A DNA stretch of 18,184 bases, taken from positions 1 to 18,184 of the IMG/VR virus record IMGVR_UViG_3300045988_007734, one strand, 5' to 3'. The position numbers and the translations under genes were made by a program. Shown piece after piece: positions 1 through 18,184 of the stretch; positions within the stretch are counted from its first letter, which is position 1, and each line of letters opens with the position of its first letter. This DNA is from a virus. A model generated the notes under the pieces. It ran no database searches, was not told the DNA's origin, and saw only the letters and a list, made by a program, of their open reading frames with translations.

Positions 1-55
1 TGTTGTTTTTTGGTGGTGTGGTATGATGTGAGTATCAGCCGATAGGGAAAGGAAA
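1..55. repeat. Left inverted terminal repeat (55 bp perfect)
   Basis: Bases 1-55 (TGTTGTTTTTTGGTGGTGTGGTATGATGTGAGTATCAGCCGATAGGGAAAGGAAA) are the exact reverse complement of 18130-18184. Similarity continues, with an A/T-run indel, up to the ATG at 62 (left) and 18124 (right, minus strand). Confidence 0.95.
19..27 (+). promoter_or_regulatory. Extended -10 promoter element (TGGTATGAT) inside ITR-L
   Basis: TGnTATGAT at 19-27. The SD-like GGGAAAGGAAA at 44-54 and the ATG at 62 follow. I see no convincing -35. Confidence 0.5.
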
Positions 56-61
56 TAAAAA

Positions 62-292
62 ATGAACACCGTTGTTTCGGTTGATTGGTGGCACAAGTCC
101 ATCACAGTAGCATTCACTGACTATAATACCGCGCACTATTTTTCGATAGGCAACGCCGTCACCGTCAAGGGCTCGAAGAGGCGTATGCGGCGTGAACTTC
201 GCAGGGAGACGGGCGTGGAATTGTCTAATCTGAAGTATTGGCGGACGGATGGTTCCGTTGATTATTATTGCGCAAATAGGAAAGGAGAATGA
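62..292 (+). CDS. Early hypothetical protein (76 aa, basic central stretch KGSKRRMRRELRRE)
   Basis: ATG preceded by GGGAAAGGAAA. First gene after ITR-L. Its stop overlaps the next start (ATGA). Confidence 0.7.
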   Translation: MNTVVSVDWWHKSITVAFTDYNTAHYFSIGNAVTVKGSKRRMRRELRRETGVELSNLKYWRTDGSVDYYCANRKGE

Positions 293-522
293 TTGTGAGA
301 GGGTGTTCGTATATCATTGTTGATTGGGATGGCCGCGACTATCTCCAAGTGGAGTCGCCGACTCGTAGTTATCGTGTAGTCCATGCCAAAGACTCTTATG
401 AAGCTTTGCGTAGAGTTCTTCAGATTGAAGGAGTCATATTTTACGCTCATGTTAACCTGCTCTCTTCCGAGTATAACGTTCCAAGCGGATATGTGGCTTA
501 TTATTACAAGGTGGTGTATTGA
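289..522 (+). CDS. Early hypothetical protein (77 aa)
   Basis: ATG at 289 preceded by AGGAAAGGAGA. ATGA overlap with the upstream gene suggests translational coupling. Confidence 0.7.
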   Translation: MIVRGCSYIIVDWDGRDYLQVESPTRSYRVVHAKDSYEALRRVLQIEGVIFYAHVNLLSSEYNVPSGYVAYYYKVVY

Positions 523-523
523 T

Positions 524-592
524 ATGTTCGCTTCGGTGTTTGTTATTTGCGCGTGCGTTCTTGGTGTCGCCGTCGTTTTCGGCATGGTTTGA
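524..592 (+). CDS. Candidate 22-aa hydrophobic micro-protein (MFASVFVICACVLGVAVVFGMV)
   Basis: ATG at 524 lies 9 nt downstream of AAGGTGG (508-514), directly after the stop of the previous gene. The peptide is entirely hydrophobic. It is the 3' part of track ORF 383..592; the rest of that ORF overlaps gene 289-522. Confidence 0.35.
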   Translation: MFASVFVICACVLGVAVVFGMV

Positions 593-624
593 GCGTCTTT
601 AGTCCGATAGGTGGTGATGTTGTA

Positions 625-792
625 ATGGTTGGCGTAATTGTTGCCGTTTGCATTCTTTCCATGCTGTTCCTTGTGATGGCTGCTACAGTTTTTTGCGAAT
701 TGCCGCGCAATGCGCGTGACGTTTTTTGTTTTTTGGTCATGCTCGTTGCGGTCGTGGCTGTTGTATTGGTTTCTGTAGTGAAGGAGTTTTGA
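625..792 (+). CDS. Small early membrane protein (55 aa, two predicted TM helices)
   Basis: The track ORF 547..792 starts at a TTG with no SD. The in-frame ATG at 625 lies 8 nt after AGGTGGTG (609-616). The product MVGVIVAVCILSMLFLVMAATVF...FCFLVMLVAVVAVVLVSVV has two hydrophobic segments. Confidence 0.6.
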   Translation: MVGVIVAVCILSMLFLVMAATVFCELPRNARDVFCFLVMLVAVVAVVLVSVVKEF

Positions 793-793
793 G

Positions 794-1042
794 ATGGCTT
801 ATCGTGATATGAATATTGCCGTGTTTGCGTCTCCGTTTGTTGGCGGTGGCGTAAGGTTGTGGTATTGCCCCCGTAGTCAACGTTACGAGTTGAGGTATAC
901 CGTTCAGTTCCGTACGCCGTGTGGTGGTGTGTGTGGCGCGTCGGCATTGTGTGCGTATGACGCTGGAGACGGTTCTCAGGTGGTCGATTTAATACTTGAT
1001 GCTGTTGATATCGCTAATACGCCTCTTTTAGATAGGGATTAG
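794..1042 (+). CDS. Early hypothetical protein (82 aa)
   Basis: Strong SD GAAGGAG lies 6-7 nt upstream of the ATG at 794. The gene is tightly packed with its neighbours. Confidence 0.7.
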   Translation: MAYRDMNIAVFASPFVGGGVRLWYCPRSQRYELRYTVQFRTPCGGVCGASALCAYDAGDGSQVVDLILDAVDIANTPLLDRD

Positions 1043-1044
1043 TC

Positions 1045-1248
1045 ATGTATTTTCGTGGTTGGATTCATTCGTGGACGTGTGGCAACTGTCCTGACGCTGA
1101 TGCATACTGGCGTTTGCGCGCTTTTTGGGCTGGTGCACGGCATAGGCGTAGCGCTTATAATCCGCCGAAACGGTGCTCTGATAATGCTGTGTGGTTAAAC
1201 ATGTGGTTGTATGGTGCTGGGTTTAGCGAGGATACATTGGAGTTTTAA
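1045..1248 (+). CDS. Early hypothetical protein (67 aa, Trp/Cys-rich, CGNC motif)
   Basis: ATG lies 2 nt after the upstream stop, with a weak SD (AGGGA). Confidence 0.55.
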   Translation: MYFRGWIHSWTCGNCPDADAYWRLRAFWAGARHRRSAYNPPKRCSDNAVWLNMWLYGAGFSEDTLEF

Positions 1249-1250
1249 TT

Positions 1251-1781
1251 ATGAAATTGAAGAATTTGAATTTTGATAAAAGCGATAAACGTACGAACTG
1301 GTTTGATGATGGTGTGCTGGATGATGACCGTGTGCGCCGTGTCATTCGTGGCCGTCGGCGTAGGCTGCACTTGCGCGAATATAATCGAGGTGAGGGCGAT
1401 TGGGAAACATTATGCCGTAGTATAACACTGCTCAAGAACTTTTACAAGCCTCAAGGGTCGCAAGTGGCGTTCGCCGACGGGGTGGAACATGCGGCAAACG
1501 TTTGCTTATCACTGTCCCCTTGCACATCCCGCATCGGGGCGTTGGCGCGAACTCAGGACATTGAAATGTTGGGCGGCGTTATTTATGCTCCGGCTATGGT
1601 GGCGTGGTGCGCCGTCTGTCATGTCAAGGGCGCGACATGCTACGAAATGTGCAAGGTTTGGGATGGCAACGAATTTGCTCAGACTGTCGTCAAAATCGCG
1701 TGTCGATGTTTTGACAATCTGACAGACGTGCGGTATACTGATGAAGACATTGCAAGAATGTCGCAACAGCAGCAACAATAA
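1251..1781 (+). CDS. Early hypothetical protein (176 aa) with Arg-rich N-terminal region, Cys cluster and C-terminal QQQQQ
   Basis: GGAG SD upstream of the ATG at 1251. Features are RGRRRRLHLRE, CxxCx6CxxxC (aa 120-134) and CxC (aa 151-153). This may be a zinc-binding regulator; the function is unknown. Confidence 0.75.
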   Translation: MKLKNLNFDKSDKRTNWFDDGVLDDDRVRRVIRGRRRRLHLREYNRGEGDWETLCRSITLLKNFYKPQGSQVAFADGVEHAANVCLSLSPCTSRIGALARTQDIEMLGGVIYAPAMVAWCAVCHVKGATCYEMCKVWDGNEFAQTVVKIACRCFDNLTDVRYTDEDIARMSQQQQQ

Positions 1782-1798
1782 GATAAGGTGGCATGATT

Positions 1799-2113
1799 AT
1801 GTCATACATTAAGAGAGCCAAGCATTACAGTATCGTGCGCGGCATCATGCGCGGTGAGAACGGTGAACTCGTTGATACCGAGGTAGTCGTGAATGGCGCG
1901 TGTCGTACGGCTGACATGGCTATGAAAAGAGCCCGCAAAATCAACAAGGACATGCTACCCACGTCCGCCGAATATCATGCGCAGGCAACGCGCATGGATG
2001 AAGCGATTTATTGGGCTAATTGTGAATTTGGAGATGATACCACCGTTGACTATCCGGGGCCAGTTAACGGCAACGTGGTTGAAGATGATATCATCACCGA
2101 GGAAAATAATTAA
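1799..2113 (+). CDS. Early hypothetical protein (about 104 aa, acidic C-terminus)
   Basis: The track ORF starts at 1793. The ATG at 1799 has better spacing (7 nt) from AAGGTGG (1785-1791). The start is uncertain by 2 codons. Confidence 0.7.
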   Translation: MSYIKRAKHYSIVRGIMRGENGELVDTEVVVNGACRTADMAMKRARKINKDMLPTSAEYHAQATRMDEAIYWANCEFGDDTTVDYPGPVNGNVVEDDIITEENN

Positions 2114-2140
2114 CAACCCCTATAAGGAAAGGCAACACTA

Positions 2141-2578
2141 ATGGCTGACAACGAACTGACCGTAACAAACGGCAACAACTTTTCCGCAAACGGCACCAAC
2201 GCCGTATCCCACTTCTTCGATACTTCCACGATGGACGGGAAAATGGCGCTGTACACCGCCATGCAGACCGCCGATAAGATAGATGAACACCTTAATGAAC
2301 CGTTGCATGTTACCAACGTGCTGGCGCAGGCCATCGAGGTCGCCAATCAGGAGACTGGCGAAATCAATTCGTCTACCCGCGTAGTCGTTCACGCGGAGGA
2401 AGGCGATTTCGCCGCCGCCTCCCCCACGCTGGCGCACGCATTCGGCAATCTGTTCGCCATTTTCGGCACGCCGGACACGTGGAGCCAGCCACTTGCTCTC
2501 AAGGTGGTGGAAAAGAAGAGTCGTCGTGGCTACAAGTTCTTCGACCTTGAACTAGTGTCGGAAGGCAAGCGTAAGTAA
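2141..2578 (+). CDS. Early protein (145 aa); possible ssDNA/DNA-binding replication accessory protein (position-based guess only)
   Basis: AAGGAAAGG SD. It is the last gene before the TP/DNAP pair, the slot occupied by the SSB/DBP genes in phi29. I recognise no diagnostic motif. Confidence 0.75.
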   Translation: MADNELTVTNGNNFSANGTNAVSHFFDTSTMDGKMALYTAMQTADKIDEHLNEPLHVTNVLAQAIEVANQETGEINSSTRVVVHAEEGDFAAASPTLAHAFGNLFAIFGTPDTWSQPLALKVVEKKSRRGYKFFDLELVSEGKRK

Positions 2579-2606
2579 CACGATTGTCCGCACCGTATGA
2601 TATCGT

Positions 2607-2632
2607 GGCAACGTCCCTATAGGGATGTTGCC
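2607..2632 (+). promoter_or_regulatory. Stem-loop (11-bp stem, TATA loop) in the 2579-2698 intergenic region
   Basis: GGCAACGTCCC-TATA-GGGATGTTGCC, with one G-U pair. Confidence 0.6.
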
Positions 2633-2640
2633 GCCAGACT

Positions 2641-2680
2641 CACCCCCCGCCGTTTCCATCCTTGCGGCGAGGGGTGTTTC
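2641..2680 (+). terminator. Candidate intrinsic terminator/attenuator upstream of the terminal-protein gene
   Basis: CACCCCcCGCCG-12 nt loop-CGGCGaGGGGTG gives 6+5 bp with one mismatch, followed by TTTC. The T-tract is short. Confidence 0.45.
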
Positions 2681-2698
2681 ATACTCACAGGAGGAACC

Positions 2699-3643
2699 GT
2701 GGCAAAACGCAAAAACCGTCGACGCGCTGACAATCTGAAACGCAACGCCGCAATCAGATCGGCACAGGTACGCCGGGAACGAGCAGTCAGAGATTACAGC
2801 GCCGGACGTCTACCCAAGCAAATTACTGAAACGTTCTTGGGGAATCTCAGTGCCCAACAGCTTGAGCAGGTGGCACGACGCATTGGGCGGGAATTTGGAG
2901 AACAACAGCAAGCCTTAAGGGCGCAGGATAACGAGCCGTATCAGGTCGTTCCAGACGTTCATGTTACGAAACTTGACCGTGAGATGGCGTCGCGTCCGCT
3001 GATAACCGATGCGGAAATCGCCGCAGCCCCGTCGAAACGTCGGAAAACGTTACGGCAGCAGCAGCGCCGCCGAGTTGAGGCACGGCAGAAAATCAAGCGT
3101 GCTCAACAATTCGAAGCCTTGAGTATGGCCCGTTATACCGTAGGTGAGATGCGTGAGATGGAACGCGCAGGGGAGTCTCCGTTTGATGTGCTGGGCACTC
3201 ATACGGTCGGCGGTTCGGCACGTGACGAACTCATGCGAAGCCGTGCGAACGTGTTCGGCACAGAGCGTGGAATAAGCCATGCACGCGCGATGATTCGAGG
3301 GGGGAGCCGTAGGAGGCTTGAACGGGAGATGATTGAATACGCCGGACTTATTGGACGTGCGCCGCTAAGCGCGGGAACTAGGCGTATTCCCGAGGACGAG
3401 GGTGTTTCGGATTTCGATAAGGTCGCGCAACAGCTCGAAGCGTTCGATTCCAGCGTAGCTCAAAGACTCGCTTCTTTGTCTAACCGTCAAAAACGATGGC
3501 TGATAAACAACACGAATTTCAGCGTTGTCGTGCGCGAGGCTACATGGTATAATGACAAGGCGCACAAATGGGAGACCAAAGCGGACGCGGGAGATGTAGA
3601 GACACGACTTGATGAATGGATGGCCAGCGCAATAAGACACTAA
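2699..3643 (+). CDS. Terminal protein (TP) candidate, 314 aa
   Basis: It lies immediately upstream of the protein-primed DNAP, like gene 3 before gene 2 in phi29. The N-terminus is strongly basic (VAKRKNRRRADNLKRNAAIRSAQVRRERAVR) and Arg-rich helical segments follow. A GTG start at 2699 lies 4 nt after AGGAGGAA. The upstream in-frame extension to 2597 runs through two stem-loops and has no SD. The function rests on synteny, size and charge only. Confidence 0.55.
   Translation: MAKRKNRRRADNLKRNAAIRSAQVRRERAVRDYSAGRLPKQITETFLGNLSAQQLEQVARRIGREFGEQQQALRAQDNEPYQVVPDVHVTKLDREMASRPLITDAEIAAAPSKRRKTLRQQQRRRVEARQKIKRAQQFEALSMARYTVGEMREMERAGESPFDVLGTHTVGGSARDELMRSRANVFGTERGISHARAMIRGGSRRRLEREMIEYAGLIGRAPLSAGTRRIPEDEGVSDFDKVAQQLEAFDSSVAQRLASLSNRQKRWLINNTNFSVVVREATWYNDKAHKWETKADAGDVETRLDEWMASAIRH
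3545..3553 (+). promoter_or_regulatory. Possible internal extended -10 (TGGTATAAT) about 105 nt upstream of the DNAP start
   Basis: TGGTATAATGAC matches TGCTATAATGAC at 5112-5123 in 11 of 12 positions. It lies inside the TP coding sequence and may be fortuitous. Confidence 0.3.
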
Positions 3644-3658
3644 AAAAAGGATGGAATC

Positions 3659-5119
3659 ATGCGAGAGCGTCGAACGGCGGCAACAGACGGCGCAACACTA
3701 TTGACGGATGACGGTATAACGCCATTGACGGCGAATGCCGTTATCCGCCTGACCATGCTAGACCATCATACGCGCGTATGGTGCGCTCACGGATGGCAGG
3801 ATATCAAGCCCATAGCCGCTGAACTATTAAAACGACTGCCATTGCAATCGAATCCGGCAAAGGATGGCGTTTGGGGTACGTTCAACATTCGCGGTCATTT
3901 CTATAGTTTCCGCGTGCGCATGGGCGGCATCACCGTGGATTTTCTGGACGTGCGCAACATCACACGCGATGACGGATTGAATGTTTCGCGTGAAGCATTT
4001 GGTGGCGCGGACGACTTGGAAACCACGTGGAATATCGCGCGGGAATGTGAGGCCCTGAATCTCAAGGGTACAACCATAGCGTCTATGGCAATGGGCGATT
4101 ACATCGGCGGAGATTACGCCGGATTTAAACGCAATTTTCCGCCATTGGATAAAGCGGAATATCACCGGATGCGCCGCGCGTACTATGGGGCGATAGTGTA
4201 CAGCAGGCCGGGCGAATATCGGGATTGCAGGAGCTGGGATGTGAACAGCCTCTATCCGAGCATCATGCGAGACCTTGCCATGCCGGTAGGCGCTCCTGTA
4301 TGGTATGGGGGAGAATATCATTATGACGCCGATTATCCCCTGCATATCGATGTTATCGCGTTCGACGCGCGACTGAAACCGGGAAAAACGGCGACGCTCA
4401 CAAATATCCTACCAGTATGGGGATATGAGGGCGAACGTCTGGACAGTACGCTAGGGGTCGTCACCATGCCCGTGACCGACGTGGATTGGCAGACCTTGAC
4501 GGAAAACTATGATGTCCATGTGTGGGATTATATCGGCGGTTGGAAATTCCGTAAATCGCATGGACTTTATTACAGCTACGTTGACAAATGGTTCCACGTG
4601 AAACAGACCGCAACCGGAGAGCGTCGGCAAATGGCGAAACTATTACTAAACTCGCTGGTAGGGAAATTCGGGGCATCGCTTTATCGGCCTATGCTGCATC
4701 CGAAGCCTTCCGGCGACGGCGGCGTGGATTTTACAGTGGACAAACCTGAGTCAACCAACTCACTCGCATGGCTACCGACCGCCGCCTATGTCAACGCCTA
4801 CGGTCGGCAAATACTGTCCCGCGCAATGAATGCGAACGCCGACCGCGTGCTCTACGCCGACACGGACGGCATGATATTGGACGGACTGGATGCGCCCGCA
4901 GGTATCGAAACGGACGATAAGAAACTAGGCGCGTGGAAAAACGACCACACCTATGGAAAACTTCGTATCCTCGGCAATCGCAAATACTGCGGTGTGGAAA
5001 CGGACGGCGATACCGTCATGAGGTTGAGTGGCGTGCATCGAGCAGCCCCCATACCCTACGACGACTTCCTGCCGAGGTCACGCCATGTCAACGATGACGG
5101 ATGTTTTTTTGTGCTATAA
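3659..5119 (+). CDS. Family-B, protein-primed (phi29-type) DNA polymerase, 486 aa
   Basis: Motif A DVNSLYPS (aa 194-201), motif B KLLLNSLVGKFG (327-338), motif C LYADTDG (398-404) and KxY (RKY, 441-443). Inter-motif spacings are within 1-2 residues of phi29 DNAP, so TPR1/TPR2-sized insertions are retained. The pre-motif-A stretch FKRNFPPLDKAEYHRMRRAYYGAIV parallels phi29 FKKVFPTLSLGLDKEVRYAYRGGF. SD AAGGATGG. Confidence 0.92.
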   Translation: MRERRTAATDGATLLTDDGITPLTANAVIRLTMLDHHTRVWCAHGWQDIKPIAAELLKRLPLQSNPAKDGVWGTFNIRGHFYSFRVRMGGITVDFLDVRNITRDDGLNVSREAFGGADDLETTWNIARECEALNLKGTTIASMAMGDYIGGDYAGFKRNFPPLDKAEYHRMRRAYYGAIVYSRPGEYRDCRSWDVNSLYPSIMRDLAMPVGAPVWYGGEYHYDADYPLHIDVIAFDARLKPGKTATLTNILPVWGYEGERLDSTLGVVTMPVTDVDWQTLTENYDVHVWDYIGGWKFRKSHGLYYSYVDKWFHVKQTATGERRQMAKLLLNSLVGKFGASLYRPMLHPKPSGDGGVDFTVDKPESTNSLAWLPTAAYVNAYGRQILSRAMNANADRVLYADTDGMILDGLDAPAGIETDDKKLGAWKNDHTYGKLRILGNRKYCGVETDGDTVMRLSGVHRAAPIPYDDFLPRSRHVNDDGCFFVL

Positions 5120-5120
5120 T
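5112..5120 (+). promoter_or_regulatory. Perfect extended -10 promoter (TGCTATAAT) overlapping the DNAP stop codon
   Basis: TG-C-TATAAT at 5112-5120, preceded by a T7 run. The predicted transcription start is near 5127. Confidence 0.55.
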
Positions 5121-5126
5121 GACCGG

Positions 5127-5290
5127 TAGCGGGGTGTGCGTCCCAAGCTGATTCAATGGCCCGACCGGTGGGCAATCGGTAAGGCGATTCGGTCGGATGT
5201 AGACGTGCGTAGCCAACGCCCATTGACGGCGAGGGAACCCGCACAGCCTAGCAATCCGGCACGGCAGCGTGATTGCCGCCGTGCCATTTT
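5127..5290 (+). ncRNA. Candidate structured non-coding RNA or leader (about 164 nt) with a three-way-junction-like fold
   Basis: There is no plausible ORF in 5120-5305. The region is bounded by the extended -10 at 5112-5120 and a terminator at 5258-5290. A long closing helix and two internal hairpins can be drawn by hand (see findings). Confidence 0.5.
5258..5290 (+). terminator. Intrinsic terminator at the early/late boundary
   Basis: GGCACGGCaGC-GTGATT-GCcGCCGTGCC gives 10 bp plus one A/C mismatch, followed by ATTTTACTT. It ends 16 nt before the scaffold gene ATG. Confidence 0.6.
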
Positions 5291-5305
5291 ACTTAAGAGG
5301 TGATT

Positions 5306-5647
5306 ATGGACGACACCGAAAATGATGACAAGCCGGACACCACGCCCGACACCGAGCCGGACGCGAACGCCGACGACAATACGCCGAACCCGGAGCCTGA
5401 AACGCAGGACGACGCCGAGCCTGAAGACGCGGGCGACGACAAAACCGCCGACATGGCCGGCCGGTTGAGCGCATTGGAGGCGACCGTGGCGGAACTGTCC
5501 AAAACCGTCGAGGCGATGCGCGACGCGGCAGCAGACCACGTGCTGCACGACGGCCCCGATGATGACGCGACGCCGGAATCGGCTGAAATGACCGACGACG
5601 ACTACAACGGCACCTACAGCACGTTCGACGACTTGTACGAAGACTGA
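5306..5647 (+). CDS. Scaffolding protein candidate (113 aa, highly acidic with a central helical LSALEATVAELSKTVEAMRDAAA segment)
   Basis: It lies immediately upstream of the major capsid gene, as phi29 gp7 does. The protein is small and acidic with a coiled-coil-like core. ATG at 5306 follows AAGAGGTGA; the track start at 5300 is a GTG. Confidence 0.6.
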   Translation: MDDTENDDKPDTTPDTEPDANADDNTPNPEPETQDDAEPEDAGDDKTADMAGRLSALEATVAELSKTVEAMRDAAADHVLHDGPDDDATPESAEMTDDDYNGTYSTFDDLYED

Positions 5648-5669
5648 CAATTAGGAAGGAACAACTATC

Positions 5670-7400
5670 ATGGCAACCACCCCAGTGGTGACGCCGAAGC
5701 AGCAACTGCGCCCGCTCACCGAATTCAACAACGCCCAGATTTTGAACATGATTCGCAACGAGGCGTCACCAGAGTACCAGAGGCGCATGCCCTCGGCCAC
5801 TCAGATGAATATGGACAGGCAGATGGCCACACTTATGTCGTCCACCCAGCTGAAGAACGAATTTTACTCGGCATTGGTGAACCGTATTGGCGGCACCTAC
5901 GTGAATACGTGGCGGTGGAACAATCCGCTCAGCGTTTTCCAGCGTGCATCGCAGGCGTATGGCGACACGTGGCAGGAAATCGCCGTGGGAATGCCGCTTG
6001 CACAGGTCTATGACCCTGACGCGGAGTACCTCGGTGCGGACAACTTCCGCAAGTGGAAAATCGACGTGGATTCACTCTATCACCGTCTGGACTTTGCTCA
6101 CTGGTATCCTGCGACCACGGATGACAAGACGCTCCAGCGTGCCTTCACGTCCGAAAACGGTTTGGCATCGCTCACCTCCCAGATTCTCACATCCTGCTAT
6201 AACGCGGCTGAAGTAGACTTGTTCGAGGCTCTGTGCCATCAGTTCGTCGAGTACGCGAAGCTCGGCGGATATTGGCGCGTCCACATGGCCAAAGACCTGA
6301 ACAACATGGGCAGTTCGGAAACCGACGCCCGCGACATGTTGCGTCAGATTCGCGCATGGGCGGACACGCTAAAATTCGTTTCCACCAAGTACAACGCCCG
6401 TCACATGCCAACCTTTGCCCGCCCGGACGAACTCGTGCTGTTCTGTTCGCCAGAAGTCAAGTCGGCGCTTGACGTGCAGGGCCTTGCCACGGTATTCCAG
6501 CGTACCGACGCCGAGCCGACCATCGACCGAATTATAGTCATTCCGCAGGACCGTTTCGGCATGAATGGCGTGCAGGCCATTCTGACGACCGACAAGTTCC
6601 TGATTGACATTCCTGTCATCAACGAGATGACCCAGCAGACCAACCCCGTCAACATCAATTCGGTCAACCATTATCTGCATGTCCAGCACATTATTTCGGT
6701 GTCCGGCTTCGCTCCGGCTGTGATGTTCTGGACTGGAGCAGGTTCTACCGCCAACGTGGTGCCCCCTGCCGGAACGCAGGCCAAGACGCCGACATTCGAG
6801 CTCAAACTCGCCATGTACGGTGGTGGCACGGAAACCCCGAGCAATGTGGCGCGCGGTGGCGCGGTGCAGGTCACCGCCGATACGACTATCGGCAACGACG
6901 GTACCGCCACGTTCCGTTCGAACGCGGTTGAATATCGCATTGGCGATACTGTTAAGCCGAAGAGCGATTACACGTATATCTCGCCTACCGGCGTGCTGGT
7001 GGTCGGCCTTGACGAACCGAACACCACCATCCCGATTACCGCAACCGCCTTGTACACGAACCCGGCGACGCCGGAAGTGCCGGGCACCGTGTCCGCAGCT
7101 CTGGACGTGCCGGTGGTCGGTGATGGCGTCATTGGCTTCAACCCCTCCATCATCGCGTCCATTGCCGTGACCGTTCCGAACGTGACCGTAGAACATACGG
7201 CGCAGGCTACTGCCGTGGCGACCATGATTGACGGACGTACCGCCGACGTGACCGCACAGGCCGCATGGACGTCCGGCACTCCGACGAGCGCCACCGTATC
7301 CGAGTCCGGCATGGTGACTGGCGTCAAGGCAGGCAGCTCTGATATCACCGCCACGCTGTTCGGCGTGTCCGGTAAGAAGAGTGTGACCGTGACCGCGTGA
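5670..7400 (+). CDS. Major capsid protein (phi29 gp8-like) with C-terminal Ig-like/Big_2 decoration domains
   Basis: YNAAEVDLFEAL and NHYLHVQHIISVSGFAPAVMF resemble phi29 gp8 YNSAEVDEYEYM and NYYLHVWQTLSASRFANAVAF. The last ~80 aa (ASIAVTV...TAQAAWTSGTPTSATVSESGMVTGVKAGSSDITATLFGVSGKKSVTVTA) form a typical Big_2 domain, which phi29 gp8 also carries. SD AGGAAGGA. Confidence 0.9.
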   Translation: MATTPVVTPKQQLRPLTEFNNAQILNMIRNEASPEYQRRMPSATQMNMDRQMATLMSSTQLKNEFYSALVNRIGGTYVNTWRWNNPLSVFQRASQAYGDTWQEIAVGMPLAQVYDPDAEYLGADNFRKWKIDVDSLYHRLDFAHWYPATTDDKTLQRAFTSENGLASLTSQILTSCYNAAEVDLFEALCHQFVEYAKLGGYWRVHMAKDLNNMGSSETDARDMLRQIRAWADTLKFVSTKYNARHMPTFARPDELVLFCSPEVKSALDVQGLATVFQRTDAEPTIDRIIVIPQDRFGMNGVQAILTTDKFLIDIPVINEMTQQTNPVNINSVNHYLHVQHIISVSGFAPAVMFWTGAGSTANVVPPAGTQAKTPTFELKLAMYGGGTETPSNVARGGAVQVTADTTIGNDGTATFRSNAVEYRIGDTVKPKSDYTYISPTGVLVVGLDEPNTTIPITATALYTNPATPEVPGTVSAALDVPVVGDGVIGFNPSIIASIAVTVPNVTVEHTAQATAVATMIDGRTADVTAQAAWTSGTPTSATVSESGMVTGVKAGSSDITATLFGVSGKKSVTVTA

Positions 7401-7406
7401 TATAAT
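7398..7406 (+). promoter_or_regulatory. Extended -10-like element (TGATATAAT) overlapping the capsid stop codon
   Basis: It is part of the exact 12-mer GTGATATAATGG (7397-7408), which is repeated at 9815-9826. It abuts the hairpin at 7407-7434, so promoter activity is uncertain. Confidence 0.35.
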
Positions 7407-7434
7407 GGGAGGGTAGCCGATTGGCTACTCTCTC
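7407..7434 (+). terminator. Stem-loop immediately after the capsid gene (12-bp stem including G-U pairs, GATT loop)
   Basis: GGGAGGGTAGCC-GATT-GGCTACTCTCTC. There is no clean U-tract. Confidence 0.45.
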
Positions 7435-7450
7435 TCACGGTGTGATGCAG

Positions 7451-7495
7451 GACAAGGCCCGAAGCGTAATCTACGTGAGCGCTCCGGGCCTTGTC
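7451..7495 (+). terminator. Strong GC-rich stem-loop (11-bp perfect stem) upstream of the tail-knob gene
   Basis: GACAAGGCCCG-23 nt-CGGGCCTTGTC. There is no U-tract. The 3' arm ends 5 nt before the GGAGGA SD at 7501-7506. Confidence 0.5.
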
Positions 7496-7508
7496 ATACC
7501 GGAGGACA

Positions 7509-9818
7509 ATGATGATTGACGACGCTAACCCTTACGTGGAATCTAATTTTTCGTGGGCGGAATGGACGCCTAACACGACACTGAAACTCTGCCGTGTACC
7601 GTGGGATGCTTCATATCGTGATGTTGTGCGGTTTGTTTCACGTGAAACGCAGCGAGAATGGTTCGACAAACTGGGTGGAGTGGAATGCCGTCCGGCCACC
7701 ATGCATATTTTCGGCGCCCCCGTTCGCATCGACATGCCATTCAACCAAGCGTCAAACTACAATTATCTTGTGGCCGTCAACGATTACCCCGAATTGGAAT
7801 CGCCACGCGCATGGTATTACTTTATTGAATCCGTGGAATACATCAACGCGCACACCACACAGCTCACGCTTATGCTGGACGTATGGCAAAGTTTCGAGTT
7901 TGACGTGAGTTTCGGTAGTTGCTATGTGACGCGCGGTCATATCGGCATAGCCAATGAACGCCAGTGGGATGATTACGGGCGTACCACGCTTGCACTGCCG
8001 GAGGGTTTGGACACCGGCGCGGAAACCGTCATTACCTCACAGTCATATACGCCGCTTGTGACCAGCAAGCCCGTGCAGCCCGGGTTTAACTCGCCAACCT
8101 TGGATTATGGTGTCATTGTCGTGGCCACGACCGACCTTGTGGCGTCGGGCGGTAGTACCGAAAAACCGTCGTTGAAAACCGCGCAAGGCTCACAATTCGA
8201 GAATCAATCCAATGGCGCGGGGATTTATTATTTTGACACCGCCGACGATTTTACGCGCGTTATGCAGGCAGGTAGTTCGTACCCGTGGGTCACTCAGGGC
8301 ATTACGGCGATTTACGCCATCCCCAAAATCAGCGCCGACTATATCCGCAGCGCAGGCCATGAGGTGACGCAATTTTTTGGCAACGACGTGGCCGGTGTGG
8401 TTAAAGGCCACGTCTACACGTTCCTGTGGGAAGCAAAGAGCGATAACCGATATGATGATATTGTTTCCATCAAGAATTTTCGTAACAATTTTAACATTCC
8501 GAGCCGGTATCGCAATTTGAAAAAATTGCAATGCTACCCGTATAGTGTCGTGGAATGTTCATGCTTGAATGGCTCGAATGTCATCTACCGGCCCGAGGAT
8601 ATCCAATCCAATGACCTGACCATACGTGAAACGTGGAATTACGCGCCCCCGTCCCCTCGGCTGAATTTTTACCCGGTGGACTACAATGCGGGAGGCGCAG
8701 CTACGGTCAGCTCCCCGTCCGGGAATGGCACAGGTCTGCCGATTGATGGCGGGGAAATGCTTAATGTCAGTTTCGGTATCACAAACTTTCCCCAGTTTAT
8801 GGCGGTCAACAATGGGGCCGCGCTTGCTATGGCGAACAGCGCGTACTCTCGCGCTTACGCGGAGCAGTCTGCCGGTTGGGCGCAGCAAAAAGCGACCATG
8901 AGCGCAGCCAACGCATTATCTCAGGCCGGCACTGCGATTCGCACTCAGCAAGAGATGACCCAACTGGGTATCACGAACCGTAACGCGCTGAACGCCATCG
9001 CAGCCAACTCACTTAACCAGTCGTTGGCTATCGGGCAGGCGAGCACCAATGCCATGACCAACTTGAACGTATCGCAAAACAACGCGCGAACCACGTGGGG
9101 GTTGATTTCCAATGCGGGGAACGCATTGGCGTCGGGGAGCGTGGCCGGACTGATTGGCGGCGCAGTCGGCGCCATCGGCGGCGTCGTGCAGAACGACATT
9201 GCCAACAAGGGACTGTACGCCAGCCGTGACATTGCCAACGATACGGCAGCGGCGAACACTGCCAACAGTGTGGCAACCAATGCGGCGCAAACCTCGCAAG
9301 CGAACACTTACGCGCAACGCGCCCAGCAGATTCAGAGCACGTCCAGCGCCCTGATGGCCGGGCAAAACTATCGACTGGCCACGCGCTTTGCCGAAGGTGA
9401 CTATGAAAACTCGATAGCCGGGATTAACGCTCAAGTCCAGCAAATGCAGATGACTCCGCCGACTACGAGCGGTTCGGCGGGCGGCGACTCGTTCAACCTC
9501 GCTAACGGTATTATGGGCATATTGGTTCGTTTCCGCACGTGCGCCCCCAGCGCGTTGCGTTCGGTGGGCGAGTTCATGCTACGTTTCGGGTATTTTGTCC
9601 AGCGGTTCGTCACCCCGCCCGCAAGTCTGCAATGCATGGAGAAATTCACATACTGGCAAATGCAGGAATGCTACATTAAAGGTACACTGCCCGAACAGGC
9701 GCGGCTGACCATTAAGGGCATGTTCGAGCGAGGCGTCACCGTATGGAGCAGACCGGAGGATATCGGCGTGACCGACTGGGCGGACAACGAGCCACTGCCG
9801 GGCATTGGTTACGAGTGA
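7509..9818 (+). CDS. Tail knob / distal tail tube protein (phi29 gp9-like), about 769 aa
   Basis: The N-terminal pattern NYNYLVAVNDYPELESPRAWYYFIESVEYINAHTTQLTLMLDVWQSF parallels phi29 gp9 [44 protein letters not shown]. Its position between capsid and portal matches phi29. The start is ATG 7509 or 7512 after GGAGGA; the track start at 7491 is a TTG inside the hairpin. Confidence 0.8.
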   Translation: MMIDDANPYVESNFSWAEWTPNTTLKLCRVPWDASYRDVVRFVSRETQREWFDKLGGVECRPATMHIFGAPVRIDMPFNQASNYNYLVAVNDYPELESPRAWYYFIESVEYINAHTTQLTLMLDVWQSFEFDVSFGSCYVTRGHIGIANERQWDDYGRTTLALPEGLDTGAETVITSQSYTPLVTSKPVQPGFNSPTLDYGVIVVATTDLVASGGSTEKPSLKTAQGSQFENQSNGAGIYYFDTADDFTRVMQAGSSYPWVTQGITAIYAIPKISADYIRSAGHEVTQFFGNDVAGVVKGHVYTFLWEAKSDNRYDDIVSIKNFRNNFNIPSRYRNLKKLQCYPYSVVECSCLNGSNVIYRPEDIQSNDLTIRETWNYAPPSPRLNFYPVDYNAGGAATVSSPSGNGTGLPIDGGEMLNVSFGITNFPQFMAVNNGAALAMANSAYSRAYAEQSAGWAQQKATMSAANALSQAGTAIRTQQEMTQLGITNRNALNAIAANSLNQSLAIGQASTNAMTNLNVSQNNARTTWGLISNAGNALASGSVAGLIGGAVGAIGGVVQNDIANKGLYASRDIANDTAAANTANSVATNAAQTSQANTYAQRAQQIQSTSSALMAGQNYRLATRFAEGDYENSIAGINAQVQQMQMTPPTTSGSAGGDSFNLANGIMGILVRFRTCAPSALRSVGEFMLRFGYFVQRFVTPPASLQCMEKFTYWQMQECYIKGTLPEQARLTIKGMFERGVTVWSRPEDIGVTDWADNEPLPGIGYE

Positions 9819-9824
9819 TATAAT
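9816..9824 (+). promoter_or_regulatory. Extended -10 element (TGATATAAT) placed 6 nt upstream of the portal ATG
   Basis: TATAAT at 9819-9824, then GGCAAT, then the ATG at 9831. The 12-nt intergenic gap has no SD, which is consistent with a leaderless portal mRNA. Confidence 0.45.
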
Positions 9825-9830
9825 GGCAAT

Positions 9831-10781
9831 ATGAGTAGGTCTAAAAAGAATCGAGTTGGCGGCGCGTTGCACCCACGTGGCAATTATGCGAAAGCACGCG
9901 CCGCCACGCTTGATGACATGTATTTTCATTTGCTGATGGAACTCGCATTGAACCGTTTCAGTTGGCGCGGATTGCCGCCCACCGTGGACGAACGTTGGCT
10001 GGAAATATGTCTGTGCGAATATGGTTGCGCGTTGTTTTTCGAAGACAAGCGTATCGGCAGGTTCCTTGTAACGCAGGCCGGTTATCAAGGTCGGCTGAAC
10101 GTGTACAATAATCCAACATGCTTCGAGCCGGTAGGCGTCAACTACCATTATAAGCAGCTCAAAGCAGGGGCGGAATGCATTCCTATCTGGGATAATCGAA
10201 TGCGCGTCGGATTCAAGCCGACATTATGGCAATACGCACGACGACTTGCCGATATCGACAAGGCGTATGATGTGAATTTGGAGAGTCTTAAGCTGCCTAC
10301 CATCATCACTGCCGACCCCCGCACAAAACTCACCGTGCAGAACATGCTTCAGCAGCGTCAGGACGGTCAGGACTATATTATCGGATACGATTCGCTCGAC
10401 CCCGGCAGCATGTTTCAACCGTGGCCGAACACTACGCCTTACCTGCTGGACAAGTTCATCCAACAGAAAGCGCAGGTCACTAACGAAGTGCTAGGATATC
10501 TCGGCATCCAATCATCCGGCACGGAGAAAAAGGAACGGCTTATCTCCGACGAAGTGGCGCAAGCCAACGAGAAAGTAGATGTGTTCCGACTGAGTTTCCT
10601 GAAGGCGCGGCAGACGGCGGCAACTGAGATTAACCGATTATGGCCGCAACTGAACGTGTGGGTGGAGTATGCTGACGCGCAAAGCTCCGGCGTGCCCAAC
10701 GCGCTTGACTCTAGCGCTTCGGGCACGACGGATGTTGACATGCCCGCATCATACGACGCGGGCACTGGAGGTGTATTGTGA
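9831..10781 (+). CDS. Portal (head-tail connector / upper collar) protein, phi29 gp10-like, 316 aa
   Basis: FSWRGLPPT (phi29 FEWENLPPT), VYNNPT, and GTEKKERLISDEVAQANE (phi29 LEKKERMVTDEVSSNDE). The size matches gp10 (309 aa). Confidence 0.9.
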   Translation: MSRSKKNRVGGALHPRGNYAKARAATLDDMYFHLLMELALNRFSWRGLPPTVDERWLEICLCEYGCALFFEDKRIGRFLVTQAGYQGRLNVYNNPTCFEPVGVNYHYKQLKAGAECIPIWDNRMRVGFKPTLWQYARRLADIDKAYDVNLESLKLPTIITADPRTKLTVQNMLQQRQDGQDYIIGYDSLDPGSMFQPWPNTTPYLLDKFIQQKAQVTNEVLGYLGIQSSGTEKKERLISDEVAQANEKVDVFRLSFLKARQTAATEINRLWPQLNVWVEYADAQSSGVPNALDSSASGTTDVDMPASYDAGTGGVL

Positions 10782-11566
10782 CACAGGATTTTAGCGCCTA
10801 CGCTATGGAGACTCCCGGCGAGTACACCGAAACCCTCGGTAATCTTATTGCATTCGGATATGACACCGACGACAAGCTGCATCTTAGCGCCGACTATTAC
10901 CCGATTTACCGCGAAGACCATCGCGCAGAGTTGAACGAGAAGATCGTCCGCCATTACACGCTTAGGGAGATTGGTCAGGAAACCGCCCAACAGTTCATTT
11001 TTTACTTGGGAATGACAATGGCGGAAATCATGCCCTATTTTAACGAGCGCTACCGGACGCTGGACATGGAATACAACCCGTTGGATTCCATGGACATGAC
11101 GACGGACAGCGAGAGCGGCAGCGAATCACAGTCGTCCGGCAAAGCATCCAGTACGCAGGATTCAACCAGCTCCAGCAATAGCAAGTCGGACAATTCCAGC
11201 ACCACCACGTCGAAGAGTTTTGACAGTGACGTGCCTCAGACCGGCGTCATAGGCGATTTCGCCCGCTACGCCTCACATGCGAACGAATCGCAGGCGGACA
11301 GCTCCGGCACCGCGTCCAGTTCGCAGGATTCAAGCAGCCACACCACCGCGCAAAGCGCGACCGACTACCAACACGATTCAAGCAATTCCAAAGGCAAAAG
11401 CCACGTGACCGGGCGTAGCCAGAGCGCTATGAGCCTGATTCAGGAATACCGGCAGGCGATTATCAACGTGGACATGGAAATCGTGCGGAATCTTGAGCCG
11501 TGTTTCATGCAGGTATGGGGCACGTATGATACAATCTTTAACAACCACCATAACTATGGAGGGTGA
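10778..11566 (+). CDS. Lower collar protein (phi29 gp11-like), 262 aa
   Basis: GTGA start/stop overlap with the portal gene, with GGAGG 8 nt upstream. IYREDHRAELNEKIVRHYTLREIGQETAQQFIFYLGMTMAEIMPYFNERY fits the conserved N-terminal block of Picovirinae lower collar proteins. There is a long Ser/Thr/Asp-rich central segment. The position matches phi29. Confidence 0.7.
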   Translation: MTQDFSAYAMETPGEYTETLGNLIAFGYDTDDKLHLSADYYPIYREDHRAELNEKIVRHYTLREIGQETAQQFIFYLGMTMAEIMPYFNERYRTLDMEYNPLDSMDMTTDSESGSESQSSGKASSTQDSTSSSNSKSDNSSTTTSKSFDSDVPQTGVIGDFARYASHANESQADSSGTASSSQDSSSHTTAQSATDYQHDSSNSKGKSHVTGRSQSAMSLIQEYRQAIINVDMEIVRNLEPCFMQVWGTYDTIFNNHHNYGG

Positions 11567-11574
11567 AAGTAATC

Positions 11575-12210
11575 ATGGTCGACATTAATGCACTAATCCC
11601 ACGGCAACGCTTGTTCGACGGAGTGCCCACGTCCGTACCGTTCACCTACCGGGACGGCTTGACGACATTGCAGTTAATTGAATGCCTGAAGCATAATCTA
11701 GACACGCTTCAGTGCGACCTTAGCAGGTTGGAAGACGCCACCACCGACCTCGCGACATCTGTAGACAAGGCTCTGGCGGATACCGTGGCACAGCTCAATC
11801 ATGACATGGCCGCGTTGCGTGCGGAATTGCTCTCGCTGATTCATGAGATGGAGCAGCAGGGTGCGGCGACGTCGCCGGTCTACGGCATCACGCAACCGCT
11901 CGGGCAAGTACTGGGCGGCATGTACGACAATTTGCGCAATCATGGATTGTTCTTCGGTGATTATGATTCCATGCAGTTGACCGCGCGGGAATACGATGGG
12001 CTCACCCTCGGAGCGCGTGAATATGACTTGCGCGCCACTGCTGTGGACAATTGTGTCCCCGGCGATTTTCCGGGCCGCTCACAATTCCCCTACGGCAAGA
12101 GCATGCCTGAGAATCCACCCGCCGACATGTCGTTCATCACACAATCGGAAGCGGATGCACGATATGTCGAACGCAATCCAACCGCAGACAATTTCGACAA
12201 GAAAGGATAA
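11575..12210 (+). CDS. Virion structural protein, coiled-coil (neck/tail-associated), about 211 aa
   Basis: It sits inside the tail module. It has a helical heptad-like region (DLSRLEDATTDLATSVDKALADTVAQLNHDMAALRAELLSLIHEME) and a short tandem motif LTAREYDGLTLGAREYDL. The start is ATG 11575 or GTG 11563. Confidence 0.6.
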   Translation: MVDINALIPRQRLFDGVPTSVPFTYRDGLTTLQLIECLKHNLDTLQCDLSRLEDATTDLATSVDKALADTVAQLNHDMAALRAELLSLIHEMEQQGAATSPVYGITQPLGQVLGGMYDNLRNHGLFFGDYDSMQLTAREYDGLTLGAREYDLRATAVDNCVPGDFPGRSQFPYGKSMPENPPADMSFITQSEADARYVERNPTADNFDKKG

Positions 12211-12215
12211 CCACC

Positions 12216-12635
12216 ATGACCGCAACCAACAAGACCACGAATTACAAACTCAGCCAGTTCGTCGGCACCGACCGACCTACGTGGCTCGGGGACTACAACG
12301 GCGATATGTCGAGAATCGACACGCAACTGAAGCAGAACGCGGACGACATCGCGTCGGCAACAGCAGGCAGTCTCACCTCAGTACACCATACCGCCGACCT
12401 TACCGGCGACGGTACGTCAGGCTCACCACTTGGCGTGGCGAGCACCATCGCCAAGAAAACCGATATCCCGGACGTGAGCGGATTCGCCACCACTTCCGCT
12501 CTCACCTCGGGGCTTGCGGCCAAGGTCGATAAAAACGCCTCACAGCCCAGCACGCTCGGATTGACGGCGACCGAACTTGATTCGATGTACAAGGACGCGA
12601 ACGGCATCGTCCGCGTTGGCCACGCTAAAGCCTAG
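12216..12635 (+). CDS. Short tail appendage/fibre protein (139 aa) sharing an N-terminal adaptor with the next gene
   Basis: SD AAAGGA. The N-terminus MTATNKTTNYKLSQFVGTDRPTWLGDYNGDMSRIDTQL aligns with the N-terminus of the 12652 gene. Confidence 0.7.
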   Translation: MTATNKTTNYKLSQFVGTDRPTWLGDYNGDMSRIDTQLKQNADDIASATAGSLTSVHHTADLTGDGTSGSPLGVASTIAKKTDIPDVSGFATTSALTSGLAAKVDKNASQPSTLGLTATELDSMYKDANGIVRVGHAKA

Positions 12636-12651
12636 AAAAAGGAGAATGACA

Positions 12652-14100
12652 ATGTCCACCACACAACATACCGGCCACTACAGTCTGCCGACATTTGGCG
12701 ACAATCCAAACGACCGCCCGTCGTGGCGCGGCGACTTCACCGACGCTATGACGAAAATCGACAATCAAATGTACGCCAATGCTACCAACATCACCACGGC
12801 GACGGCAGCGGCGAACAACGCGACCACGGCGGCAGGCAAGGCTAAGACGGCGGCTGACAACGCCGCAAGCCTCGCGCAGGCCAATAAGAACGATATTGAC
12901 GACTTGGACGGCTATTTCGCTAAGCTCGGCGTCACGTCGGAATCAACCGCGCAGCAGCTTATGGATACCATCAACGGCAAGGCGGAGGATACCGAGCTGA
13001 CTTCGCTTAAGGGCACGGTATCTTCACTGTCCAGCACGGTTAATACCAAGGCGAACACCTCCGACGTGTACACCAAGGGTCAGGCCGACACGACGTTTAC
13101 CAAGCAGGGCGGATATTCCGGCACCGCGCAGCAGTTGAGCCAGCGTATTCAGGCGCTGGAGACGACACCGCAAGACCAGCCGCCTATCTGCCTCTGTATC
13201 GGAGACAGTTACGCCAATTCGTCCAATAGTGTCAACCCGGACGGGACGGACGCGACCAAGTGGCCTACACAGCTCCGCAACATCATCGGCGGCGAATATC
13301 GGGTGAAAAACTATGCCGTGACCGGCGCGGGATTCAACGTGTCTGGTAAGACGTTCACCGACCAGATTGACGACGCCTACAGCGCTTCGGCCATCGACAA
13401 TGATAATGTGGCAATCATCATTATCGGAGGCGGTCGGAATGACATTGGCACCACTCCGCAGATGGAATCATATGCGGACGCGACGTTCTCCAATGCGCGT
13501 GCCAAGTTCCCCAAAGCACGCATCATCTCCGTGCCCATGCTCTGGCATAATGCGGGCATGGACATGTATGGTCGGCAGAAGGCTGCGGGCGTTGCGCAGG
13601 CTGCTGCCAAAAACGGCGTGGAAAACGTTGATTGGGCTTGGACGTGGAATGTCGGCAACGACTCCAATTTCCCCCACGGCGACGTTCACCCCAACGCGAA
13701 CGGCTCGAAGGTCATTGCATCCTATATGGCCTCCGCTATCCGAGGCACCTATACCGGACGCTACGAAGCGGCCACCCTATCTTCATCCAACGGCCACGTG
13801 CATAGCAATATCGTGGCGTCTGGTGGCATGGTTTTCGCAACGCTTTGGGGCGAAGATCCATCCACAAATGCCGAACTGCAAGCAGGTCTTACGTTCCCGA
13901 GTTGGGCCAGGGTGGCCCCCGGTTCCACTCCGAACCAGTTCCGAACGTGGGGTGCGGGCCTAACTAACTCCGGTTCCGCCATCAGCGGCTGGCTGTTGAC
14001 TAATGTGTCGAACTCGGACACGTCCGGCGCCCCTAAAATTAGCTACTTCGGAACCACTGCCGGCGGTAATAATGGCTGTTTCGTTTGCTACCCATGGTAA
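12652..14100 (+). CDS. Tail appendage/fibre protein with a C-terminal-half SGNH/GDSL-type hydrolase domain, 483 aa
   Basis: ATG 12652 lies 6 nt after AAAGGAGA; the track ORF start at 12577 overlaps the upstream gene. The N-terminus is MSTTQHTGHYSLPTFGDNPNDRPSWRGDFTDAMTKIDNQM. An Ala/Thr/Asn-rich helical stalk follows. The SGNH blocks are ICLCIGDSYANS (GDS), AVTGAGF, IIIGGGRNDIG (GxND) and GDVHPNANG (block V-like). Confidence 0.8.
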   Translation: MSTTQHTGHYSLPTFGDNPNDRPSWRGDFTDAMTKIDNQMYANATNITTATAAANNATTAAGKAKTAADNAASLAQANKNDIDDLDGYFAKLGVTSESTAQQLMDTINGKAEDTELTSLKGTVSSLSSTVNTKANTSDVYTKGQADTTFTKQGGYSGTAQQLSQRIQALETTPQDQPPICLCIGDSYANSSNSVNPDGTDATKWPTQLRNIIGGEYRVKNYAVTGAGFNVSGKTFTDQIDDAYSASAIDNDNVAIIIIGGGRNDIGTTPQMESYADATFSNARAKFPKARIISVPMLWHNAGMDMYGRQKAAGVAQAAAKNGVENVDWAWTWNVGNDSNFPHGDVHPNANGSKVIASYMASAIRGTYTGRYEAATLSSSNGHVHSNIVASGGMVFATLWGEDPSTNAELQAGLTFPSWARVAPGSTPNQFRTWGAGLTNSGSAISGWLLTNVSNSDTSGAPKISYFGTTAGGNNGCFVCYPW

Positions 14101-14123
14101 ACGTTTCACGTGAGACATAACCC

Positions 14124-14152
14124 ATACCCCACGGCTCGAAGCCGTGGGGTAT
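14124..14152 (+). terminator. Stem-loop terminator after the appendage genes (12-bp perfect stem)
   Basis: ATACCCCACGGC-TCGAA-GCCGTGGGGTAT followed by the A/T-rich ACTATTATATAT. Confidence 0.6.
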
Positions 14153-14162
14153 ACTATTATAT

Positions 14163-15428
14163 ATGGACAATACTGCTTACTACGCCATGTACGTTATTGG
14201 CACCGTTGAAAGCAATTGCGATTGGGGCGCGTGCAATTACGTTGACGCCATCACCATGGGCATGATGCAATGGTATGGGACGCGCGCCCGCAATCTGTTG
14301 GAGCGCGGACGCACCGCCGACCCGGACGGGTGGGCGACGTTCGCCGCCGCAGCGCCGACACTCGCCAGCCAAGTGCAGGCGAACTCTATCAATTGGACAA
14401 CGCGCTATCTATCCACTGCTGAGGGCAATGCGTGGAAAGCATGGGCGCAACGCGACGAAAACCATGCTTTCCAAGAGGCGCAGTGGGAGGCGGATTGGAA
14501 CGGCTACCAGTCCACGATGGACGGGTATGGGTTCCCGTCTGGGAATGTCAAAGAGCGTATCATGTGGGCGTGCGCCTACCATCAATCCCCCGCGCAGGCG
14601 CAGCGCGTGCTTGCATCATGCTCCGCCACCGCCACGCTAGAGCTAATTTACACCACGATACTGGCAGACGGCGTACTGGGCCAGTACCGCAACCGATACA
14701 CCACCGCATACAACCTACTGAAAGCATGGGATGGCACGAGCGCGCCGCCTGATTTTGGTCAAACCTCCGAACCGTCTGGCACGCCGGGCGGCGACCAACC
14801 CGGCATCGACGGCAAGCCCGGCAGCACCGCGTGGATACAATTGCAGGGCGACAACCTCATATACCGCAGCGGGGACAGCACGGCCATTTTTGTGAAAAGC
14901 TCCGCCCAGACGTGGATATACAAGACCTCTGAGTCCACCGAACCGAGCGGCGGGCAGACTGGAGGCGGCTCAAGCTCGGGCAGCAGTAGCGAGAATGCGG
15001 CACGCGTCGTGGAATGGTTGCGGTCACGAATTGGCAAATACGCCTACTCGCAAGGCGCGGGGCGACTCGACCCGGATTCGAGCGGATATGGCGATTGCAG
15101 CTCGGTCTGTTGGCGTGCATATCAGGACACGCTCGGCATAGACGTGGGCACATGGACGGGACAAATGGCAGGCAAGGGCGCGCGCGTATGCGGCAGCTCG
15201 GACACGTCCGTAGCCGACGCCATCGCCAAGGCGCACGCCGCCGATTTATTGCTGCTGGACTGGGGTGCCTATACGCAGGCGTGGGACCATGTGGAAATGT
15301 TCACTGCGGACGGCAAGGACGAGACGCTATCCCACGGGGGGCCGGGCAATGGGCCGACCCTGTTCGCCGCGTCGGGGGAAATGAATATGGCGAGCCGGTG
15401 GGAGATACGCCGCTACATCACCGACTAG
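14163..15428 (+). CDS. Tail-associated peptidoglycan hydrolase (phi29 gp13 analogue): N-terminal lysozyme-like domain plus C-terminal NlpC/P60 endopeptidase, 421 aa
   Basis: The C-terminus carries YGDCSSVCWRAY (NlpC/P60 catalytic Cys context) and WDHVEMF (His). The N-terminus has YVIGTVESNCDW (a Glu-Ser, tail-lysozyme-like motif). Gly/Ser/Pro linkers separate the domains. There is no SD. TATACT at 14150-14155 lies 7 nt upstream of the ATG. Confidence 0.8.
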   Translation: MDNTAYYAMYVIGTVESNCDWGACNYVDAITMGMMQWYGTRARNLLERGRTADPDGWATFAAAAPTLASQVQANSINWTTRYLSTAEGNAWKAWAQRDENHAFQEAQWEADWNGYQSTMDGYGFPSGNVKERIMWACAYHQSPAQAQRVLASCSATATLELIYTTILADGVLGQYRNRYTTAYNLLKAWDGTSAPPDFGQTSEPSGTPGGDQPGIDGKPGSTAWIQLQGDNLIYRSGDSTAIFVKSSAQTWIYKTSESTEPSGGQTGGGSSSGSSSENAARVVEWLRSRIGKYAYSQGAGRLDPDSSGYGDCSSVCWRAYQDTLGIDVGTWTGQMAGKGARVCGSSDTSVADAIAKAHAADLLLLDWGAYTQAWDHVEMFTADGKDETLSHGGPGNGPTLFAASGEMNMASRWEIRRYITD

Positions 15429-15431
15429 TAT

Positions 15432-15467
15432 AACGATAGACCGGTAGATATCTGCCGGTCTATCGTT
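15432..15467 (+). terminator. Stem-loop terminator after the tail lysin gene (13-bp perfect stem)
   Basis: AACGATAGACCGG-10 nt-CCGGTCTATCGTT. Confidence 0.6.
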
Positions 15468-15473
15468 GTCGTG

Positions 15474-15482
15474 TGATATGAT
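15474..15482 (+). promoter_or_regulatory. Extended -10 element (TGATATGAT) placed 7 nt upstream of the ATPase ATG
   Basis: GTGATATGATGG (15473-15484) differs at one base from the 12-mer at 7397 and 9815. No SD precedes the ATG at 15490. Confidence 0.45.
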
Positions 15483-15489
15483 GGATACT

Positions 15490-16587
15490 ATGGAGAAACT
15501 GCTGGCCGAGGGTGATTATTACAATTATGGGCGTGTATTGTCCTATCACGCGCCTTGGATGTTCGTAATCGGCGCGCGCGGCCTCGGCAAAACCTATGGC
15601 GCTAAAAAACTGGTCATTGGCGACTGGATTAAAAAACGATGGCAATTCATCTATCTACGCCGTACCGCCGAGGAACAGAAGAATAAGGGCACATGGTTCG
15701 CGGACATCGCGGAGCAGTACCCGGATTTGGAGTTTCGCGTTTCCGGGAATCAGGCCGAATGCCATTGGCTGGATGATAGGGATGCTACCACCGACAAGCA
15801 TGGCAAGACACGGCAGACATGGCACATCATGGGGTACTTCATCGCCCTATCGCAGGCGGGACAGGTGAAGTCAGTCGCCTACCCCAAGGTACGGACAATC
15901 ATCTTCGATGAAATTTTCCCCGATAATATGCGGTATTTGAGCGGAGAAGTCACGGCACTGGAGGAATTTTATAATACCGTTGACCGCTGGAATGACCGTG
16001 TGAGGGTTATCATGTGCAGTAACGCCGTGACCCTCGCCAACCCGTATTTTTCAGCGTTCAATATTAACCTAAAACCGCAGCTGGATAATCGCACGCAATA
16101 TCAGCGATATTGCGATGGGTTTATTATGGTAGAATTAGCTGACTACGGCGGTTTCAGCGCCAAGGTTGCCATATCCAAATTTGGGCAGTTTTTACGCAAA
16201 TACGACGAAAATTATGCGAATTATGCGATCAACAACGATTTTAGAGACAACGCCAATACTCTCATCAGTGATTTTAATAACGCCGGTTATGCATTCACAT
16301 TAAAAACCACCGAATACGGTATTTTCAACGTATATCAGCAATTGAATGATACCGATGAAGTATTGTATATCATCACTAAAAAACAGCCTAAAATCACAAG
16401 GAATTTTACATTTGACTATCGACTGGTCGACAATGATTGCATAATGCTCAAACGTTCGGACGACATGACGCAAAAAATATTGAACGCCTATCGCGTCGGC
16501 AGATTACGGTTCGAGACTCCACAAATCAAGGCGGAGTTTAGTATGATTCTTGGCGGCTTATTACAGCAATCAGGTATAAGAAAGTGA
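15490..16587 (+). CDS. DNA packaging (encapsidation) ATPase, phi29 gp16-like, 365 aa
   Basis: MEKLL...VLSYHAPWMFVIGARGLGKTYGAKK parallels the phi29 gp16 N-terminus MDKSLFYNPQKMLSYDRILNFVIGARGIGKSYAMK (Walker A). QFIYLRRT and Walker B-like TIIFDEIF are also present. The start at 15490 was chosen by this N-terminal correspondence; in-frame ATGs at 15478 and 15481 are alternatives. Confidence 0.9.
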   Translation: MEKLLAEGDYYNYGRVLSYHAPWMFVIGARGLGKTYGAKKLVIGDWIKKRWQFIYLRRTAEEQKNKGTWFADIAEQYPDLEFRVSGNQAECHWLDDRDATTDKHGKTRQTWHIMGYFIALSQAGQVKSVAYPKVRTIIFDEIFPDNMRYLSGEVTALEEFYNTVDRWNDRVRVIMCSNAVTLANPYFSAFNINLKPQLDNRTQYQRYCDGFIMVELADYGGFSAKVAISKFGQFLRKYDENYANYAINNDFRDNANTLISDFNNAGYAFTLKTTEYGIFNVYQQLNDTDEVLYIITKKQPKITRNFTFDYRLVDNDCIMLKRSDDMTQKILNAYRVGRLRFETPQIKAEFSMILGGLLQQSGIRK

Positions 16588-16595
16588 GGAATAAC

Positions 16596-16961
16596 ATGCC
16601 AATCCATGAATTAATCGTTATCGGCGTCGTGTTTCTATTAGTGCTCATTGACTATGTGACGGGCGTGGTCAACGCAATCATGCGCGGAGAATTATCTAGC
16701 GAGAAAATGCGGAGGGGTCTCGGCCATAAGTTCGCATACTTGGCAATTATTTGCGTCGCATTGATTGTGGAATACGGTTCGGATTACATTGACCTAGGCA
16801 TCGAACTACCGGTATTCATTCCGGTTTGCGTAGGCATTTGCCTGATTGAAATTACCTCAATCATGGAAAATTGCGTAAAAATCAATCCAGAATTAAGCGG
16901 TTCAAACATCCTGAACATTTTCAATATCGAGAGGAGGGAAAACAATGATAAAGAGGATTAA
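16596..16961 (+). CDS. Holin (phi29 gp14/TcdE-type, Phage_holin_4-like), 121 aa
   Basis: Three hydrophobic segments. LIDYVTGVVNAI...SSEKMRRGLGHKFAYL...CLIEITSIMENCVKINPE is the typical signature. ATG 16596 lies 5 nt after GTGAGGA. Confidence 0.8.
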   Translation: MPIHELIVIGVVFLLVLIDYVTGVVNAIMRGELSSEKMRRGLGHKFAYLAIICVALIVEYGSDYIDLGIELPVFIPVCVGICLIEITSIMENCVKINPELSGSNILNIFNIERRENNDKED

Positions 16962-17070
16962 AACAATCGCATACAGCGCAATTGCCGCAATCACAGCCAT
17001 ACTACTGGCATTCGAGTCATTCATGAACGTCTTTGCCCAAAACGACACGCCAAAACATAAGGAAAACTGA
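16945..17070 (+). CDS. Small membrane protein (41 aa) not in the ORF track, between holin and endolysin
   Basis: ATG 16945 lies 6 nt after GAGGAGGG. The product is MIKRIKTIAYSAIAAITAILLAFESFMNVFAQNDTPKHKEN, with a basic N-terminus, one TM segment and a polar tail. It overlaps the holin 3' end by 17 nt and stops 2 nt before the endolysin ATG. Confidence 0.55.
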   Translation: MIKRIKTIAYSAIAAITAILLAFESFMNVFAQNDTPKHKEN

Positions 17071-17072
17071 AT

Positions 17073-17870
17073 ATGGACGGTATTACATGGATGGGTTCGC
17101 CAAACCACTACAGCGGACGGGCTGGACATAAGGTGACACACATCACCTTGCATATCATGGCCGGTTTCCTAGCCGGGACCGACAACGTGTTCTCGCGTTC
17201 ATCCAGTCAAGCGAGCGCGCACTACGGTATCGGAGCCAACGGCGAAATACACCAATACGTGGACGAAGCTAACGGGTCATGGTCAGATGCCAATTACGAA
17301 TCGAACATGTCAGGCATATCAATCGAACATGAGGGCGGTATAGCGCAAGCGGAATGCACGCAAGCATGCATCGACGCCAGTGCTCGACTTTGCGCCGATA
17401 TAGCGCAACGTTACGGGTTAGGCATGTTATGGCATGACGGGACACGTGGCAACGTATGGCTGCATCGAGAAATCAGCGGCACCGACCACGCCACATGTCC
17501 AGACCTAGCACCAAACGGGCTACCATACCAGCAAGTAATCGACAAAGCCAACAAGATAATAGGAGGTACAACAATGGCTAGCGCAGGGGATGAAGTTTGG
17601 AACTGGGCATACAAGCCGGACGGGAAAAACGTCACACCGGGCGGCAACATGTACAACTTGCTTACCTATGAACTGCCAATACGCATTCGTGACGGCATCA
17701 TGCAATATAACTTCAAAAACACCGCGCCGGGGGGCAACGTTTACAACACTCTTTGCTTTGAAATACCCGGAATGCTGAAACAACTCGCCAAAACAATCGA
17801 AAAACAGCAAAAGCAAATTGATGCGCTGACCGAAAAAATCGACAAACTGCAAAAATCTGACAAACAGTGA
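17073..17870 (+). CDS. Endolysin: N-acetylmuramoyl-L-alanine amidase (Amidase_2/PGRP type) with a repeat-containing C-terminal region and coiled-coil tail, 265 aa
   Basis: THITLHIMAG, ASAHYGIGANGEIHQYVDE, GISIEHEG and HREISGTDHATCPD (His/His/Cys zinc-ligand pattern). The C-terminus has two 19-aa repeats and a K/Q-rich heptad segment. Confidence 0.85.
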   Translation: MDGITWMGSPNHYSGRAGHKVTHITLHIMAGFLAGTDNVFSRSSSQASAHYGIGANGEIHQYVDEANGSWSDANYESNMSGISIEHEGGIAQAECTQACIDASARLCADIAQRYGLGMLWHDGTRGNVWLHREISGTDHATCPDLAPNGLPYQQVIDKANKIIGGTTMASAGDEVWNWAYKPDGKNVTPGGNMYNLLTYELPIRIRDGIMQYNFKNTAPGGNVYNTLCFEIPGMLKQLAKTIEKQQKQIDALTEKIDKLQKSDKQ

Positions 17871-17884
17871 CGGAACATAAGAAA

Positions 17885-17912
17885 AAGCCCCTAGGTTGAT
17901 ACCTAGGGGCTT
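17885..17912. terminator. Bidirectional terminator between the convergent endolysin and right-end genes
   Basis: AAGCCCCTAGG-TTGATA-CCTAGGGGCTT (11-bp perfect stem), flanked by an A-run on the 5' side and T-rich sequence on the 3' side. Confidence 0.75.
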
Positions 17913-17923
17913 ATTGTTATCCA

Positions 17924-18124
17924 TCACACCTCCTCAAACGCTTCAATAAAATCATCAGCCGGAAACGAGTCACAATCATCATATTTCTCAATAGTCATAT
18001 TGTTGACCAAAGCCACATAATGCAGATCCTCGACAATCGCGTCAATATCGAAACCATCAAGCTGCTGATAGTTGTCCAAGATGTAATCCTCGACGTAATC
18101 CTTAATGATGCTGTTGTTAATCAT
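17924..18124 (-). CDS. Right-end early protein, 66 aa, extremely acidic
   Basis: It is the only minus-strand gene. Its ATG lies 61 nt from the right terminus, behind the ITR promoter/SD copy. It has 18 Asp/Glu against 2 Lys and 1 His. Confidence 0.75.
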   Translation of the reverse strand: MINNSIIKDYVEDYILDNYQQLDGFDIDAIVEDLHYVALVNNMTIEKYDDCDSFPADDFIEAFEEV

Positions 18125-18129
18125 TTTAT

Positions 18130-18184
18130 TTTCCTTTCCCTATCGGCTGATACTCACATCATACCACACCACCAAAAAACAACA
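18130..18184. repeat. Right inverted terminal repeat (55 bp perfect)
   Basis: Exact reverse complement of 1-55. Confidence 0.95.
18158..18166 (-). promoter_or_regulatory. Extended -10 promoter element inside ITR-R (mirror copy)
   Basis: This is the same TGGTATGAT read on the minus strand. It drives the 66-aa minus-strand ORF, whose ATG is 61 nt from the right terminus. Confidence 0.5.

Follow-up and report, generated by a model that had tools for sequence, protein, structure and literature searches.

The window, i.e. the whole stretch of 18,184 nt of viral DNA that has been analysed, is a complete phi29-like genome (18.2 kb) with 61-nt terminal repeats. It encodes a phi29 capsid protein (PF25622, E = 8e-86), a phi29-type connector, gp10, at positions 9831-10781 (PF05352, E = 3e-42) and a phi29-type gp16 packaging ATPase at positions 15466-16587 (PF05894, E = 4e-44); the PHROG matches agree, and the earlier description of the portal and the gp16 ATPase as phi29-like is borne out by these matches. 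The connector's N-terminus, MSRSKKNRVGG, is basic, as is the N-terminus of the phi29 connector. The genes around the locus of interest are arranged in the order SSB-like gene, TP-sized ORF and DNAP gene, followed by the motif TGCTATAAT and by the RNA that is described here, with the late genes located directly after it: the gap between the DNAP gene and the scaffold gene (positions 5120-5305, 186 nt) is the largest non-coding stretch of the genome. A search for tRNA and tmRNA genes has found none. A DNA search of the phage collection, with positions 3659-7400 as the query, gave no match, and a scan of genome contigs has revealed no relative, so that no host can be assigned from genomes.

The 5' boundary of the gap had been described as a perfect extended -10 element, and TGCTATAAT is indeed found there, overlapping the end of the DNAP gene. 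The form TG[C/T]TAT[A/G][A/G]T is common to all Bifidobacterium-type clades, and the preceding DNAP codons and the DNAP C-terminus vary; this pattern indicates that the extended -10 (TGnTATAAT) is kept independently of the coding constraint, as a putative promoter of the sigma-70 type. No good -35 hexamer is located upstream of TGCTATAAT, which is the reason for its absence from the list of the consensus promoter scan, and a -10-like motif is not evident in the Curtobacterium phages. At the other end of the gap, the distance between the 3' hairpin and the scaffold gene is only ~20 nt and contains the RBS, leaving no space for a separate late promoter; late transcripts must therefore contain or traverse the gap RNA. 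The features of the gap are listed in the table below.

Table. Features of the gap between the DNAP and scaffold genes, with the predicted elements of the RNA named after their putative analogues in phi29 pRNA.
Feature	Positions	Strand	Remarks
Extended -10 promoter-like motif, TGCTATAAT	5112-5120	+	Overlaps the DNAP stop codon (5117-5119)
Closing helix, 5' strand (A-helix analogue)	5129-5159	+	Five segments with small bulges and internal loops between them; MFE
C-helix analogue, 5' strand, CCGACCGG	5161-5168	+	Pairs with 5189-5196
Bulge on the 5' side, UGGGCA (CE / right-hand loop analogue)	5169-5174	+	GGC at 5171-5173
E-helix analogue, AUCG/CGAU	5175-5188	+	4 bp; 6-nt loop GUAAGG (5179-5184)
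C-helix analogue, 3' strand, UCGGUCGG	5189-5196	+	MFE, pair counts
Unpaired three-way-junction strand, AUGUAGACGU	5197-5206	+	Close to invariant within the window clade
Second hairpin (D-helix analogue), GCGU/ACGC	5207-5219	+	5-nt loop AGCCA (5211-5215); MFE
Closing helix, 3' strand	5220-5252	+	3-nt bulge ACC at 5237-5239; MFE, pair counts
3' hairpin (domain II / terminator-like)	5258-5285	+	12 bp, G+C-rich; loop region GUGAUUG (5269-5275) conserved
Spacer and scaffold RBS, AAGAGG (5295-5300)	5286-5305	+	Scaffold ATG at 5306

The fold that the first-pass annotation had drawn by hand, a long closing helix that encloses two hairpins in a three-way junction, is reproduced by the MFE structure that RNAfold predicts for positions 5120-5292 (-78.7 kcal/mol): the helices 5135-5140/5240-5245, 5141-5144/5233-5236, 5147-5150/5227-5230 and 5153-5159/5220-5226 are accompanied by the hairpin at 5161-5196, by the second hairpin and by the 3' hairpin. 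The predicted layout consists of a long, bulged helix that pairs the two ends (~26 bp), one unpaired nucleotide, the first arm, the junction strand and a hairpin of 4 bp with a 5-nt loop; in the first arm, an 8-bp helix is followed by a 6-nt bulge on the 5' side and then by a 4-bp helix with a 6-nt loop, and the second hairpin is stacked straight onto the closing helix at its 3' strand. The comparison with shuffled sequences, which had been suggested as a check, gives z = -2.98 for positions 5120-5292, with one of the 200 shuffles being equally stable, and z = -2.05 for domain I alone; taken alone, the thermodynamic support is modest. The minus strand folds about equally well (z ~ -3 on both strands); an RNA from the minus strand has been rejected, because the G-U pairs and the gene context fit the plus strand only.

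The gap is present in every close relative whose locus reaches it (79 of 80); in the remaining relative, L036, no more than 26 nt of the locus precede the capsid gene. Among the close relatives, the core of the gap is 93-97.5% conserved, versus 85-92% for the flanking coding DNA. An alignment of relatives, another of the suggested checks, has revealed compensatory changes in addition to conservation: in the multi-clade alignment A4, 92.8% of the cells are paired, versus 31-41% when the partners are slid, and 19 of the 42 pairs have changes on both sides, versus 1-5 with the partners slid; compensation maintains the helices between clades whose sequences are different at close to half of the positions. 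In the closing helix, 97.2% (helix 1) and 88.5% (helix 2) of the cells of A4 are paired, with nine double-changed pairs; in the C-helix analogue (helix 3), 96.1% of the cells are paired and six of the eight pairs are double-changed, with additional compensation within the L082 clade; in the E-helix analogue (helix 4), two of the four pairs are compensated. Pair 95/101 of the second hairpin is UA in 48 sequences, CG in 15 and UG in 14, and pair 91/102 displays a single change from G-C to U-A. The stem of the 3' hairpin contains four pairs with many double changes (GC/AU, 24 and 33; CG/UA, 38; AU/CG, 5).

The statement that the gap holds no credible ORF has also stood up to the comparison. A GTG ORF of 55 aa exists at positions 5136-5303 of the window, but it is intact in just 6 of 78 close relatives, 1-base indels are frequent, and no frame of the gap is open across the clades; this candidate has been rejected on these grounds, and a small protein is the least credible of all the explanations that we have considered. 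The conservation and the covariation, taken together, indicate that the structure of the gap RNA is real, that it belongs to the plus strand, and that it is non-coding and under purifying selection.

All the related clades that have been examined, with capsid identities as low as 40-47%, carry the same RNA a short distance upstream of the scaffold gene. Gaps with this architecture, 124-194 nt in length, have been found in L081, L082, L175, L180, L176, L096, L100, L178 and L182, as well as in BadAztec1, BadAargau2, Grotle, Ayka, Reje, Penne, Pize and Tillums, which are cultured phages; the gap RNA is unannotated in the cultured phages of Bifidobacterium, Curtobacterium and Arthrobacter. Where an extra ORF intervenes between the RNA and the DNAP gene, it is still the scaffold gene that the RNA adjoins. 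A 4-bp helix with a 6-nt loop is present in all clades, with the loop reading UUGAAU, UUGAAA, UUAGGU, UUAAGU, UUCGGU or GUAAGG. The covariance model R1, which has been built from three clades, matches the L176 clade at the same place when the filters are off (E = 5e-6 and 2e-5), with weak matches in BadAargau2 (E = 0.21) and L175 (E = 0.54); with the default filters, its matches are confined to its own source clades. A second round of R1 was dropped, as it had taken in a false match (L046, positions 5406-5507, E = 0.29) and had missed BadAztec1. Three IMG/VR scans with the capsid proteins of intermediate clades returned contigs of the window clade only.

Across the family, the RNA ends in a perfect, G+C-rich hairpin of 12-17 bp with a covarying stem. 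The first-pass annotation had interpreted this hairpin and the ATTTT that follows it as an intrinsic terminator, and had predicted a discrete promoter-to-terminator RNA of 164 nt. The G+C-rich hairpin is present, but the U tract is not conserved in the relatives: the hairpin is followed by AUUUU in the window and by CCACTTACTT or CCATCTACCT in most relatives, the readings CCACUUACUU, CCAUCUACCU and CAUACCUUAAAC being found among relatives, and a terminator scan detects a weak, partial site only. An intrinsic terminator of the canonical type is thus unsupported. Since the late genes are located 20 nt downstream, termination at the 3' hairpin cannot be complete; without a conserved U tract, and with the scaffold gene ~20 nt further on and the late genes being read through, the prediction of a discrete transcript of that length is unsupported. 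After the hairpin, a CACCUAC-like motif is found that could pair with the Shine-Dalgarno sequence.

The loop of the 3' hairpin is invariant despite the compensatory changes of the stem, and, in the clades of L175, L176 and L180, the loop sequence GUGAUUG is carried by other stems. Two partners for this loop have been considered and rejected. The complementarity that had been noted between GGCAATC (5171-5177) and GATTGCC (5271-5277) does exist in the window, but it is broken in many relatives by the insertions GGCAAATC and GGCAAGTC; a pairing between the bulge and this loop has been rejected, because 1-base insertions disrupt the match while the loop stays invariant. The linker GCAAUC (5251-5256) has been rejected as a partner because most of the clade reads GCAAAC, and also because a 1-nt connection could not span the 12-bp stem.

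A different contact is suggested by the bulge of the first arm, whose GGC is complementary to the GCC in the loop of the second hairpin (5212-5214), giving 3 bp in the window; the GGC is invariant in the window clade, with the exception of L012. In other clades, 4-5 bp of a different sequence can form; the bulge/loop pairs are UGGCA/UGCCA in L082, GACUA/UAGUC in L175, CACAC/GUGUG in L096 and UUGCA/UGCAA in Grotle, and, between the Curtobacterium phages Grotle and Reje (CGC/GCG in the latter), one position changes from U-A to C-G. Over 13 clades, cognate bulge-loop pairs average 3.6 nt versus 2.7 nt for non-cognate pairs (permutation p ~0.0009), in a test where some of the loops were delimited by hand and the pairing is ambiguous in L176, L178 and L100. 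When the bulge is compared to the junction and hairpin in a shuffle test per sequence, a complementarity of 3-5 nt is non-significant, with p = 0.64 even for phi29; two G-C pairs suffice for activity in phi29 (PMC12670572). An intermolecular and an intramolecular contact would fit the sequences alike.

The gap RNA is a real and new structured RNA family, and we propose that it is most likely an analogue of pRNA in actinobacterial phi29-like phages, with a probability that we place at roughly 55%; the packaging function is what we infer by analogy with phi29. Transcription would start a few bases past the conserved TGnTATAAT, and the RNA would be freed at the 3' hairpin by partial termination or by processing, with some transcripts continuing into the late genes; copies of the RNA would form a ring through intermolecular bulge-to-loop pairing, and this ring, located on the phi29-type connector, would dock the phi29-type gp16 ATPase for DNA packaging. 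A broader proposal, whose chances we consider to be about even, is that a packaging RNA is an ancestral part of the phi29-type motor, and that the actinobacterial phages carry a second, sequence-divergent pRNA lineage, which would be produced from the late transcript at its 5' end and would form its ring via clade-specific bulge-loop pairing. The phages concerned are those of Bifidobacterium from the guts of humans and bees, and those of Curtobacterium and Arthrobacter from soil.

The main rival to a packaging RNA, which we regard as possible and distinctly less probable, is that the RNA serves the late operon (scaffold, capsid, tail) as a structured 5' leader, transcribed from the promoter that lies over the DNAP stop codon and acting in cis. 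Such a leader may provide read-through of the hairpin by processive antitermination of the put/EAR type, shield the late mRNA at its 5' end or regulate scaffold translation; in that case, the bulge and the loop would pair as a tertiary contact inside one molecule. The position 5' of the late operon is explained by a leader equally well as by a pRNA; the location of the RNA directly upstream of the scaffold gene, even with an extra ORF after DNAP, the passage of late transcripts through an RNA that leaves no space for a late promoter before the scaffold RBS, the lack of conservation of the U tract and the possible pairing of the CACCUAC-like motif with the Shine-Dalgarno sequence are all in its favour. 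What a leader does not predict is the point-by-point match with the pRNA layout, nor the long helix that joins both ends of the RNA, and no antitermination or leader family of Rfam is matched. It is, in addition, compatible with a dual role, where a pRNA would be cut out of the leader.

The remaining explanations agree with fewer of these observations. It seems improbable that the gap encodes a small RNA that acts in trans in some other way, for instance by sequestering a host protein or RNA polymerase, or by regulating host or phage mRNAs through base-pairing: the discrete structured unit, with its promoter-like motif and 3' hairpin, and the highly conserved apical loops (GUAAGG, and GUGAUUG in the 3' hairpin) would suit such an RNA, but what is conserved across the clades is an architecture with short loops and no targeting sequence, with no long single-stranded seed, and no Rfam family is matched. 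Very improbable is an ordinary gene boundary, composed of an early terminator and a late promoter with a fold that is incidental to the G+C-richness; a promoter-like motif and a hairpin are present, and the folding energies are only moderately below those of the shuffles, on both strands and for domain I, but compensatory changes keep the helices between highly divergent clades, the core is conserved above the neighbouring genes, the architecture recurs down to 40% capsid identity, the promoter is located upstream of the structure and not downstream of the hairpin, and the R1 match in a fourth clade contradicts this explanation.

To our knowledge, pRNA is the only known RNA that forms a structural part of a viral DNA-packaging motor; it is also a workhorse of RNA nanotechnology. 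If the gap RNA is a packaging RNA, then pRNA extends beyond the Bacillus phages to phages of Bifidobacterium, Curtobacterium and Arthrobacter, and its origin becomes testable, as an ancestral component or as a late invention of the Bacillus phages. Since nearly every nucleotide differs, its essential features would be displayed by what is shared, namely the layout, a 4-bp helix that carries a 6-nt loop, and the pairing between loops, and the family would offer new self-assembling three-way-junction scaffolds of high G+C content. Even as a leader of the late operon, it would be an unannotated and widely conserved family of structured RNA in small phages of gut and soil.

The gap RNA is not recovered by the models of known RNAs. 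The Rfam pRNA model (RF00044), which the first-pass annotation had suggested searching with, gives no match up to E = 10 in the whole window, in the isolated gap or in the gaps of L180, Tillums and Grotle, while phi29, as a positive control, scores 145 bits; in the opposite direction, R1 gives no match in phi29 with the filters off. Because neither direction yields a covariance-model match, homology with phi29 pRNA is not established, and membership of that family by homology is unsupported. In the Rfam searches with the window and the isolated gaps of four family members, no family is above the threshold and only generic terminator-like hairpins appear; a weak match with RAGATH-28 (E = 1.5) has also been seen.

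Intrinsic terminators without a U tail have been reported for Actinobacteria, and the 3' hairpin resembles them in its perfect, G+C-rich stem at the end of the RNA; a plain terminator, however, does not need a conserved loop, whereas GUGAUUG is kept here on different stems across clades. HK022 put and Bacillus EAR are processive antitermination RNAs; like these RNAs and the leaders of phage late operons, the gap RNA has a promoter-like motif before it, a terminator-like hairpin after it and a long read-through operon downstream. The put RNA consists of two stem-loops, ~70 nt in total, and is not known to have a closing helix that joins its ends, nor a three-way junction in which a bulge pairs with a loop; no Rfam family of this kind is matched by the gap RNA.

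The first-pass annotation had held that pRNA has been characterised only in the Bacillus relatives of phi29, and the literature consulted agrees, pRNA being reported there only from Bacillus phages (PMC5066667, PMC11476376, PMC12670572, PMC7823558); at least one phi29-like phage, asccphi28, is thought to work without a pRNA, of which it is said to show no evidence (PMC7823558). The hosts are one of the differences, with Actinobacteria (Bifidobacterium, Curtobacterium, Arthrobacter) and the human gut here, and Bacillus for phi29 pRNA. The gap RNA has a mid-genome location, immediately 5' of the scaffold gene and in the direction of the late genes, which follow it without interruption, whereas phi29 pRNA is encoded at the left end of its genome. 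Between the arms, the junction strand has 10 nt, compared to UUU in phi29 pRNA; the bulge has 6 nt instead of 9 and the stem of the small hairpin 4 bp instead of 6; in the closing helix, the 3-nt bulge belongs to the 3' strand here and to the opposite strand in phi29 pRNA; and the 3' hairpin is without a conserved U tract.

The resemblance to phi29 pRNA that had been pointed out from the fold of the window is, nevertheless, found again in the details of the structure. The sizes are comparable (~130 nt plus the 3' hairpin, ~160 nt in all, versus a 120-nt domain I plus domain II, 174 nt), and both RNAs have a long, bulged helix that pairs the ends (~26 bp here, ~22 bp in phi29 pRNA), followed by the same order of arms around the three-way junction, with 1 nt separating the first arm from the closing helix. 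In both, the first arm has its large bulge on the 5' side, the distal helix has 4 bp and a 6-nt loop, which reads UUGAGU in phi29 pRNA and UUGAAU or UUGAAA in relatives of the window, and the second arm, a short hairpin whose loop has 5 nt, is stacked and leads without a spacer into the closing helix's 3' strand; a bulge-loop complementarity that covaries between phages is common to the two RNAs. A topology filter, written after both RNAs had been seen, is passed by phi29 pRNA, by 6 of the 11 plain MFE folds of the family (the window and five clade representatives) and by 0 of 4800 shuffles. The phages are also alike in type, with a protein-primed, linear genome of ~18-20 kb, a phi29-type capsid, the connector and the gp16 ATPase, and the gene order of phi29, where SSB, TP, DNAP, 1C/1B/1A, promoter A1 and pRNA follow each other on one strand, is shared by the window, allowing for the inverted early operon, as the order SSB, terminal protein, DNAP, promoter and RNA, with the RNA gene downstream of DNAP and oriented like it in both cases.

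On comparative sequence evidence, the 186-nt gap between the DNA polymerase (DNAP) and scaffold genes (positions 5120-5305) holds a real structured RNA, one of a new family that is widespread among the phi29-like phages of actinobacterial hosts and of gut metagenomes. The genome is complete and linear (18,184 nt, G+C 53.9%), with an inverted terminal repeat of 61 nt (1-61 and 18124-18184, 97% complementary); its replication is presumably protein-primed, all of its genes except one are located on the + strand, and the gap is its largest non-coding stretch, followed by stretches of 111 and 90 nt. The first-pass annotation had taken the phage to be phi29-like, which the profile matches of its proteins bear out. 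Judged from relatedness alone, the host is probably a gut actinobacterium; a genome-collection scan for relatives of the phage found nothing.

Features of the genome and predicted elements of the gap RNA
Feature	Position	Strand	Basis
DNA polymerase, protein-primed type B	3659-5119	+	PF03175
Closing helix, long, interrupted	5129-5159 with 5220-5252	+	RNAfold
First arm: 6-nt bulge on 5' side, 4-bp helix, loop GUAAGG	5161-5196	+	RNAfold
Small hairpin, loop AGCCA	5207-5219	+	RNAfold
Separate 3' hairpin, 12 bp	5258-5285	+	RNAfold
Major capsid protein, phi29-type	5670-7400	+	PF25622, E = 8e-86
Tail knob	7491-9818	+	profile search
Connector, phi29 gp10-type	9831-10781	+	PF05352
Packaging ATPase, phi29 gp16-type	15466-16587	+	PF05894
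Amidase	17073-17870	+	profile search

Elsewhere in the genome, the DNAP is just 486 aa long, with Pfam and PHROG profile matches beginning at about residue 133; its N-terminal exonuclease part would be either very divergent or shortened. Two adjoining 18-nt palindrome arms (AACGATAGACCGGTAGAT / ATCTGCCGGTCTATCGTT, 15432-15467), ending at the start codon of the ATPase gene, may act as an operator or fold as an RNA hairpin. At 14123-14153 and 17877-17920, two hairpins (symmetric, 12-14 bp) score as terminator-like on both strands; the latter, located between the amidase gene and the sole minus-strand ORF (17924-18124), weakly matches Rfam SpF01, below the threshold.

Folding of positions 5120-5292 with RNAfold (-78.7 kcal/mol, z = -2.98) returns every helix that had previously been drawn by hand, i.e. 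a three-way junction with a closing helix and two arms (domain I), and the separate 3' hairpin. The expected excess of stability over shuffled sequences is found for the whole element, but the minus strand of the gap is comparably stable (z = -3.02) and domain I by itself reaches z = -2.05; the thermodynamic support is therefore suggestive, not decisive.

Conservation in relatives, on which the first-pass proposal depended, was examined in 80 IMG/VR contigs with capsid proteins 91-97% identical. The gap is found in 79 of the 79 loci that reach it (identity 85-97%), locus L036, in which just 26 nt precede the capsid gene, being left out of the count; the gap core (5140-5259) is conserved at 93-97.5%, versus 85-92% for the adjoining ends of the DNAP and scaffold genes. 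The alternative of a small-protein gene is ruled out: only 6 of 78 relatives keep the 55-aa GTG ORF (5136-5303) intact and single-base indels are frequent, in keeping with the earlier remark that no ORF in the gap is credible, and by this pattern of variation the gap element is non-coding.

Distant clades, reached by protein searches (capsid identity 87%, 82%, 69%, 64%, 56% and 45-47%), have a DNAP-scaffold gap of 170-195 nt in all of their fetched contigs, opened by TG[C/T]TAT[A/G][A/G]T over the DNAP stop codon and closed by a strong hairpin. The compensatory changes anticipated for the hand-drawn helices are present: in the 82% clade, nearly half of the RNA positions differ from the window while every helix is kept, and in an alignment of 32 sequences, with the structure supplied by hand, the paired fraction of cells is 92.8%, compared with 31-41% when the partners are slid, and 19 of 42 pairs have changed on both sides, compared with 1-5. 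Several G-U pairs of the alignment are compatible with the + strand only. A covariance model built from the clade alignment recovers the RNA at the expected site in the 56% clade (E = 5e-6 and 2e-5), with weak matches in the phage BadAargau2 (E = 0.21) and locus L175 (E = 0.54). In the apical hairpin region of locus L180 (2470-2512), there is a sub-threshold match to Rfam RAGATH-28 (14.6 bits, E = 1.5), probably by chance.

Within the window clade, four stem pairs of the 3' hairpin carry numerous compensatory changes, while GUGAUUG in its loop region (5269-5275) is invariant; the same heptamer recurs on different stems, in the 3' hairpin loops of L175, L176 and L180 (capsid identity 56-69%). 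No pairing partner for this loop survives comparison among relatives, and the suggested pairing of the first-arm bulge with it is not supported, as insertions break the complementarity in many relatives.

By tblastn against GenBank phages, the nearest cultured relatives are the Bifidobacterium asteroides phages BadAztec1 and BadAargau2 (44%), which two of the fetched metagenome loci match exactly; Curtobacterium, Rhizobium and Arthrobacter phages come next (38-41%). None of the cultured-phage records examined annotates the gap. The matching architecture is located directly 5' of the scaffold gene in the Curtobacterium phages Grotle, Ayka, Reje, Penne and Pize and in the Arthrobacter phage Tillums, where a small extra ORF separates the DNAP gene from the RNA (2193-2435 of the Grotle locus L205, 1601-1834 of the Tillums locus L211); the Tillums annotation names its product a ribbon-helix-helix DNA-binding protein, which may govern the late-gene switch. 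In the Rhizobium phage RHph_N3_8 (L210 1958-2112), which has a Gram-negative host, the gap upstream of a scaffold-like gene is 155 nt long and includes a 16-bp hairpin, its first part having no obvious fold into the three-way junction. Since cultured hosts make the RNA directly testable, the family is of high interest.

As for the role of the RNA, a packaging RNA analogous to phi29 pRNA is the most likely, with a probability of roughly 0.55. The main rival, ranked second and less likely, is a cis-acting leader of the late operon, which could work by antitermination, by stabilising the mRNA or by controlling scaffold translation; the case for it comes from the two ends of the proposed promoter-to-terminator RNA. 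The extended -10 motif TGCTATAAT is indeed found at 5112-5120, overlapping the DNAP stop codon, is kept even where the DNAP C-terminus varies, and probably serves as promoter in the clades of Bifidobacterium type. The hairpin is also present, but the T run 3' of it is not kept (most close relatives have CCACTTACTT), and only 20 nt, containing the ribosome-binding site, lie between it and the scaffold ATG. Complete termination therefore appears unlikely, the late genes would have no promoter of their own, and the RNA may be freed by partial termination or processing, or may remain attached to the late mRNA and form its 5' leader. Directly after the hairpin (5286-5302, and in L081, L175, L178 and L180), there is a motif resembling CACCUAC or CACUUAC that is able to pair with AGGUG, the Shine-Dalgarno sequence of the scaffold gene, MFE folds showing small hairpins there; in this model, the motif could control scaffold translation. 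The packaging and leader roles can both hold.

In the literature searched, pRNA has been described for Bacillus phages only (PMC5066667, PMC11476376); a 2025 structure-based search seeded with the Bacillus phages phi29, GA1 and DLc1 added 12 pRNAs, and the phages named in the parts consulted are all Bacillus phages (PMC12670572). No evidence of a pRNA is reported for Lactococcus phage asccphi28 (PMC7823558), a paper on Ayka does not mention pRNA, and no published report of the gap element was found in the literature searched.

The suggested likeness to phi29 pRNA holds for the layout of the elements, the gene order and the bulge-loop complementarity, but does not extend to the Rfam pRNA model RF00044, which has no match in the whole window or, even at E = 10, in the gap taken alone from each of four family members (the window, L180, Tillums and Grotle); our own model likewise has no match on phi29. 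Homology with the Bacillus pRNAs is therefore not established, and by these scores the gap RNA cannot be filed as an RF00044 member; because known pRNAs share only ~12% sequence identity (PMC5066667), the failure of the models speaks only weakly against a shared ancestry.

The bulge and the small-hairpin loop are complementary in the window (GGC/GCC), L082 (UGGCA/UGCCA), L175 (GACUA/UAGUC), L096 (CACAC/GUGUG), Grotle and Ayka (UUGCA/UGCAA), and Reje and Penne (CGC/GCG, with one U-A to C-G change relative to Grotle). The corresponding contact in phi29 joins neighbouring molecules, the bulge (AACC) of one pairing with the D loop (GGUU) of the next. For activity, two G-C pairs are enough (PMC12670572). 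At such short lengths, complementarity in a single sequence is not significant (p = 0.64 for phi29 itself). Across 13 clades, cognate bulge-loop matches average 3.6 nt and non-cognate ones 2.7 nt (permutation p ~0.0009), with some loops delimited by hand and the match ambiguous in L176, L178 and L100; the putative pairing is known from sequence, which cannot place the partners on separate molecules.

With the Rfam pRNA model run on phi29 as the reference structure, the order of elements is common to both RNAs: a closing helix (~22 bp with bulges in phi29, ~26 bp in the window), one unpaired base, a first-arm helix (the C helix; 8 bp in the window), a 5'-side bulge (9 versus 6 nt), a distal helix of 4 bp with a 6-nt loop in both (in phi29 the E helix, with loop UUGAGU), a junction strand (UUU versus 10 nt), and a second hairpin (the D helix, 6 bp, versus 4 bp) that has a 5-nt loop and passes straight into the closing helix in both. 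At the position of phi29 domain II, the window RNA has a linker and hairpin. The apical loop is UUGAAU or UUGAAA, near that of phi29, in L175, L180, Tillums and Grotle. A topology filter, composed after both RNAs had been seen, is passed by phi29 pRNA, by 6 of 11 family members in their plain MFE folds and by 0 of 4800 shuffles. The connector has a basic N-terminus here (MSRSKKNRVGG), as has phi29 gp10, whose N-terminal tail binds RNA, and the gene order on the + strand agrees with the phi29 early operon, where SSB, terminal protein, polymerase, three small genes, promoter A1 and pRNA follow on one strand.

Follow-up and report, generated by a model that had tools for sequence, protein, structure and literature searches.

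The cassette at positions 5112–5290 of the analysed viral DNA is probably the prohead or packaging RNA (pRNA) gene of a phi29-like phage with an actinobacterial host, a reading to which we assign a probability of roughly 0.7 on the basis of sequence comparison. The window, meaning the whole stretch of DNA analysed, comprises 18,184 nucleotides (IMG/VR record IMGVR_UViG_3300045988_007734). To our knowledge, pRNA is the sole RNA that is a built-in component of a viral DNA-packaging motor, and it is a workhorse of RNA nanotechnology. The known pRNA family (Rfam RF00044) comes from phages of Bacillus, in the phi29, GA-1, and DLc1 groups, and the literature treats pRNA as restricted to such phages (PMC11476376, PMC12670572), with a 2024 review calling it unique to them (PMC11476376). 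The initial annotation had read the cassette as a lambda PR'-like or put-like antitermination switch and mentioned a pRNA as a competing idea; the pRNA-like anatomy of the RNA makes the latter the better explanation.

The window represents a complete 18.2-kb phi29-like phage genome flanked by terminal repeats (ITRs) of 61 bp. No near-identical phage was found in a GenBank search; the closest cultured relatives infect Bifidobacterium, and the actinobacterial host of the window phage is probably Bifidobacterium as well. A phi29-type pRNA is expected in a phage that has a gp10-type connector and a gp16-type ATPase, in place of a small terminase or nuclease, and protein-primed replication. Profile searches identified such a connector and ATPase in the window phage, together with a protein-primed DNA polymerase (Pfam DNA_pol_B_2, E = 7.5e-32) and a gp9-like tail knob. 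Both partner proteins of a pRNA are therefore encoded (Table 1), and the Podovirus_Gp16 match of the ATPase spans profile positions 6–319 of 331. Translation of the connector gene revealed a basic N-terminus (MSRSKKNRVGG...). In phi29, the basic N-terminus of the connector is known to have a role in pRNA binding (see PMC1636484). The connector of the window phage is expected to be the docking site of the candidate RNA, and the ATPase is expected to be the partner of its A-helix. Apart from the gap before the scaffold gene that holds the RNA locus, no non-coding gap in the window exceeds ~110 nt, no other candidate pRNA locus was found in this phage, and a tRNA or tmRNA search of the window returned none.

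Table 1. Coordinates of the candidate pRNA cassette and of neighbouring structural and packaging genes in the window
Feature	Position	Strand	Basis or remark
Extended -10 promoter TGcTATAAT	5112..5120	+	Exact match to TGNTATAAT
Domain I of candidate prohead RNA	5129..5252	+	MFE fold, alignment A1
C/E arm	5161..5196	+	MFE fold and alignment
GGC in CE bulge	5171..5173	+	Proposed kissing partner of D-loop GCC (5212-5214)
D hairpin GCG-UAGCCAA-CGC	5207..5219	+	D-loop GCC at 5212-5214
Putative domain II / terminator-like hairpin	5258..5285	+	-21.5 kcal/mol, then A-UUUU (5286-5290)
RBS AAGAGGUG (5295-5302) and scaffold ATG (5306)	5295..5308	+	Sequence
Putative scaffolding gene	5306-5647	+	ATG at 5306
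Major capsid gene	5670-7400	+	Phi29_MCP, E = 8e-86
Connector, gp10-type portal	9831..10781	+	Pfam Phage_connector, E = 3e-42
gp16-type encapsidation ATPase	15466..16587	+	Pfam Podovirus_Gp16, E = 4e-44

The promoter, leader, and hairpin named in the initial annotation are all present in the sequence. From 5112 to 5305, the cassette consists of the promoter, a structured RNA of ~125 nt, a 28-nt G+C-rich hairpin, UUUU, and the RBS, followed by the scaffold ATG, and it is retained in 78 distinct relatives. The promoter is a perfect extended -10 element (TG at 5112–5113, TATAAT at 5115–5120) with no convincing -35 element; it lies across the final codons and the stop codon (at 5119) of the DNA polymerase gene, and transcription is predicted to start at about 5126–5128. 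The box TGnTAT[AG]AT is kept in all 75 aligned relatives, and the 9-mer TGcTATAAT is also the -10 region of promoter A1 of phi29, which drives the phi29 pRNA; each of the two RNAs has this promoter as its own. On the + strand, no promoter-like site was found between 5121 and the scaffold ATG. Conserved TGATATAAT boxes are also located at 7398, before the tail-knob gene, and at 9816, before the connector gene.

Folding of the segment 5125–5295 yielded -78.6 kcal/mol (z = -3.2). The identity of domain I over about 78 relatives is 93.3%, compared with 68–74% at third codon positions in the genes on either side; judged from these alignments, the conservation far exceeds the neutral rate and indicates selection on the RNA. 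In the window-clade alignment A1, 99.2% of the structure cells are paired and 8 pairs show compensatory changes; the observed covariation was reached by none of 500 shuffles, slid controls gave 28–44% paired cells, and G-U pairs occur only on the + strand. The 55-aa ORF at 5136–5303 was rejected as a protein-coding gene, since the compensatory pairs and the 1-nt indels in the RNA region rule out a reading frame.

The anatomy of the RNA follows that of phi29 pRNA, which folds in the same way with its 5' and 3' ends paired and a three-way junction, and which shares the arrangement of a ~125-nt domain I with a 3' hairpin domain. The A-helix is formed by the pairing of 5129–5159 with 5220–5252, interrupted by internal loops, so that the 5' and 3' ends of a domain I of ~120 nt (5129–5252) are joined and a three-way junction with the C/E arm and the D hairpin is closed. 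The corresponding helices 1–3 of A1 are 99–100% paired; most of their pairs are invariant and one shows compensatory changes, and the equivalent helix covaries in sister clades. The C/E arm comprises the C-helix CCGACCG (5161–5167) paired with CGGUCGG (5190–5196), the CE bulge GUGGGCA (5168–5174) in the 5' strand, and the E-helix AUCG/CGAU (5175–5178 with 5185–5188) capped by the E-loop GUAAGG (5179–5184). The 4-bp E-helix with a 6-nt loop is also found in the E arm of phi29 (CUGA-UUGAGU-UCAG), and both RNAs have a D-loop of 5–7 nt. The CE bulge of phi29 likewise lies in the 5' strand and is complementary to the D-loop, with 9 nt compared with 7 nt in the window RNA. The strand connecting C to D measures 10 nt, whereas phi29 has UUU. 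In the D stem, pairs 90/101 and 94/100 are compensatory (UA 49, CG 15, UG 14), and the GCC of the loop is invariant. Downstream of domain I, a short single-stranded linker, AAUCC, leads to the 3' hairpin, in which 5 of 12 stem pairs show compensatory changes and the apical sequence GCGUGAUUGC (5267–5276) is conserved, also in the BD811P-like sister clade; phi29 domain II is similarly composed of a 13-nt linker and then a hairpin and UUUU.

Analysis of the two loops revealed Watson-Crick complementarity between the CE bulge and the D-loop, GGC/GCC in the window RNA compared with AACC/GGUU in phi29. This complementarity is kept in 77 of the 78 relatives, with one exception carrying GGA, while the adjoining bulge bases vary; in one lineage (L063/L031/L052) it is extended to the 6-bp GGCAAA/UUUGCC. 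The complementary sequences differ from clade to clade: CAGCU/AGCUG in Mendel, UUGCA/UGCAA in Prophecy, and (U/C)(G/A)CCA with UGG(C/U)(G/A) in the BD811P-like clade, where this loop-loop helix is 98.4% paired and pair 57/103 is GC in 59, GU in 8, AU in 6, and AC in 0 members. The loops are thus complementary with at least 2 G-C pairs, and their covariation is seen in the BD811P-like clade. For the window genome alone, the 3-bp complementarity was reached by 33% of shuffled loops, and single-sequence significance (P = 0.33) was dropped as an argument; phi29 itself is weak in the same test (P = 0.12). The sequences are compatible with loop pairing between molecules or within one molecule, and the formation of a ring would follow the first of these.

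Comparison with sister clades suggested that the RNA acts in trans. In all 73 members of the BD811P-like clade, the RNA occupies the same position, with a T-rich terminator after it and a second conserved promoter beyond that; it is therefore a free-standing gene there, which excludes a cis effect on the capsid operon. In some members of the Arthrobacter (Mendel-like) clade, an extra ORF separates the RNA from the scaffold gene. Taken together, the free-standing RNA and the extra ORF imply a conserved function in trans. The fold is retained in both clades: in the BD811P-like RNA, compensatory changes occur in 23 pairs and 98.4% of the cells are paired, with the observed covariation reached by none of 500 shuffles, while in the Mendel-like RNA, 21 of 43 pairs are compensatory and the topology is that of the window RNA. 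Compensatory changes in the alignments thus support the fold in three phage clades. The two nearly identical sequences of the BadAztec clade do not distinguish a nested GGUGCC/GGUGCC helix from the pRNA-like fold.

These data bear directly on the alternative that the RNA works only in cis, as a 5' leader of the scaffold and capsid genes that stabilises the mRNA, controls its translation, or serves as an attenuator. Physically, the scaffold/capsid mRNA of the window clade does begin with this RNA, and the promoter with stable hairpins at 7398–7498 suggests that structured leaders may be a habit of this phage. Such a role is hard to reconcile with the terminator and new promoter that split the RNA from the mRNA in every BD811P-like member and with the intervening ORF of the Mendel-clade phages. 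In addition, the fold leaves the RBS free, and a stabilising hairpin could be far simpler than a three-way junction whose complementary loops are conserved. We therefore regard a purely cis-acting leader as very improbable.

At the sequence level, the candidate RNA is unlike phi29 pRNA, being G+C-rich and without detectable sequence or covariance-model similarity to it. The Rfam model Phage_pRNA (RF00044) gave no match in the window, BD811P3, or BadAztec1, with the whole window searched at E <= 1 and the 211-nt stretch 5100–5310 at E <= 10; the phi29 positive control scored 145 bits. Among all Rfam families, none was found on the whole window (E <= 1), and the stretch 5100–5310 returned chance matches only (E <= 10). 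A covariance model of the BD811P-like RNA (R1), with filters at default or off, detected neither the window RNA nor those of BadAztec, Prophecy, Mendel, and RHph_N3_8. We therefore make no claim of statistical homology between the clades; their relationship is suggested by synteny and architecture. The missing match to known pRNAs would also suit a trans-acting small RNA with a non-packaging role, such as host take-over, regulation of phage or host mRNAs, or a decoy, for which the location would reflect only the timing of expression. Strong purifying selection, covariation, and the independent transcription unit of the sister clade are compatible with such an RNA as well. Under this explanation, however, the pRNA architecture, including the clade-specific CE/D complementarity and the E-arm dimensions, would be a coincidence, and one that arose in just those phages that carry the gp10/gp16 motor and offer no second candidate for a pRNA locus. 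A non-packaging small RNA accordingly appears unlikely to us, and pRNA remains the preferred reading.

The genomic setting also distinguishes the two systems. The host phages of both RNAs possess a gp10 connector, a gp16 ATPase, and protein-primed replication; in phi29, the pRNA gene lies at the left end of the genome under an early promoter and the host is Bacillus, whereas in the window phage, with its actinobacterial host, the RNA gene lies mid-genome between the DNA polymerase and scaffold genes. Unlike phi29 pRNA, the window-clade RNA is co-transcribed with the capsid operon or forms its leader. The initial annotation held that no promoter separates the terminator stem from the scaffold ATG, and a promoter box is absent from this gap in all 78 relatives. 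The scaffold and capsid mRNA must therefore pass the hairpin, and read-through, which had been proposed on the same grounds, is logically required. The distance from the hairpin to the ATG is 20 nt in the window, with a median of 20 and a range of 18–46 in the 77 relatives for which the start codon was located. The link of the cassette to all late genes was overstated; the tail-knob and connector genes are preceded by conserved promoter boxes of their own at 7398 and 9816.

The need for read-through counts in favour of a regulated switch, in which the hairpin would terminate transcription early and a Q-like factor or a put-like leader would later enable read-through into the late genes, and which could coexist with a pRNA role. 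The layout resembles lambda PR'-qut-tR' in its strong constitutive-looking promoter, its short transcript ending at a hairpin, and its late structural genes that need read-through. The replication and virion genes are co-directional, as had been stated, all genes of the window running in one direction with no obvious difference between early and late promoters, and the fixed apical sequence of the hairpin suggests that something binds it. The hairpin equals two obvious operon-end terminators in stability, and the T tails of those hairpins are also imperfect; for this reason, the argument that a weak T-tract means no termination was dropped. The hairpin named as a terminator is a stable stem followed by UUUU, but its T-tract is not conserved: the T4 run is peculiar to the window genome, and in 66 of 78 relatives no run of more than 2 T follows the stem. 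A generic terminator scan returned just a weak 5-pair version of the hairpin. A leaky hairpin fits the eroded T-tract of the window clade better than a strong terminator that requires a factor.

Searches for the components of a lambda-type switch gave no Q homologue, no Q-binding element, and no pause element with an efficient terminator; the initial transcribed sequence UAGCGGGGUGUG contains no TAnnnT-like -10-like element. Comparison of the early proteins with Pfam and PHROG identified no Q-like, N-like, or other regulator, only SSB families for 2141–2578, and a Q-like factor among them was rejected. The Cys-cluster early protein, which had been proposed speculatively as one candidate trans factor, has no match in PDB at E <= 1 and has a 35%-identical homologue in BD811P3, a phage without read-through in which the capsid genes have a separate promoter. 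Lambda 6S RNA has no known structure-dependent role, unlike the window transcript, which is highly structured and under selection, and the sister clade, unlike lambda, swaps read-through for a second promoter. The put RNAs of HK022 resemble the window RNA in being structured and made just past a promoter and before a terminator. The put elements of HK022 are about 70 nt long with two stem-loops, occur at both PL and PR, and act only in cis. The window RNA, in contrast, is a single three-way-junction RNA of ~125 nt, and its separation from the capsid genes in 73 of 73 BD811P-like phages indicates that a put-like cis role is not the conserved function. The antitermination reading of the cassette is thus partly supported, for the required read-through but not for its regulation; we consider a regulated switch of either type improbable, and read-through is more plausibly constitutive.

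Under the pRNA reading, host RNA polymerase would start from the extended -10 promoter at about 5127, and the first ~125 nt would fold into the A-helix closing the three-way junction with the C/E arm and the D hairpin. The GGC of the CE bulge would pair with the D-loop GCC of a neighbouring molecule, yielding an RNA ring that sits on the basic connector N-termini of the prohead and docks the gp16 ATPase, which would then package the protein-primed genome. The hairpin 5258–5285 would be the counterpart of phi29 domain II, ending or protecting the free RNA. In the window clade, this hairpin may be leaky or a processing site, and the same promoter would yield the scaffold/capsid mRNA, whose message begins 20 nt downstream of the hairpin and for which the pRNA would double as the leader. 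The arrangement with the capsid operon makes the purpose of domain II directly testable.

A broader reading, which we hold tentatively and at slightly less than even odds, is that pRNA is ancestral to the phi29-type motor and has become unrecognisable in sequence across actinobacterial phi29-like phages, with the added role as capsid leader in the window clade. It would then occur in phages of Bifidobacterium, Arthrobacter, Curtobacterium, and probably further hosts, in each case directly before the scaffold gene, and partial termination or processing at the domain II hairpin might set the yield of free pRNA relative to capsid mRNA, which would give domain II a concrete function. If the pRNA assignment is correct, a second, sequence-unrelated lineage from gut and soil actinobacterial phages would show whether the motor had such an RNA from its origin, and natural covariation would define which parts are essential among junction, E-loop, and loop-loop pairing. 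The lineage would be a source of G+C-rich and probably very stable three-way junctions as well. The 'gap' of roughly 155–230 nt before the scaffold gene in these phages warrants annotation as an RNA gene. Elsewhere in the window, the promoter at 7398 is followed by very stable hairpins (7398–7498) ahead of the tail gene.

Analysis of the stretch between the DNA polymerase and scaffold genes indicated that the region 5112–5306 contains an RNA under selection, which we call a new variant that, judging from its predicted fold, would work like the prohead (packaging) RNA (pRNA) of phi29, outside the Rfam family. The phage genome is complete and linear (18,184 bases), is bounded by inverted terminal repeats (ITRs) and carries nearly all of its genes on the + strand. 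No close GenBank phage was found at the DNA level. Judged by the capsid protein, its closest relatives in culture are Bifidobacterium phages (36–42% identity), followed by Curtobacterium, Arthrobacter and a 'Rhizobium' phage, and the close relatives in IMG/VR, whose capsid proteins are 91–97% identical, number at least 80. The promoter, leader and hairpin that the initial annotation had placed ahead of the scaffold gene could all be located, and 5125–5295 forms a stable fold (−78.6 kcal/mol, z = −3.2). No other non-coding gap of the genome is as long as the one that separates the polymerase from the ATG at 5306, and its + strand has no second promoter-like site from 5121 to that ATG.

Features of the phage genome and of the corresponding loci in cultured relatives
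Feature	Coordinates	Strand	Remarks
ITRs	1–61 and 18124–18184		61 bp, inverted, 97% complementary
TGGTATGAT, −10-like box in each ITR	19–27; 18158–18166	+; −
Early protein	1251–1781		176 aa; Arg-rich stretch, several Cys; no Pfam, PHROG or PDB match
Exact TGGTATAAT	3545–3553		Inside 3' end of putative terminal-protein gene
Protein-primed family-B DNA polymerase	3659–5119		Pfam; stop at 5119
TGcTATAAT	5112–5120	+	Perfect extended −10 box; no convincing −35
A-helix	5129–5159 with 5220–5252		Long, with internal loops; closes three-way junction
C-helix CCGACCG/CGGUCGG			One junction arm
Bulge GUGGGCA			7 nt; 5' strand of C-helix arm
E-helix AUCG/CGAU, E-loop GUAAGG			4 bp, 6 nt; continues C-helix arm
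D hairpin GCG-UAGCCAA-CGC			Preceded by 10-nt single strand
Linker			5 nt; between domain I and 3' hairpin
Domain II hairpin, then A-UUUU	5258–5285
RBS AAGAGGUG			3' of A-UUUU; non-coding up to ATG
Phi29-type major capsid protein	5670–7400		Pfam
Exact conserved TGATATAAT	7398		Ahead of tail knob gene; TGA is capsid stop codon
gp9-like tail knob	7491–9818		Pfam
Exact conserved TGATATAAT	9816		Ahead of connector gene; TGA is tail-knob stop codon
gp10 connector	9831–10781		Pfam
gp16 encapsidation ATPase	15466–16587		Pfam; match spans nearly whole profile
Phi29-type SSB, holin, amidase			Pfam
Unannotated pre-scaffold gap, BD811P3 (L081)	4656–4883
Same, BadAztec1 (L082)	5779–5956
Same, Prophecy (L165)	3985–4178
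Same, Mendel (L166)	4934–5105
Same, RHph_N3_8 (L167)	5589–5743
Small polymerase/RNA-gene junction gene	L165 3742–3984; L166 4676–4933; L167 5310–5588

The region is kept at 82–96% identity in all 80 relatives. Domain I (5129–5252) is 93.3% identical; in the polymerase, scaffold and capsid genes on either side, identity is 68–74% at third codon positions and 90–99% at first and second positions. In an alignment of the 78 distinct sequences out of 80 relatives, standard pairs fill 99.2% of the consensus-structure cells, both sides have changed in eight pairs, and covariation as high as observed arose in 0/500 shuffles; sliding the partners as a control lowered pairing to 28–44%. The G–U pairs appear only when the + strand is read, which establishes it as the transcribed strand. 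A 55-codon ORF overlapping the region was ruled out by 1-nt indels.

Comparison with the phi29 pRNA, taken from EU771092 and folded by the same procedure, revealed the same plan, with an A-helix and a three-way junction. The CE bulge of phi29 has 9 nt rather than 7, likewise on the 5' strand; its E-helix (CUGA/UCAG, 4 bp) and loop (UUGAGU, 6 nt) have the same sizes as those of the window RNA; its D hairpin has a 5-nt loop, and a linker leads to a domain II hairpin ending in UUUU. The −10 region of phi29 promoter A1, TGCTATAAT, is the same as that of the window promoter, whereas the location of the RNA gene in the genome differs. The phi29 pRNA is bound by the basic N-terminus of the connector, and the N-terminus of the window connector (MSRSKKNRVGG...) is also basic. 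The Rfam RF00044 model, which gives phi29 145 bits, found no match in the window, BD811P3 or BadAztec1, and a covariance model built from the BD811P-like RNA missed the window RNA, also when its filters were disabled. These negative results and the different location speak against classing the RNA as an ordinary pRNA.

The gene order of the window recurs in the Bifidobacterium phages BD811P3 and BadAztec1, each with an unannotated, well-folding gap at the same place (228 nt, z = −3.2, and 178 nt, z = −2.8, respectively). The same topology is found in the BD811P-like sister clade (73 distinct sequences, 98.4% of cells paired, 23 compensatory pairs, 0/500 shuffles as high) and in the Arthrobacter Mendel-like clade (nine sequences, compensatory pairs 21/43). 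The E-loops of the latter (hairpin CCCC-UUGAAU-GGGG, almost invariant) and of the Curtobacterium phage Prophecy (GGGG-UUGAAA-CCCC) resemble that of phi29. Published cultured-phage records lack the RNA gene, leaving a pre-scaffold gap of 155–228 nt unannotated. In 2025, a survey described 12 further pRNAs, obtained with Infernal by using those of the Bacillus phages phi29, GA1 and DLc1 as seeds (PMC12670572). In the literature searched, pRNA is described from Bacillus phages only, with no other report for Bifidobacterium, Arthrobacter, Curtobacterium or Actinomyces phages; within the limits of that search, the window RNA is an unreported variant.

In phi29, the D-loop of the next molecule pairs with the CE bulge (PMC5066667, PMC12670572). 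In the window, the D-loop GCC (5212–5214) is complementary to the bulge GGC (5171–5173), and this complementarity is kept in 77/78 relatives while adjacent loop bases vary. In the lineage of relatives' loci L063, L031 and L052, the D-loop is altered to UUUGCCGA, giving six pairs with GGCAAA (P = 0.008, shuffled loops). The polarity is reversed in the BD811P-like clade, where the D-loop UGG(C/U)(G/A) pairs with the bulge (U/C)(G/A)CCA. Of the cells of this five-pair helix, 98.4% are paired, and at one position G–C occurs in 59, G–U in 8, A–U in 6 and A–C in 0 sequences, the A–U cases falling in about four separate lineages (our count from the alignment). Mendel (CAGCU/AGCUG) and Prophecy (UUGCA/UGCAA) also have complementary loops. 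Since the three pairs in the single window sequence are not significant (P = 0.33), the case stands on conservation and covariation, which suggest that the loops pair, between molecules or within one, the sequence fitting either.

The 3' end of the hairpin lies 20 nt upstream of the scaffold ATG, and a promoter box in this interval occurs in 0/78 relatives, in agreement with the initial annotation; transcription of the scaffold and capsid mRNA must therefore pass through the hairpin. The proposal built on this, a lambda-Q-like or put-like regulated switch, was not supported by the sister-clade layout, the T-tract or the search for a regulator. Members of the BD811P-like clade have, downstream of the hairpin, a T-rich tail (5–7 T in 8) and then a second conserved TGnTATAAT box (73/73), a layout by which the RNA is predicted to be a gene of its own, with a separate promoter for the capsid genes; in some Mendel-clade phages, an extra ORF separates the RNA from the scaffold gene. 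Both arrangements argue that the conserved job of the RNA is not a cis effect on polymerase. The T-tract is eroded in the window clade (longest run at most 2 in 66/78), and the UUUU of the window is an outlier even against its nearest relatives. No early protein matched a known regulator in Pfam, PHROG or PDB, and a homologue of the Cys-rich protein suggested as trans factor (1251–1781), 35% identical, is encoded by BD811P3, whose capsid genes have their own predicted promoter, which speaks against that role. The two obvious operon-end hairpins of this phage also have imperfect T tails, so sequence is no measure of termination efficiency; regulated read-through has no positive evidence in its favor and appears quite improbable. 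Most likely, one strong promoter would produce the packaging RNA and also, by way of a domain II hairpin that leaks or is processed, the mRNA for scaffold and capsid, the two proteins that proheads need in greatest amount; in the sister clade, a terminator and second promoter would reach the same outcome. The apical sequence GCGUGAUUGC (5267–5276; also relatives' loci L083–L162) is fixed in two clades of Bifidobacterium phages, with covariation in the lower stem, which hints at a function beyond termination.

The link of the cassette to all late genes is overstated, as further conserved boxes lie at 7398 (67/71 relatives) and 9816 (51/52). Together with the box at 3545, which precedes the DNA polymerase ATG by about 105 nt (74/76 relatives), and similar ones in the ITRs, they mark the cassette as one of several like predicted promoters, not the sole gate to late genes. 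The ITR boxes are probable early promoters firing inward from both ends. The connector ATG (9831) follows the end of the box at 9816 by exactly 7 nt, and the intervening ggcaat has no Shine-Dalgarno sequence, making the connector mRNA a candidate leaderless mRNA; such mRNAs are common in Actinobacteria. A second cassette of promoter and structured RNA is located at 7398–7498, just before the tail-knob gene, with two very stable hairpins at 7407–7498 (−53.7 kcal/mol, z = −7.3). Two perfect 12–13-bp hairpins, at 14124–14152 and 17885–17912 (−23.6 and −22.1 kcal/mol), are terminator-like on both strands with imperfect T tails; one lies 3' of the GDSL-lipase tail gene and the other between the convergent amidase and right-end genes. 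In the Curtobacterium, Arthrobacter and 'Rhizobium' relatives, a small gene that the window lacks separates the DNA polymerase gene from the RNA gene; its product in Mendel is annotated as a ribbon-helix-helix DNA-binding protein, and the gene may serve to regulate transcription at that junction.

Follow-up and report, generated by a model that had tools for sequence, protein, structure and literature searches.

The window analysed here, a stretch of 18,184 nucleotides, is a nearly complete genome of a phi29-like podovirus from the human gut. Its nearest cultured relatives are podophages of Bifidobacterium, and a Bifidobacterium is most probably its host. An open reading frame at 3659–5119 on the plus strand encodes a DNA polymerase of 486 residues, in the company of the following features:

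1–61, no strand: inverted terminal repeat, left arm (inner part only), 61 nt, 97% complementary to 18124–18184.
2141–2578, plus strand: phi29-type single-stranded DNA-binding protein (SSB; Pfam PF17427, 9.1e-13; PHROG 6243, 2.6e-15).
2597–3643, plus strand: candidate terminal protein (TP), directly upstream of the polymerase, proposed from position and synteny.
18124–18184, no strand: inverted terminal repeat, right arm (inner part only), pairing with the left arm.

The repeats run past both ends of the window in sister contigs, which rules out the window as a complete genome with TGTTGT as its physical end. The left-side repeat is carried 155 nt further outward in these contigs, and in one of them (L014) the right arm gains 72 nt that match the extension of the left end exactly. 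The inverted terminal repeat, 61 nt in the window, is at least 133 nt in the sister contigs, as against 6 nt in phi29. The candidate TP gene likely has its true start at a GTG at 2699, giving a protein of 314 residues, and a gene call of 314 residues is present in contig L013. It occupies the position of the TP genes of phi29, Av-1 and the Curtobacterium and Microbacterium phages, and shares 30–31% identity with the syntenic ORFs of BD811P2 and BadAztec1. BLASTP detected no similarity to the TPs of phi29 or Av-1. On its position and synteny, this ORF is likely to encode the terminal protein. No Rfam hit to a packaging pRNA was obtained.

The earlier note had proposed a phi29-type polymerase, and this is borne out by matches to Pfam PF03175 (DNA_pol_B_2; 111.3 bits against a cutoff of 25.8, 7.5e-32), to phi29 DNA polymerase (DNAP) in the PDB (1xhx; E 8e-44) and to PHROG 1907 (1.6e-51). 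The Pfam match is restricted to residues 133–341 and the PDB match to residues 155–444, on phi29 206–501. An AlphaFold model of the full polymerase (pLDDT 90.9, pTM 0.88) was aligned by Foldseek with phi29 DNAP (2pyj_B) at a TMq of 0.85 over 572 alignment columns, spanning the whole of phi29 DNAP. It was solely because the Pfam and PDB matches start after residue 130 that an artefactual N-terminus was considered, whether through a wrong start codon, a frameshift or the decay of a pseudogene in a defective genome. Nothing was found in its favour. The upstream ORF stops 15 nt before the ATG, which is preceded by a GGA-rich ribosome-binding site; more than 80 homologues from independent metagenomes share the same length and start; and the identical protein occurs on several contigs of ~18 kb. 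The N-terminal domain is modelled with a pLDDT of ~90 and is as conserved as the remaining protein, and the polymerases of the cultured phages are 445–471 residues long. This explanation, to which we attach next to no credence, is effectively refuted.

The polymerisation half is collinear with that of phi29, as the earlier note had seen. Motifs A, B, C and KxY (here R441-K442-Y443), compared with the consensus forms DxxSLYP, Kx3NSxYG, YxDTDS and KxY, are all present and are invariant among 84 homologues. Both TPR1 and TPR2 can be aligned. The positions are:

4238–4258, plus strand: motif A, DVNSLYP (D194; phi29 D249), an invariant column in three alignments (A1, A2, A4).
4274–4564, plus strand: TPR1 insertion, residues ~206–302 on phi29 261–358, by full-length hhalign without large gaps.
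4637–4666, plus strand: motif B, KLLLNSLVGK (K327, N331, G335), the Tyr of Kx3NSxYG in phi29 being Val334 here.
4685–4753, plus strand: TPR2 beta-hairpin, residues ~343–365 on phi29 398–420, by hhalign without large gaps.
4853–4870, plus strand: motif C, YADTDG (Y399; D401, D403), invariant in 84/84 close homologues and in alignments A1, A2 and A4.
5024–5116, plus strand: shortened thumb, 31 residues against 46 in phi29, by hhalign and MAFFT.

Motif A had accordingly been located correctly at residue 194 in place of 249. In the AlphaFold model the TPR2 hairpin is formed by strands at 345–350 and 356–361. Since palm, fingers, TPR1, TPR2 and all four motifs of the polymerase half are in place, TP-primed, processive and strand-displacing synthesis, as performed by phi29 DNAP, would be expected. 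The stretch C-terminal of motif C has 34 residues fewer than in phi29. A deficit of about 30 had been ascribed in full to the thumb; the extent of the shortening stands, the attribution does not, ~17 residues being absent from the palm hairpin (phi29 503–525) and ~15 from the thumb. Within the thumb, R455 corresponds to K529, and both hhalign and MAFFT leave K538, K555, K557, Q560, T571, T573 and K575 without counterparts. In phi29 such thumb residues are DNA ligands which guide the primer end to the exonuclease site (PMC1475753).

Nucleotides 3659–4240 correspond exactly to residues 1–194 of the polymerase, and the N-terminal domain lies within them:

3659–4075, plus strand: miniaturised, degenerate DnaQ-type exonuclease-like domain, residues 1–139 (189 in phi29), supported by hhalign, AlphaFold and residue tables.

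The earlier note had counted about 55 residues as missing between ExoII and ExoIII. The number is right but the placement is not: 32 are missing between those two motifs, the others being spread over the N-terminus (2), the stretch from ExoI to ExoII (16) and that from ExoIII to motif A (5). Despite this reduction the fold is conserved. AlphaFold gives the domain a pLDDT of 87–96, its secondary-structure elements correspond one-to-one and in the same order with those of a canonical relative modelled identically, and hhalign of the domain alone against a canonical exonuclease profile returns a probability of 90.7% (E 1.3e-6). Together with Foldseek these results point to an RNase H-like DnaQ fold and rule out an unrelated new domain. 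The phi29 tunnel residues Y101 and T189 are retained as Y82 and T139. A shortened domain with an incomplete exonuclease site is upheld, whilst loss of the domain is not; judged by alignment and model, this is a conserved, well-folded exonuclease-like fold. Searched alone by tblastn against 50,697 phage records the domain found no match, and an HMM of it, run against 1.84 billion representatives, gave 21 hits, the genuine ones all being short protein-primed family B polymerases (pPolBs) or fragments. Multi-stretch hits of this HMM to LVIVD-repeat proteins were spurious.

Within residues 1–139 none of the consensus motifs DxE, Nx2-3[F/Y]D and Yx3D occurs, in agreement with the earlier note. E14, N62, K143, Y148 and Y165 of phi29 have no counterpart in any MAFFT or hhalign alignment. 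The total loss of the canonical acidic residues was nevertheless an overstatement built on a faulty alignment: D10, D48 and D119 coincide with the positions of D12 (or E14), D66 and D169 or lie one residue away at most. The profile alignment that had been suggested as a check on Asp or Glu at the metal-binding positions of ExoI–III recovers three Asp and leaves the DEDDy set incomplete. Because profile alignments by hhalign put D10, D48 and D119 on D12, D66 and D169, albeit with low posterior confidence (0.1–0.3) for the residue mapping in the exonuclease segments, a reduced metal site may be formed by these three residues. The domain could then still work as a 3'-5' exonuclease through a minimal, rewired site in which the metals are held on D10, D48 and D119 and perhaps H44 or D97, and proofreading would be kept. 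In keeping with such a site, D10, H44, D48, D97 and D119, which like Y82 and T139 are conserved in the domain, are invariant in 84/84 close homologues. We nevertheless consider an active site of this kind unlikely, for the reasons which follow.

At ExoI, D10 is the sole acid at the end of strand beta1. It is flanked by A8 and A12, and among the homologues position 12 is A/V/T/S and position 8 is A/V/T, so that the second carboxylate is absent. Depending on the alignment D10 is matched to D12 or to E14, and under neither are there two carboxylates. The segment TRVWCAHGW, read in the earlier note as ExoI with E14 replaced by His, belongs instead to strand beta4 and the ExoII loop, where H44 corresponds to H61 and G45 to N62. 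The ExoII Asn is therefore replaced by an invariant Gly. FNIRGHFYSF, which had been taken for ExoII with D66 replaced by His, aligns with SRMGQWYMI of phi29, Y82 falling on Y101. D48 is placed on D66 by hhalign, with a posterior of only ~0.2, whereas the ungapped MAFFT alignments and the helix register place I49 on D66 and D48 one residue earlier. In the models the canonical Asp comes fourth in helix alphaB, a place taken here by I49, while D48 comes third, which argues against a metal ligand at D48.

The ExoIII region is reduced further. A 27-residue gap takes out phi29 141–167, and with it K143, the Lys of Kx2hxA, as well as Y148 and Y165; position 115 is Gly and the (S/T)Lx2h motif of phi29 reads VRNI. 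Neither a Tyr or His general base nor equivalents of K143 and Y148 are thus available to an active exonuclease. Y165, previously reported as replaced by Glu, is deleted. The proposed change of D169 to Asn arose from a register six residues off in the ExoIII helix: D119, and not N125, lies on D169 in seven alignments (three MAFFT, four hhalign) and by the helix-end register in two AlphaFold models. Position 118, which is D/N/T/S, resembles an N-cap, and D119 would then be the first helix residue; capping of the helix can account for its conservation.

The wider distribution of these residues weighs in the same direction. D10, D48 and D119 persist down to ~47% identity, but more distant members of the short family, the cultured Bifidobacterium phages included, do not conserve D48 and D119, and these cultured phages lack any equivalent of the two. 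A complete set of exonuclease residues is present in none of 21 short-family members, and the leftovers differ between lineages. By contrast, all 24 canonical pPolBs examined, four from actinophages among them, keep D12, E14, N62, D66, K143, Y148, Y165 and D169. Loss of the site is not general to phi29-like actinophages, as those of Curtobacterium, Microbacterium, Arthrobacter and Actinomyces keep DFETT, HNLKFD and YxxxD. Finally, the thumb ligands which would transfer the primer to an exonuclease site are gone. Among the 84 homologues pairwise identity is 88.9% in the N-terminal domain and 87.6% in the polymerase half. By this gauge purifying selection acts on the domain no less strongly than on the polymerase half, a point which an active exonuclease would also explain.

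Proofreading might alternatively be supplied in trans, by a small early phage protein or a host DnaQ-like exonuclease, with overall fidelity remaining normal. Seven early ORFs (62–2113) have no family match in Pfam or PHROGs, which leaves room for such a protein, and one of them, of 176 residues, is conserved in position in related phages. However, the absence of matches extends to every exonuclease family in these collections, and a sequence search with the 176-residue ORF found no match in the PDB either. Across the 23 main ORFs, Pfam and PHROGs scans revealed no exonuclease or helicase gene. We know of no precedent for proofreading in trans among pPolBs. In phi29 the DNA is enclosed by the polymerase and proofreading takes place within one molecule (PMC4974454), so a trans-acting nuclease would have little access. 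We regard this possibility as improbable, more so than a rewired active site.

Among the known systems phi29 DNAP (gp2; PDB 1XHX, 2PYJ) is the natural reference. The two enzymes are protein-primed family B polymerases with the same motifs and TPR insertions and a DnaQ-like N-terminal topology, and their genomes share inverted terminal repeats, the order SSB, TP (here a candidate), DNAP, and phi29-type capsid, connector, tail and packaging ATPase genes. They differ in the size of the N-terminal domain, in the exonuclease residues lost here, in the missing palm hairpin, in a thumb that lacks Lys, Gln and Thr DNA ligands, and in the sequence of the TP candidate. Closer relatives are the polymerases of the Bifidobacterium podophages BadAztec1 (YP_009857352), BD811P2 (YP_010756021) and BP1 (XPO95121), which show 35–37% identity, a similarly short length, the same gene order and likewise eroded Exo motifs. 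In BFVD the predicted structure of the BadAztec1 polymerase matches best (TMq 0.87, rmsd 2.1 Å). Their N-terminal domains are too divergent to be found by tblastn with the domain alone, and BD811P2 and BP1 carry a further deletion across the ExoIII region. Cultured phages with the same short polymerase (BD811P1-3, BadAztec, BP1) do propagate. Their database records annotate only 'DNA polymerase', and in the literature searched no published remark was found on a missing exonuclease site or on exonuclease-deficient pPolBs in Bifidobacterium phages.

Parallels exist elsewhere. The pPolBs of mavirus-type and polinton-like viruses (PLVs) have lost proofreading through reduction of the exonuclease domain, which is a remnant or absent, and there the loss goes together with acquisition of an S3H or S1H helicase (PMC11161782); here, by contrast, the fold is conserved and no helicase was found. 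In eukaryotic Pol alpha and Pol zeta and in phage divPolA1 an exonuclease-like domain is retained although its catalytic residues are replaced, the thumb of divPolA1 being truncated too (PMC7544198, PMC11348598). These belong to other lineages, however (RNA-primed PolB or PolA), and none serves a small linear genome with protein priming as its only replicase.

On alignment evidence the gene product holds as a protein-primed polymerase of the phi29 type whose N-terminal domain is shortened and whose exonuclease active site is incomplete. It is in our view probably the natural proofreading-deficient replicase of a phi29-like podovirus, with the exonuclease domain kept as a scaffold. The enzyme would copy a linear genome with inverted terminal repeats, its partners being the upstream ORF, likely the terminal protein, and the phi29-type SSB. 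Its DnaQ/DEDDy fold is shorter by ~50 residues; ExoI has no second carboxylate, ExoII no Asn and ExoIII no Tyr, the Kx2hxA Lys and Tyr148 are missing as well, and the thumb has lost the DNA ligands which in phi29 direct the primer end to this site. Because the exonuclease half is smaller and most of its catalytic residues are lost, replication is probably carried out with proofreading absent or strongly reduced. Since the fold itself is conserved and well formed, the absence of proofreading is no more than likely.

Homology, fold, missing motifs, the pattern of conservation and the spread of the trait through the family are what the comparisons show; loss of the exonuclease activity, a scaffold role and the identity of the terminal protein are what we infer. 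The domain would be retained because strand displacement depends on the downstream-template tunnel that it forms together with TPR2, and for its contact with the terminal protein, and this would account for the purifying selection upon it. In phi29 the exo–TPR2 tunnel underlies strand displacement, and the metal ligands of the exonuclease site matter for this activity (PMC6351526). With rather less assurance the reading may be extended to an entire clade of phages of the gut, cultivable ones included. On balance their dsDNA of ~18 kb seems to be copied by a natural proofreading-free, protein-primed and strand-displacing polymerase, with no compensating exonuclease or helicase and with the exonuclease fold surviving solely to scaffold the template tunnel and terminal-protein binding.

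Family B replicases are considered to carry a proofreading domain almost without exception. Here a tailed-phage lineage has kept the exonuclease fold whilst its active site eroded, with no helicase encoded. If the activity is indeed gone, the lineage provides a natural experiment in which the structural role of the exonuclease domain, in strand displacement and terminal-protein binding, is split from catalysis. The existence of cultured relatives makes the question directly testable. A polymerase of this kind would also offer a compact, naturally exo-minus strand-displacing enzyme for amplification and sequencing chemistry, as an alternative to engineered phi29 DNAP. The phages themselves would then mutate at rates exceeding those of other dsDNA phages by one to two orders of magnitude, and the sequences of abundant Bifidobacterium phages in the gut of infants and adults would be expected to evolve unusually fast.

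The 486-residue polymerase encoded in the window has each testable defining feature of the protein-primed type B DNA polymerases (pPolBs) and is a member of that family. Its ATG at 3659 sits 15 nt past the stop of the upstream ORF, after a GGA-rich ribosome-binding site. Independent samples yielded upwards of 80 homologues of this same 486-residue length, so the possibility that the short N-terminus is an annotation artefact is effectively refuted. Sequence-to-profile methods detect the polymerase half only, the Pfam profile covering residues 133–341 and phmmer aligning residues 155–444 to phi29 206–501. Profile–profile alignment of the short family (pPolBs sharing the shortened N-domain, residues 1–139) with canonical relatives, in which the Exo motifs are complete, extends from residue 23 to 478 with a probability of 100%. 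This alignment and the motif positions confirm two proposals of the earlier note, that the polymerase half is collinear with that of phi29 and that motif A lies at residue 194 instead of 249, an offset of 55 residues. Motifs A, B, C and KxY show no variation among 84 close homologues, and the protein-primed core is intact, TPR1 and TPR2 included.

Motifs and regions of the polymerase half
D194-VNSLYP: motif A, phi29 counterpart D249
About residues 206–302: TPR1, within the profile–profile alignment
K327-LLLNSLVG (residues 327–336, window 4637–4666): motif B, Val replacing the motif Tyr
About residues 343–365: TPR2, within the profile–profile alignment
Y399-ADTDG: motif C
R441-K442-Y443: KxY

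The AlphaFold model of the window protein, built with 36 homologues, has a mean pLDDT of 90.9 and a pTM of 0.88, with N-domain blocks at 87–96. Foldseek aligns it with phi29 DNAP from one end of the crystal structure to the other (2pyj_B; TMq 0.85 over 572 alignment columns); in BFVD it comes closest to the BadAztec1 polymerase, at TMq 0.87 and rmsd 2.1 Å. On its own, the N-domain profile matches that of the canonical exonuclease domain (probability 90.7%, E 1.3e-6). A canonical relative, P0101 (559 aa), was also modelled (pLDDT 93.7). The two N-domains have a common order, beta1-beta2-beta3-alphaA-beta4-alphaB, three strands, short helices, the ExoIII helix, a 7-residue linker and a conserved Thr. 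In the window protein all of these elements are shortened. Its N-domain is thus a compacted DnaQ-type exonuclease fold, and neither a novel domain nor a domain deletion.

Lengths of N-domain elements, in residues
beta1: 9 in P0101, 6 in the window protein
beta1-beta2 loop: 8 in P0101, 3 in the window protein
beta2: 8 in P0101, 4 in the window protein
Coil before the ExoIII helix: 23 in P0101, 4 in the window protein
ExoIII helix: 23 in P0101, 14 in the window protein

Weak recurrent matches of the beta-hairpin at residues 72–121 (window 3872–4021) to ThreeFoil, a designed beta-trefoil (PDB 3pg0), and to LVIVD- and EPTP-repeats in a large HMM search were judged spurious, reflecting the beta-strand pattern.

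The exonuclease site of phi29 comprises four carboxylates (D12, E14, D66 and D169), Y165 and the auxiliary K143 (PMC4974454). The mapping of residues compares three alignments made with MAFFT, four made with hhalign, and the register of the helices in both models. Robust correspondences are H44 with phi29 H61, G45 with N62, Y82 with Y101, D97 with D121 (an Asp that closes its strand in each model) and T139 with T189; equally robust is a 27-residue deletion spanning phi29 141–167, with which K143, Y148 and Y165 are lost. D119, too, is robustly placed: it corresponds to D169 in all alignments and by a count from the end of the helix backwards. The places of D10 and D48 are less certain. For D10 the counterpart is D12 according to alignment A4 and hhalign global mode, and E14 according to alignment A2; in either reading its ExoI partner is Ala (A8 or A12, varying as A, V, T or S). 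With D48, hhalign pairs D66, at a low posterior of about 0.2, and ungapped alignments and helix register pair F65: in alphaB the canonical Asp comes fourth, a position held here by I49, and D48 comes third. The ssDNA-binding (S/T)Lx2h motif reads VRNI. DxE, the ExoII Asn, a Tyr/His general base and the Kx2hxA Lys were found in none of the compared alignments, and the claim that the canonical ExoI (DxE), ExoII (Nx2-3(F/Y)D) and ExoIII (Yx3D) motifs are missing is thereby upheld. The individual replacements proposed by eye (E14 to His, D66 to His, Y165 to Glu and D169 to Asn) fall away, the pairs being out of register: TRVWCAHGW, taken as ExoI, is beta4 plus the ExoII loop, and FNIRGHF, taken as ExoII, is the hairpin bearing the Y101 position. 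Nor are about 55 residues missing between ExoII and ExoIII; they are spread over four intervals (2 from the N-terminus to ExoI, 16 from ExoI to ExoII, 32 from ExoII to ExoIII and 5 from ExoIII to motif A). The window protein has the modelled fold of a DEDDy exonuclease but none of its three motifs, and would not belong to that class.

Mapped positions were tabulated for 21 short-family members and for 24 canonical pPolBs from gut Clostridia-type phages, phi29, DK1 and four actinophages (Curtobacterium, Microbacterium, Arthrobacter and Actinomyces). D12, E14, N62, D66, K143, Y148, Y165 and D169 are all kept in 24/24 canonical proteins; none of the 21 short ones has the full exonuclease set, and what is left varies by branch. 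The window's subclade (to about 47% identity) retains D10, D48 and D119; three others (P0135, P0137 and P0129) keep DxD at ExoI with ExoII and ExoIII empty; the cultured Bifidobacterium phages lack D48 and D119 equivalents, BD811P2 and BP1 having a further deletion in that region. Such a mosaic would be the expected outcome of relaxed selection on catalysis. The N-domain as a whole is not decaying, pairwise identity among the 84 close homologues being 88.9% in the N-domain versus 87.6% in the polymerase half.

D10, H44, D48, D97 and D119 are invariant in these homologues, and a rewired but active site built on D10, D48 and D119 has to be weighed. It seems unlikely: Glu, Tyr and Lys are missing, the D48 helix register is off by one, the three-Asp set is not conserved in the wider family, and the thumb ligands described below are missing. 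Furthermore, position 118 is D, N, T or S, the classic helix N-cap set, and D119 is the first helix residue, so that helix capping offers another reason for its conservation. What the analysis shows is an exonuclease-like domain that is conserved and catalytically incomplete.

Phi29 Y390, the Tyr of Kx3NSxYG, is implicated in dNTP selection. Its counterpart is Val334 in the window protein and Val or Ile across the short family; canonical relatives mostly keep the Tyr, CI461P1 having Ser. Val334 may be a second fidelity-relevant change. Towards the C-terminus, R455 is the counterpart of phi29 K529. The shortening by about 30 residues seen earlier is real, though not all of it lies in the thumb: 17 residues are accounted for by the absent palm hairpin (phi29 503–525), and the thumb has 31 aa versus 46 in phi29. 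Counterparts are missing for the phi29 thumb residues K538, K555, K557, Q560, T571, T573 and K575, a set that binds DNA and coordinates synthesis with degradation (PMC1475753; PMC4974454); K557 and K575 additionally touch the terminal protein. The joint loss of these primer-guiding ligands and the exonuclease residues is consistent with a polymerase in which transfer of the primer end to an editing site has ceased.

Several other polymerases are known to have lost or inactivated the exonuclease domain. The domain is largely gone from the pPolBs of mavirus and polinton-like viruses, which have gained a helicase (PMC11161782), lost or inactivated in Pol alpha and Pol zeta (PMC7544198), and inactivated in phage divPolA1, whose thumb is truncated (PMC11348598). 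For phi29-like phages, targeted literature searches returned no description of such a state; a 2024 review covering Badaztecvirus is silent on it, and public records of the cultured relatives read 'DNA polymerase' only. Since cultured hosts and phages exist, the question is directly testable.

The window is an almost complete genome of a phi29-like podovirus, with all large ORFs on the + strand.

2141–2578, +: phi29-type SSB (Pfam PF17427, 9e-13)
3659–5119, +: type B polymerase (Pfam match)
15466–16587: gp16-type packaging ATPase

Downstream of the polymerase lie a phi29-type major capsid protein, tail knob, connector, lower collar, the gp16 packaging ATPase, holin and amidase. In a megablast search, none of 50,697 phage records matched; by protein the nearest cultured relatives are the Bifidobacterium podophages BD811P1-3, BadAztec, BadAargau and BP1 (polymerase 35–37% identical), which have the same gene order, and one homologue, 88% identical, was submitted under a MAG of Bifidobacterium breve. 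The genome appears to be linear and is bounded by inverted terminal repeats (ITRs). The window ends pair as a 61-nt inverted repeat (1–61 and 18124–18184), and human gut metagenome contigs with identical polymerase and endolysin run past the left end by 155 nt and past the right end by 72 nt. As these extensions share the same T/G-rich sequence in inverted orientation (sister contigs L013:1–216 and L014:4041–4184), the ITR extends over at least 133 nt, and possibly over 216 nt or more, and both window ends fall within it. This is much longer than the 6 nt of phi29 and nearer to the length in Cp-1-like phages.

Several other features were observed. The + strand of 1–1500 is G- and T-rich (GC skew +0.26 to +0.28, AT skew -0.28 to -0.31), with 47–48% G+C versus 53–61% in the remaining genome; a second low-GC stretch (42–47%) covers the packaging ATPase and holin region at 15.5–17 kb. 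The product of a conserved early ORF at 1251–1781 (176 aa) contains several Cys (CAVCH...C..MC...CRC) and ends in a poly-Gln tail; searches of Pfam, PHROGs and PDB gave no match to it, and BD811P2 and BadAztec1 have similar-sized ORFs at its position. In the tail/appendage region, 12577–14100 encodes a 507-aa protein whose Pfam match, PF13472 at 4.6e-13, is to a GDSL/SGNH hydrolase domain; it may be an esterase that modifies the receptor. A palindrome (15432–15467, perfect-gap, 18+18 nt, 94%) lies directly upstream of the packaging ATPase gene; despite that gp16-type gene, an Rfam scan of the whole window at gathering thresholds gave no match, phi29-type packaging pRNA included. The endolysin gene and the last minus-strand ORF converge on a hairpin with a 20-nt stem (17877–17920), which probably serves as terminator in both directions.

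The ORF directly upstream of the polymerase (2597–3643, 348 aa as listed) is a candidate terminal protein gene, placed as in phi29, Av-1 and the Curtobacterium and Microbacterium phages. The syntenic ORFs of BD811P2 and BadAztec1 share 30–31% identity with it, the similarity starting only at residue 39 (BadAztec1) or 81 (BD811P2) of the 348-aa form; the start of the candidate gene is probably GTG 2699, giving 314 aa, as called in L013. The product is strongly Arg/Lys/Gln-rich, and pairwise comparison detects no similarity to the phi29 and Av-1 terminal proteins.

Replication would start at the genome ends by protein priming and continue by processive strand displacement. The N-domain may have been kept for the latter, forming with TPR2, palm and fingers a narrow tunnel for the downstream template in which the strands are forced apart. 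In phi29, mutating the exonuclease metal ligands impairs strand displacement, and the tunnel lining includes Y101 and T189 (PMC6351526), whilst R96 of the exonuclease domain touches the terminal protein (PMC4974454). Proofreading supplied in trans is a still less probable alternative than the three-Asp site, as nothing found speaks for it. Neither an exonuclease nor a helicase family was detected among the window ORFs. The N-domain variant is restricted to a narrow clade, as its HMM gave only 21 matches among 1.84 billion representative proteins, the genuine ones all short pPolBs. In gut metagenomes, pPolBs of intermediate length (P0099, 537 aa; P0104, P0111 and P0117, 526 aa) have partly eroded Exo motifs, for example DFE to DID, N62 to Gly, D66 to Leu and D169 to Arg or Ser, and proofreading may have eroded more than once among gut phi29-like phages. 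In the window phage, editing would be absent or very weak, with nucleotide selection as the sole source of fidelity.
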